Origin: Cetorhinus maximus
Taxonomy: Eukaryota
Length of the DNA: 64,000 nucleotides
Direction: 5' to 3'
Assembly (NCBI RefSeq): GCF_964194155.1
Contig: NC_135890.1
Coordinates: 84,010,001 to 84,074,000 of the forward strand
This document shows, in pieces, positions 1 to 64,000 of the stretch (position 1 is the stretch's first letter; each line of letters starts with the position of its first letter). The notes below the pieces were generated by a model, which saw nothing but the letters and a program-made list of their open reading frames with translations, made no database searches and was not told where the DNA came from. Both the position numbers and the translations under genes were made by a program.

Positions 1-606
1 TGATATGGAGGTGAAAACAGACCGTCTTAATATCGATGCAGTAGTCAAATGACACAGTTGCAGGTTCATTTTGAGGTTGAATTTTGTGCCATGGTTGCAA
101 GCAGTCTGGTTCAGCCTCAAGACAGTGCCAGGTAGAGGATGGAGTTGTTGGCTAAGGCACAGTGTTCGTGCTGGGGACCAAAGATGGTGGAAATTATTTT
201 GAAAAAAAATCTGCTCATCCATAGCTGAACTGTCGAACAAGCAGCCTGACAATTTGGAGACAGAAGGGTCAAGAGAGGTGATGGTGAGATGGAGCTTTGT
301 GTTGTCAGTGTACCAATGGAAATTGGCATGCTTTTTGGATGATATTGTTGAGGGACAGCATGTAGATAACAAGTGGAATATGTTACACTGCTAACTACCA
401 CTTCAAACAACAAACCGCACTCACTACTGGCTCCGGAACATACACAGCACTTATGCTGCCAAGTTCAGAGAGCACAAAGTGCTCATGCTACCAAGTTCAA
501 ATGGGAAAGGATAAGGCCATGGAGGGATTTCGGAATGAGGATGAGAATTTTAAAATCAAGATGTTGGTGGCTCATGAGCCAATGTAGACGAATGAGAACA
601 GGGGTG
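1..606 (-). mobile_element. Old L2-clade LINE fragments (resuming at about 4392-4450)
   Basis: 490-606 resembles the L2-like copies at 21510-21990 and 37310-38040 (gagaattttaaaat...caggggtg); highly degenerate. Confidence 0.55.
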
Positions 607-3600
607 TTTTTTGTTCATTCATGGGATGTGGGCTTTGCTGGCTGGGCCAGCATTTATTGCCCATCCCTAGTTGCCCTTGAAGGTGATGGTGAGCTACCTT
701 CTTGAACTGCTGCAGTCCATCTAGTGTAGGTATATTCACAGTGCTGTTAGGAAGGGAACTCCAGGATTTTGACCCAGTGACAGTGAAGGAACGGCGATAT
801 ATGTCCAAGTCAGGATGGTGAGTGGTTTGGAGGGGAACTTCCAGTTGGCAGTGTTCCCATCTATCTGCTGTCCTTATCCTTCGAGATGGTAGTGGTCGTG
901 GGTTTGGAAGGTACTGTCTCAGGAGCCTAGGTGAATTCCAGCAGTGCATCTTGTAGATGGGATACACACTGCTGCGACTGTGCATCGGTGGTGGAGGGAG
1001 CGAATGTTTGTGGATGTGGTGCCAATCAAGTGGGTTGCTTTGTCCTGGATGGTGTCGAGCTTCTTGAGTGTTGTGGGAGCTGCACTCATTCAGGCTGTTG
1101 GGAAGATATAATAATTCTCGTAATGTTATTGCAATTTATTGTAAAATAGAGTAATTGTGTGTGTGTGTCTTAATTGGATTAAAGGCTATGATGTAAACAT
1201 GGGGGAAGTTTAGAATATAAGGTAAAAGGACATTTGTATTTTTAAATAAACCAGATTAGATTGTTTTCAAGGGAGGGGTGAAATGTGTCACCTAACCAGG
1301 TGAAGTTTAGAAACAGTGTGTTTATTTTTCCCAAAGATTACTGGTAATATTTAGTGCAACGAGAGGCTTTTATTATCAGGAAGATAAAGCCCAAAGACAT
1401 AGTGAAACAATAGGAATTTGCATTCAAAGGGGACAATATGTATAAAGGAGCGAAGGCTGTGTGTAAGGGTAGGCATTTTGAGACCTAGCAAGTGTGAAAA
1501 GTCGTCTTCATCTATGCCTCAAGCTGCTGTCTTCATTAAGAAAACCCACTTTGAATTCTACTTGTTCAGGGTATCATGTTTCTTTGCTTAAAATCTGTGT
1601 CTTACTGTTGCCTTAATGAAAGTGTAACTGGGAGTTAGATTGATATGGGGATTTAGAAGTTATCATAATAGTAATGTGTAGATCTACGTATGTATTTAAA
1701 AATAATTTCTCAATAATAAATGTTTAATCTAGTTTTGTAAAACCTATAAGACTTTATCTTATTACTACTGAATTCAAGGCATGCATCTCGAAATTTATAC
1801 AAACTGCAAAACAAGCTGTGGCAGTTGTTTCAAGTTTCCTTTTGGGATTTGAACATTTACCATTGGCTGCGCCATAACACAGGCAAGTGGGGAGTATTCC
1901 ATCACACTCCTGACTTGCACCTTGTAGATGGTGGACAGGCTTTGGGGAGTCAGGTGGTGAGTTACTCGTCGCAGGTTTCCCAGCTTCTGACCTGCTCTTG
2001 TAGTCAGTCTTTATATGGCTAGTCCAGTTCAGTTTCTGGTCAACAATAGCCCCCCCCCCCGGATGTTGTTAGTTGGGGATTCAGTGATGGTAATGCCATT
2101 GAATGTCAAGGGGAGATGGTCTTTGCCTGGTACGATGTGGCGTGAGTGTTACTTGCCATTTGTCAGCCCAAGCCTGGATATTGTCCAGCACTTCTTGCAT
2201 TTAGACAAGAGCTGCTTCAGGATCTGAGGAGTCGCGAATAATGCTGAACATTGCAATCATCAGCGCACATCCCCACTTCCGACCGTATGATGGAAGGAAG
2301 GTCATCGATGAAGCAGCTGAGGATGGTTGGGCTGAGGACACTACATTGAAAAACTCCACTGATGCCCTGGAGCTGAGATGACTGACCTCCAACAACCACG
2401 ACCATCTTCCTTTTTGCTAGGTTTGACTCTAACCAGTCGAGAGTTTTCCCCCTGACTCCAGTTTTGCTAGGGCTCCTTTATGTTACACTTGGTCAAATGA
2501 TGCCTTGATGTCAAGGGCAGTCAATCTCACCTCACCTCTGGAGTTCAGCTCTTTTGTTCGTGCATGAACCGAGGCTGTAATAAGGTCAGGAGCTGAGTAG
2601 CCTTGGTGGAACCCAAACTGGGTGTCAGTGAGCAGGTTATTGCTAAGCAAGTGCCACTTGATAGCACTGTTGATGGCTCCTTCTGTTACTTTACTGACGA
2701 TTGAGAGTAGACTGTTGGGGCGGTAATTGGCCGTATTGGCTTTGTCCTGATTTTTGCGTACAGGACATATCTGGGCAATTTTCCACATAGCCGGGTAGAT
2801 GCCAGTGTTGTAGCTGTACTGGAACAGCTTGGCTAGGGGCATGCAAGTTCTGGAGCACAAGTCTTCAGTACTATTGCTGGAATATTGTCAGGGCCCATAG
2901 CCTTTGCATGATCCAGTGCCTTCGACCATTGCTTGATATCATGTGGAGTGAATTGAATTGGCTGAAGACTGGCATTTGTGATGCTGGGAACCTCCGGAGG
3001 AGGCCGAGATGGATCATCCACTCGGCACTTCTGGCTGAAGATTGTAGCAAATGCTTCAGCCTTATCTTTTGCACTGATGCACTGGATTCCCCCATCATTG
3101 AGGATGGGGATATTTGTGGAGCCTCCTCCACAAATTGTCCACCACCATTCATGACTGGATGCGGTAGGACTGCAGATAACTGATCCGTTATTTGTGGGAT
3201 TGCTCAGCTCTGTCTATCGCATGCTGCTTATGCTGTTTGGCATGCAAGTAGTCCTGTGTTATAGCTTCACCAGGTTGACATCACATTTTTAGGTACGCCT
3301 GGTGCTGCTCCTGGCATGCCCTCCTGCACTCTTCATCGAACCAGGGTTGATCCTTTGGCTTGATGGTAATGGTAGAGTGGGGGATATGCCAGGCTATGAT
3401 GTTACAGATTGTGTTTGAGTACAATTCTGCTGCTGCTGATGGTCCACTGCGCCTCATGGATGCCCAGTCTTGAATTGCTAGATCTGTTTGAAATCTATCT
3501 CATTTAACATGGTGGTAGCCACACAGTGGTAGTGCCACACAGCATGGAAGGTATCCTCAAGAGAAGGCAGGATTTCGTCTCCACAACGACTGTGCGGTGG

Positions 3601-4391
3601 TCACTCCTACCGATACTGTCATGGACAGATGCATCTGTGACAGGCGGGTTGGTGGAGGATGAGTATGTTTTTCCCCCTTGTTGGTTCCCTCACCACTGGC
3701 CACAGCCCCAGTCATATCCTTTGGGACTGGGCCAGGTCAGTCAGTAGTGGCACTTCTGAGCCACTTTTGGTGATCGACCTTGAAGTCCCCCACCTAGAGT
3801 ACTTTCTGTGACCTTTCCACCCTCAGTGCTTCCTCCAAGTGGTATTCAACATGGAGGAACACTGATTCATCAACTGAGGGAGGGCGGTAATTGGTAATCA
3901 GCAGGAGGTTTTCTTGCCCATGTTTGACCTGATGCCATGAGACTACTTTGGGTCCAGAGTTGATGTTGAGGACTCCTAGGGCAGCTTCCTCCTGACTGCC
4001 ACCATATGACAGGACATTGTTGTTTCTGGTGTCTCGGCCGATGCTGGTTGGTCCATCCGGTTCCATTCCTTTCTTGAAACTTTGTAGTGGTTTGATACAA
4101 CTGAGTGACCATTTCAGAGTCAACCACATTACTGTGGATCTGGAGTTGCACGTAGGCCAGACCAGGTAAGAATAGCAGATTTCCTTCCCTAAAGGTCATT
4201 TCCGAACCAGATGGGTTTTCACAACAATCGACAATGGTTTTATGGTCATCATTAGACTTTTAATTCCAGATTTTTATTGAATTCAAATCCCACCATCTGC
4301 TGTGGTGGGATTCAAGCCCTGGTCCCAAAGCATTACCCTGGATCTTTGGATTACAGGTCCAGCGACAATACCACTACACCATCACCCCCTC
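607..4391 (-). mobile_element. Near full-length HER1-type (CR1-group) LINE with tRNA-derived HE1-like head; interrupted by a solo LTR
   Basis: Minus-strand ORF remnants: endonuclease (LLITNYRPPSVDESV) and RT (AMGPDNIP, NYRPNSLLSIVSKV, QFGFHQGYSAPD, ALDIKASFDQV, MCADD). 3' tail at 607-680 matches the tail of the SINE at 43352; 4100-4391 matches its head. Confidence 0.9.
1096..1879 (+). mobile_element. Solo LTR (784 bp) with 5-bp TSD CAGGC
   Basis: Starts TGTT, ends AACA; caggc at 1091-1095 and 1880-1884; host LINE is continuous across it (compare about 61630-61670); AATAAA near 1715 suggests + orientation. Confidence 0.88.
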
Positions 4392-4479
4392 TTTGGCTGA
4401 ATGGGACATGCTGAGAGTTGGGATAAGTGCTGCAGAATTTTGGATAATATCAACTTAATTGAGGGTGGGAAATGGGACA

Positions 4480-4592
4480 CTGACAGCATCTGTGGAGAGG
4501 AAGACCGCATATGGACCTGCTGTCAGACCTGTTGAGTTTTTCCAGCAATTTTTCTTTGTTTCAGATTTCCAGCATCTGTAGTATTTTGCTTT
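4480..4592 (+). repeat. Penelope-like terminal repeat fragment
   Basis: cagacctgttgagtttttccagca...cagatttccagcatctgtagtattttgcttt is the reverse complement of the repeats at 10955 and 11820. Confidence 0.7.
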
Positions 4593-4820
4593 TATCAGCT
4601 TAGTGAATCTCTTTTGAACTGCCTCTAATGCCAGTATATCCTTTCTTAAATACGGGGACCTAAACTGCAGCCTCACCAACACCCTGTACGGTTGCAACAA
4701 GACTTCCCTATTTTTAAACTCCAACCCCCTAGCAATACAGGCCAAAATTCTATTTGCCGCCTTAATTACTTGCTGCACCTGCATGCTAACTTTTTGTGTT
4801 TTTTGTACAAGAACACCTGG
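4593..4820 (-). mobile_element. CR1 LINE fragment (RT C-terminal)
   Basis: QVQQVIKAANRILACIARGLEFKNREVLLQ...YLRKDILALEAVQKRFTKLI in ORF 4455..4916. Confidence 0.85.
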
Positions 4821-6270
4821 AACCACTTGGAGGGGAACTTCTAGCTGGTAGAGATTACAGATTTTGCAGGTGCTGTTGAAGCAGCTTTGGCAAGTTGTAG
4901 ATGATGCTGCAGCCATGGTGCATTGGTGATTGAATATTCAAGATGGTGTACCCTAGATAGTGTTGAGCTTTTTGAACATTAGTGCCACACCCATCCCAAC
5001 ATGTGGAGAATATTCCATCATATTCCTAACTTTAACTTCATAGATGGTAGAAAGATTTTGGGGGAGTCAGGAGGTGAGCCAGTCACTGCAAAATACCCGG
5101 TCTTTGATCTCTTGAAACCACAATATTTATGTGGCTGGTGTAGTTCTGGTCAATGGTGACCCTCAGGATATTGACAATGGGGAATTTGGTTATGGTAATG
5201 CTATTTAATGTCAATGAGAGTTGCTTAGACTCCCTTGTGTTGCTTGCCAGTTATGATGCATGAATGTTGATGCTATCCACTTGGGCCTGAATGTTGTCTA
5301 AGTCTTGCTGCGTGTAGACAAGGACTACTTCGTTATCTCAGGAGTTGCAAATGGAATTGAACACTCTGTAATCACCATCAAACATTCCCACTTCTGACCT
5401 TATGATGGAAGGAAGGTCATTAATGAAACAGTTGAAGTGATTGCTCCAAGGACACTACCCTAAGGAACTCATGTAATGATATCCTGGGGCTGAGTGGATT
5501 GGGCTCTAACAAGCACAGCCACCTTCCTTTGTGCTAAGTATGACTCCAGCCAAAGTTCTCAACCGTTATTCCCACTGATTTCAGTTTAATGGGCTCCCTG
5601 GAGCCATGCTTGGTCAAATGCTGCCACAATGTCAAATGCAGCTCAGCTCTGTAATTCAGTTCTTCTGTTCATGTTTGGACTAAGGCTATAATTGGTCTGG
5701 AGCCAAGCTGTCCTGGTGAATGCAAACTGAGCATCAGTGTGCATGTTATTGGTGAGTGCTATGTCGTAGAACTGATAACACCTTCTGTCACTCCGGTGAT
5801 TGAGAGTAGACTAATGAAACAGTGATTGGTGAGATTGGTTCTGGCATTTTTGTGGACAGGACAATTTTCCACTTTTGGGTAGACTTCTGTGGCTGGGCTG
5901 GACTGGCTCCCTCCACTGCGCTCATCCATTTCTTTATGGCACATGGAATAAATCATATGGACTGGCCTTTGTGATGATGTGGACCTCAGAAAGAAGCCAA
6001 AGTGGGTCATCCACTTGGCAGTACCGGCTGAAGAGAGTTGAGAATACTTGATTCATGTGGAATGGAATACTCCATTCGCGTGCTGGGATCTGCCATTGTT
6101 GAGGATGGGGATATTTGTGGAGCTGCCTCCTCCTCCTAGTTGTTTAATTGTCCACTGGCCTTCATAACTGGATGTGGCAGGTCTGCAACTCTTTAATTTG
6201 ATCCTTTGGTTGTGGAAATGCTTAGCTCTTCTATTGCATGTTGATGTTTGTTCACAAGCCACTTGGCCTG
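4821..6270 (-). mobile_element. Older, decayed HER1-type LINE copy
   Basis: Collinear similarity to 820-3250 (cccacttctgaccttatgatggaaggaaggtca; gttgaggatggggatatttgtggagc). Confidence 0.85.
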
Positions 6271-6334
6271 GATTGGATGGGTAGGTTATCAACAGAAGCT
6301 AGAATGGAAATGGCTTAAACTGTTACCACACTCT

Positions 6335-7075
6335 TTAATATTGCCGATAAAGAAAACATGCTATCTAAGCTTTTCGTCTTGCACTCGTCAGGATAGCTGA
6401 TTACCAAACTCTTAATTAGGGAACAACAGATTACAGTGCATGAGAAGAGAGTGCTGATTGGTTGGCAAGTGGACTCAGGTGGAGGCATTGCCATGGAGCA
6501 GTTAGCTACCCAGCTTTGTTCAAATTCAAAACGAGCAGGTCAGCTCTGGTCAAGGCATTGCCCTGCGGAATGAACCAGGGAATAACTGTTCCCTAAACTT
6601 TTGCTTAGACAAAAAAGCTACAAAGTGTGCACATGTTCCTCCAGTCTGCAAAGGACAGGACCCTGTGTGTGATTTCTAGCATGGGTAAGTGAACTGCACT
6701 GCGATCCTGGCTGACTATCTTAAATTGGTTTTTAGTGTAATTCTTAGCACAATCAGGATTGTTTAGCAAGTGATTTCCAATCATGGAATCACATCTAATG
6801 TTGGACACATTTGTTTTGCAAGCACACGCTGTTTGGGTGTGGTTAGAACTTTGCCTGTCGTGAGTGGTTGAAGGGACATACTGTTTGATATGATCCACAG
6901 ATCATTAGGCCTTATGGCGATTTTATACCTGGCATCACACCAACCAATCACACTTTTCTCATGCAGTATAAATTGATGTTCCCCTGTTACAGTTTGGTAA
7001 TTTCTTGCAAGCCATCCTGATGTGTTCAATATGAAAAGCTTTGATAGCACGTTTTTTTTTAGTAATACTCAAATT
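6335..7075 (-). mobile_element. Penelope-like element 3' fragment with inverted terminal repeat copy and GIY-YIG remnant
   Basis: About 140-bp inverted repeats (about 6335-6465 and 6941-7070); remnant CDSMIGNHLLNNPDCAKNYTKNQFKIVSQ...LE and WCDARY; hammerhead motif in both repeats. Confidence 0.82.
6360..6397 (-). ncRNA. Minimal type I hammerhead ribozyme motif
   Basis: Minus strand reads GCUAUC-CUGACGA-GU(GCAAG)AC-GAAA-AGCU-UA-GAUAGC: perfect 6-bp helix I, intact core, palindromic AAGCUU helix III, UUA cleavage triplet. Confidence 0.82.
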
Positions 7076-7099
7076 CTGGGCTACTAAACGACAATCTTC

Positions 7100-8945
7100 A
7101 ATCATTCTTAAATATTAGATTTGTGCCATAGGACCGGAGGATTGCAAATGCTAATTAAAAATGGGGCTAAACTTGGTAACAAACTAATCAGTCTAATGTC
7201 AGTGGTGGGGAAAAATACATTGCTGAGGACAAAATTAATTTTCGCTTGGACAAATACAAGTCAAGTACCCTTTATCCAAAACCCTGGGGGTCGACTGCGT
7301 TTCAGTTTCAGATAATTTTGGTTTTCAGATGCAGCAGTTAGGCCTAGCCTACTTGTATTGCAATGGCCGAAGCCTAGGCTAGCTACAGTCTCAAGTAAAT
7401 AAAATGGCTAGAAAAGTAAAATGTACCACTGAATGAATAATAAAGCATGCCTGTAACAAGTTCCCGCCTGTAACAAGTTCCCACCTGTGGCGCCACCTGC
7501 AAACCTTGCAGGAGAGAGTTCGTAAGGTAAACAGTGCAGACAAAAATCATGGTAAACAGTGCAGACAAACAACAAAACTTCCCACATAGAAGGTTGGGTG
7601 CGGCGAGGTTTGTGTCAGCTCGGGTTGTGTCAGCTCAGGTCACAGACTTCTGCACCAAAGACTAATGAGGTTCAAAGTGCGGTTTTTGGATGTGTTTGGT
7701 TTTTGGCTTTACGGATAAAGGATACTCGACTTGTGGAAGTAATAAGGGGCAGCCAGCATGGATTTGTACAAGGCACATTATCTTGACTGACTTCATTGAC
7801 TTACTTGAAGCAGTAGAGTGTGTTGATAAAAGTGGTATGGTAGCTACTGTTATACAATGACTTTCAAAGGACTTGATAAAACTATCTCTTTTTGAAAAAA
7901 TAGAAGCAATAAAGGGATGGTGTTAATTTGGATATGAAATTTGGCGAATGGAAGGCAGAGCATTGTGGTGAAATGTGGGCTGTGGGGTTCCCTTGGTATT
8001 GCTATTAAGAGCATTGCTTTTCTGAAATTACCTGTGTTGGTGCAGGGAATACAATTTTGTAAGTTTGCTTGCGATACAAAACTGCAAACTTAACAAATTG
8101 AGTTGGATTTCAGGAGGATATAGACTAGTGAAATGAGCAGACGCATGCCAGATATAGTTTAATGTGGATAAGTGTGCAGTGATACTGCCTCTGAATGTTG
8201 TTGTTTCTCCCAAAGAGTATAATCTAAAAATAAATGATTTGGGGGTAGGAGCAGTGTGCAGGGGGCAGTGTGGTGCAAGAGTAGAGGGATCTGGTGATGC
8301 ACATTCACAAATCTTTGAAAGTGGCATGGCAAATTAAAGCAGTTGAGAAAGTTGATGGGTTACTTGACTTCGTAAATAGGGCATTGACTACAAAAGCAAA
8401 AAGTTATGCTAAACCTTTAGTTTCTCTGGTTAGCCCTCAGTTGACGTATTTTGTCTTTCTGGACAGTTAGGAAGAATGTCAAGGCCATTAAGAGGGTATA
8501 GAGAAGCTTTGCCTGGTTGGTACAAGGGATGAGGGAATCCTGATATGTGGACTGATTAGAGAAGTTGGGGTTATTCTCCTTAGAGCAGACAGAGGTATTA
8601 AAACTAAGGGGTTTGATAAAGCAAACAGGGTGAAACTATTTTCTATGGCGAGTGGGTTGATTATTCAAAAGTCAGATATAAAACAATTCATAAATCAATT
8701 TAAGTGGAAATGAGAACTTAATGCAATGGGCTAAAATTTGGAACGCGACCTGAAAGGATGATGGCATCAGATTCTCAAAGGAACTTTCAAAAAGCAATTA
8801 GACATGTTCTTGATGAGGACTAATTTGTAGAGTTATGGAGGGAAAAATTACTACGTTGTTGGACTAAATTGGGCAGCTCTATAAAAGAACTGGTGCAGAT
8901 GTGACTAGCTGAATGGCCTCCTTCTGCACTGTAAGATTTTGTGAT
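7100..8945 (+). mobile_element. Old CR1 LINE 3' part, interrupted by a MITE
   Basis: IRGSQHGFV remnant; degenerate RT; CR1-type 3' end (gaatggcctccttctgcactgtaagattttgtgattc). Confidence 0.75.
7257..7733. mobile_element. Tigger/pogo-like MITE (Tc1/mariner superfamily)
   Basis: TIRs caagtcaagtaccctttatcc / ggataaaggatactcgacttg (19 of 21 match); TA on the left flank, TG on the right; splits a CR1 remnant. Confidence 0.78.
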
Positions 8946-8949
8946 TCAG

Positions 8950-9230
8950 TATGCATGTGTTGTAGTTTCATCAGGTTAGCACCTCATTTTCAGATACCCC
9001 TGGTACTGCTTGCTTGAAGTATCCTCTCCTGTACTCATCAAACCAAGGTTGGTTACCTGGCTTGAAGGTAATGGTGAGCCATTTGCTGGGCCTTGAAGTT
9101 GCAGAATGTGGTGTAATACAGTTATTCACTGCTGATGACCCACAACGCCTCATTGCCCAGATCTGAGCTGCATGATCTGTTCTGAATTTCTCATATAGCA
9201 TGGTGTTAGTGCCACATAACATAACAACTA
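8950..9230 (-). mobile_element. HER1-type LINE internal fragment
   Basis: ITFKPGNQPWFDE remnant; similar to 3250-3520. Confidence 0.75.
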
Positions 9231-9239
9231 GTGCAATTG

Positions 9240-9710
9240 TATAAGTCACTGATTATACTGCATAGAGTACAGCACAGCTGGAGGCCAATCAAGCCTTGTT
9301 GCAAGAGCTGTACAATTACACCTAGTCCTCTGCTCTTTACCCACTGCCCAGCAAATGTTCCCCCTTCAAGTATTTATCCAGTCCCCTTTTCAAAATTATT
9401 ATTGAATTTGTTTTTACTGTCCAGGCAATGGATTCCAGATCATTATAACTTTTATTTTCCCTCCTATGACATCTGGTCTCTTTACCAATTGCATTAAATC
9501 TTTGTCCTGTGGTTACCAACCTTTCGACCAGGAAACGGTTTCTCCTTACTCAGTCAAGACTTTGCACATCTCTATCAACTTTTCCCTTAGCCTTCTCTGT
9601 TGTAAGGAGAATAGCCCCAGTTTTTCTAGCCTCCCCATGTTAGTCACATTTTTCACACTTGGTGTCATTCTAGTAAATGTCCTCTGCACCTTTCTGAGGC
9701 CTTGATATCT
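9240..9710 (-). mobile_element. CR1 LINE 3' end
   Basis: KVQRTFTRMTP...RLEKLGLFSLQQRRLREKLIE and KRGLDKYLKG remnants. Confidence 0.85.
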
Positions 9711-10954
9711 GCCACTCCCCTGCCCCAACCCCACAGATTTTCTGACCTTCTCTAGGCTAGCAGTAAGTTGCGAAAATTACGAACAACAGGGAAGAAATCT
9801 GCCTCATGCTGCAAGCTCTATCCATCTAGCCATACATAGTTGCAATATCAGATGTACATTCCTGACTCTGGGTGGGGGGAGAGGAGTTTTTGCATGGCCC
9901 CTAGATGCTGTGCCAACTGTCACAGCATAGCTTTTCAATGCATTTTTTTTCCCGCCTCTTTTCCCCAATAGCTCAGAAGCATCAAAATATGATATAAATG
10001 GTGCAGCAAGAGAAACCAAGAACAACCTAAGTTTTGCCCCTAGTAGGTGCAGTTAGCTGTTTGTAGTGGGGCTGAGGGTCTTATTTTGCTGTTTTTGGCT
10101 TGGAGAGAAGGAAAGTTAGCTATTCTGAGTGGAAATGCTAGCTATCAGTTGATGTACAAATGATGCCAGAATTGTTTATTGTCACTGTGATCAGGTCTGC
10201 TGTCCTGTCTCTTCGAAGCTATTCAAACTTAATCATAACAATGACCATTTATGAGGAACCAAAGGCCCACTGCCATTCATAGAATAAAACCCAGGATAGG
10301 CAAAAACTGCTAACATTACTGCTCCTCAAAAGCCCACACTGTTTTCTAACTATTGTGCCATGTATAACCTCCCTTTTCTCTCTCAAGATCACTGAACATG
10401 TTCTCTCTACCCAGCTCTGTGCATATATCTCTCAATTTTCTTTCTGACTCAATTTAGTTTCTATCCTGCTTCAGTACTGAGATCAGCTTGGTGAAAGTCA
10501 CTGATTTCCTCTCAAACAATGGTTGACTGCTCCATTGCATTTGGCAAGGTTGACAATATCATTCTTTACCCTTTCTTCTCTATGGCACATCTGCAGAAAA
10601 CAGCCTTCCAATTAGTTTCACTCCAATTAGTCGTGAGCAATGATTTCTCCTGCACGGTCCCCACTTTTTTCAATTTACATGTTAACTTTCATGTGCTTTT
10701 TCTTGAGGTATCAGGGACAGTTTCCAGATGTAAACAACACTATTCTAACGCAGGTACTTTGTCAGATTCCACGACCATTTTTGTCTGATTCATTGACACC
10801 AACTGTTGGAGGATTATAAATGTTTTTCCTGTTGAATATTGTGGGGGGAAAGGCAATGCTTATTTACTGCTTCTGTTCCCTATCTCCATACCACTGAAAA
10901 TCTGAACACAGTTTCAATACCTGGACACTCAATTTCTCCAATTTTATACTAATA

Positions 10955-11100
10955 CAAAAGCGAAATACCGCAGATGATGGGATTCTGAAATAAAACCAGA
11001 AAATACTGGAAATACTCAGCAAGTCAGATAGCATCAGGGTAGCATCCGTGAAGAGAGAAACAGAGTTAATGTTTCGGGCGTGCGATCTGTCATCAGGGGT
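10955..11100 (-). repeat. Penelope-like terminal repeat with degenerate hammerhead core
   Basis: Same repeat as at 11820; minus strand CTGATGA-cagatcgcacgccc-GAAA-cattaact with broken stem II. Confidence 0.72.
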
Positions 11101-11154
11101 ACTATTTAAAAAAAAAACATTAATTGAAAGTATTTTTGTGTATCTAATCTTCAG

Positions 11155-11226
11155 GCCAGAAATGCGCGCACATCTGAGGTGGTGGCAGTCAAGAAGATGT
11201 CCTATAGTGGTAAACAAATAACAGAG
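11155..11226 (+). CDS. TAOK3: TAO kinase 3 coding exon (72 bp; ARNARTSEVVAVKKMSYSGKQITE, catalytic Lys motif)
   Basis: ttcag acceptor and gtaagg donor, phase 0/0; translation matches TAOK subdomain II (VVAxKKMSYSGKQ). Too short for the ORF track. Confidence 0.95.
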
Positions 11227-11410
11227 GTAAGGAAATTTGTTCCATTATCTTAATTATTTTAATTTAGCAATTTTTAAAAAGAACATTTGTGTTTTGTTAG
11301 AGCTTTTTGAAGGAATTAGTATGCTGCTATGTAGTAACCAGTGACAGTAAATATAATGTTTGGTGAGGTTTTTAGATCCATTTTATAATTTATCTAATAA
11401 TTATTTACAG

Positions 11411-11512
11411 AAATGGCAGGACATTATCAAAGAAGTGAAATTTCTCCGCCAGCTCAAACATCCAAATACTATAGAATACAAAGGTTGTTATCTAAAGGAA
11501 CACACTGCCTGG
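11411..11512 (+). CDS. TAOK3: TAO kinase 3 coding exon (102 bp; [34 protein letters not shown])
   Basis: tacag acceptor, gtaagt donor; [24 protein letters not shown] matches the TAOK3 sequence as I recall it; within ORF 11360..11569. Confidence 0.97.
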
Positions 11513-11819
11513 GTAAGTTTGCAGTTTTTCCAAATTTTATGTAATCGTATTGTGCAGTTAGTAACTTAAAGGGGTAAAATGGGCAAATTAAATATGAGCA
11601 GTTTTAGAATTGGAAACTGATATGCTGTAGTGACCCGTCATGTCCATTGATGCAAATCACCACAATCAGAAATGCTTTATTGCAACCAGCTGAACACTAA
11701 ATGCTACATGTAGATCTGTAACCATGCAATGGTACTATGTAAATCATCTCGAATGCAGGGCCAGCACCACATTTTGTTGGAGCAAATTATATTTTTAGGC
11801 TAAATTTTAAGTGTTCTTT

Positions 11820-13670
11820 TTAGCAAAATGCTGCAGATGCTGGAAGTCTAAAATAAAAATAGAAAATGCAGGAAATATTCAGGTCAAGCAGCACCTGGAG
11901 AGAGAGAAAAAGTTAACATTTCGTGTTGATGGCATTTTGGCAGAACTGGAAGAAGTTGGGGATGGAACAGTTTTTAAGCAAGTATAGAAGCATGAAAACT
12001 TACGGAGAAGAGGAGGTCTGTGGGGTGGAGGACTGGAGTGATTGAATGATTAAAGGAATGATGGTGCAGGGCAACATGGAGTAACAATGGGTTAAATAAA
12101 GCAATGTGGATTAGTTTAGAGGAGTTGTAAATAGCAACAGCACAATGATTTTGGAAAAATCATTAGGAGCAGTGGTTATGATTTGAAGTTCTCAATAGAT
12201 GAGGAATAGCCTAATAGATGAGGTGCTGTTTCTTGAGCTCCTGTTGAACCTCATTGGAACAATGCAGCAGGCTGAAGACAGTGGGAGTGGTACAGTAAAT
12301 TAAAATGGCAAGTGAGCAGAAGCTCAGAGTCACACTTGACTGAACAGATGCGTTCAACAGTGACCCACCCAATCTGCATATAGTCACTGCCATTGTAGAG
12401 GAGACTGCATCAGGTAAAGTATGCTAAGTTGAAAGAAGTACTGATAAATTGGATGGAGTCTTTGGGGTCCTGGATGATGGGAATGGAGGAGGCGAAAGGA
12501 CAGGTTTTGTAGCTCCTGTGCTTGTGCAGGTAGGTGCTGGAGGAATGGAGGTGAATTTTGGGGGTGCTGGAAGAGTGGACCAGGTGTTTGGAAGGATCAA
12601 TTCCTTTTGAATACTAAAAGGGTCGGGGAAAGATATATTTAGTGGCATTGCACTGGTGGTGGCAGAAGTGGTAGAGGATGATCTGTTGAATGTGGAGGCT
12701 GCTGGGGTGGAAGATGAGGACAAGTGTAGGATATGGAGTGGACATGGTCAAATGTCTTGCCATCTGCAGTGGGCAAGAATTCTTGGTTGAGAGAAAAGGA
12801 AGACATTAGGAGAACTGGTATGGAATGTGGAATCGTCTAAACAGTTGCAGCAGAGATGGCGAAACTGAGTGAAAGGAATGGAGTCTTTTAGGAAGCAGGA
12901 TGAAAGGAAGTGTAATCCAACTAGCTGTGGGAGTTAATGGCTTATAACAGATATGGGTCTATGGCCTATCCAGAAATGGAAATGGAGATGGAGAAGTCGA
13001 GTAAGGGAAACGAGGAGTTGTAGATGCACCATGTGAAGGTGAGGGAGGAGTGGAAGTTTGAAGCTAAGTTGATTAAGTTTTCCAGTTTGAATTAAGAGCA
13101 GGAAGTGGCAACCAATGCAATCATCAGTATACAGGAAAGTGAGGTGAGGAACAGGACTTCAAAATAAATTTTGAACTTTATAGAAGCTTCCATAGAATAA
13201 AAGGCATGGCTAGGACCCATACAGGTTCCCATTGAGCATCTTTTTATTTGGAGGAAGTGTGTGGAGTCAAATAAGTTGTTTAATATAAGAGCAAGTTTCA
13301 GCAGACAGAGGAGAGTGTTAGTGGATGGGAACTGGTTGGGCCTCTGTTCAAAGAAGTGAGTGCCTGCAGACCATTCTGGTGGAGGCTGGAGATGCAGAGA
13401 GAGTGGATGCTCATGATGTAAGGGATTCAGAAAAGATTGGAGGAAGGGAGCAAAAATAATTGAGGTAGGAAAAAATAAATTCCATGGGGCAAGAACAGGC
13501 TGAAACAATGTGCCTGTGAGGGCAGTTTTGATGTTGGATCTTGAGAAGAAGGTAGAAGCAGGGCTGGGAACTATAAACTTGGAGTTTATAGTGTGGGGTG
13601 ATGGTTCTCCAGAGGAAATGAGGTCAGTGCTTGTCTGGGAAGCGATTGTTTGATGTTCAGTGGTGGGGTA
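11820..13670 (-). mobile_element. Decayed Penelope-like element (RT + GIY-YIG + terminal repeat)
   Basis: FFEQRPNQFPSTNTLL...HFLQIKRCSMGTCMGPSHA resembles the PLE RT motif; ELKKQHLIY is the endonuclease C-terminus; terminal repeat at 11820-11950. Confidence 0.82.
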
Positions 13671-14110
13671 AATCTTTTTCTGTAATTTTTTTCTATTCAA
13701 GTATTTACCCATTATCTTTGGAATGTTGCTATTGAATCTGCTTCCACCACCCGCTCTCAGTACATTCCAGATCACAACTTTGTGTAAATTTTTTAAAAAG
13801 TTTCCTCATATTACCTCTGGCTCTATTACTAATCAACTTAAATCTGTGTCGCCTGGTTACTGACCCGTCTGCAGTTAGAAACAGTTTCTCCTTGTTACTC
13901 TTTATCAAAACTATTCATGATTTTGTACACCTAGCAAATCTCTTCTTGACATTCACTGCTCTAAGGAAAATAAGCTTGGCTTCTCCATGCTCTCCGCATT
14001 ACTGGGGTCCCTCAACTCTGGTACTATTCAATAAATCTGCTCTTCATCCTTTCCAAAGTCTTGACATCCTCCCTGAAGTGTGCCTAGAATTGAATCAATG
14101 CTTCAGATTG
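13671..14110 (-). mobile_element. CR1 LINE 3' fragment
   Basis: Similar to 9340-9710 and 22700-22900. Confidence 0.75.
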
Positions 14111-14162
14111 TTGTCGTTTTCCCACCACTGTCCTTTGGCTGACTGGCAGATTTATCTATCTC

Positions 14163-15972
14163 CATAAGACATAGGAGCAGAAATTAGGCCATTCGGCCCT
14201 TTGAGTCTGCTTCGCCATTCAATCATGGCTGATAAGTTTCTCAACCCCATTCTCCCGCCTTCTCCCCGTAACCTTTGATCCCCTTACCAGTCAAGAATCT
14301 ATCTATCTCGATCTTAAATACACTCAATGTCCTGGCCTCCAGAGCCTTCTGTGGCAATGAATTCCATAGATTCACCACTCTCTAGCTAAAGAAGTTTCTC
14401 CTCATCTCTGTTCTAAAAGGTCTTCCCTTTACTCTGAGGCTGTGCCCTTGGGTCCTAGTCTCTCCTACTAATGGAAACATCTTCCCCACATCCACTCTAT
14501 CCAGGCCTTTCAGTATTCTGTAAGTTTCAATCAGATCCCCCCTCATCCTTCTAAACTCCATCGAGTATAGACCCAGAGTCCTCAAACGTTCCTCATATGT
14601 TAAGCCTTTCATTCCTGGGATCATTCTCGTGAACCTCCTTTGGACCCTCTCCAGGGTCAGCACATCCTTCCTGAGATATGGGGCCCAAAATTGCTCACAA
14701 TATTCTAAATGTGGTCTGACCAGAGCCTTTTAAAGCCGCAGCAGCACATCACTGCTTTTATATTCTGGTCCTCTCGAAATAAATGCCAACATTGCATTTG
14801 CCTTCCTAACTACCAATTCAACCTGCAAGTTAACCTTAAGAGAATCCTGGACTAGGACTCCTAAGTCCCTTTGCACTCCAGATTTCTGAATTCTCTCCAC
14901 ATTTAGAAAATAGTCTATGCCTCTATTCTTCCTACCAAAATGCATGACCTCACACTTCCCCACGTTGTATTCCATCTGCCACTTCTTTGCCCATTCTAAC
15001 GTGTCTAAATCCTTCCGCAGCCTCCCCGCCTCCTCAATACTACCTGTTCCTCCAACTATCTTTGTATCACCTGCAAACTTAGCCAGAATGCCCTCAGTTC
15101 CTTCATCTAGATCATTAATGTATAAAGTGAAAAGTTGTGATCCCAACACTGACCCTTGCAGAATTCCACTAGTCACCGGCCGCCATCCTGAGAAGGACCC
15201 CCTTATCCCCACTCTCTGCCTCCTGCCAGACAGCCAATCTTCTATCCATGCTAGTACCTTGCCTCTAACACCATGGGCTGTTATCTTACTGAGCAGCCTC
15301 CCTTGCGGCACCTTGTCAAAAGCCTTCTGGAAGTCCAAGTAGATAACATCCATTGGCTCTCCTTTGTCTACCCTACTCGTTACCTCCTCAAAGAATTCTA
15401 ACAGATTTGTCAGGCATGACCTCCCCTTGATGAAACCATGCTGACTTTGCCCTATTTTACCATGCACTTCCAAGTATTCTGAAATCTCATCCTTAATAAT
15501 GGACTCTAAAATCTTACCGACGACCGAGGTCAGGCTAATCGGCCTGTAATTTCCCGTCTTTTGCCTCACTCCCTTCTTAAACAGGGGGGTTACATTAGCA
15601 ATTTTCCAGTCCTCTGGGACCCTCCCTGACTCCGGTGATTCCTGAAAGATCACCACTAATGCCTTCACTATCTCTTCAGCTATCTCCTTCAGAACTCTGG
15701 GGTGTAATCCATCTGGTCCAGGTGATTTATCCACCTTCAGACCTTTCAGTTTTCCTAGCACCTTCTCCTTAGTAATGGCCACCATACTCACCTCTGCCCC
15801 CCGACTCTCTTGAATTTTGGGGATGTTACTCGTGTCTTCCTCCGTGAAGACTGACGCAAAGTACCTATTCAGTTCCTTCGCCATTTCTTTGTTCCCCATT
15901 ATTACTTCTCCAGCGTCATTTTACAGCGGCCCAATGTCCACTTTTGCCTCTCTCTTACCCTTTTATATATCT
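14163..15972 (-). mobile_element. Young 5'-truncated CR1 LINE; RT ORF2 nearly intact
   Basis: ORFs 14730..15899 and 14382..14663 are in the same frame, separated by a TAA; KSPGPDG, NYRPISLTS, QHGF, LDFQKAFDKV, QGSVLG and FAGD (normally FADD) motifs; intact 3' UTR. Confidence 0.95.
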
Positions 15973-16864
15973 AAAATCTCCCCTTTTTATGAACTGGAGT
16001 GTAACATTTGCAATCCTCTAAGCCTGTAGTACCACCTCTATATCCAAGGAGCAGTGAAAGATTGTGTCCAGCATCTCTGCAATTTACACCCTCATTCCCA
16101 TCAGGAACCTTGGATGTATCCAGATGACTGACTTTTATACTTTGAGGACTGCCAATAATTTGGGTACATCCTCATTATTTTTATCCTGATGATCTTTAGT
16201 CTGAATAAAATATCATTTATCCATATAATTAAAATACTGAAGGTCCCTGTCATAGAAATAAAATTCCATTACCTCACCTCATTATAAAATTCATGGAAAT
16301 TATTTGTTGCATTTTCAAATCTGGTTTAAAATACTTTGTTAAACGTGTTGGAAATTTATAGATTGGAACTCCAATATAAAGACTATGCTGGAGATGGTTC
16401 CTGTTTCAGTAATGGAGATGTTTTCTCTTTTCATGTTGCTGCACTTTTGAAGTGCAAGTTCAAACTCTATTTTTGAGTTCATAACAGGAAGCCATTTGGA
16501 CTTCAGCTGGAGTCATGTACTCTAATAGCTCAGTTTTTGAGATTCTAATAATAACACTCATCAAGGAGAGCTGATGCAAATAGCATATGTACATAAGAGA
16601 AAGTTAGATAAGAACATCAGGGAGAAATAAGTAGAAAGATATGCTGATGAGGTTAGATAAATAGGATGGGAGGAGGCTCATATAGAGCGTAGACTAGTTG
16701 ATCCAAATGGCCTGTTTCCAAGCTGAACACCCGATACAACTCTTAGAATTTTCTTTTTTTTTAAATATTTACCCAATTCCTTTTTAAATCTAGATTTTTG
16801 CCTTAACAATGCAATGTCTTCCATGCTCAAGTAACCCTTAATTAAGATTGCCATGTAATTTCAG

Positions 16865-16910
16865 ATGGTTATGGAATACTGCCTCGGATCAACTTCTGAT
16901 TTACTGGAAG
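16865..16910 (+). CDS. TAOK3: TAO kinase 3 coding exon (46 bp; MVMEYCLGSTSDLLE, hinge)
   Basis: ttcag acceptor, gtgagt donor, phase 0/1; MEYCLGS hinge motif. Confidence 0.95.
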
Positions 16911-17577
16911 GTGAGTTTCTTTCATGAAATTAACTGAAGATTTCATCAACCCTTGTGTAAACATTGAAAACTTGGACCTTAAGTACAAATTCAGATATTC
17001 AAATATAGTACATCACAACTGTCAAATTTAGTTATATTACAGCATTTATGTAAAGTATGAACGTTTTTTTCAGGATCCTACAGTTATGCCTACAAGAATA
17101 ATAAGGATATAAAGCAGGACTTTTTTAAGAATATATATATATGGGCTGGTTTCGTCCCCCATGAACCACACATGTGAGAAGTATTCAATTTCCAAACTGG
17201 TGGGTTAGCTGATGTCATTTATGCATATGGCAGGAAGAGTTTGCAATTGGCCATAATGCTGTTGGATTAAGAAAATAAAATCAGTCTGTATTCTGCTTTT
17301 GATCGTGATATGCAGCAATCTCCCTGAAAGTAGATGTCTGTCAAACCAGGTGCAATCAGGTATAGACTTGGCTCTGATGTCTTCACCAGTCTCATAGCAC
17401 GCCAACACTGATATAGACCCTCATGGAAAAAAGAATAACCATTTGAGTGAAGAGGCTGAGAATGACCTTGCACTAAAGAAGTAGGTACTCTCAGGAGGGA
17501 AGAAAATTGGAGGAATTAAATCTCTCAAGTTTGTTGTGCATTTTCCTCTAATGCCTTGTGAAAAATCTTCTTCCTTT

Positions 17578-17735
17578 GAAGGTTAGCTGTGGCTCAGTGA
17601 TAGCACTGTTTCTGATTCAGGAGGTTGTGACTTGAACTCCCCATTCAGTGACTTGGCCTCAAAATCTGTTCTCTGTGGTGAATGTAAAAGATCTGATGAC
17701 ACTATTTTGGAGATTAATAGGAGAGTTCTCCCATT
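17578..17735 (+). mobile_element. tRNA-derived Deu-type SINE fragment
   Basis: tgtggctcagtg head plus gtgaatgtaaaagatc core shared with 34900. Confidence 0.55.
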
Positions 17736-18649
17736 ACCTTACAGTCATGTTTCCCCTCATTCTGTAGATTGAATGTATTTTAAATTTAAACTGCTTTTTA
17801 AAACTTATCCTGGATAAAATTTAATGGCCCAGATTTTTCTGTCAGCACAAATGAATGTCATTTGCTGTATGTTATGCTTGCAGCTGTCCTCAGACTTTTT
17901 GTTAGATCTTTCTCTGAAACAGTGTGATGACTTCTACAGAGTCCCTGAGACCAATGTGAACAGGACAAGCAGCAGCATGTCCCTTCAGCCAATAAGATCA
18001 AAGAACCTTAGTGAGACACAGTCCAAATCTAAAAGCCAAAGTTACAATATTTAATTCAATGTAAAATCATGTGCAAAAATGAGGGAGAGAAAGATAAGAT
18101 TGAGAGATAAAGAAACAACAAAAAATTAAAAATGGTTTTAATTTGTAGTCTTTAAAATCCCCACCCATAATTAAAAACTGAAAGTATGAGACTCTGTGTA
18201 ATTTTCAGTGCCAGGAAGGCTATAATTAAGACTCTTCATGCCATTAAAAATGCACTTATCCTTGAATGGCCATGCCATAACATTAGAATGTTTATTGGGT
18301 ATCTAGTGAGTAGTAATTGCAACTTCACAACCTTCACATGCTTGAATGCTGAATCTCTCGGTAAGCTACTGTATTTGCGAAGCTTGTGGAGGAGCATGGC
18401 AAATTGAACAGCGATATCCTGATTTCCATATTTCACTTACATGCCACAAATTGCTGTTCAATTTGCTCTTGAATAACAGTGAGCACTGATGACTTTCCCA
18501 TTATGGTTGCCACAAAATCTGTCATTTTTAATTGTGCGCGCTTGCGGAATGTATAATGGAAATAAAATATTAAGTAAATAAAAGAATTTGAGAGTCCATA
18601 TAATAAGTCATCTATAAAAAGCATTATTTAAAAAAAACTAATGAGTTGC

Positions 18650-19180
18650 TGGAATTCATTGCTGGAATGTTAGTCAAACATTATTTGGAACAGTCAGTTT
18701 TGAATGCCCTATCTTGGAAAGAAATATACTGGTCTTGAAGTCCAGCAACAATTCACTAGACAAATACTGGGGAAGCGGAGACTAAGCCATGATATAAGAT
18801 TGCAAGCTCTGGCTATGTTCCCTGAAGAGGAATGACCTGATTGAGTTCTTCAAAACCATGAAGAAACTTGACAAGTTAGATGAGGACAGCTCTTCCTCTA
18901 ATAGCACAAGTTAGAACAAGGATGCATTCAAATTAAACCAGAATGTGAATCCAGCTAAAATACTAGCTTACACATAAAGTAATGGAAACATAGGCATAGC
19001 TGCAGAAGAACATAAATGCGGGGTTAGTTGAAATGTTTGAGAGTGAGAGGTGCGTACTTCGGAAGGAAAAGTTTTAAGGGGTATGGAGGAAGGATGGGAA
19101 ATTAGAATTAAAAGTATTCAAGGCTGTCAAATTGTTGAAGTAGTCTCAGACTGAATTGCCTACTCTTGTTTCTGTATAAT
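18650..19180 (+). mobile_element. Very old CR1 3' end
   Basis: Degenerate RT C-terminus and 3' tail (ctgaattgcctactcttgtttctgtataattctt). Confidence 0.55.
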
Positions 19181-19940
19181 TCTTGTTCCTTCTTTCCACC
19201 TCCTAAATTAAAATGTTAACTTCCCCTTTCTTTAGGACCCATTTGCAGCAACCAAGTGGGTGGTTGGAGATTGGTGCAAAGCTTGTCTGTGCAACAGGTT
19301 TTCAGAAAGCGGACAAGCAGTTTCTATAGATTGTTTTATATATTTTGAAACTTCTTTCTCACCAACTTATGGGTGACTGCCTCCCCTGCTATGGCTAAGA
19401 AGAACCTGTGCTAATGAATCTGTGTTTTGCTACATGATGCAACATATTGGTGCATATATTCAAATGTTCAAAATTTGAGTTTGTGTGGTAAAATGTTTTA
19501 GATCCCCTTTCACTTCTATTATATATGCTGTACTGACCAAAAAGTGCTTGATGCTGACATTCATTGCCTGAAGTATTTTCCAATTCATAGTAGTTGCTTC
19601 ACCATGAGTTCAAGTTTCACTGGAAAAAATAAAAGCATAAATTTAAGTTAGATTATTAAGTTTAAATTTTATTATTGAGATATGCCAGCGTGACTTTTTT
19701 TTGCAATCCTTTCACTTTGCTTTAAGTAAAATTAGCATAGAAGGGAACTTAAAACAATTTTGTTTAAGTTGTTATTGTATTACAATATTGCCCATTTCAT
19801 GCATATTTTTAATGCTTTGAATGCTTTAAAAATGGTTTCATTTGATGCTCTGTTCCTTTTGGAATTTTGTGACTGGCTTTCTTTCCAGGATTTTGACACA
19901 TGCAAGGAAAGTGTGGTGCAGATGTCTGTTGAAATTCTGA

Positions 19941-20066
<126 letters not shown>

Positions 20067-21509
20067 TGAGATAATACAACAATAAACTAAACTAATTTTG
20101 CTTGATTGTCTTTTGAAAGAGAGTTCTTAAATTTCCTGTCCGTTGTGGTACATGAGAAATGTCAGAAACTAGGTAACTGTTTGACATGTCAAAACCCGAG
20201 CTGTTACTAGTACATTAACTCACATATTATGGCAATGCATTATGTTTTGAATAACTCCAGCATTTTTAGAATTTTACTTTGTTTGTGGATTATTCCAAAC
20301 ACTTGTCACAGTGAAGGCTTTTTCACTGAAATCTGTTTACTTCACTAATTTCCATTTATATCCTCTAATCCTATTTGCTTGATTTATTTTTGAGTAATTT
20401 ATCTTTGCAGTAATATTTTCTGTACAGCTACTTAAATGAGGTGCCTTTTAACTTGGTGCCAACTAGATCTAAAGGCACAAACTTCTTGATCTTTACTAGT
20501 AGATTAATCCCATTGCATTTATCAGGTTGCTTCCTGTCTTCTAATGCATGAACATATTTCTTGTGATATGACAAAAACTGGAGAGAGCATTGTTGAGAGC
20601 ATTGTTTATCAGACCAGACTAGATTTAGACTTGATTAGCAAAAGTGAAAGGAGAGCTGTAATTCATTATTCCAGACATTCACACCTAATTCCAGGAATAA
20701 GTGAATTTCAGGAAATAATATGAATACCACTTTGTGACTGGTTATTGCAGTTCTGTCTCTTATTGACTTTCAAATAAGATTTCACTCAAATTTGCTATAT
20801 AAACCAGACTTGCCCTTAAGACAAACATTTTGGTTAGGCTTCTTACTGCTACTGAGACCTACTGACCAGATCCCTGGTCAGTGCTGCATTAACTGACCCC
20901 ATTTGGGACAGTGATAGTGTTGCTACAATTAGTTTGGTGCTGCTGAAATTAGTATGGATAAGACAAATAGTTTCCTCTCCTGATAATTATCCAGTGACCC
21001 TGGAAAGTGTACACATCTATGTTGGTAATTTGGGAAAAGCACAATTGCACTGAATAATCTTGGGTTCATTTGACAGTGTTTCAACTTACCAGTGGAATAA
21101 TATATTGCTCATTGCATGCATAAGACGCCTTTCCATATAAAACAACCTGTCAATTAATTTAACTGAGTTTCATTGTAATTTGGGACGTAATGTGTATTTT
21201 ACTTTCTGTTGCACTTGAAATAAAATAAATATTTAACATTTGAAGGCAGAACGTCCAACTTCCTGAGTGACTTTACAAATCATATTTCTTTAAAAAAACA
21301 CAACTCTAAGTTATGAATTACAGCTTGAAGGGCTACTAGACTATTGCCTTAACTAGTATTTCCTTAACAGCAATTAAAACTTCTTGCTTTAAAGTGGGAA
21401 TGCCCAAGTTGTAGCCTGAGAGTTTGCATGCAATTCCCAGGACCATGCAGTTTGGTTCTTAGGATTCAGACAACTTGGTTCTATATGTGCCTTTATGTTT
21501 TTATTTGCC

Positions 21510-21990
21510 AACAACAAATACTTTTATTTATATATCACCTTTTAACATATTAAAACACTCTGCTATACAGCAGTATTAGCAGCCTAAATATTAAAACATT
21601 CTGCTATACAGCAGTGTTAGCAGACTAAATTTGATACAAGTCACTAAAGTAGATATTAGGACAGGGAGCACGTAGGTTTTAAGGAGCATCATAAAGGAAG
21701 AAAGGGTTGGGGGGAGAAGTTTAGGGAGGGAATTCCAAAAGAAATTGGGTCTGAACTAGGGTAGAATTGGAGAAATACGGAGTTCTTTGTTGTAGGGCTG
21801 AGCAGAGATTTGAACATAAAGGAGAATTTTAATTTTGACATCTTTCTGGAGCGGGAGATAATGAAGGTCAGCACGCACAGGGATGATGGGTACATGAGAC
21901 TTGGTGCAAGTCAAGATATGGGCCACAAAGCTTTATATGAGCTGAAGTTTATGGAAGTTGGAAGACTGGCCCGGAAGGCCCTTGTTTAGT
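21510..21990 (-). mobile_element. L2-clade LINE 3' end with internal 40-bp tandem duplication
   Basis: atttatatatcacctttttaac-like tail; gtttagggagggaattcca; atattaaaacactctgctatacagcagtattagcagcctaa repeated at about 21547-21630. Confidence 0.7.
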
Positions 21991-22576
21991 CGAGCATTAT
22001 GCCTTATTGGTGGATAAATCATAAAGCATAATACCAAGACCTGTTAGCACAAACTATCTGAAATATATGGACATTAGTGATGAAGTTGCACTCTGTGGCT
22101 TTTGAAGACAAAAAACACAATATTTTTGATATGCTCGAGTTCTTTTTCACCTTGTTTATAAGATGTGGACTTGCCCTCCTTCCACATGACAGTACAACCC
22201 AAAACCTGCTGGCCCCATACCCATTTTTTCTCGCTGCTGTGTCTTCCATCTCTTTTTGAGAAGCCTTTACTTGTCTGATCTTGGCTTTAGCTCAAACTTA
22301 TCATGGTCACTTCTAAAAAAAAAGTAGATAATGACGAGTGCCTGGGTTAAAGGAATTAGATGTCCAATGTGCTGATTAAAAATCCCAGAGTACAATATAT
22401 CTTTGATTTATTCAGCCACTCTACACGAGGAGCTCCAATAATGCTCTGTTGCAGTGTCCCTATTGTTTTAAAATTGCATATTTTCCAATAGCTTGAACAA
22501 TGTTGCTATGAAATCTGGTTGTATAATTGCACATTGTAACTATTAGATAGAAGCCAGTTGTACCAGTGGGCTTAGT

Positions 22577-23368
22577 CATAGAATCACACAATTTTAAGTG
22601 CACAGATGGAGGCCATTCGGCCCATCGTGTCCGTACCAACTCTCCAAATGAGCATTATGATCCAGTGCCATTGCCCTGCCTTTTCCCTGTTTCTTTTCTT
22701 TTCAAATAATCATCTAATGCCCTCTTGAATGCCTTGATTGAACCTACCTCCACCACACTTCCAGGCAGTGCATTCCAGATCTAAACCACTCGTCGTGTGA
22801 AGAAGTTTTTTCTTATGTCACATTTGCTTCTTTTGCAAATCACTTTAAGTCTGTGCCCTCTCGTTCTTAATCCTTTTAAGAGCGGTACAGCTTTTCCCTG
22901 TCTACTCTGTCCAGCCCCCTCACACTTGTCTGCATTGAACTTCATCTGCCCTCTCCGCCAACTTGTCGATGTCCTCGTGAAGTTCCATACCATCCTCCTC
23001 GCAGTTCACAACACTCCCAAGCTTCGTATCATCCGCAAACTTTGAAAGTGTCCCCTGCACACCAAGATCTAGATCATTAATACATATCAGGAAAAACAAG
23101 GGTCACAATACCGACCCCTGGGGAGCTCCGCTACAAACCTTCCTCCAGCCCAAAAAATATCCATTGATCATTACTCTCTGCTTCCTATTTTTCAGCCAAT
23201 TTTGTATCCACGTTGCTACTGTCTCTTTTATTCCATGAGCAATAACTTTTCTCTCAAGCCTGTTGTGTGGCACTGTATCAGATGCCTTTTGAAAGTCCAC
23301 GTATACCACATCAACAGCATTACCCTCATCGACCTATTCTGTAACCTCTTCAAAAAACTCAATCAAGA
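22577..23368 (-). mobile_element. CR1 LINE fragment with internal deletion
   Basis: VYVDFQKASDTVPH...GAPQGSVL, MKFNADKCE fused to RTRGHRLKV, then 3' UTR. Confidence 0.88.
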
Positions 23369-24319
23369 AGCTCAGTAAAATTCTGGATTTCTCTCTCACC
23401 TCTTATTATCAAAGTCAGAAATTCTTGGAGTAAAAGAATTAAAATTTACCTTTTCTAGAATTTCCATTCCTGCTGCCATTGCTGAAATTGAAGGCAGTGC
23501 AATGGATGAACATTGTATATCATGGTGTCTGTTTTCTATAAATTTTACAGTTGCCACCCTGTACATTTTAATTTCATTGAAGTCGATAAAGATTTTATTT
23601 TATTTTTCTCTTCTCCGTTTTATTCCCTCTGACTTTGCTGAAGGCACTCATTCATGGCGGAGTTGTGGTCCTTTGGGTAAAAGTTCTGGTACCTTGTCCC
23701 CGGTACCATCCATAATCTGTTATCTGGGCAATGAGTGTTAGCAAACTGTTACATCACAGATGTTTTGCAGCCGGACCCAATCATTTGGTATATCCATCAA
23801 GAATCATTGACAGCGAACAGGAAAAGTGATTTTTCCCCTTTAACCCACTTACCTGTTCCCTGTCTAGTCTAAAGGTAATCGCTGCAGCTGAGAAATTAGG
23901 AATCAGAAGCAGGAGCCCTGAGAACTCAGAGCAATAGATTTAAATTACATGGTGGAAAGTTTATTTTATTTGAGTGAGTTTGAGAGAGAAATCAGAGCTT
24001 GAAGTTCCAAAGCAGAGCTTTAGTTTAATGCCCAGCTTTTTGTGTGGGCAGTAGCTTTGAATATACACCTAGCTAGCCTAATCTGTTTTAAACTTGTAAT
24101 TGTCCTTGTTCTTTCCTCCCATCTTAATTAAAAATGATCTATGTTTTGTAATTTATATTTTGTAGTTTTAAATAAATAGTTTTAAAAAATCAATTGACGA
24201 AGTGTTTGTCAAATTCATGGAATCTGCTTCCAAGTTCAAAAAATTCTGGTTTGTGATTCTAGATTTTGAACACGTTTTTGGCATCTCACAGTATCGTGAG
24301 ATTTTTTTGAGATTGTGAG

Positions 24320-24720
24320 AACCTGCATTATATACATTTTTCATGCTGAAAGGATGGCCGAAAAGTGTTTTACAGTCGTTGAAGTAGTTCTGAAGTGTAG
24401 TCTCATGTGGACAACTTAATCAGCCAGTCTGCAGATAATAGGGTTCCACAAACATAAATGAGATAAATGACCAGATAATCTGATTCTGTAGTGTTAGTTG
24501 ATGACCTAGTTTTGATCAAATATACTGAGAGAATATCTTTGCTTTGCTTCAGATAGTGCCATGGGATCGTTGAGAGGACAGATGGATTCTTGGTTTTTCA
24601 TCTCATCTGAAAAACATCATTCTCTTGGCACTGAACTAAAATGTCAGCCTGGACTATGTGCTTAAATCTCTGGACCGGGGCTTAAACTTGAACCTGAGAT
24701 TTTCTGACTCAAGCCAAGGC
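24320..24720 (-). mobile_element. Deu-domain SINE (SacSINE1-like), decayed
   Basis: Reverse-complement similarity to 34800-35168. Confidence 0.6.
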
Positions 24721-24739
24721 TGGCGAAATTAAAAGTTAA

Positions 24740-24907
<168 letters not shown>

Positions 24908-25440
24908 TAAGTGAAATTTAAAAAACATTTAAATAAGAAGTTGCCTCCTTTAAGAGAAATATCAGCAATGCCTTGGGCCCTTGGCCCAGCCACGGTACAC
25001 ATTCCGCATTCTTGTATTGTAACTCCAGAAAAACATGACTGTTTGTATTGTAGGAGTTATTAGAAATTGGACGTTCAGGCTGTCCTAATAACCCTACAGA
25101 TAAGGAAGGTCCTAGGTTGAATCACAATTCTGTGTAAATTAAGTTGATCTTAAGTAAAGTGATAGTGGGGAATTGTACAATTGAAAGGAGCAACCTGGTA
25201 TACTTAATTTTTGTTGGTTGCTTTAACTGCATTTAGTAATGGAGAAAGGTTTGTCATGACAATCCTGACGTGATTTTCCTGTCAAGTTATTTTGGGTAAC
25301 ACATTGCCTTAATTGCCTGACTTAACTCGTGGATTTGTGAAATAGTATGGTAGTCATTTAGTCAGTATTTAGCTCTGAGATTTTGTCAACTGTACCAGTA
25401 AATGTATTTGAGAATACAGAATTATTTTTTTTTTAACTAA

Positions 25441-25743
<303 letters not shown>

Positions 25744-26082
25744 TAAAATTGTTCAGCATCTTTGGGTAATGTTCCTACATAATTATCAGATCATCCAGCA
25801 TTTTTTCTCTCCTGTCTATTAGACAGCTAGTGTTGACGGCACTGCATTGTTACAATATGTCCTGTGGATCCATCTCCAGATTTCTACCTGAATGAAATAT
25901 GTCTCATTTTTCTTTCATTCTGGAACACCCAGCACTTCTTGAATTGCACTGCTATAAGGATCAGTCTTGATTCTACATATTGATGAATTTATCATAGACT
26001 AATTGGAAAGATGCTGATATTTTTAATTAACACACTATCATAACTAAATTTTATCTGCTGGCATTTGGTTTTGAATGCTGAC

Positions 26083-28432
26083 TCCAATAGGACGGTGCAT
26101 TGCTGGACCTAATTCTGGGGAATGAAGCTCGACTGGTGGCTGAGGTGGTGGTGGGCGAGCATTTTAGTGATAGTGACCACAACATGGTACAGTTTAAGTT
26201 TGTTATGGACAAAGAAATCGACAAGTTGCAAAAAAATGTTTTGGATTGCGGGAGAGTGGATTTTAGTAAAATAAGGCAGGATCTGGCCAAGGTAGACTGG
26301 GAACAGTTACTTGTGGGGAAATCTACAGAGGAACAGTGGGGGGTGTTCAAAAAGGAAAAGGAGAGGGTACAGGCTCAACATGTTCCCTCTAGGGTGATAG
26401 GAAGGAGTAACAAGCCCAGAGAACCATGGATGACCAGAGGTATTAAGGTTACGATGAGAAGGAAAAGAGGCTTTTAGCAGGTACAAGGGAAGCAAATCAG
26501 CAGAGGCATTAGTGGAGTACAGACAGTGCAGGGTGGAGCTTAAGAAAGCAATCAGGAGAGCAAAGAGGGGATATGAGAAAGCCCTGGCTGGTAAAAGAAG
26601 GGAAAATCCCAAGATATTCTATAAGTATATCAATGGGAAGAGGATAACCAGGGAAAGAGTAGGGCCCATAAGGGACCAAGGGGGCAATCTATGGGTGGGG
26701 CCAGAGGACATGGCTAGAGTGTTGAATGAATACTTCACGTCCATCTTCACCCAAGAGAATGTGGATGAAGGTATCGTACTCGGGGAGAGAGACTGCAAGG
26801 TTCTTAAGCAAATTGATATGGGGAGTGACAAGGTATTGGAGGTTTTGGCAGGCTTAAAAGTGGGCAAATCTCCAGGTCCGGATGATTTGTGTCCCAGACT
26901 GCTGAGGGAGGCAAGGGAGGAGATCGCAGGGGCTCTGACCCAAATTTTTAATTCCTTTCTGGCCACGGGGGAGGTGCCAGAGGACTGGAGAACAGCTAAT
27001 GTGGTTTGGCTATTTAAGAAGGGTTGTAGAGATAAGCCAGGGAACTAGAGGCCAGTGAGTCTCACGTCAGTGGTAGGGAAACTATTGGAGAAAGTTCTGA
27101 AGGAGAGTATCTATCTCCACATGGAGAGGCAGGGTTTGATCAGGGATAGTCAGCATGGCTTTGTCAGAGGGAGGTCATGCCTAACAAATTTGATTGAATT
27201 TTTTGAGGTGGTGACCAGATGTGTAGATGAGGGTAGTGCAGTTGATGTAGTTTATATGGATTTCAGCAAAGCCTTTGACCAGGTCCCACATCGGAGACTT
27301 ATAAAGAAGGCAAAGGCACTTTGGATACAGGGTAATTTGATAAGGTGGATTCAAAATTAGCTTAGTTGTAGGAGGCAGAGGGTGATGACAGAAGGATGCT
27401 TTAGTGACTGGAAGCCAGTGTCCAGTGGCGTACTACATTGATCTGCTGCGTCCCCTATTATTTGTCATTTATATAAATGACATTGATGACTATGTGGGGG
27501 GTAGGATTAGTAAATTTGCGAATGACACAAAGATTGGCCGGGTGGTTAACAGTGAAGTTGAGTGTATTGGGTTACAGGAAGTTATAGATGGGATGGTCAA
27601 ATGGGCAGATAAGTGGCAGATGGAATTTAACCCTGAAAAGTGTGAGGTGATACACTTTGGAAGGAGTAATTTGACAAGGAAGTATTCAATGAATGGCATG
27701 ACACTAGGAAGTTCTGAGGAACAAAGGGACCTTGGCATGTGTGTCCATAGATCTCTGAAGGCAGAGGGGCATGTTAGTGGGGTGGTGAAAAAGGCATATG
27801 GGACACTTGCCTTTATCAATCGAGGCATAGATTACAAAAGGAGGGAGGTCATGTTGGAGTTGTATAGAACCTTGGTGAGGCCACAGCTGGAGTATTGTGT
27901 GCCGTTCTGGTCACCACGTTATAGGAAGGATGTGATTGCACTGGTGGGGGTGCAGAGGAGATTCAGCAGGATGTTGCCTGGGATGGAACATTTAAGTTAT
28001 AAAGAGAGGTTGGATAGACTTGGGTTGTTTTCGTTGGAGCAGAGAAGACTGAGGGGCGACCTGATCGAGGTGTACAAGATTGAGGGGCATGGACAGGGTG
28101 GATAGGGAGCAGCTGTTCCCCTTAGTTGAAGGGTCAGTCACAAGGGGGCATAAGTTCAAGGTGAGGGACAGGAGGTTTAGGGGCCATGTGAGGAAAAACT
28201 TTTTTACCCGTAGGGTGGTGACGGTCTGGAATGCACTGCCATGGGATGGTGGTGGAGGCGGGTTGCCTCACATCCTTTAAAAAGTACCTGGATGAGCACT
28301 TAGCACGTCATAACACTCAAGGCTATGGGCCAAGTGCTGGTAAATGGGGTTAGGTAGGTAGGTCTGGTGTTTCTCACATGTTGGTGCAGACTCGATGGGC
28401 CAAAGGGCCTCTTCTGCTGTGTGATTCTGAGT
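26083..28432 (+). mobile_element. Young 5'-truncated CR1 LINE, ORF2 broken by stops and frameshifts
   Basis: LDLILGNE...SDSDHNMV (endonuclease end), KSPGPDD, SQHGFVRGRSCLTNL, MDFSKAFD, FANDTK, RRLRGDLIEVYK; 3' tail ends tgtgattct. Confidence 0.95.
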
Positions 28433-28589
28433 CTGGTGCTCCTAAGAATTTGCTATTACAAGGATGGGAACTAAGTAGTGTTTGATCAACTCAGTATCAT
28501 TACTATGTTTCAGATCTTAACCCAATTGACCCTTTTAAAAGATGCAGTGGTGTTGGTCCTAACTGCTCTGTCTGCAAAGTACTCCATAG

Positions 28590-29170
28590 TCCAAAAAGCA
28601 ACACGTTTTTTAAAAAAAATCTCCCAATCTAACTCTTGGTGTGAATGATGATTCCTGGTCTCATTTTTCCTGGGAATATGGCCTCTCCCATATTCTTCAT
28701 ATCAAAATCTTTCATATTAAAATCCATCAACAAGGTTGAACCTATGCTGCATATTCTCCTTGGCTTTAGTGCCATTTCTGTAATGGGACGCCCAGAACTG
28801 TTGCAGTACCCTTAACTGTAGCTTAACCATTCCCTTTTTACTTCTAATTCTCTTTCTCCATTTCTAAAACCCAAAATACAGTCAAATGTTACATTACTGC
28901 CATTTTCACTTTCATGGAGTTACATGTTTGAACTCTGTTCATATCCACCATATGCTTCAATTCCTTATTTCTCCCCATAAAAAGTATTACTTCATACTTA
29001 TCTACATTAATCTGTTCTAACCTGTGTACCATAATCTTTTACAATGTTGTCACTGTTTGCCAAGCCTCGAAATTAGTGGATGAAACTAAAGTAAAGGTTG
29101 TGCTCCCTATGCCCAGGTCCAAGTATTGACCTCTAAGGTACACCACTTCCAGCCCTTCTCCAACCTCAGC
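28590..29170 (-). mobile_element. Very old CR1 remnant
   Basis: cccagaactgttgcagtac, acttcatacttatctacattaa and other degenerate antisense CR1 motifs. Confidence 0.5.
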
Positions 29171-29199
29171 AATACTATTTTCTGATTCTTATTCACCCT

Positions 29200-32100
29200 T
29201 ATGAGCCTTTTGTCTTGAGACAATGGTTTTGCCCCTTTGTGGTTATCTCTGTTAATTGTCACCTAGTGTGGCTCCTCTCACATGGCAGTGTCTCCCACAC
29301 TTACTGCAGATGACAGCAGTGAGCTGAGAAGGTGCAGGAATTGCTGACTTCTGTTTTCTCTGGACCGTCTGCTCAGCCAGCTGAGATTTCTGTTTCTCCT
29401 CTCCCCTTCTGAGGCCCCTCCAAACAGTCAGTCTCTGGTAGATCCTGGTCATCAGTGGCTGTCACCCAATTGTCTTTGTCCATTCCCACCATCTTCACAT
29501 TCCACGTAGAGGTGTCCTTGTAACAGAGGTAAGGACATGCAGCAATTGGTGACCCAGTGACCAGTTTACCGTATGGAACGTATATTGCCGAATTCTATCT
29601 GATGAATGTGGCTGAGCTATTGCAGATGAACTATTGCAGTAATGAGTGTATGCTGATGAAATTAGCACACTCCTAGGACCTCTGAATCGGAGACCTTTTC
29701 CTGCCAAGAAAACATCTGCAACAGCAAAGGTAGAAACTGTTTGGCCCTTTCTCCTGTCTACATGTATTATCCAGGTCTCTCTACTGTAGAGGAGTGTACT
29801 GAGGATTCAGGCTCGGTAGACTTGCAGCTTGGTACCTTCTGTCAGGTTGCTGCTGTTCTACCCAAAGCTTGCAGTTGCAGTTTTTTGCAATACGTGTTGA
29901 TTTCAGCATCAAGTGACAGATGCTGGTGGTGTGGAGCCTTTTTCCTCCAATGTCACATTATCAATGCTGATTGACCATGATATGGGAATGCTCTGGACAT
30001 GAGGCCCCCGATGCTGATGGTAAACTAAACTTTTTCCAGGTGTGAGAGAATCTGTCAGTTTGCCATGAAGGTGCACCTGGTTATGGCATGCTAGTTCAAT
30101 GTTATCAGTATAAGAGTTGCTATAAGGACTTGGCACACTTGTCTTGATCTCAGGTGGACAAGGCTGAACAGTTTACCATCAGATGGACAAGGCCGAACAG
30201 TTTACCATCAGTTCTGGTATGTAAGTAGATGCCCTCTGTAGATTAACTGAATGCATGTGAAAACAGTAAAAAGAAGAATATGCCAGTGTAGGCACCAGGA
30301 TGGAATTTGTTTGACCCCACCGCAGACCTCGAAGTGTTTCAATATTGCCCCATCATAGCTGACTTTGCCACTCGTCATAGAAAGAAGATCAAAGCGAGCA
30401 GCTTAAGGGGGTAGATGATTTTCTTCAGCTTAAATAGACTTCCTCTGCTCACATGATCAAACGTCTTAGTGAGGTTAATGAAGACAATGAGCAGTAACTT
30501 CCGTGCTCCTGGCGTTGGATTTGGGAGGGTACCCCAAAGATGCACTGGAGAATCCCCGTCAGAAGTCCACAGGTAAGGGTTTGCACGGCAATTGCCCAGA
30601 AGTGCAAACTTCCTCTGGGAAATTGCCCTGTGCTGGGAACCATCCGAAAATGCAATTTAAATCGTACACTTCGGGTGGTGGTCGATGACAAGCAAGTCAA
30701 TAGTTTGCTAAGCTCCTCCACTGTGGGTTTGGCATCAAGCTGTTCCATGACAGTGTCTCTATTGTGTCTAGGGCTTCCTCAGTGACCTTGTTTTTCCTGG
30801 AGTAACTCGATCGAGGTGGTGTTCCACCCATCTCTCCATTTTATTGCAGTCAGTGTTGACTTCACTTGTCTTTGTTTTCAATGGAGCTGTTCTTTGTTGA
30901 TGGACCCTGTTTTTTTTTTTGATCCCATCATTCCGTTCCCCTAGGGTTCCTTGTATCTAAGGCCATCTGGATATTCTGACAAAAGTTGTAACCAGTAGTC
31001 ATTGGTGCAGCAGCTAGCAGCCTGTTGGATTTTACTTTGAGCAGCTCTTAATGCATTCAGAATCTTCTCGCCAGATCTCTCTTGTCAAGTGATCTGCTCT
31101 CATTAACTACTTCAATGACAAGTTCAATTACAGTGATGTTAGACTTGAGCCAGTCAGCATTTTCCATTCTTCCTGTATGTTGTCATCATTGGCATGCTTC
31201 TGTGATGTAAGCTGACGCATATGCAGCATATCCGTTATGGATGAGAGCGCTTCACATGGTGCACTTTTGCTGATGGCTCAGGAGGCTGGTCCTGCAAGAT
31301 GGTTATTGGGTCTTAGTGTGGGTTGTTTTCAGTGGTATCTGTTGTCAAGTCACTTGTGTTACCATGATGATCAGTGGCTAATGCAGGCCCACAGATGATT
31401 TCACAATTCCCCTTTGTCATTGGCTAGCTTCCCCCAGAGGTGAAAATCGATGTTTAGAGTCTTCATGTCATGCTTACAAGCATTTTAGAAGCGAAGCCTT
31501 GGGTGCCCTACTAGCTTTCTGGTTCCAGCTATCTCACCATGTAGAAAATTCTTGGGAATGCGTTTGCCTTCTATCCTGCGAGTGCGCCTGAACCATGAAG
31601 TCCCCCCTGCTTGATGAATGCTAGCGTACTTGGGAGATTTGCCTTTGAGAGGACTGTTGCATTTGTGATTTTTGTCCTTCCATGCCGAAAATGCACGACA
31701 AGCAACGGACGTGAAAATTGTTCAGCCTCCTTTCTTGGTAGCTGTAAGTTGTCCATACCTCACAGTCATACAACAGAATGCTGAGAACACAGGTCTCATA
31801 AACCAACATCTTGGTCTTAAGAGTGAGATTAATGTTGTTTCTTGCATGTTTCGTGAGTCTGCCAAAGGTGGTGGCTGCTTACCCTATACATCTATCGAGT
31901 GTGGCATCATAAGAAAGGTTCTGTCACCATGAGCCCTAGGTAGCAGAATTTGCTAACCATTTTGAGCAGGGTGGTGTTTAGTTTGAGCAAGGACAGAGAT
32001 GTGACACCCTGTCCCATAATCATGGTTTTATTGATGCTTAGAGTAAGGGAGAATAAGTTACAGGCATGGGAGAGACAATCCACGAGTCCTTGTCACGGAG

Positions 32101-34740
32101 TTTCTTGTGAGTGACTAGTGCAACATCTCAGCATGGAGGAGTTCTCTGATCAAGATGTGCTGTATTTTTGTCTTTGCTTTCAGTCTGGACAGACTAGAGC
32201 TTATCATCTGACCTAATATGCAGGTACATTCCTTCCATATCTGTAGAGAAGGCAAAGGTTAGGTACATGGAGAAGAAGATATACCAAACAAAGTGGGGTC
32301 TAGGATGCACCCTGTTTCACTCTATTCTTCACCCTGAAACTGTCAGAAGTGGTGCTGTCAAACTGTACAGTGCAGTGCATGCTGTCATGAAAGGAGCAGA
32401 TGAGACTAAGGAGCTTTTGTGCACAGCCAATTTTCTCAAATCTTGTAGCGTCCTGCCCGGCTGATGGTGTCAAATGCTTTAGTGAAATCTATGAAAGCAA
32501 AGTAAAGAAGTGTATCCTATTCTCTACACCTCTTGTAGGTGGTGTATGGAAAAGATCATGACCACTGTAGATCTGCCAGCACAGAAACTGAACTGCGCTT
32601 CTGGATGCACTGAAGATTCAGATTGACCATGAGCTATGCAAGTTTGATGTTGACATTGCTGCTCTGTAAGAGACCAATTTAGTCAACACTGGCTCTATAT
32701 GTGAGGCTATTGCTTCTATTGCTATGGGGCATGATAAGAATGCAGGAGTTTGCCGTGAGCATGATGTAGGTTTTGCAATCAGTAGTCAGCCACCAGTAGC
32801 ATGTTCTGAATGCCTCCTCTTTCTGCATCTGTCATCTGATGGAGGCTCTGTCAACAAAATCTGTGCTTATGCACCAACCTTGAATGCCAGTGTCTTGGGT
32901 AAAGATCCATTCCCTATGACTCTTCACATATTCTGGAGCACGTGCCAAATGGCAAGAGGTTATTCATCCAAGGTTATTAGAAGTTAAGAGTGCGGTATTA
33001 TAAATGGTGTCTCAAAGTATGTTCGTTTTGCTTTTGCAATCTGGGTGGGAATGCACGAGAGTTCAGTGGAGTTGAAGAACTGTTGTTTCTTATCTGCGTA
33101 GGCAGTATTGCTGACCTTGATGCATGGGCAGCTTTTATGCTTTGAATGGAAAAGCTTCAAGGTTGCATCTTGGGCCTAGTGCAAATTGGAGAGCGATCTG
33201 TGTCACAGTTAACGCTATGGTAGCTGTAGGTATTGAGGATGTGTCACATCTGGTTGTGATCAGATTCAGCTGGTGCCAATGTCATGACCTTGGATGTCTC
33301 CAGGGTACCTTGTAGCGTGGTTAATTCTGGGGGAAGAAAAGTTAGTTACATAAAGCTCACACGGTTTCAGCAAAGCTCAAGTAGCCTTTGTCCTTTTGCT
33401 TATCTTTACCATGCCAATGATGTGAGAGGCAAGTAGGCCATGCCTCATGGTCCACACCCACTGAGGTGAAATTCCCCAGTAGTAGAGATGTTCTGTCTCA
33501 GGATTTCTGCTGATAGCGTCAAGCTTCTTGTAGAACTGGTCTTTTGTCTCAGTAGTGGAGCAGTGTGGTGCTTAGATACTCATGATAACTGGCCCTTTTT
33601 GAGTTTGGAGGCAATAGAGGGAACATGTCCCAAACCATTTGTGAGGGGTTCTAGCATAGAGAAGAGCAAGTTCCATGCAGCAAAGCTTACACCCTGCTTA
33701 CACATTTCCTCTAAACTGTTCCCCTGCCAGATGAACGTGTAGTGTTTTTCTTCATTGTCCACTCTTAGTGACTCAGCTCTCATAGGGAAGCAATGTCAAA
33801 GTTCAACCTCAAGTTCCATGTTGATCACAGCTGTCTTATGGGGGTTTATCGACTAGCTCCAATTTATCTTTCAGTTCCTCATGATCCTGATGTTCCAGCT
33901 CCCCCATTGAAAAGCTGGTTATCTTTTTGTTGGTTTGTCTAATGTGATGAATGCTGTCTACTTGTTGATGGCGACTCTTGAGTTCCAAGTACCCATTGAA
34001 ATAAGTGCACCGTGGTTGCCAGCGCCTTACCAGCTGGGGGCTGCCTGGCTTGAGGTGGGCAATAGTTGACCAGTGAGATGCGATGTTCAGACAGGTAGAG
34101 AAAGCCCAGAGCGCTCATTCTCAGCACCATTCTCTACGCCAATCAAGTTAGGCTTATTAATTGTACCTGCTGTGTCCTGCGTTGTGTTAACCCTCTGCAG
34201 CAAAACCAGTGTGTCCTCAGACGCAGCCTGGCAAAAAGTTGAGATCCCAGGCTTCCCAATTGTTAGGGTCCCTCTCTCGACCTCCCCCATTGGGTCCAAA
34301 GGAATGCAGAGCATTACGTTGGCACTGGTTTGGTTGCAGGAGTCACTGGAAAGATGATATTAAGGCATCAGTCTGCTTTTGGCTCCACTCCAAATTTCGT
34401 CTTAGCCTTCATCTTTGCAGAGGTGTCCACAAGGCCATTTGCCTATGCTGTGAGTTTGGTTCATGAGCACCTGGGTGTGCCCACACGCAGTTGGCCTGTG
34501 CATTGCATGTCTGGGAGCCAAATAGCCTCAGAGTTCTCTGAAGCTTTCGCCTGGAACCTCGAGTTTCCCTGTGTCACCACATGGAGGCACAGCAGAGAAC
34601 TTGTTGATGGAGAGGCTGCATATTGACTGGGAGAGACTTGGGCATTTGGCTCTCCTTTTCACTTTGCTGTTAGCCAGCGCATGAGCTGGAAGCACGTTAA
34701 CTCTTAGCTGAATTTTAGGCGTATCACTTTGACATATTGG
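29200..34740 (-). mobile_element. Cluster of nested and rearranged RTE-clade LINE fragments
   Basis: CSKCGRHCH C-terminal motif, EQLDAKPTVEELSK, VYETCVLSILLYDCEVWTTYSYQERRLNNFHVRCL, endonuclease HYTFIWQG...GVSFA, and a 5' UTR at about 33900-34740; two separate 3' ends. Confidence 0.82.
32615..32990 (+). mobile_element. RTE endonuclease fragment in opposite orientation
   Basis: ELCKFDVDIAAL*ET and REHDVGFAI...ICAYAPTLNA remnants. Confidence 0.7.
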
Positions 34741-34799
34741 CTACACACCTGTTGATCAGCCAACTTTCTATCCACGCTATTTCATTTCTTCAACCATAA

Positions 34800-35168
34800 T
34801 CAATGCTGACATTCGAGCACAGTACTAAGGGAGCATTGCACTGTCAGAGATGCTGCCTTTTGGATAAGATCTTAAACCCAGGCCTCATCTGCTTGGTCGG
34901 GTGAATGTACAAAATCCGATGGCACATTTTTTAAGAACAGCAGTAGAATTACCTCTGGTGTCCTGGCCAATATTTATTCCTCAATCAACATCATAAAAAA
35001 CAGATTACCTGGTCATTATCGTATTGCTGTTGCTGGGAGTTTGCTGAGTGCAAATTAGCTGCCTCATTTCCTAAATTAGAACAATGACTACATTTCAAAA
35101 AGTACTTCATTGGCGGAAAGAGCGTTGAGACATCTGGTGGTCATGCAAAGAGCAATATTAATTTAAGT
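34800..35168 (+). mobile_element. Deu-domain SINE (SacSINE1-like) with L2-type tail
   Basis: agtactaagggagcattgcactgtcagaga; ggtgtcctggccaatatttattcctcaatcaacatca; catttcaaaaagtacttcattggc. Confidence 0.78.
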
Positions 35169-35311
35169 TGTAGTCTTCATAATGTCGTCTTTTGACAGCT
35201 CTCTGGAGTTATGTTACTGAATTCCTTCCTAAAATCAAGATCCAGTACATCTACTGTCTTTATTCAATTAATTAGTTTAAAAAAAGTCAAATTTGTCCAA
35301 CAACATTTAAC

Positions 35312-35525
35312 ATAAATAGAGTGCTGGAAATACTCAGGTCTGGCAGCATCAGTGGAGAGAGACAGAGTTAGCATTTCAAGTCGAATATGACTTCAGAACT
35401 TGAAGTTGTATTCGACTTGGTTTAACACTCTTGCTCTCTCCACATCTGTTGCCAGACCTGCTGATTATTTCCATCACTCCTTTTCCTTTATTACAGATTT
35501 ACAGAATCTGTAGTACTTTGCTTAT
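35312..35525. repeat. Head-to-head inverted pair of Penelope-like terminal repeats (hairpin)
   Basis: caggtctggcagcatcagtggagagag...caagtcgaatatgacttca / tgaagttgtattcgacttg...ctctctccacatctgttgccagacctg. Confidence 0.8.
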
Positions 35526-37309
35526 ATTTTAACATCATTTGACAAATCTGTATAGACTCTTTGATCAACCCATGAATTTCTAAATGCTCACTAATAGCGA
35601 ACTCTGAATTTGCCCACAATTGACACACTATTAACTACAAACCAGTTAAGTACGTAATTCTCTCTTTTTAAAGAAAAGTTATAAGTTTCATGGCACAGTT
35701 TGCATATTTGAGGGTGATTGAAAAATTGTGTTTCAGCCTCTCTTCTCTGACATTCAGCAGCCTAAAGTGCGTGCCATAAGGGCTGCTGTCTTATTCAGCA
35801 TGAACTCTGCTGTGTCTTTCAGGATCAATTATTTTCCTACAGCTATTTCCTGACCATTATTCCAAATTCTCCTCTAGCATTCTACGCACGCTCACCATTG
35901 TCTGTCAAAATTGAGTGGGAAGTTCTACCCGTATAGAATATGGTAAGGTTGTTCAGGAAGGGTGTAAATTATTTACTAATAATTAATAGTAATAAATAAA
36001 AGTAGATAGTTGGTGTGGACTTTTGTTTGTCAAGTGATCATTCTCTGAAAGTGGCAAATAAATTTGCTATTATTCCATTCTTTTCTGATTAGGAGTGCTT
36101 TTGCACTGGTCCCATCACCCCCGGCAATCCCTAAAGATTATCTTCCTTTGTTCCCATTGGTAGCTCTTTGTTCCTTTCTGTTTAATGGTTCACATAATTA
36201 ACTATTCCTCGTGGAAGGAGCGGTAAGGGCGAAATGTTTGTGTTACGTTGCAACTAAGGCATACGCAGAATATTTCATACACCGGTCCCTTGCCAGAGAT
36301 GATGACATTCCAGCATCCCAAATCTACTGGACAATTTTTCTACTTGTAATACAGCTCTGGTATAATTGTCAAATCTAGGGAGTGCATTGCAATTTGGTAT
36401 TATGTAAACCTTCTCTGGATTATTGGGATTTGATGTAGGGGATGCTGTGCTTTGAATTAGCATCTCGTGGAATGCACAAAAGTGAGCAGAAGGTCACTGG
36501 CTACCTGCCTTTTAGGCAGGAACTCGTGGAGAAGGTTACTTCCTGCTAAGAAGTAAGAGCAGTCATTGGAACAATTAGGATAATTCTTCCATGTCCTTAA
36601 TTTTCCTTGGCAAATTGTGAAAGAATTGGGAGATTTCCTGTCCAGAATACATTGTGGGAAATTATCCTGCTGTCATTCACTCCTACTCTTTCATTATGTG
36701 CAGATATCTGATTCAGCCAATCGTTTGGAGGTTTTGTTCAGTTGTACTCCGTTGTTAAACATTCCTTTTGCTTGCATCAACAGAGCTAATTGTGGTACTT
36801 TTCGCTTGAAATAGTAATTTTCTATTGGGAGGTGAGGCTGGCAAGTGGTTCCTCAAATAAAGCTTGTCTACTGGCGGAACTTTACCTTAGGGTACTCCTT
36901 GCAAATCTTCTAATTGGTCATTGATTCAATACCTTCTTCAAAAACTGCAAGAACCTGGTTCTGTATATTTGCTTTTGCCACCTTGGCTGTATATTTATGT
37001 GCCTAATATTCCCAGTTGTACTTGGTATACTGCTGAGGAGAAAACTGACAAATAAGGACTTATTCCAAGATATTCCTTATTTTCCAATATATTCTAAATG
37101 GATTCATTAGCTGCATTTCTTTACTGTTATTAACAGTAGCAAATTCTGGAAGTGCTGTCACATTGTTTAGAGCTCAGAGGGAAATTCTGAATGTAAACAC
37201 GCATATTAAGCTGAACCTTTTGTTAACACTAAATTTGGTTGCAGAATTATTTGGAAGAAAGTAATATGGCCATCAGGTAGGTAGGGGTGTGTTTGCATGG
37301 TGTGTGTCC

Positions 37310-38040
37310 TTTAATGTAGTAAAAATCCCCAAGATGCTTCACAGGAGCATTCTCAAACAACATTTGACACCAAGCCGCATGAGATAATACGACAGATTGG
37401 ATTAAGGAGTATCTTGAAGGAGGAGAGTGGGGGGTTGGAGAAGTTTAGGGAGGGAATTCAGGAGCTTTATGCCCATTCACTTGAAGGCATGGCTGCCAAT
37501 GGTGGAGCTACTAAAATCGGGGATGCACAAAAAAGCCAGATTTAGAAAAGTGCAGAGATCTGAGAGGTTTATATGGCTAGAAGGATGAGAAATTTTAAAA
37601 TTGATGAATTTCAGGCTGTGAACGCAGTGTTGATCAAGCACAGGAGTGATGGATGACCAGGACTTGGTACAAATTAGGATATGGGCAATAAAGTTTTGAA
37701 GGACTTCAAGTATATGGATGAGGGGTTTCGGTAACAGGTGAGCTGAGACGGGGGTGAACTGGGCAGTGTTATGGAGATGGAAGAGAACAGCTTTGGTGGT
37801 GAATTAGATATGTGGTTGGAGGCTCGTCTTGGGTTCAGATATGTTTCCCAGGTTGTGAACAGTCTGGTTCAGCCTTGGACAGCTGACAGAAAGATGAATG
37901 AAATCGACTGCTCAGAATTGGAGCTTGTGGTGGAGACCAAAGACATTGACTTCAGTCTTCTCAGTATATAGTTGGAGGAAGTTTCTGCTTACCCAGTACT
38001 GAATATCGTACAAGCAGTCTGACAAATCGGGGAGAAGTGG
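37310..38040 (-). mobile_element. L2-clade LINE 3' part
   Basis: Same family as 21510-21990. Confidence 0.75.
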
Positions 38041-38655
38041 TGGGGTATGTAGTTGTCCCTGAGAAACTAGTAGTGGGTGGCCACCTTTGAACTATTGCGG
38101 TGTGTGTAAGTGATGGCCAGTGTTCAAAATCTGCTTCCTCCATATTGCAGGCAAAGATTTTAAGCACGTATAGAAGGGGAACAAATTTTTCTATCTACCT
38201 GCAGTGGATAAGGAAAATACTGCTTATTTTTGAAGAACCAACTGAAAGCGCTTCATCCTTAGAGGACAGATCTTGCAAACCTCTTTCCAAAACCTTTCAA
38301 CGGAGGTGTCCGCTACCACTTCCACAAGTGTGCAAACTCTGACTTGCCTTCAGCAATGCCTTGAGCTCTGTTAGATTTAGTAAGTTAAATTGTACTCCAA
38401 GTTGGGACATTAGATGCCTTTTTCACAAACTCATGTAAAGTTGAAAGAGACAGTTTGCCATTTCCTCTTGCATTTCAGTAACATGATTGCTCAATTTTGT
38501 TTATAATGTGTGATCCAGTGTTTAAAGAGCAAAATTAACTTGAATCTAAGTTCATATGATACAAATATTTTAAAATTGTGAATGCTTAATAAGTCTTTGT
38601 ACCTTGTATGTTTACCATAGAGTAGATCTTTACTCGGTTGAACAGGTGATCTTAA

Positions 38656-38859
<204 letters not shown>

Positions 38860-39335
38860 TAAGTTCCTATTGATTAGATGGATTTATGAAGCCGCATTTT
38901 TATTTTTTCGCCAATCATTAGCATAAGATTTAAATATTTTGTTTTGAAATTGTGTTGGTACTTGTATTTAATTTGAGAAATTTTAAAATAACTTAAATAA
39001 CTTGTCTGAATAACTTAGAACGTCATCTGTATCTTTGCCAAATGTGCATATTGTGCAGTCATTGCTGTTTTGTCCTGTATGTGGTGTTATCCCACTGCTC
39101 AGATATTTTAAATTTCAGTTTATGAATACAGTGACTTATGGTTTGTATTTTTGATAGTGGCAATAGAGAATCTAAGAATGATACCTATTTTGCGTAATCT
39201 TGAGACTGACAAAACAGTTTAAATTTATGCTGTTGAAGGGATTCCTGAAAGCAATAGTCTGGTGAAAGAATTCAGGAACACATTGTTGCTGAAAATAGAT
39301 TTTAATGCTTCTAATTTCAGATTTATATTTGGTAG

Positions 39336-39417
39336 GTCTCACTTTTTTAGAAATTTTGTGGATTACTGCCTGCAGAAGATTCCACAAGATCGACCAACAT
39401 CATTGGAGCTTCTGCGG
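39336..39417 (+). CDS. TAOK3: TAO kinase 3 coding exon (82 bp; [27 protein letters not shown])
   Basis: ggtag acceptor is the only local in-frame AG that restores the Trp codon (TG|G); gtaaga donor, phase 2/0. Confidence 0.93.
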
Positions 39418-41074
39418 GTAAGAACTTCAGGACTTTATTTATAACTGATCAGAAAAGTATGCTCAGTTAGTCTTGAATTACTAAAAATTAATTCAGTTTA
39501 AATAATAAATAATGCATTAGTTTGTTATTAATTTCAGTATAAAGTATTGAAGCCCTGTGATTGTACCCTACTTATGAAAATTTACCAGATGTGGCATCTG
39601 ATTCTCATCACCATGTTCAGGCTAGTTTTGAAATATTGGCTTGTGTATCTGAGTGTTCTCAAAGAACATAATATAGATATACAAATCAATTATTTCATCC
39701 ATCAAGCAAACTTCACCATGTTCAGGACCTGTATAATCAACATTTTTAAACAATTCTAAAAAAGGATAGTTAGGTCCTGGATTTGACTTACTAATTATGT
39801 GTGCCAATATCCAACACAGTGAGTAACTACTACTTAATGCTCATCTATATTTTTATCTACAACACAATAATATAGACTGCTTTTCAAAATAAATCATAAG
39901 TGTAACGGCATCATAAGCATAATTGCTATTTAAATCACCAGGATTATTTAGAGGTTGAGGGGTCTAAATTAAAATATGTTGGTGAATACTGTGAATATTC
40001 TTTATTTGTTGCATTCAGAATTAAAAATGAATAAATTGAGAATTCATAGCTGATAATTAATTGTAAATTTAGAAGTATCCCTTTTGAAGCATTTATAAAT
40101 TGAGTTAAATATACTTTTTTCTACCCCCTCCCCAAATTGGTTATCTAATCATAATAAATTGCGCCTTATTTCTTTATATATGAAAATTGGTAAGTACTCT
40201 GCACTCATGTCAAAAAGGGTAGAGTATTTTAATTTTATTGGTGCTTATGGTCTTTCTATGCCACAGTGCAGTACATTTTTCAGATTTATGGTGCACTTTG
40301 GCTGACGCTATACCTTTTTAAAAATTCACGTAATCTCTTCCATGCTTTAATAGCATTAAAGGCTAACGTGTTCTATTCTTGGCTGCAGTGTCACCCATTC
40401 ATTTCTTGAAATGCTTTTTGAAATCATTGTGCAGTTTGCCTTGAGCAGCCTTCCTGTACACCAATTCATGGTCGGGTTTTAAACCAGTAATTTGGTTTTA
40501 ATGTGTCTTGTTTAATGGTTTACAAGCACTTCAAATTGCTTTAACATAAGTGAAAACAAAATGGATGAAATGCATTTTGAATTAGAAACGATGCATTTGG
40601 ACTTGTAGACTTAATTCTACATCAGTTTAGGGAGATGTGGGGTATTAAAACAGTCCCCTGTGTACTGATGGAGAAAGGTTGTAGATTGAGGTGTCACCAT
40701 GTGAACTACTCAGTGCTTAGTAACCTCTTGAATTCTGAGTCATATTGCTAGTTCCTTACATTTTAAAAATAGAAAACAGTTGAAGTTAATTTATTGCATT
40801 TTCCAGGGTAGTCTTCGAGCGTTTCCAACTTTTTAAATATTTAATTATAAATTTTCTCCTTTCTGTATTGTGATGGCATGCTATGTTTGTTAATGGAAGG
40901 AATATTTTGGATCACTTAATGCGATTAGTTGAGTTGGATGCTAGATTTGTTATCCATTTGTCTAGGGATATCTTTTTATACTGTGGTTAGTTCATAGCTA
41001 ATTAACCGGTTCCTCAAAGGTCAGCTAATGGACTTTAAACTGTCCTCACTTTACAATGGGGTTTAAAGTCTAAA

Positions 41075-43345
41075 CTAGCAAAGAAACAGATATTTTACAC
41101 CACAGAAGGAGGCCACTCAGCCCATTGCATCAAGCCAGCCAAAGGAGTTATCCAGCCTAATTCCACTTTCCAGCTCTTGGTCTGTAGCCCGATAGGTTGC
41201 AACACTTAAGGAATTTTCTAATAAGTGTTTTTGTAAATGCAGTGAGGGTTTCTGCCTATGCCATCCTTTCAACCAGTGTGTTCCAGAACCCTACAGCACT
41301 CTGGGTGAAAAATATTCCCTTTAACACCTCCCTAATTCATCTGTCAGTTTCTTTAAATTTATGCCCCAGGTTATTGACTTCTCTGTTATCCACTTTTCTC
41401 AGTCTGCAGATATTTTTATACACCTTCCACCGCCTCTGTCCGAAGAAAATAACCCAGGCTATCCAGTCTCTCCTTACAGCAAAAATTCTCCATTCTTGGC
41501 AACATCCCCTCTGTGATCTCTCCAATATGATCACATTCTGTAATGTGATGACCAGAGATGTACGTAGTACTCTAGCTGCAGCCTAACTAGTGTTTTATGC
41601 AATTCTGCCATAACCTCCCTGTTTTGCAGTCTGTGTTTTGGCTAGTAAAGGAATGTATGATGTGTGCCATCTTAACCGCCTGATCTACTTGCCTTGTTAT
41701 CTTTAGACATACACTCTAAGGCCCCTCTGTTCCTCTACACTTCTCAGCATCCTACCATTTATTTTGCATTCCCTTGCCTTGTATGCCCTTCTCAAATGAA
41801 TTCTTAAACTTCTATGGATTGAATTGCATTTACCACTTTTTTGTATCATCTGCATACTTCTTAATCATGGCCCCTGCATTTAAAAACAAATTATTGATCT
41901 ATAGCATGAGAAACAAAAGCATGTAAGAGCATAAGAAATAGAAGCAATAGTAGACCATGTGGCCCTCCAGCCTGCTTCACCATTCAGTACGCTGAACTTT
42001 TGCCTCAATTCCACTTTCCTGTTTGCTCCCCATATCTCTTGACTTGCTGAGTTGAAAAATATGTCTTAAATATACTCAATAGAACATTCTCAACCCACTG
42101 GGGTGGTTGATTCGAAAGACTCTCAGCCCTCAGAAGAAATTTCTGCACATAAATGTCCTAACTGATCAATCCCTTATCCTGAGGCTGTGTCCTAGATTTC
42201 CCAGCTAGGGGAAACTCCTGTGTCTACCCTGTCAAGCCTGTTCAGAATCTTGTATGGTTTGATGGGATTTTCTCATCCCAGTCTATTCAGCTTCCAAATG
42301 GGACATTCTAGTGAACCTTTGCTTTACCATCTCTAATGGAAGTATATTGTTCCTTAGATGTGGAGATCAAAGCTGTGCCACAGGACCTCGTCTGAGCCCT
42401 GTGGAACCTCACTGGAAACAACCTTCCAGTCGCAAAAACACGCATCAAGCATTACCCTTTCCTTCCTCCCACAGCCAATTTTGCATCCAGCTTGGTGGAT
42501 ACTATTGTCCTTGTCAAAAGCCTTGCTAAAATGCATGTAGACTGCGTGAAATGTGCTACCCTTGTCGACACTCGTTGTTAGTTCCTCAAAAACTCCTTTC
42601 AAGTCAGACATGACCTTGTGCTAACAAATCCATGCTGACTGTCCTTGATTAATTTGTTCTTTTCTAGATGATGATTTATACTGTGTCTCAGAATTTAAAA
42701 AAAAAATTTCCCCACCACCATAGTTAGGCTGACTTGCCTTTAATTACTCGGCACCCCTCCTCTCATTTTTCCCCTTCCCCCTTTTTTAAAATTATGATGC
42801 AGTGCGAGCAGTACCTCAGCAGCACACCTGCGGCCAGAGACGATTAGTAAATGATGGTCAGAGTCCTCACTCTTGGTTTCCTGGCTTCTTTAGCCTGGGA
42901 TACATTTCATCCAGGCCTGTCGATTTATCCACTTTCAAAGATGCTAAATCCCCCTTTCACTATGTTTGTCTCATTCATTATTTCACACTGCTTCTTAACT
43001 ACAGCATCTGCTTTGTCCCCCTCTTATGTGGACAGAAACATACATTCATTAAGAACTTTGCCCACATCTTCTGTCTCCACAAACTGGCTACCCTTTTATT
43101 TCTTACTGACTCTACTCTTTCTTTCTTTGTTCCCTTTCTCTTTATGCATTTATTAAGCATCTTTTGGTTTTCCATGATTTTACTTGCTAATATTTTTTCA
43201 TGCCATCTTTGTTTTTCTTGATTTCATCCCTACTGTTTCTATAATCCTGCAGGCTTTCTGCAGTATTGAGTTCTAGACATCCAACATAAGCTTCTCTTTT
43301 TCTTTTTTGCCTTATCTTACTTTATGCTCTTTGATATCCAGGATG
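41075..43345 (-). mobile_element. Nested CR1 fragments (a second CR1 3' end at about 41925-42365 inside an older copy)
   Basis: Two CR1 3' UTRs; VFEELTTSVDKGS...AVYMHFSKAFDK and VSSEVPQGS remnants. Confidence 0.8.
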
Positions 43346-43351
43346 GTCCAT

Positions 43352-43728
43352 GGGGGAGGCGATGGCATAGTGGTATTGTTGCTGGATTAATAATCCAGAG
43401 ACCCAGTGTAATGCTCTGGGGACATGGGTTCAAATCCCCCCATGGCAGATGGTGGAATTTGAATTGAATAAAAATCTGGAATTAAAAGTCTAATGATGAC
43501 CATGAAACCATTGTCGATTATTGTAAAAAATTTAAAAAAAAACAAATGGTTTTCTAATGCCCTTTTGGGAAGGAAATCTGCCATCCTCAACCTGGTCAGC
43601 CCTACATGTGACTCCAGACCCACAGCAATGTGGTTGACTCTTAAATGCCCTCTGAACGAGGGCAATTACGGATGGCCAATAAATGCTGGCCTAGCCAGTG
43701 ATGCCCACATGACTGAATAAAAAAAAAA
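43352..43728 (+). mobile_element. Full-length HE1-type tRNA-derived SINE
   Basis: A box TGGCATAGTGG 43363-43373, B box GGTTCAAATCC 43427-43437, HER1-type tail (aataaatgctggcctagccagtgatgcccacat) and A-tail. Confidence 0.92.
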
Positions 43729-43729
43729 G

Positions 43730-46700
43730 ATTTTAAACCCTGCAGCCAATTTAAGTTAGCTGGTTTCTTGGATGCGGTCAGATGTAGATGTTGCAATTAT
43801 TATGAGATCTCGGTTTGCTGGTAGGTTTCTTGTAAAGTTGGCTTCTCGCAACGGGTGACACCTTTATTCCAAAGGAGACAGAGAGGGAGCATGCAGCCTT
43901 CAGCCTGTTTCCTTTCTTGACACCACCTGTGTCGCTTGCAATCTCTCTCAAGTGGTTGGGCAGCTTTGCCTTGAATTCCTTCACCAATTGTGTATTTCCA
44001 AGAGGTATTTGGTATGTCTGTCTGTGGCAGCTATTGTTTCAATTTCCAGTCCTTGCATTTTTAATGTTTCTTCCTTAGACAGTTACAAGTTTCAATGAGT
44101 GTTTGGATTATAGGAGATGTCTGTCTTCACACTCCCCTGATGGTGATTTGTTTGTTTCTCACCTTCACCTTGCAATATGTCATATAGGTATATATTTTTA
44201 ACAGTTTACTCTGTCTCCGTTCAAATTGCATAATTTCCAGTCAGTTGAAAGATATTTTCAAAAATAAAGCGACTTAGCCTTGTGCCACCTCCGCATCTCA
44301 AAAAAATAAAATGAAACTCACTGTCATTTCATTACAAGGTACAAAAAAACTAATTCGCTTCCATTCACCCTTAGCCTTCATCTGGATTATCCCATCAGTT
44401 CGAACTTGGTCTCCTTAAGTTCTGAACAGGGCGTCTGCAATCACATTTGATTTCCCATCATGTGGGTGATTTTTTAGGTGATATGGTTCGAGAAACAATC
44501 TCCCAATGGAATAACTTTGCATTCTGAGTTTTGAACTTCTCCACAAAGGTCAAAGGGTTGTGGTCTGTATACATTGTGGCCTCTAAGATATGTCTCTGAA
44601 ATGGATACAAAGTGTTTGACAGCCAGTAATAAATCTAGAGTTTCTTTTTCTACTGTGGAATGCCGTTTGTGTGGCTACTTTAAATGTTTGGCTAAAGCAT
44701 GGAGCTGCTATCACTGCTTAATTTATTAAAATGGCTTTCAGCTTTCCAAAAGCTGTCTGTTGTTTCTCAGTCCATGCTACTTCTGCTTTTTTCTGTAGTA
44801 GGTCTGTCAGTGGGGCTGCTGCTTTGCTGAAGTTTGAGACAATTGTGGTAGAACCCACACATCCCTAAAAATCTCATGATTTCCAGTTTGTTGTGGGAAT
44901 GGGAATCTGTATTACTGCTTTGCAGCTCTGGGCAGTACTTGTTGTTGACCCACCATGTGTCCTAGGTAGGTCACATGAGCCTCAGTGAACTTGTTCTTTG
45001 TGAGATTGAGCACTAGGTTAGCTGACACTAATTTCTGGAAGAGGACTTCCAGTTGCTCCAATGAATTTCCCAGGTTTCACTGTATACTAGGAGGTCATAT
45101 AGGTACACTATACAATTGGATAAGCCTGTCACTACCTGGTTCATCATTCTTTGAAAGGTGGCTTGGGCACTTGAGTGCAAATGGCAAGACTTGACAAGAG
45201 CATTATGCATCCAGAGACACAAAGGCGGAGATTTCCTTCACATGAGTGGTCAAGGGAGCCTGTCATTATCCCTTGAGTAAATCTATTTTTGTAACGTAGG
45301 CTGCGCAGCACTTCCCGATCTATGCAGTCTTCCAGGTGTGAGTCTACTCTGGTCGCTGCATTAATCTTCCAGTAGCCAATGCAGAGTCTTGTGGAGCTGT
45401 CCAGTTTGGGCATGAGCCCAACTGGGGAGCTCCAGCTTCTGCTGCTAGGCTGTATTAGTTGGTACTCCAGCATGTAATATCCTCCCGGACCTGGGCCAGC
45501 TTTTCTGGACCTAGACAGCAGGGATGTTGCCTCAATCCCACATCCATATCATGTAGAGCTTAAGTGGTGCAGCCTGTCTTGTCTCTACAAATGTTGTTAA
45601 ATGCAGTGAGCAGCCTTGTCAGGTCTCCTCGCTGTTCTGCATTTAGGTGGATAAATATGATTTCCAATTTTGCTAAACTTTCTGTTGGCTAGCTGGACAG
45701 TAAGGGGGTTCAATGTGGGCCTCATCTGTGTCTTCCTCCAATTCAACCCCTCTGTTCCTCTCGTCGTCCAGGTCTGTTGTTATTGCACAGACTGTTACTG
45801 CCTGCCCCCTTCTCAGCTGTGATGTTGTTTTATCATGTTAACATGACAGAGCCTTTGCTTTTTCCTGTCATCTGCGGTGTCAGTTAGATAGTTTAACTCC
45901 GCTAGCCTTTTCACTACTTTGTACAGGCCACTGAACCAGACATTTTTAGGGGCTCATCCAGTATTGGTAGGAGCACTAGCACATAGTCTTCGGGCTGAAA
46001 GCTTCGGGCCCTGGTTTCCTGTTTTCCCATAGCCATTTGGAAGATTTTAACATGGTCACATAGTCTAAAATGGAGACTTCCTCCTTCTGTTGTAAAAATC
46101 TCTCCTTGATTACTTTCGGAGGACCTCTCAGTTGGTGTCTGTAAACCAATACAAACAGAGTAAAACCAGTGGACTCGGATGAGCCTCTGATAGCAAGCAG
46201 TATTTATCCCAATCATGGGGGTATGTATGGCAGTATGCCCTGGTCATTGTTTTTAGGGTCTGGGGCTACCGTTCTAGCTCCCCATATGACTGCGGGTGAT
46301 TCACTGAGGATGTCAGCTAGGTTTCTCATGATTTCTTGGAATAATAGGGACGTGAAATTTGAGCCCTGATCCGACTGGATCTCGATGTGGCAGGTTCTGC
46401 AAAACCTTGCTACATCCTTGTGGAGGTGCAACCAGTAAAAATGCTGGCTGATGCAGGCTTGGGTTTTTCGTATGCCAACATGCCCAGCCATCAGGATTTC
46501 ATGTGCTAGCCTTAATATTTCCGCATGGTACCTCAGCGGCACCACTACCTGGTGGATCAATGTCCACTTTCAGGTGTGTGAGGGGGACTCCACTTTCTCA
46601 TCAGCGTCACGTTTTTAATGTTGTGGCATTTGGGGATTTCCTCTGCCGCGGCTTCAGTTTGTGCAGCCTGATCTGACCTTTTTAACATGGGTCAGTTTGC

Positions 46701-48978
46701 TGAGCCACAACCAAGAAAGACCTACTTATTACTTCCTTAGGGTCCTCTAGACTCCTGAAAAATCTCGGATAACCAGACAATATGGTCATCTGTCTGCAGT
46801 GCATTTCAGCCTCTGATGGAGTTTGTCCAGCCATAGATCAGGTTACCCCCCACGATCAGTCAAAATGCCAGGCACTTTCTCCTGCAGCTGTTCTGTCTCC
46901 CTGACCTCGGTTGGCTTATCTGAGACTACTGGATGTGCTATCACTTTTGATCCAGCCAGGTCATTGCCAAGGAGCAGGTCAGCCCTGTCCACAGGCAAAC
47001 TAGAGATGATTCCCACAGTCACTGGTCCTGACACAAGGTTGCCCTCCAGGAGCTGGTATAAGGGGATGGGCACGTACCCTCTTTTAATGCCCTTACCAAC
47101 ACCTTGGTACTTCACTTTCGGGTGGAAAGATCATGTCTTTTCCCAGCAGTACAGTGTGGCTGGCCCCTGTATTCCTCAGTATCACTACAGGCTTACTCGT
47201 CTCGCTCTGGGGAAACGTGGCTACTCTTCCTTCTGGTACAAAATCCTTGTAACTTTGGGATTTTTAAAAATTCACCGGCACTCTCAGCAGTGCATCTAGA
47301 GGGATTTGCTGCCGCAGCCAGAGCTATAGCCTGGTCTGCTATCCTCTCTGTCTGCCTCCAATTCTCTGTGCAGGGTTTTGTGCACCCCAACAATTCCCGT
47401 GGATTTTTCCTGTAACCTCCATCAGTTAGCACGGAGGTGTCCTGCCTTATGGCAGTTAAAACACCCAGGTTTCTTGGCCTCTTTCCTCTTCTCAGCATCG
47501 TCTTTTCTGGCCTGAGTAGGGCCCCCTGTTTTTCCAGCTGTCCCTTCTCTCCCATAGGTGCTCAATTTCCCCTCTCTCCCGCTTTCTATCCTTCTCAGTT
47601 GGTTGGGAGTGACTAGGGAAGCGTTTCCTTTGAGATGAAGGTTTGTGGACAAGCTGATAATCATAAGCCAAGATTGCTGCCTGTATAGTCCCTGTTATAC
47701 ACTTCCTCTGTGAGTTCCTATCAGGAAGAGTATTGGAGTTTTTCAACTCCTTGAGCAGAATTATTTCACAAAGCGCCCATACCCACTGGTCAGAAGTGAG
47801 CAGCTTAAGCCGTTTAAATTCCAGGTACGTCTGGTTAGGCCACTTCCTGAGGTTACAGAATTTCTGACGGTACACCTCCAGCACCAACTGGTGCACACTT
47901 AAAATAGCCTTTTTTTTTTGCTGCTTCATAGCTTGTTGCACTTTCCTTGGGCAAGAAGCAGTAAACCTTGTGGGCTTTGCCTGTCAACTTACTCAGCAAC
48001 AGCGGGGACCATTGTTGGACAAAATCTGGACATGTGCCCCCAATTTCGCCACGACCAGGCGAGGAGAGGTGAACTGGCTCTCCTCTATTCAACCTCCTTG
48101 TTTGGTCATGAAAAAGAAACTTAAACCTTTGTTATGAGGATATGCCTTTTCCAAATCAGAAAATATTTAACTCTTTCTGTTGTGAGCAATAAGGAGCCAA
48201 TCAAACGAGGTTTCCTTGAGTCAAAGAGCAAAATTATTAACCACCGTATCCGAGGATAATAACAAAAACAGAACCTCAAGCATTCGACCCTCATGCAATC
48301 ATTTGGGCCCACAAATACACACACAGGTATCAGAAATAAGGGGAGTTACAGTCCAATAAAAAAAGTAAAAATATACAGTTGTGTCCTCCCTCTTTCAGAC
48401 TTAAATTTTTAAACACTGCGGCAGATTTGGGTTAGCTGATTTCTAGGATGCGGTCAGATGTAGAAGATGTTGTAGTTATTACGAGATCTCTGTTTGCTGG
48501 TAGGTTTCTGGTAGAGTTGGCTTCACGAACCAGGCTGCACTCATATTCTAAAAGAGAGAAGAGCGTGTTGCCTTCAACCTGTTCCCTCTGCCAAAGACCT
48601 CCTTGATACTTGCAATCGTTCTCTTGTGGCTGGGCAGCCTTGCTTCAAAATACTTCACCCATTGTGTATTTCCAAGAGGTTTCGCGTGTCTGTGTCCATG
48701 GCAGCCATTGTTTCAAAATCCAGTACTTTGCATTTTTTATGTCTCTTCCTTAGACAGTTAGGAGTTTCGTTGGGTGTTTGCATTATAGGAAATGTCTGTA
48801 TCTCTCTTCACACTCCCCTGAAGGTGATTTGTTTGTTTCTCACCTTCACCTTGGAATGTGGCCTTGCTTTTTTTAAGTAGTTTGCTCTGTCTCAGTTCAA
48901 ATTGCAAAATTTCCAGTCGGTTGAAAGTTGAAAAATCATATTTTCAAAAACTAAATGGCTATAGCCTCATGCACGACA
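43730..48978 (-). mobile_element. Decayed Gmr1-like Ty3/Gypsy LTR retrotransposon (LTRs about 48130-48978 and truncated 43730-44287)
   Basis: Diverged direct repeats; on the minus strand SCAN-like gag (EVYRQKFCNLRK), zinc knuckle CFNCHKAGH, protease end (DLLLGNDLAG), integrase (AHEILMAGHVG...CRTCH, IQSDQGSNF), RT (SWSSPV, ATFQRMMN, YLYDLLVYS), then an RNase H-like region. Confidence 0.9.
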
Positions 48979-49460
48979 GTGGCACCAGTTGATGCTCAAT
49001 TTCTGAAACCCAGAGTTCAAACTCCTCCAGCTGCTAGCACTTCCTGCACATGCGGTTGTCCTGGACACGAGAAACATCCTGGAATTCCTACCCAGGACAG
49101 GATACATATTCAATGGGATCGACCCTGCTGTGCCTTAAATATTGCACTGCCAACAAACATTCGGTGCAGACACGATGGACAAATGGACTCCTGCGCTGTA
49201 ACAATTCTATGATTCTGTGACCTTTACCAAGAATAAACTTAGACTTTTGGTTATCAATTATTTTAGATTTTTGTTATTAACTAATTTTTATATAGTTCTC
49301 TGGTTTCAAGTTATTAACGATAACTTGCTGTTATCTTAACTATTAGCTGAGTTTAACTCACTTCCCTAGCTTAGAGAAAAATAAAACCATTACTCACCAA
49401 ACAATCACCTGCCTGCTGTCCTGCAATGTTCATCATTTTCTTTTTGTTATTTTTGAATTC
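48979..49460 (-). mobile_element. CR1 5' region (ORF1 N-terminus and UTR remnants)
   Basis: Minus strand reads MCRKC*QLEEFELWVSEIEHQL, similar to the CR1 ORF1 zinc-finger/leucine-zipper start. Confidence 0.55.
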
Positions 49461-50235
49461 TCTGTATATATCCTTCCACCTCTCGTGCCTGGATCTAATT
49501 GAGGTATTACATGAAAAATGAGGTCACATGTTACTTGGAAAATAAGAATCTAAATTCGATAGATGAGCCTAACTGCTAAACTATTTGTCTTTTCTCTCTC
49601 AAACCACACAAGTAGCCAATTTTGGAATTAATAAAAATGGAAAATGATCTGACTTGATGCTGGAAAGAATGTAACTGATGAATCTTTAAATATTCTTAAG
49701 TGCTAATGGGCTGATGAATTTAAATTTCCTGTTTGCTTGGGACATGTACAGATTTTATATAGTGTTAACATTCTGGTTCATGTTTTCGATTTTGGAGAAT
49801 GGAATGGTGCATTTGTAGCATAGATAGGTTGTCCAAACATCCTCTTCAGGAATGCATACAGGTAACCTACGTGAGTCCATAAGTATTCTAATAACAGTCT
49901 TACTGGATAATTTGCTCCTAGCACTGGCTGGAAAGTACACATTTCTTGTAATCTACCATATAGTCCATGAAGAATATCTCAAGGATGCTTAATGAGAATA
50001 AAAATCCTGCTACAAACATTGAAAATGTGTTCAGTTGCTTAGTTGCATTGAGATTACTTTGGTGTACAAATCACAATACCATTATCATTTACACTGCACA
50101 AGTGTTTGCTTCACAAACTGGTCTTTTTTCCAGCGTTATATTCTCTTATATTCAATAGATAATATAGATAATCAGCATGCACAGATTTTGATTCGACTTT
50201 TGGACATTGATAATTTGCTATGTCTGTCTTTTCAG

Positions 50236-50403
50236 CATGATTTTGTTCGCCGGGAGCATCCACAAAGAGTTCTTTGTGACCTTATTGCAAGAACAAAAGA
50301 TGCCGTTCGCGAGCTGGATAATCTTCAATATAGAAAAATGAAAAAGATTCTTTTTCAAGAAACTCGCAATGGACCAACAACAGAATCACAGGAGGAAGAG
50401 GAG
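50236..50403 (+). CDS. TAOK3: TAO kinase 3 coding exon (168 bp; [56 protein letters not shown])
   Basis: tcttttcag acceptor, gtaaga donor, phase 0/0; HDFVRR and [10 protein letters not shown] are TAOK3-type. Confidence 0.97.
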
Positions 50404-51649
50404 GTAAGATAAATTAGGTGGCTAAAGTGATAGATTAAAATCTAAATAACTGAGTAAAGAAGCCAAATGTTTTGCCTTGCAGTCATTCTTTAATTTTCTT
50501 CCTTTTGCACATTCCTGACCTGTCGGCAGTTCTCTGGTAACTGACTCAAATGGTCATTCTTCATGTGTAAACTGAAAACACTGAGTTGTAGCAATATTTG
50601 TGAAGGGCATCACAGCTGAGGCTGATCTGCATGCTTTTTCACAGGAATTATTAGAACCTCTGACTTCTGATCTTTTTTTGCTATTCCCCCATCCTGTCCC
50701 GTCAGTGGACATTTAAGCCAATGTCAGTACCGAAGTGCTATGTCAGCTGAGGTCAATCACCTAACTCGGAAAGATGAACTAGGACCTTATGACTTGTGTA
50801 GCTTATCAGTGCACTATTCAAGTACACTTATCAGATAAACTATCTTAGGAGCTCCATGACAGCATTGTGTCAGCGTGTCAAAATTCAGACTACTGGCGAC
50901 TAAAGGAATTGTCAAACTTTTGAGTTGTACTTTTTATTTACAACGCATTGGATGCATATGCACAGTTTTGCAAACTGAGGGTGAGGCTAATGAACAGTAG
51001 GTGCCAAGGGTGTAATGTTTTTATATTCTTGATAGTTCTGTGGGTATTTTACTGCTGTAGTACTAAGCCATGTATACCAAGAAAGAATAGGTTTCACCCT
51101 TAAGTTTTAGCTGGGAAGATAGTGGGGGATACTTGAATTGGTCTCAACCTCTTTGGTGTAGGAAATCTAGGTACAATATCAGCTGCCGATTTGTTATTGA
51201 GTGTTCCAAGCCAGAATCTGCATTTATGTGGACATCTGAGAAAAGATATCAGTCTCACCTGTGTTGCACCTATCTGATCAAATGGCTTAGCACCACAGAC
51301 CATTTAGCCTTTCAAATGAAGAAAATTTGCTTGGGCAAATATCATCAGTCTATGAAATCAGACACCTTAGCACAAGTTATGTTTCCAAGTGGAGTCCAGA
51401 GTCAGAAGACAAGAAGGGGGAAAGATTTCTTTACTTAACTTGGAATAAACTTGAACAATTATCAATGTGTTGTTTAGAGTTTTATTGAAAAAAAAAATTT
51501 GTCAGTACTTGAATCAAAATTTCTAAAAGCTGCTATGTGCAAATGCATTCAATGTTGTCCAGCTCGCCCTCCTTTAAATAACTTCTAGAAAGTCATCTGT
51601 TAAGATTGGTAATGAATTGCATATAGTTAAATTGGTTCTTTTACATAGT

Positions 51650-52110
51650 CACAAGATAATTATGAATATGAAAGACCAGTTGGCCCATCTTAATTCATCC
51701 ACTCAAAAACCCCAAAAGACCCCTTTCTTCCTCTTGCCCCACCTGCATTGCAGCATCCATTTATTTAATAAGTGATTCTGGAGTATTTACCTTCACTACG
51801 GCTAGGAAATCATTCCAGTTCATCGTTGTGTGAAGAAGGTGCTCGTTGCAATCTAAATTTGCCTTTTAGTTTGAATCACTTGTCCTACTTGCCATGTATT
51901 TTAAAGTAATATTTTAAATTTACCTTTCCCAGCCTGTTCTAATGAATACTTCTCGGGTGCCTCCTTTTGAATGTTGAAAAAAATTTTCATAAGAACAGGT
52001 TAACACCAGGATTCAGCCCGATGGCTCTTCTCTACGCTGCTTCCAATGTTTAAAAGTTTCCTTTGTCTTAGAAATGTGAACTCATAGGTATCTCTGCTAT
52101 ACCATACATG
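51650..52110 (-). mobile_element. Very old CR1 3' end
   Basis: cattccag...tgtgtgaagaag and gctcttctctacgctgcttccaatg degenerate motifs. Confidence 0.5.
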
Positions 52111-53284
52111 CATTTGAAGTATATTTTATTAATATTGTCAAAACAGGACAATATTTTAATGGATTTCCTAGTGTATATTGTAAGTTACTACAATAAATGT
52201 TCAGATGTTTCAAAACTGGATATTTGAATGCCCTTTCAGTTTACATTATTGCAGCCAATTAACAGTAGTGTTTATAAAATGCATCCCTTTCTCCTCCCAC
52301 TACCATAGTTTTCTTTCCTTAAGGGGCACATTCTAGGCTGAAATTCTACAGGGTCTGACCACTGATGGGCATCTCCTGTTTGAGCATTTCTGTTGAGCTT
52401 GGCTTCACCCTTACCTGAAATTATATATGTTATTCCCACTAAGGTTTTCAGATTATTGATCAGAAGTGAGTGTTCAGCCTATTTTTCATTTACTCCTCCT
52501 CACTTGCAAATATTGAAACTAATAGTAGATTTACTGTCACCCCAAATGAGGGCTGCTGACCCTTAAGATGGGGTTCTTGCACTTCTGTACAATTGGACAA
52601 GTTTACTTTTTAAGCAAGACTCCTTAATGACAGTACAGTTGTCACAAAAATTTCAGTCATGTATAATGAGTATATCAACTATTTTTGCTACGCTAGCTTG
52701 GATGGTTAAAAATGTTCAAGCATTGGAGCAATATAATGACAGAGATCCTTCTAATCTTTGGATTATATCTGCAAAACATTTTGAGTTGCATAAAACGAGG
52801 GTAAACTACACATAAACTATGCTGATGAAGGGAGCAGTTTGAGGTGAATGAGGTTTAGGACATATATAAAGTAAATTGGCAAAAATACGTTTTCTCCTTC
52901 CCCTTTAGTGATGACACTTTTTTTTAAATGGAAGGTGATGGGCCTTTATCTGCTCCCCCACCCCAAACCGTGTCTAATTTTTCACTGGAAGCATCCACCA
53001 AAATTTTTTGACCTTGCAGAAACCCCGATTCCAGTCCACTATAATGTTTAAACCTCTGATTATTACAAATAGACCATTATTCACATTCAATCCCTCTTGG
53101 ATCTTGGCAGATTGGGTTGTGCTTACTTGCTCTAACTGCATAATCCTATTTGAATTACCAGATAGTTAACGTTTTAACTTCCTTGTAATAATGAGAAATA
53201 CTATTCAGTGCATGTGATTTCTAAATGCATGATAACACTAATGCATGGTTACTTACACTAACATTGCTTTCCTCTATCTTGCAG

Positions 53285-53488
53285 GACAGTGAGCATGGCG
53301 CAGGCTTAGGTAGTAAAGTAGATAGCCTGGGAAGTAATCAGTCCATTCCTAGTATGTCGATCAGCACAGGCAGCCAGAATAGCAGTGTTAACAGTCTGCA
53401 TGAAGTCTTTGATGATAGCTCAGAGATCGCCATGATGCATGATGGTGATAACACCTTGCAGTCTAATGTCTCCGTCATCCACAGAAAG
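53285..53488 (+). CDS. TAOK3: TAO kinase 3 coding exon (204 bp; serine-rich region DSEHG...SVIHRK)
   Basis: cttgcag acceptor, gtaggt donor, phase 0/0; [19 protein letters not shown] motif; within ORF 53225..53554. Confidence 0.96.
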
Positions 53489-56400
53489 GTAGGTTTGCAG
53501 TTTTGTGTCTGGAAATGTTGCCACTCTGAAGTGCTCTGCAAATGTGTAGAATAAAGTTGTTAAATCTTTACCAGAAACATCAAGAAGTCAAGCTTCATGG
53601 AAACCTAGAATACATTTATTCTAAACTTCATATAAATAACTTCAGATCAACAGAACACAATCACCCATTTTGTTTTTTGTAAACTCATAGGGATGAAATT
53701 CCATAGTGGGGCTTAGCCCAATTGTCCACTAAAAGTTCAGTGTAAGAGCCATAGAACCCCAGGCTGGTGGGCAAATGGGAGAAACCCTGCAGAGAGTCAC
53801 CCCGGTTGTGGTCTACAGATCTGAGGCTAGGGTTTCCACTCCAGTGTGTTGGTTTTTTTGGCATTGTTTGCCCAAAATCTGAGTAACATTCTAAGGATTT
53901 GAAGTCCAAATTAACATCAGCACTGATCAAGTTTCTGTAATCTTTTGCACTGGTTTTAAAAAAAAAACATATGGGACCAATAACTCGCCACACCCTCAGG
54001 ATGAATTAATCTCCATTAAGAGTTTGCATTAATTTCACTCATTTGTGGACTTTCCAGGCAATTCATTTTTAACTAAGCTGGTTCTTGAATACGTGGACAT
54101 AGGTATGCTTTAAAAGCTTTTGAATGTAAAATATTACAAAGAAGCTGTCTACTGTACTCCAATATAACTAGCACATCAGTCTGTGTATTTAAGTCATTTT
54201 CAATTTAAAACCTGGTTACTCACAAGATTGGCACTATGATTGTAAATGCTTTTTTATGGCTAATTCATTTTCGGCTGAACTATCAAACCACTCGTAAAAT
54301 TTATCAGTTTTTAAATTACATTTTTAAACATTGCATGATTGTGCTGTTTGCATAGCACCAAACACTCACTTTGCCAATGAATTTGTGTGGGAAAATCAAG
54401 AAGAAAGCACTTCTCAAAGCGGACACAAATTTCACCTGGATTGCTGATTGCACCCAGTGTGTAAACTCTACCCACCGATTTGAGAATGATGCATACCATT
54501 TGTTTTTTAAAAATTGTTTATTTGAGATGTGTATAATTAATTGGTTTCAGATTTTAACGGGTTAACTTGAGCTTTTCCTATGCAGTTTATTACGCAGTTA
54601 ACTTCATTCAAATTACTGCTTTGTAATTAGTCCAATCAACAAAAGGTTACAGCAAAGCTAAAAATATGCAAAGGGTGGTGGACACTGTTGAAGAATTAAG
54701 TGAAGTTAGTGAAATGATAACTTTGACCCTTCTGATGAAATGCCTTTCTAAACTAAAAATGAACTACTGATACCTAAATCTATGTAGTTATATGTAAAAG
54801 TATTTTTGGTTATCAATGTACAATACAATTGGAATTCCAAAGGATCTTGATGGAGCCAATCTCTCTCTCGCCCCAGCCTTTCTTTCTCGAGCAATTCTAT
54901 CTCTCTGACTCTGCACTTCCCTCCTGGGTCTCTGTCTTGCTCCCCCTCCTCCTCCTGTCATGTCTCTTCCTCATGCTATTCCCACCGTGTCTCTCACTCT
55001 GATCAGTCTTTCTTGCACTCCTGTCTCCGCTTTACCCCATGACCCATGGGTCTCCCTTTCTCACACTTCCCCTTCCCCTCCTTAAGTGCTATATTATTAC
55101 GATTTTTAAAAGTTAAGGTTTCATGTTTTAAGTAGTAATTACTTTATTATTGATTCAATGAGTTGCATTAAAAGGAGAGCAGATATAAGCATATTGACTC
55201 CTTTCATTTGTTTGCACTGCTGTCTTGAATTTGCAACGTATGGAACAAGGGAGTTAGGGAAAGTTATGATAAAAAGTTTGGCTAATTGTCCAGTCTGGTT
55301 AGCTTTGAAATATGCATGTTGCCTTAACCTACAAATATGACTTTCTTTGAAACAGTCAACTTGCAACACCCCAAAAAATATTGAGAAAATCTATTTCCTT
55401 GGTGCTATGCCAAACTGGTCATACTAATTGAAGGTATTCTTCTACTAGATTTATCACAAGTATTGAATTTTAATGGATTCTAACTTTTCCCATGGGGTTA
55501 TTCATTTATGGTATTCCCATGTTAAAGTGGCAACAATACATTTATCAATATTACTGATTGCAGGAAATATAAATCTTAAAATTATTAAAACCAAATTTAA
55601 CATTAAAACTCCTCATTAGACATTAATCCTATCTAGTATAAAGTATATCATTTTCGTATAAAGTATATCATTTTCTCCCTCAATACTTCCAGTAGTTGGA
55701 ATTATGGAATTCAGTTCTCTGAATTCTGTTTTGTGAAGCTATTCTAAATCTGTTGTGAAAAATAGAGTTGCATGGTTACTTCCATTTCCATGCATCCAAA
55801 ATACAAATCGAAGTTTGGAGCAACTGTTTTTCTTGTTATTTAAGGAAGTGGCTCATGCGGCGAGTTCTTCAATTTTTAAATTTGCCACAATTTTACTTAC
55901 AATGATTGTAATTTTGGGGTTTTGTTCAGAACTTAATTTAAAGCATGATCGCAAAGGTAGATCTGGAGTTGCAGTACATGGGCTGTGAAATGCTACTTTG
56001 CATCTATCTGGAGTTACCTGTGTAGGTGCAGAATGACGGTGAGAGCATCCATCCAATTCCAGCAAATTTGCTGATTAAGAGTGCCATTGGCAGGGATAAG
56101 TGTTGGGTGGGTTGGGGACTCCTTAAATCAGGAAAAATCAATAAGCTCCAAGAGTGTGGTTGATAATAAGTTTTGAGCCACATCCAATAACATGTGTTCA
56201 ATATTTCAATTTTATACAATAATTAAAAATTGAATTGTTTTTAAAGTTTTGTAGTTAAAATACATGGTCATAAATGACGTGTAATACTGCATGAAGATTT
56301 CAACCTAATTGTGGCGTTTGTCATCTTGAGTTTCTTAAAATTCAGTATAGTGAACATTTAAACAAACTTTTTGTATATCAAGTTCCCATTGTCAGCTTTG

Positions 56401-57088
56401 GCAACTATTTTCTCTATCAGAAAGCTTGTACTGCAAAAACATTTTTGCTGATGCTTATTAAACTTGTTTCTAGTTCTTTTATTTGCTTTTCTTATGGATC
56501 CAGTCAGTTGAATTAAGTATTTCAAGGAGAATTGTAATAATGGTGACAAGGTGCATCGAATCTATAATATTCCTTATCATTAAGGACTCGAAGGTACTTG
56601 CCTACATGCAATTTAAAATCAAAAACCAGTAGTTTGAAAATAATTACACCAAAAGCACTGATATTATTTTATAATTGCTTTGTGATAACAGAATTTGTGT
56701 GCATACTGAAGCAGATAACAAATGTATAATTTGTCATCCATTTCTTATGTTGCCAGTTTTATGTTGATTTAAATGTCAAAACATTAAATAAATATTAATA
56801 ATATCAATTTATATACACATTTTGCTCAAATAATCAAATAAGCTTTAGTGTTGCAAAATATTTTTGCTGCTGAAGGTCTGCCAGAGATTCAAGAAGCATC
56901 CCACTACTGATCAGCTGACTCCTCTCCTGCAATGTGTTGGTTATTCATCTCACTGTTCAGCTGCAGTGACTGGTACAGCTAACTATGCATTTCATACAGT
57001 GCTTGCAAAAGAAGCAGAGGTAATAGACAGATATCCAGCAGGGAAAGCACACAGTTTGACGTTATATTGTTTTATCCCATTTCAGCAG

Positions 57089-57223
57089 GATCATGTATTC
57101 ATAAGGGATGAAGCAGGCCAGAAAGACATCAGGCCTGATCTGCGGCCTACACCATCTCTCCATAGTCAGGCCTCTCTCCTTAAGAACCGAGAGCATTTTG
57201 CTACAATCAGAACAGCATCTCTG
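57089..57223 (+). CDS. TAOK3: TAO kinase 3 coding exon (135 bp; DHVFIRDEAG...NREHFATIRTASL); alternative start 57086
   Basis: CAGCAG tandem acceptor, gtaagt donor; DHVFIRDEAG is characteristic of TAOK3 rather than TAOK1 or TAOK2. Confidence 0.95.
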
Positions 57224-57917
57224 GTAAGTAATGTAAAACGAAGGATTTTTTTTCCTCCAGTGACCATTTAGGCTAGTTAATCGCATTTAAATTTTTTTGA
57301 GTCAAGGCATGATTTCTTCTTTCACTAATTGTAAGGCAGATTTTATTCATATAATAAAAGGTCTGAGAGGTTTTTGTCTTTATTTAAATGTTTTGAAATG
57401 CTTAAATGAATGTAGCCGAGTCTCAGATTTAAGATGTACTAAATGTTTAGAGGATTTATGGTTGCAGAGACTTAATGTAATCTCTAATAGGTAATCTGTT
57501 GAAGCAGTGAGATGGCTGTCTCTAATGTAACAAACGTGAGCCTGAAAGAGAGTATACCGCATTTTAATGTATATGCATGTTTTATATATATATGTCCAGG
57601 TTACCATTCAATGTTGAAGGAAGGCCCTGTAATGCTAACTTACAAAACATTTTATTCCAGGTCCTACTTGTGAGCCTTAAGAATGTGAGTGGCTAATGTG
57701 GACTGAATTGCAGTAAAATTGTTTTTTTGCTGAATTAAATATTCAGAGTTGAAAAATATTTCATTTCAAGACATTTTAAGCAAAGGATTTTAGCTTTAAG
57801 TGCACTCTGGTCCTCAAATTGATTTGCGTTCTGTTGTGATTTCTTTTTAAATTAAATTTACAGGTTGGTTGCTCTAGGAGTAGCAGTATGTCAGTTCTGG
57901 AGAAAACCTATTGCTAT

Positions 57918-57950
57918 GTATATATATATATAATATATATATATATATAT
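57918..57950. repeat. (TA)n microsatellite, imperfect
   Basis: Directly visible. Confidence 0.9.
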
Positions 57951-60092
57951 TAAAAAAACATGTTTTAAATAGCAATTTGAGGCTGTAGGTATAGGTGAAA
58001 AGTATAGCCCAATCAGTGTATTGTTTTAATGCTTGTGTTTGTATATATCATGATACATCTGGTTTCATATTCTGATTTTTGTTTCAGGTGGAAGTTTTAA
58101 AACTTCACTTGTTTCAGACATACATATTGCATCTTCTATTAGTCACTACTGTTGGGAGCATTTCATGTGATTGTGATTTTGAATATGCTGGTGCATTAAG
58201 GAAATGGTGTGTGCAGAAGTGTTCGATTTCAGTTTAATTGTTAGTAGTTCCAGCAGGGGCTTGTGAAATTTGTAGTCTGAGCACTTGAGTCACCTCAGTC
58301 CCGGTAGCTGAAGTCTTCCACAGTAGATTTACGAATGACTGAAAATATATTGCCGCTCTTTAAAAATCTAGCTTTCTTGTGGGGGAAGCACTTTGGGAAA
58401 GATGGATTTTCCTTTTTAGTGCTGAATGTCAAAGTTCAGTGCAGCAGAAACCCTTTTTACAGAATTAGACTTCTCACAATGTTTTGCTTGTTAAAATCAA
58501 TGAATGAAATAATATGAACAGCTTATGTTCTAATTTTGCAGTGAGGGATTCTGCCTCAATGAGCTTTTACAAACATGGTGGTGTAGAGGAAAATCTTTCC
58601 CTTTTTATGCTGGGAAATTTTAGCTTCACCCATTTTATCCACCTATTTTAAAACAGTTTGTTTTTTCAATACAACTATACTGTTTTCACCTCTTCATCAA
58701 GATATTCATGCTGTATACTATTGACTTTTAAGAAATTAGGTGTACCCATCATTCTTGTCTTGTCAACTTGTCTCTTTTATATTTGCTTTTCTACTAGTTG
58801 GGTTGGCTTGAGTAATTATGTTAATAAATGTTAATAGTTTCAAATTCAAAATGGGAAACCCTTGTGTCCAGCAGACCTAACCATATTGGCTAGCTGTATG
58901 CATGAAGACAGAATTAGCTCTGTCACACAACTATTGACCCATTTTTTTCCTAACTGTGCTGTTTCAAGTATTGCATTGTATATTTCCATATAGGATACAG
59001 ATTAGAGCAAGAAAAACAACTAAATACATTAAGGTTTTGCTCTGATATTGGTCTATATTTTTAGTTTCACTTTAACTTCCTCTACATTCACTGCTTGTAC
59101 CTTCCCTCTGTTATATTTCCTCAGAATATATTAAATCTCAAAATGTTATAGCCCGAGATTTTTGCAATTTGCTAGTCTTTCACACTTTGCATTGTTCCAA
59201 AATTGTGAATCAGAACTACTCCAGGACTAGAAATTTTATACAAATTTTACTTGGAGATTTAGGGTGGGTAAAATAAAGCTGATGACAGTCTGGCTGTTGA
59301 GTTCTGCCAAGACTGTTGTTGCAACTGTTCTTATTAATCCGCTGATGATTATTCCTGAAAGATGGGGACAGACGACTTCCAGTTTTTCATATTCACATTT
59401 GATACTCAGTTGTTCACTTGCCATTAGTCTAGTTGAGAGCTAGTTAAAATACATCATTGAGGGAAATACAATTTGATTATCCATCCAGAATAATTTGAAC
59501 TGCATTACTTTGAGCAGGTGTAACATGTTTAAAATGGGAATATTTCTTAAAACTCAGCCTGTTAAAATCACTTGTCGATCTTTTCTCACCTTTTTTAAGT
59601 TTTGGATTGTTGTTTCCCGTCTCCCTGCTTACCTAATCTTATCCTTATGAACATAATGAGAATGGAAGGATACAATTTACATGCAGCATTTTTTGGTAGA
59701 ATAATTCAACTGACTTGTAAGCACCCTAGTGAACATTGTATGCCTATTTTTAAGCAAATATAATATTCATTATATAACAGTGGGCTGGATTTTATGCTGG
59801 GCATGTTTTGGGCAGGATGGGGACATAAAATATGAGGGGTGGCTAGCCTACCAACTCCGAGCTGTCCTGAATAGGTCAGGGGGTTGTGGGGGGTGTAGTG
59901 GTGGTGTTATGCGGATGGGCAGCCTGCCTGCCATATGTAAATAAATAATTAGGGGTCAGTTAAGCTTGTTTACAAGCTAATTGACTGCAATATTACACTG
60001 CCCACCCCATAACATAACTAGTTTAGGCAAGCAGGCAGGAGTGGGCAGTCCGTTCTTCAAAAAACCTTTCCTTTAAAAGGTAGGAAGGAAGG

Positions 60093-60695
60093 GGAGTGAG
60101 GTGAAACTGACTGGCCTTGACATCAAAGCAGCATTTGAGTATGGCATCAGGGAGCCCTAGCAAAACTGGAGTCAGTGAGAATCGGGGAGAAAACTCTGCT
60201 GGTTGGAGCCATGTGCAACACAAAGGAAGATGGCTGTGGTTGTTGGAGGTCAATCATTTCAATCCTCAGGGTAGTGTCCTAGGCCCAATCACCTTCAGCT
60301 GCTTCATCAATTACCTTCCTTTCTTCATAAGGTCAGAAGTGGGGATGTTCGCTGATGATTGCACAATGTTCAGCACCATTTGCGACTCCTCAGATACTGA
60401 AGCAGTCCATGTCCAAATGCAGCAAGACCTGGACAATAACCAGGCTTGGGCTGACAAGTGGTAAGTAACATTCGTGCCACACAAGTGCTGGGCAATGACC
60501 ATCTCCAACAAGAGAAAATCTAACCATTGCTCCTTGGACATTCAATGGCATTACCATCGCTGAATCCCCACTATCAACCTGGGGGTTACTATTGACCAGA
60601 AACTGAACTGGATTAGCCATAATATATACTGTGACTACAAGAGCAGGTCAGAGGCTAAGAATCCTGCAGTGAGTAACTCACCACCTGACTCCCCA
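60093..60695 (+). mobile_element. HER1-type LINE RT fragment
   Basis: PQGSVLGPITFSCFINYLPFFIRSEVGMFADDCTMF...QAWADKW in ORF 60117..60464. Confidence 0.9.
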
Positions 60696-61160
60696 AATTT
60701 GGTGGTCCTCCTACAAGATGGTACCTCCTTCCTTCCTCCCACTCTGCACTACAAAACTCGCACTCCCTTCCCTGTGCGCTCTTCCATAAAGTACCCAATC
60801 CCTGCCCACCCAATGCCTCTGACTTACCTGAGTCTGAGATATATTGGGGTTTTCATCATGGACCTGCCTGTAGCCCTGGCACCGCCCACTACTGAGCTCT
60901 GACGTTGCTGGGACAAGAGCTGCCAGCCTATCAGGCCCACACTTTCCTTGTTGCCACCCGCATTATGTTATTGCTGTGCGACAGACATTTTCCTCAAGGT
61001 TGGTTTCCGACTGACTTTCTAGTTAAGGGGCTGGGGGCGAACAGTATGTTTCCCTCCCCAGCCCTGTGACTGCGCTTTAAAAATGATTTATTTTCCTACT
61101 ATTTTTCTGAATTCACGTACCATACGGTGCACAAAAAGGAAAATAGAAAAATGAGCAAAC

Positions 61161-61812
61161 TTTTTTTGTTCCTTCAAGTGATGTAGGCGCCACTGGCAAG
61201 GCCAGCATTTTTTGCCCATCCTTAATTGCCCTTGAGAGGGTGATGGCGAGCTGCTGCCTTGAACTGCTGCAGTTGATGTGGTGTAGGTACACCCACAGTG
61301 CTGTTAGGAAGGGAGTTTCAAGATAGTGAAGGAACAACGGTGTAGTTCCAAGTCAGGATGGTGTATGGCTTGGAGAGGAACTTGCTATTGGTAGTGTTCC
61401 CATGCTTCTGCTGTTCTTGTCCTAGGTGGTAGAAGTTGCATTCTAGCACATGGAAGGTGCCAAAGATATGTTGGTGAGTTGCTGCAGTGCATCTTGTAGA
61501 TGGTACACACTGCTGCCACAATGCGTTCGTTGGTGGTGGAGGGAGTGAATGAATGTTTGTGGATAGGGTGCCAATCAAGCGGGCTGCTTTGTCCTGGATG
61601 GTGTTGAGCTTCTTGAGTGTTGTTGGAGCTTCACTCATCCAGGCAATTGGAGCGTATTCCATCACACACCTGACTTGTGCCTTGCAGATGGTGGACAGGC
61701 TTTGGGGAGTCAGGAGGTGAGTTACTGAAGGATTCCTAGTCTCTGACCTGTTCTTGTAGCCACAGTATTTATATGGCTAGTCCAGTTCAATTTCTAGTCA
61801 ATGGTAACCACC
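61161..61812 (-). mobile_element. HER1-type LINE 3' end
   Basis: MMEYAPIAWMSEAPTTLKKLNTIQDKAARLIG; collinear with 607-1095 plus 1880-2045. Confidence 0.9.
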
Positions 61813-61937
61813 AAGAACTTAGTTATTTTAATGTCAGATTAGTATGCAAGACGCATAAGCTCACCATATGTTGTAATACGAATATACCCATATAGAGATA
61901 AATAAAGCTGAATATAGTATTGTGACAAAACTGGGGG

Positions 61938-61956
61938 TTGGCGCCACCTTGTGGTT
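61938..61956 (-). promoter_or_regulatory. Candidate CTCF motif
   Basis: Minus strand aaCCACAAGGTGGCGCCaa fits the CTCF core consensus; motif match only. Confidence 0.4.
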
Positions 61957-62229
61957 GAATGCATTTAACTTGAAATTAAGCAAGTTGGACCAGTAGAATT
62001 CTTTGTAATTGGTATCTTCCACATTGTAGAGTTGAGCTGATTGACTTAAGTATTCAGGGGGAACCATGTCATGGTTGCCACACCATTGTCATGTTTTTGA
62101 CATTCGAATATGGTGATGTCAGAAAGCCTCGATGCCTGTGGCAGTCATTTGATCCAGAGTTGCATGAAAGGATGCAGACGTGTGCTAGAATGCAAGTTTG
62201 TTTCCCCATAGTTTGAAACTAACTTCTGC

Positions 62230-62343
62230 GCTTCCAATTCAGCAGTTTGAGAAGGCAGCTCACCTCCCCAAGGGCAGTTATGGATAGGCAATAAATGCTG
62301 GCCTGGCCAGTGACGCCCATATCCCATGAACAAAATTTTAAAA
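62230..62343 (+). mobile_element. HE1/HER1 3' tail fragment
   Basis: aagggcagttatggataggcaataaatgctggcctggccagtgacgcccatatcccatgaa. Confidence 0.8.
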
Positions 62344-63847
62344 TTGTCCTTGGGATTTGAATCAGGTGAGAATATTACCACTGAACCAAGATGGGTAAGT
62401 AATTCTGGAGGAATAAACATTAATGCATGGAGGCATATATGTTTGAGTCCTAGTTGCTGTTTTACACTTGGTGGTACCTCCCCTTGTGCAATGTTACCCA
62501 GTTTATGTAGATATAAAAATCACTGTGGCAGGCAATTTTTAAATGTCTAATGGCCTAAAGTTAGCAAATTGGAAGGTAAATGTGAGAGCATTGTTTATGT
62601 CATGGGACTATGAGCAACGCTGGCCTGGGACCCAAAATGTAATGCTAGTCTTTTATAGTATTTTGGCTAGAACTTCTATTGAGAAAGTGTGCATGGAATT
62701 TGTTTGTTGTGATCCATAGCCTCTTTTTAAACTTGTATAGATATTACTCTTAAAATTGGAAATGTGACCTCCAGTAAGGTATGCAATGTTGTTTAAAAAG
62801 CAGTCCGATTTTCATTTTAAATTAGTGCCCACTTTAGAATAATTTACTACTTGGTAGCACATTACAGGATGGATCCATATGCTTGAAGAGGAAGCTATTA
62901 AACTTTGGCATTTTCAGACTAGATACACCATTGGATCAGTACAGTGGTCACTCCTATAAGCAGGTTTGGCATCCATGAATCCAGAGTATGCATTTATTTG
63001 CCCTGTATCTGATTAAATATGGCAAGATGCTGGAGTTAAGAAAGCGGTTGCTACTGTACTCAAGCTTACTGGTTTTTATATATATCTGATATGTGATCTT
63101 GTCTTGTAAGGTGGAATCTATAGACCAATTGTCAGATTTGTTAAGCATTGAACAGGTAAAAGAACAGTTTTCATTACAAACAGCCCAACTTAAATTACTT
63201 TAAAAAGTTTGTTGTTTGACAATGTGGAGGAGAAAATAATGAAGATTCTTCTATGCTGACCTTTAATGTGATCCTTGAAACAGTCTCTCACTTATTTGGT
63301 CAAAATTATTTCACTCAATCTCTGCTATCTTTAGACTGGCAAATTGAGCACAGGCAGGCAAACATTAGTCCACAATGCGGAACTCTCATTAAGGTATCTA
63401 TATAAGAGGTAACAACAAAAATTGTGCCCCTTCTCAAAGTTGATTTCTACCTGTGCCTCAGATTGACAATCAATCAAACCAAATTCTCCAAAGAACTGCA
63501 ATAATATAGAATAGTTTGAAATGAATGGGTGGCCTTGATCCCTCTATCTTTGCCAAATGCTATGAATGACCTGTTAGATTGGTGCCCATCCATGTTTAAG
63601 TCGTGTATGTCAACGACGTCATGATGTCTCTGGCTTTCACAGTGGTATGGATATTAATCAGACTGTAATGTACATTTTCAACAGTTTGCAGAAACAGCTA
63701 GCAATAATTTTACTTAAACCTGTGTGAATGCCTGCAAGAAAGAATCTATTAAACAAAGTAACCTAACCAAAAATGTTCAATTTTTATGACATACTTTATT
63801 TTTAATAGATGTAATTGGTCATCTCATTATCATATTTTTGATAAAAG

Positions 63848-64000
63848 GTTACAAGACAGATCCATGAGCATGAACAGGAAAACGAATTACGTGAACAGAT
63901 GTCGGGCTACAAGCGGATGCGAAGACAGCACCAGAAGCAGCTGATGGCTTTAGAGAATAAGCTGAAGGCTGAGATGGATGAACATCGTCTTAAGTTGGAG
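63848..64000 (+). CDS. TAOK3: TAO kinase 3 coding exon, truncated by the window end ([51 protein letters not shown])
   Basis: aaaag acceptor, open frame to the window end; TAOK coiled-coil start, with [10 protein letters not shown] being TAOK3-type. Confidence 0.96.

Follow-up and report, generated by a model that had tools for sequence, protein, structure and literature searches.

The closest described systems are the elasmobranch Zenon retrotransposons, for which Stuart et al. (2026; PMC13343379) provide consensus sequences of 3,244 to 3,314 bp from Carcharodon, Scyliorhinus, Rhincodon, Squalus, and the ray Hypanus. In the accessible text of that paper, Zenon is characterized by the lack of an ORF1 together with a poly-A tail, the elasmobranch members are stated to be in no repeat repository, the word "tRNA" occurs 0 times and "SINE" solely in a reference, and neither Pol III nor T runs come up. 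On the SINE side, a systematic Repbase survey, in its accessible part, describes SINEs with the 5' part of a LINE only for RTE and Vingi and treats as unknown where conserved SINE bodies come from (PMC5786205). HE1 is counted among the V-SINEs (table of PMC3747384; PMC4824008).

The window, a stretch of 64,000 nucleotides from the 4.0-Gb genome of Cetorhinus maximus, holds a decayed LINE copy whose parts are given in Table 1. As the original prediction had it, the first 290 bp or so of this copy correspond to the head of a SINE located elsewhere in the window: positions 4110-4389 (minus strand) match 43355-43647 with 79.5% identity (E 1e-69), and the A and B boxes assigned to this head are both present, the latter in decayed form. 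The element had also been said to end in the SINE's own tail, and positions 607-677 indeed match 43659-43728 at 83% identity. The further statement that the head runs straight into the endonuclease (EN), leaving no room for an ORF1, is right about the ORF1 but not about the direct passage: a linker of about 95 bp, with a small deletion at its head end in the window copy, and a deletion of about 230 bp private to this copy (4017/3998), which takes away the EN start, intervene. At 24 of the 29 other junction loci fetched, the sequence runs into the EN past the point of this deletion. The EN and reverse transcriptase (RT) remnants of the window copy occupy 3998-1880 and 1095-680, split by a 784-bp solo-LTR-like insert at 1096-1879; this solo-LTR-like repeat has further copies in loci L128, L136, L273, and L282.

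Table 1. Parts of the window element, its flanks, and the SINE with which it was compared (window coordinates)
Feature	Position	Strand	Basis or remark
Whole decayed tRNA-headed Zenon-type LINE copy	607..4389	-	Family length 3,283 bp; copy 84-92% to family
tRNA-like part of head	4295..4389	-	ARAGORN on family sequence
Pol III A box TGGTGTAGTGG	4371..4381	-	Sequence
Pol III B box GGCTTGAATCC	4308..4318	-	Decayed in window copy, perfect in family
Conserved head body	4110..4294	-	Common to both SINE subfamilies; neither V nor Meta domain
LINE-specific linker	4017..4109	-	Open frame begins here; Arg-rich; out-of-frame AUG
Endonuclease (APE) and reverse transcriptase remnants	1880..3998	-	Pfam Exo_endo_phos and RVT_1 on sister copies
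Solo-LTR-like later insert	1096..1879		TG...CA ends, 5-bp duplication GCCTG
ORF end, 3' UTR, A tail	607..1095	-	Final ~67 bp = SINE tail
Host repeat, left flank	517..606	+	Joined-flank alignment
Host repeat, right flank	4392..4481	+	Co-linear with left flank
SINE, younger subfamily (A)	43352..43729	+	Family 1-292 joined to 3217-3283

The host repeat was proposed to be interrupted once, by head and body together. To assess this, the two flanks were joined across the element by script and aligned to uninterrupted copies of the host repeat, with 300 shuffles as the null. The joined flanks are co-linear with the host copies at 21804-21969 (score 67) and 37582-37724 (score 78), above the shuffle maxima of 58 and 61, and they align to a further locus, L074, at 71.5% over 193 bp (E 3e-27). 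Each flank alone is weak, and plain blastn returned no match for single flanks. Since the joined flanks align straight across the element, head and body arrived together, as one insertion in an older repeat. A clear target-site duplication was seen neither at the window copy nor in most of 13 other full-length copies.

The names HE1 and HER1, under which the SINE and the LINE had been predicted, were not borne out. The motif of the 80-bp V domain of V-SINEs is absent from the window at 3 mismatches, the head has only a 21-bp B-box stretch in common with a V-type SINE (L295:1360-1700), and bivalve V-SINE alignments differ from the head. The V-type SINE of L295 is a separate family of this genome, and its V 18-mer matched once genome-wide. 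A SINE without a V domain is probably not HE1, nor its LINE HER1; identity with HE1 and the V-SINEs was rejected on the missing V domain, which sets the pair apart from HE1/HER1 by their published description. MetaSINE identity was rejected because the 66-bp Meta domain is missing (by eye, against bivalve MetaSINE alignments). The SINEBase supplement may already name the SINE of 43352.

It is the elasmobranch Zenons that the LINE matches. The consensi CarCar_Zenon-1, ScyCan_Zenon-1, RhiTyp_Zenon-1, HypSab_Zenon-1, and SquAca_Zenon-1 begin with the same head, followed by the linker; hagfish and coelacanth Zenons have another 5' start, with T runs near their 5' ends (in each case by eye, over the first 400 nt). 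Judged over the first 400 nt and by total length, the window LINE is an elasmobranch Zenon of PMC13343379, and the absence of ORF1 is not its novelty, since this is a trait of the whole Zenon clade as described there. In an RT tree without a named Zenon reference, the family stands beside unnamed relatives and far from the canonical CR1 of sharks. Its nearest full-length relatives (the P0001 cluster, P0004, P0006, and L296) are 32 to 41% identical and include a protein from the sponge Sycon, a patchy spread that is in line with the patchy Zenon phylogeny. Other CR1-group RT remnants lie in the window at 26665-28084 and 22935-23378, at 22 to 29% protein identity. The Zenon sequence is therefore already in print, and what is unreported in the accessible text of its description is the reading of the 5' end as a tRNA-type Pol III head. 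In the open-access literature searched, no autonomous LINE with a tRNA head or with transcription by Pol III is described.

The passage from head to body is family-wide. A junction query found at least 40 other places, and all 29 that were fetched cross from the head into the linker. Exact matches number 7,897 for a 33-mer of the head, 2,778 for a 35-mer from where the head ends, and 20,390 for a 34-mer of the LINE tail; of the first 100 matches to the 35-mer, about two thirds are of the LINE type. Run contigs of three organisms likewise pass from head into linker, and two predicted whale-shark proteins (P0017 and P0126) fuse head or linker to the EN. The candidate RNA contigs X15 and X18 also span the head-linker junction, with loose ends at 568; because they may be DNA or intronic, we do not count them as expression. 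EN-only and mid-ORF queries were used so that copies would not be chosen by their head: 15 of 29 and 13 of 29 copies, respectively, reach head position 45 or less and pile up at position 1, while the remaining ones end at scattered points, like 5'-truncated LINEs. Among these 58 loci, no two copies have the sequence adjoining their 5' end in common. When ten RT-selected copies were extended upstream, five reached position 21 or less, one more ended in the head, and four ended in the linker. Chance adjacency at one locus is ruled out by the body-selected copies and by the presence of the junction in thousands of copies.

These counts bear most directly on the suggestion that the LINE is a non-autonomous SINE-LINE chimera moved by an ordinary Zenon that escaped view and has a different 5' UTR, or else a one-off adjacency. 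SINEs commonly swap tails or form chimeras (PMC5786205; PMC7245038), and our searches scored the best 40 candidates, which leaves room for a rare master with another 5' end. Within that scope, none of the 58 body-selected or 14 extended loci has an alternative 5' end, and full-length copies hold neither another 5' UTR nor an ORF1; every elasmobranch Zenon consensus, moreover, carries the head (PMC13343379, first 400 nt), and the ORF is under selection (see below). We regard this explanation as very improbable and already close to refuted. The competing proposal, an ORF1-less LINE with a tRNA-derived 5' end, agrees with head and body forming one unit in the family. Queries for an older, head-less relative with the diverged window copies at 8948-9221, 61250-61550, and 5450-5750 returned only the main family. 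The window itself contains, at 4952-6270 and 8948-9221 (minus strand), a far more diverged (70-76%), insertion-split copy of the same LINE clade, with its 5' end outside view, and, at 60096-61816, a 5'-inverted family copy (2112-2764 plus, 2625-3282 minus), with similar inversions in L064, L066, and L079.

A majority sequence of the family, built from twenty head-bearing copies and the window copy, spans 3,283 bp and consists of the head (1-315), the linker, a single frame (302-3226), a 57-bp 3' end, and an A tail. Its one EN-RT frame of 975 codons leaves no room for an ORF1. Four stops interrupt this frame in the raw majority sequence, all of which disappear after CpG correction, and Pfam recognizes APE (Exo_endo_phos) and RT (RVT_1) on family and sister copies. 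The ends of 14 copies are A-rich, as the poly-A tail of Zenon would have it. Of 30 sites that vary between subfamilies, 19 are third codon positions (P 7e-4), and of the changes shared between old and young layers, 12/21 are at third positions and 10/21 are synonymous (P 0.03). This excess at third positions and of synonymous changes indicates that source elements were selected for their protein; on these substitution patterns, the ORF is evidently under purifying selection in the source lineages. The non-CpG divergence of copies averages 6.7%, with a minimum of 3.4% (n = 83), and none of the copies examined was intact or very young. The expectation of an intact ORF2 held for the CpG-corrected consensus but not for any single copy examined. 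For ray and whale-shark copies, Table S3 of PMC13343379 gives 3 of 612 and 1 of 1,419 as having an intact ORF2.

Pol III stops at four or more T's. The sense strand of the family contains no TTTT in its 3,283 bases, compared with 14 AAAA, 11 CCCC, and 9 GGGG, while the antisense strand has 14 TTTT; the interrupted terminators TTTNTT and TTNTTT are absent from the family as well. The T-run check named in the original prediction thus came out as transcription by Pol III would require. Within the ORF, TTT occurs 4 times where synonymous-codon shuffles predict 12.9 (none of 5000 gave so few), and TTTT occurs 0 times compared with 2.0 expected, which is not significant alone (P 0.09). A dinucleotide null gives P values of 0.11 for TTT and 0.23 for TTTT; it absorbs much of the T-run signal, because TT itself is depleted (o/e 0.70). 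Another force against U-rich RNA could yield the same depletion.

Comparison with other LINEs sharpens this pattern. The window contains, at 14514-15929 (minus strand), a member of a young canonical CR1 family, whose copies are 96 to 97% alike and have long open frames (822 aa in L116). A control ORF of the same-genome CR1, with a like T content (22% T), has 34 TTT and 7 TTTT in 2,466 nt. A metagenome scan yielded 80 related loci, of which 55 with an open frame of at least 550 residues were kept and 25 were dropped as short or broken. Each of the 55 ORFs has at least four TTTT; in the 19 with no more than 24% T, the density of TTT is at least 7.6 per kb, versus 1.4 in the Zenon family, and the closest related ORF (L296, 41% identical) has 31 TTT and 7 TTTT. 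No B box was found upstream of any of the 55, whose contigs may end short of the true 5' ends, and ARAGORN called no tRNA in the 60 related loci scanned. Phenylalanine makes up 1.8% of the family protein, compared with 3.0 to 7.4% in the relatives (2.3% in P0004, known as protein only). As the relatives show no overlap with the family in either the TTTT or the B box feature, the head and the purge of T runs appear together, in the shark lineage only.

A head with A and B boxes combined with a coding strand free of TTTT makes end-to-end transcription by Pol III likely. We infer that the Zenon LINE family is transcribed by Pol III and translates its own EN-RT from that RNA, and we assign this reading, which is drawn from sequence, a probability of roughly 0.65. 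The main competitor, which we consider unlikely, is that Pol II transcribes the LINE, either from a promoter in the head body or by read-through from the host, and that the tRNA-like fold just marks the 5' end, for instance as an RNase P cut site, as ribozymes serve R2 and RTE. A capped or processed RNA would ease translation, the 5' end is where LINEs usually have their promoters (PMC6740152; PMC5786205), and the family has both an AATAAA in its tail and a head for which ARAGORN, at default settings, gives an 89-nt cloverleaf whose variable arm is long. At the level of single-copy heads, ARAGORN called a tRNA in one of six, Rfam matched neither a tRNA nor a ribozyme in the heads, and a pattern search for the parent tRNA matched SINE copies instead (6/6 read). 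What transcription by Pol II does not predict is the purge of T runs relative to the same-genome CR1 and to 55/55 relatives; also against it, five species have retained A and B boxes that are perfect.

How the protein would be started from such an RNA is less straightforward, as the family sequence has no in-frame AUG upstream of the EN. The AUG at 293 is in good context and is followed by a stop two codons on. By eye, all five species retain both, but the AUG shares the EN frame in only three of six published consensi, and this difference in frame weakens read-through of the stop at 299-301. A second conserved AUG, at 348, begins a frame of 35 codons that is offset from the EN by one base. 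Changes in the length of the linker spacer are mostly 0 or -3 before the second AUG, and private 1-nt changes follow after it; the fold of the L253 linker does not surpass that of shuffled sequences (z +0.5). In distant relatives the EN is preceded by a short basic leader resembling the in-frame linker, and in most of the 55 related ORFs the frame has a Met close to its beginning.

The missing start codon, like the purge of T runs, would be accounted for by a division of labor, in which Pol III makes the RNA that is reverse transcribed and Pol II read-through of the same or sister copies provides the protein, so that the LINE would be a giant SINE with its own gene. No usable in-frame AUG would then be needed on the uncapped RNA, and whale-shark copies are often intronic (10.1101/443036, accessible part). 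That the ORF is under purifying selection in different subfamilies and species, on the other hand, requires a tight linkage between protein and template, and the read-through RNA would lack an in-frame AUG as well. We hold this explanation to be somewhat less probable still than transcription by Pol II alone.

The SINE and the LINE had been predicted to have both ends in common, and the junctions agree. The first 30 head loci in position order comprise 5 LINEs, 9 copies of SINE-A, 13 of the SINE-B type, 1 other deletion (337 to 3151), and 2 unclear cases. SINE-A joins position 292 to 3217 (two of the 9 with small deletions), the SINE-B type joins about 315 to 3216, and in 22/30 loci the SINE tail equals family positions 3216/3217-3283, some with small deletions. 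With a tRNA-like head bearing A and B boxes and a LINE-derived 3' tail, both are tRNA-derived SINEs (SINE2). A single diagnostic base separates the classes in 14/14 loci assigned to the LINE type and 15/16 assigned to SINE-B. SINE-A heads share an 8-bp deletion and substitutions with the main LINE, and SINE-A tails match a LINE subfamily. An older LINE layer carries a SINE-B-type head (117 exact matches; the old head in 9 of 30 fetched, by eye), as does the Squalus Zenon consensus in its first 400 nt (PMC13343379). A tree of 37 heads unites those of young LINEs and SINE-A in a single clade (support 0.97), whereas those of old LINEs and SINE-B intermix. The tree and the subfamily markers together indicate that heads track age and not class, and the origin of the SINEs by repeated deletion from the LINE would fit these sequences; steady exchange of modules fits too, because both SINEs keep a nearly identical 3' breakpoint. 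Further internal-deletion forms occur in L153, L248, and L282 (breakpoints 337-3151, 385-3119, and 350-3160), which may be incipient SINEs. At family positions 278-289, a deletion of 12 bp that lies between short direct repeats marks a large LINE subfamily and is found also in the SINE copies L137 and L147.

According to the Pol III reading, TFIIIC would bind the internal A and B boxes of the head, Pol III would read 3.3 kb and stop at a T run in the flank, and the uncapped RNA, which has no in-frame AUG before the EN, would be translated from a non-standard start. The EN-RT protein would then bind the 3' tail and insert the element by target-primed reverse transcription. With promoter and tail at opposite ends, loss of the middle by deletion or template switch would turn the LINE directly into a functional SINE, and this would account for the recurrence of SINE subfamilies. 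Since the relatives lack the head, it probably derives from a tRNA or tRNA-SINE that was captured in an early elasmobranch. With slightly lower confidence than in Pol III transcription and translation as such, we would describe the family as an "autonomous SINE": a coding retrotransposon with an internal tRNA-type Pol III promoter since the shark-ray ancestor, whose 2.9-kb frame lost its U runs through recoding and which bred SINEs by loss of its middle. Its 3.3-kb transcript would be an mRNA made naturally by Pol III, on which translation would start independently of a cap, at a non-AUG codon or through a frameshift.

RNA polymerase III normally makes only short non-coding RNAs. If the Pol III reading is true, the textbook division into non-coding SINEs transcribed by Pol III and coding LINEs transcribed by Pol II is erased, a long translated Pol III RNA exists in nature, and there is a direct route to the birth of SINEs. 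The Zenon family is also a large part of shark genomes, as the matches to its tail in this one illustrate, and the Pol III claim is open to standard polymerase-inhibitor, promoter-mutant, and reporter assays. The element itself is known, as Zenon; new is a LINE with the promoter of a SINE and a coding strand fit for Pol III.

Set against the known systems, the window family is like the elasmobranch Zenons in its first 400 nt, its length, the absence of ORF1, the A tail, and the combination of APE and RT, and differs in the points on which the accessible text of that description is silent: tRNA, Pol III, a SINE partner, and T runs (PMC13343379). The Persaeus SIDE and lepidopteran Zenon, as far as described in PMC6740152, are similar in that the short element consists of the 5' and 3' ends of Zenon; Persaeus, however, has neither tRNA homology nor a Pol III promoter. 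Bipartite SINEs derived from RTE or Vingi, such as Bov-tA, also have 5' and 3' sequence in common with their LINE, but in the accessible description only the SINE bears the tRNA head and the LINE stays with Pol II (PMC5786205), whereas here the LINE, of the CR1 group, has the tRNA head. HE1/HER1 resembles the pair described here in being an elasmobranch tRNA-derived SINE with the 3' tail of a CR1-group LINE, yet it is a V-SINE pair, and known pairs have only the tail in common. R2 is a single-ORF non-LTR element with an uncapped RNA made by a polymerase other than Pol II and a non-standard start. Its ribozyme and its read-through are noted in PMC5786205. R2, however, relies on Pol I read-through at a fixed rDNA site, whereas the Zenon family would bring its own Pol III promoter and insert widely.

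Follow-up and report, generated by a model that had tools for sequence, protein, structure and literature searches.

A hammerhead motif of Penelope-like type, probably inert, on the antisense strand of a TAOK3-like intron in Cetorhinus maximus

Small type I hammerhead ribozymes are found in the terminal repeats (pLTRs) of Penelope-like elements (PLEs), where their function is still an open question (PMC8557442, PMC11167929). The minimal hammerheads of metazoan PLEs (Cervera and De la Pena 2014, PMC4209133) carry a G10.1-C11.1 pair, have a palindrome where a stable helix III would stand, and occur as thousands of mostly single dispersed copies, accompanied by a second copy at 100-700 bp on the other strand; they showed no cleavage as monomers and low cleavage as dimers. 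The small PLE hammerheads of Lunse, Weinberg and Breaker (2016/2017, as given in the review PMC6765202) likewise have a reduced palindromic stem III and cleave as dimers. In PAc, a Poseidon element of Anolis (Frangieh et al. 2024, PMC11167929), the pLTR hammerhead lies at the start of the ORF, the tail measures 30-40 nt and the target is AT-rich and contains ATT; this hammerhead needed the element's protein, and it left no read ends at the cut. Of nine Xenopus retrozyme dimers, eight failed to cleave (bioRxiv 10.64898/2026.07.22.740005). A canonical EN+ PLE insertion consists of a truncated body with an inverted, 5'-truncated pLTR at its 5' end and a tail at one end (Craig et al. 2021, PMC8557442). 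Finally, Perreault et al. (2011, PMC3088659) described pseudoknotted hammerheads in which helix III is self-sufficient and stem II may be as short as 2 bp. A pseudoknot between stems I and II is predicted in about 40% of hammerheads and is required for fast cleavage; type I hammerheads that join it to a 2-bp stem II are frequent and cleave faster.

Here we analyse a hammerhead motif in a 64,000-nt stretch of the C. maximus genome, called the window below, whose features are collected in Table 1. The motif is very probably the hammerhead from the terminal repeat of a dead Penelope/Poseidon-like insertion, truncated at its 5' end and placed antisense within an intron of a TAOK3-like gene. It is likely inert, and its clean core is likely a chance survivor in a population of thousands of decaying copies.

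Table 1. Features of the insertion and its surroundings (window coordinates).
Feature	Position	Strand	Basis and remarks
Possible left target-site duplication, tentative	6332..6342	+	11 nt, AT-rich, 1 mismatch with 7106-7116
AUG (6359-6357) and short start of tail	6343..6359	-	AUG 6 nt after predicted cut; putative start codon
Type I hammerhead motif	6360..6397	-	sequence; sole match in window; 0/300 shuffles; helix I covaries between subfamilies
Site of 7-nt deletion, UCUUGC arm (complementary to loop II) gone	6398..6400	-	alignments
Decayed TATA box of pLTR, 2 of 6 letters changed	6430..6435	-	alignment with 85 copies
CCAAT box of pLTR, intact	6457..6461	-	sequence and alignments; putative function
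3' end of ORF, second half of GIY-YIG-type endonuclease	6600..6940	-	5'-truncated near 6940; frameshifting deletion
Inverted 5'-truncated pLTR copy	6940..7105	+	intact TATA box 6967-6972, arm 7003-7008, long tail
Second, broken hammerhead	7011..7048	+	sense to pre-mRNA; alignments
Possible right target-site duplication, tentative	7106..7116	+	direct repeat of 6332..6342
TAOK3-like exon closing the host intron	11155..11226	+	exon match; next exon best matches TAO3

Read on the minus strand from 6397 to 6360, the motif opens with the first strand of a 6-bp helix I (6397-6392 with 6365-6360), followed by CUGACGA at 6391-6385, a 2-bp helix II (G6384-C6376 and U6383-A6377) closed by the loop GCAAG, GAAA at 6375-6372, and the helix III palindrome AAGCUU at 6372-6367. 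Position A17 is 6366, and the cut is predicted between A6366 and G6365. All the core positions of a hammerhead are present (C3 U4 G5 A6 N7 G8 A9, G12 A13 A14, the A15.1-U16.1 pair and H17), and helices I and II close this core with comparative support from family copies. A monomer of the motif has no stable helix III, as would be expected of a dimer-type hammerhead. When both strands of the window were scanned with a descriptor, the motif was the only hammerhead match; among 300 dinucleotide shuffles there was no match with helix I of at least 6 and helix II of at least 2 bp, and there were 19 when helix I was relaxed to at least 4 bp. A chance origin is ruled out by these shuffles together with the 1,604 copies of the same core in the genome (none in a reversed control). 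A search of Rfam with 5 kb and with 131 nt around the motif matched no hammerhead family at E<=10, and short minimal hammerheads such as this one may fall outside the Rfam models. The earlier note on this DNA had thus read the strand, the helices and the cut correctly, and its assignment to a type I, pLTR-borne class with a palindromic, dimer-type helix III is supported.

The motif shares with the minimal hammerheads of PMC4209133 its type, its place in a pLTR, the G10.1-C11.1 pair, the palindrome at helix III, the dispersed single copies in the thousands and the second copy on the opposite strand, and with those of Lunse, Weinberg and Breaker the reduced palindromic stem III and dimer type. 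It departs from the former in several respects: helix II has 2 bp, against 3-8 bp in the alignment rows of the PMC4209133 supplement; the extra base between positions 9 and 10.1 and the long helix II, which are consensus traits there (with exceptions), are absent; and the palindrome of the window family measures 6 nt, unlike theirs. Furthermore, the family conserves a 5' arm whose sequence complements loop II, while the minimal hammerheads are described in PMC6155905 as devoid of tertiary contacts. The rows of the PMC4209133 supplement covered here contain no cartilaginous fish. Literature searches gave no paper with a pseudoknotted or a shark PLE hammerhead in its listing or in the passages shown; the supplements of PMC4209133 or of the bioRxiv work may list the window family, and the hammerheads of Lunse, Weinberg and Breaker may already include the pseudoknotted form.

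The insertion that carries the motif spans about 6343-7105, and homology to other copies covers about 6333-7107. On the minus strand its order is the end of a GIY-YIG-type endonuclease, a pLTR with CCAAT and TATA boxes, the hammerhead, an AUG and a short tail. This layout, with its truncated body, inverted 5'-truncated pLTR and tail, is that of a canonical EN+ insertion, and the hammerhead at the ORF start, the tail and the AT-rich target recall PAc. The start codon is placed differently: inside the ribozyme and 26 nt before the cut in PAc, 3-8 nt after it here. The left edge of the insertion is uncertain, as family matches extend to 6330-6335 as well. From its position and from PMC6765202, the TATA box would have served as promoter. 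Longer family copies contain reverse transcriptase (RT) motifs followed by the endonuclease and the pLTR, with no Zn-finger-like linker between RT and endonuclease; this fits the Penelope/Poseidon clade, an assignment drawn from that one trait. One longer open copy (L128) was placed by the Atlas with GIY-YIG/HTH_animal clusters at 0.95, family labels being present on only 12-21% of the members, and we take this as a lead only. Searches of Pfam (at threshold) and PDB with the protein pieces of the element gave no significant match. The claim that a broken GIY-YIG frame adjoins the motif is borne out by the truncation and the frameshifting deletion; the earlier note had found the motif and overlooked the 7-nt deletion, the decayed TATA box and the inverted second copy at 7011-7048. 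That second hammerhead is broken by A9 to U at 7023, two loop II changes, C11.1 to U and one helix I mismatch. Around the insertion, pieces of other LINE-like repeats with RT-like frames occupy 2800-5900 and 6050-6330, two short tandem duplications of about 19-25 nt lie at 7450-7490 and 7527-7570, and strong swings of GC skew are seen at 12000-16000 and 26000-28000. Elsewhere in the family, four copies (L215, L227, L074 and L235) have very short inverted junctions in or just upstream of the hammerhead, the twin pLTR starting inside the motif.

The host intron measures 20.7 kb, from an upstream exon that ends 9,563 nt before the window to the exon that starts at 11155. The exon after 11155..11226 has TAO3 as its best match (33 of 34 residues, E 2e-19), with TAO2 lower and no TAO1 chain among the matches listed. 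These flanking kinase exons confirm the intronic site proposed for the motif. The gene lies on the plus strand and the motif on the minus strand; being antisense to the gene, the motif is not present in the TAOK3-like pre-mRNA. The insertion is shared with a relative, whose contigs cover both of its ends at about 2.7% divergence. Across 6300-6402 the relative's contig shows five differences, two of which are placed at 6322 and 6355, outside the motif, while the remaining three, whose positions are masked by other copies, lie in 6356-6402. The chance that all three miss the 38-nt motif is 0.5%, so that the relative's orthologue probably differs from the window copy at one or more positions inside the motif, although these differences could be harmless. 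The intronic position and the common insertion would also be expected of a ribozyme domesticated to regulate TAOK3, for which the conserved intronic hammerheads of amniotes in RECK and C10orf118 provide a precedent. Hammerheads of the RECK type, however, run in the sense of the pre-mRNA and show conservation between species, whereas the window motif is antisense, the sense copy at 7011..7048 is broken, and the relative's orthologue is no more conserved around the motif than in its flanks (5/103 over 6300-6402, against 2.7% overall). We consider domestication extremely improbable.

In the 4.0-Gb genome, the flank gave 4,689 DNA candidates and the protein piece 23,199, which are candidates and not copy numbers. 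The 1,604 copies with the same core are exact matches to its 26 nt together with helices II-III, and a 35-nt pattern from helix I to the cut, which adds the helix I of the window subfamily, is found in 14 copies. For comparing core and flank divergence, copies were picked without regard to the ribozyme sequence. A first set (25 of 29 copies) gave no difference, with 16/245 core and 686/8,722 flank positions changed (p=0.55), a result overturned by two larger sets. Among copies running past the motif (85 of 98), about 61 changes were expected at the ten core positions outside CpGs and 41 were observed (P about 0.004), an observed to expected ratio of 0.67 that equals the ratio of the TATA box; in a tail-selected set (47 of 58) the non-CpG core was changed at 20/468 positions and the flank at 174/2,119 (4.3% versus 8.2%, p=0.0025). 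Sixteen paired pLTRs of single insertions showed the same lean, not significant (core 14/148, flank 107/803 differing, p=0.23). Across family copies, then, divergence of the non-CpG core is lower than that of the flanks by one third to one half.

The catalytic G12, which lies in a CpG, was changed in 29 of 84 copies of the 85-copy set and in 14 of 47 tail-selected ones, and two control CpGs did not show the corresponding CA form, lethal at G12, more often than G12 itself (20 CA to 34 TG at G12, against 12:27 and 11:47). On the element's sense strand TG exceeded CA at all three of these pLTR sites (47:11, 27:12 and 34:20), an excess that may reflect subfamily states or a strand-biased process. 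The full core was intact in 26 of the 85 flank-selected copies; 13 passed a relaxed test of the whole motif and a single one the strict test, and a 6-bp helix I was found in none of 30 core-selected copies. Pair 3 of helix I was A-U in 30 and G-C in 21 of the 85 copies, and pair 5 was C-G in 45 and U-A in 10, while helix II was invariant apart from decay. The paired substitutions by which helix I differs from one subfamily to another show that selection acted on the fold during the family's active period. Together, these data point to selection on the source elements followed by free decay, perhaps with some protection of the core after insertion, and not to selection on the window copy. The earlier note had held that a core no better kept than its flanks across copies would speak against its reading; at family level the core is better kept, with the reservations that about a third of copies have lost G12 and that the paired pLTRs show no significant difference. 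In family copies (for example L171-L200) an AUG follows the predicted cut by 3-8 nt, and in one subfamily it forms part of helix I. None of the 58 tail-selected copies, judged by eye, started at the predicted cut, which is compatible with a rate of a few percent. Two near-identical pairs of copies, L175/L176 and L197/L198, about 7 kb and 186 kb apart, are likely recent local duplications.

Just 5' of helix I, most family copies have the UCUUGC arm, the complement of the loop II sequence GCAAGA, which the 7-nt deletion has taken out of the window copy. Of 30 core-intact copies, which include two pairs of recent duplicates, 27 had an arm of at least 5 Watson-Crick pairs, against a random 14-mer background of 4.4% for at least 5 and 0.6% for at least 6 pairs; the count reflects one ancestral event, the copies not being independent. 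Among the 85 flank-selected copies, 76 retain at least 4 of 5 arm pairs and 4 have a deletion at that place; the best run in the arm region of the window copy is 3 pairs. No compensatory changes of arm and loop appeared among the 100 listed of 144 single-loop variants or in 22 double variants, which look like post-insertion decay, a process that cannot reveal covariation. The arm and its 1-3-nt spacing are constant across subfamilies while the sequences of helix I and of the spacer vary. The pairing of arm and loop II would likely form a pseudoknot of 5-6 bp bracing the family's ribozyme. Such a ribozyme would differ from those of PMC3088659 in needing a dimer, and the window copy has lost the putative brace. 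In the published pseudoknotted hammerheads, loss of the pseudoknot lowers the rate 20 to over 100-fold or abolishes cleavage, and the human C10 hammerhead deprived of its 5-bp pseudoknot is inactive at 0.5 mM Mg2+ (PMC3088659).

The same arm could be read in the opposite sense, as an off-switch that pairs with GCAAGA and blocks the fold, in which case the arm-less window copy would cut more readily than its family. A six-pair arm would indeed take A11.2 out of helix II, and a pseudoknot-free folding model places an arm-loop hairpin instead of helix I in several intact copies (helix I probability at most 0.05 in 9 of 11 intact copies). Against this stand the frequency and speed of pseudoknotted type I hammerheads with a 2-bp stem II (PMC3088659) and the constancy of arm and spacing beside a varying helix I; the window copy would, moreover, still be without transcription signals and a partner. 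The off-switch is quite improbable. We favour the bracing pseudoknot, and can suggest, as a reading a little short of probable, that the family ribozyme is a dimer-type Penelope hammerhead braced by 5-6 bp and selected while the element was jumping, so that cleavage before the AUG mattered in vivo.

What remains is whether the window copy itself could act. Its TATA box, which is intact in 65 of the 85 family copies, has two changes, and no same-strand partner was found in 164 kb (the window and the 100 kb before it), a tandem same-strand partner being present in 1 of 30 sampled 3-kb family loci. As a monomer, the fold with the A15.1-U16.1 pair is predicted at +0.5 kcal/mol against -4.4 without it, the pair and its 4-nt loop costing about 4.9; the AAGCUU duplex is predicted at only -4.3 kcal/mol. 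In the folding model helix I has a probability of 0.92 in the bare 38-mer, of 0.42-0.44 with short flanks and of at most 0.01 in all five longer contexts, although the model is a weak guide, giving at most 0.05 in most intact family copies too. When the inverted copy is included, 80% of the motif's bases are predicted to pair with it, and fold-back is predicted for transcripts of either strand that contain both repeats (z -7.9 and -11.5). In the TAOK3-like pre-mRNA the inverted repeats of 6333-7107 would give a long imperfect double-stranded stem (z -11.5), a possible substrate of A-to-I editing. One sequencing run, guessed to be RNA, held only short pieces of other copies and has no bearing on expression.

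The window copy is among the cleanest of its family, with only 14 copies matching its 35-nt pattern, and its flank is 11% diverged. From near relatives it differs inside the motif at two tolerant positions, N7 and N17; the a priori chance of this outcome is 0.4-2% for a random copy, a figure that ignores that this copy was picked from thousands for being intact. Low-level cutting could be imagined through antisense read-through RNA forming a double hammerhead in trans with family RNA via AAGCUU, perhaps with the help of a Penelope protein; the host would gain nothing from it. The motif is complete in its core positions and its helices, helix I forms in the model when the motif is taken bare, the same palindrome offers 1,604 potential partners, the CCAAT box has survived, and protein-assisted cleavage is known from the Anolis element (PMC11167929). 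The 6-bp duplex is nevertheless weak, TATA box and arm are both gone, read-through RNA would include the inverted twin, and the behaviour of human C10 without its pseudoknot is discouraging; we regard such cutting as improbable. Little is therefore left of the proposal that the motif may still be active on account of its well-preserved core, given the many copies with the same core, the antisense position, the two losses and the missing partner. With good confidence we regard 6360..6397 as a real hammerhead of a known class, self-cleaving by prediction from its sequence and likely inert where it stands.

In active ancestors, transcription would have begun just downstream of the pLTR TATA box, helix I and the 2-bp helix II would have formed, probably with the 5-6-bp pseudoknot between arm and loop II, and two ribozymes would have paired through AAGCUU, perhaps aided by the element's protein. 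The RNA would then have been cut 3-8 nt before the AUG, and cleavage there would strip the capped leader almost to the start codon. The window copy would rarely be transcribed on the right strand and would have neither partner nor brace, and in long transcripts it would pair with its inverted twin.

The locus itself is an ordinary one, the decayed end of an abundant retrotransposon, and an effect on the host gene is unlikely. It shows that a copy can fit the minimal hammerhead pattern and still not deserve to be called intact, as the upstream arm of most relatives is missing here. As a natural deletion of the putative brace, the window copy would, in contrast with an intact sibling, test the role of that brace. 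The conserved arm and the better-kept core of the family provide a cheap and testable handle on the role of Penelope hammerheads.
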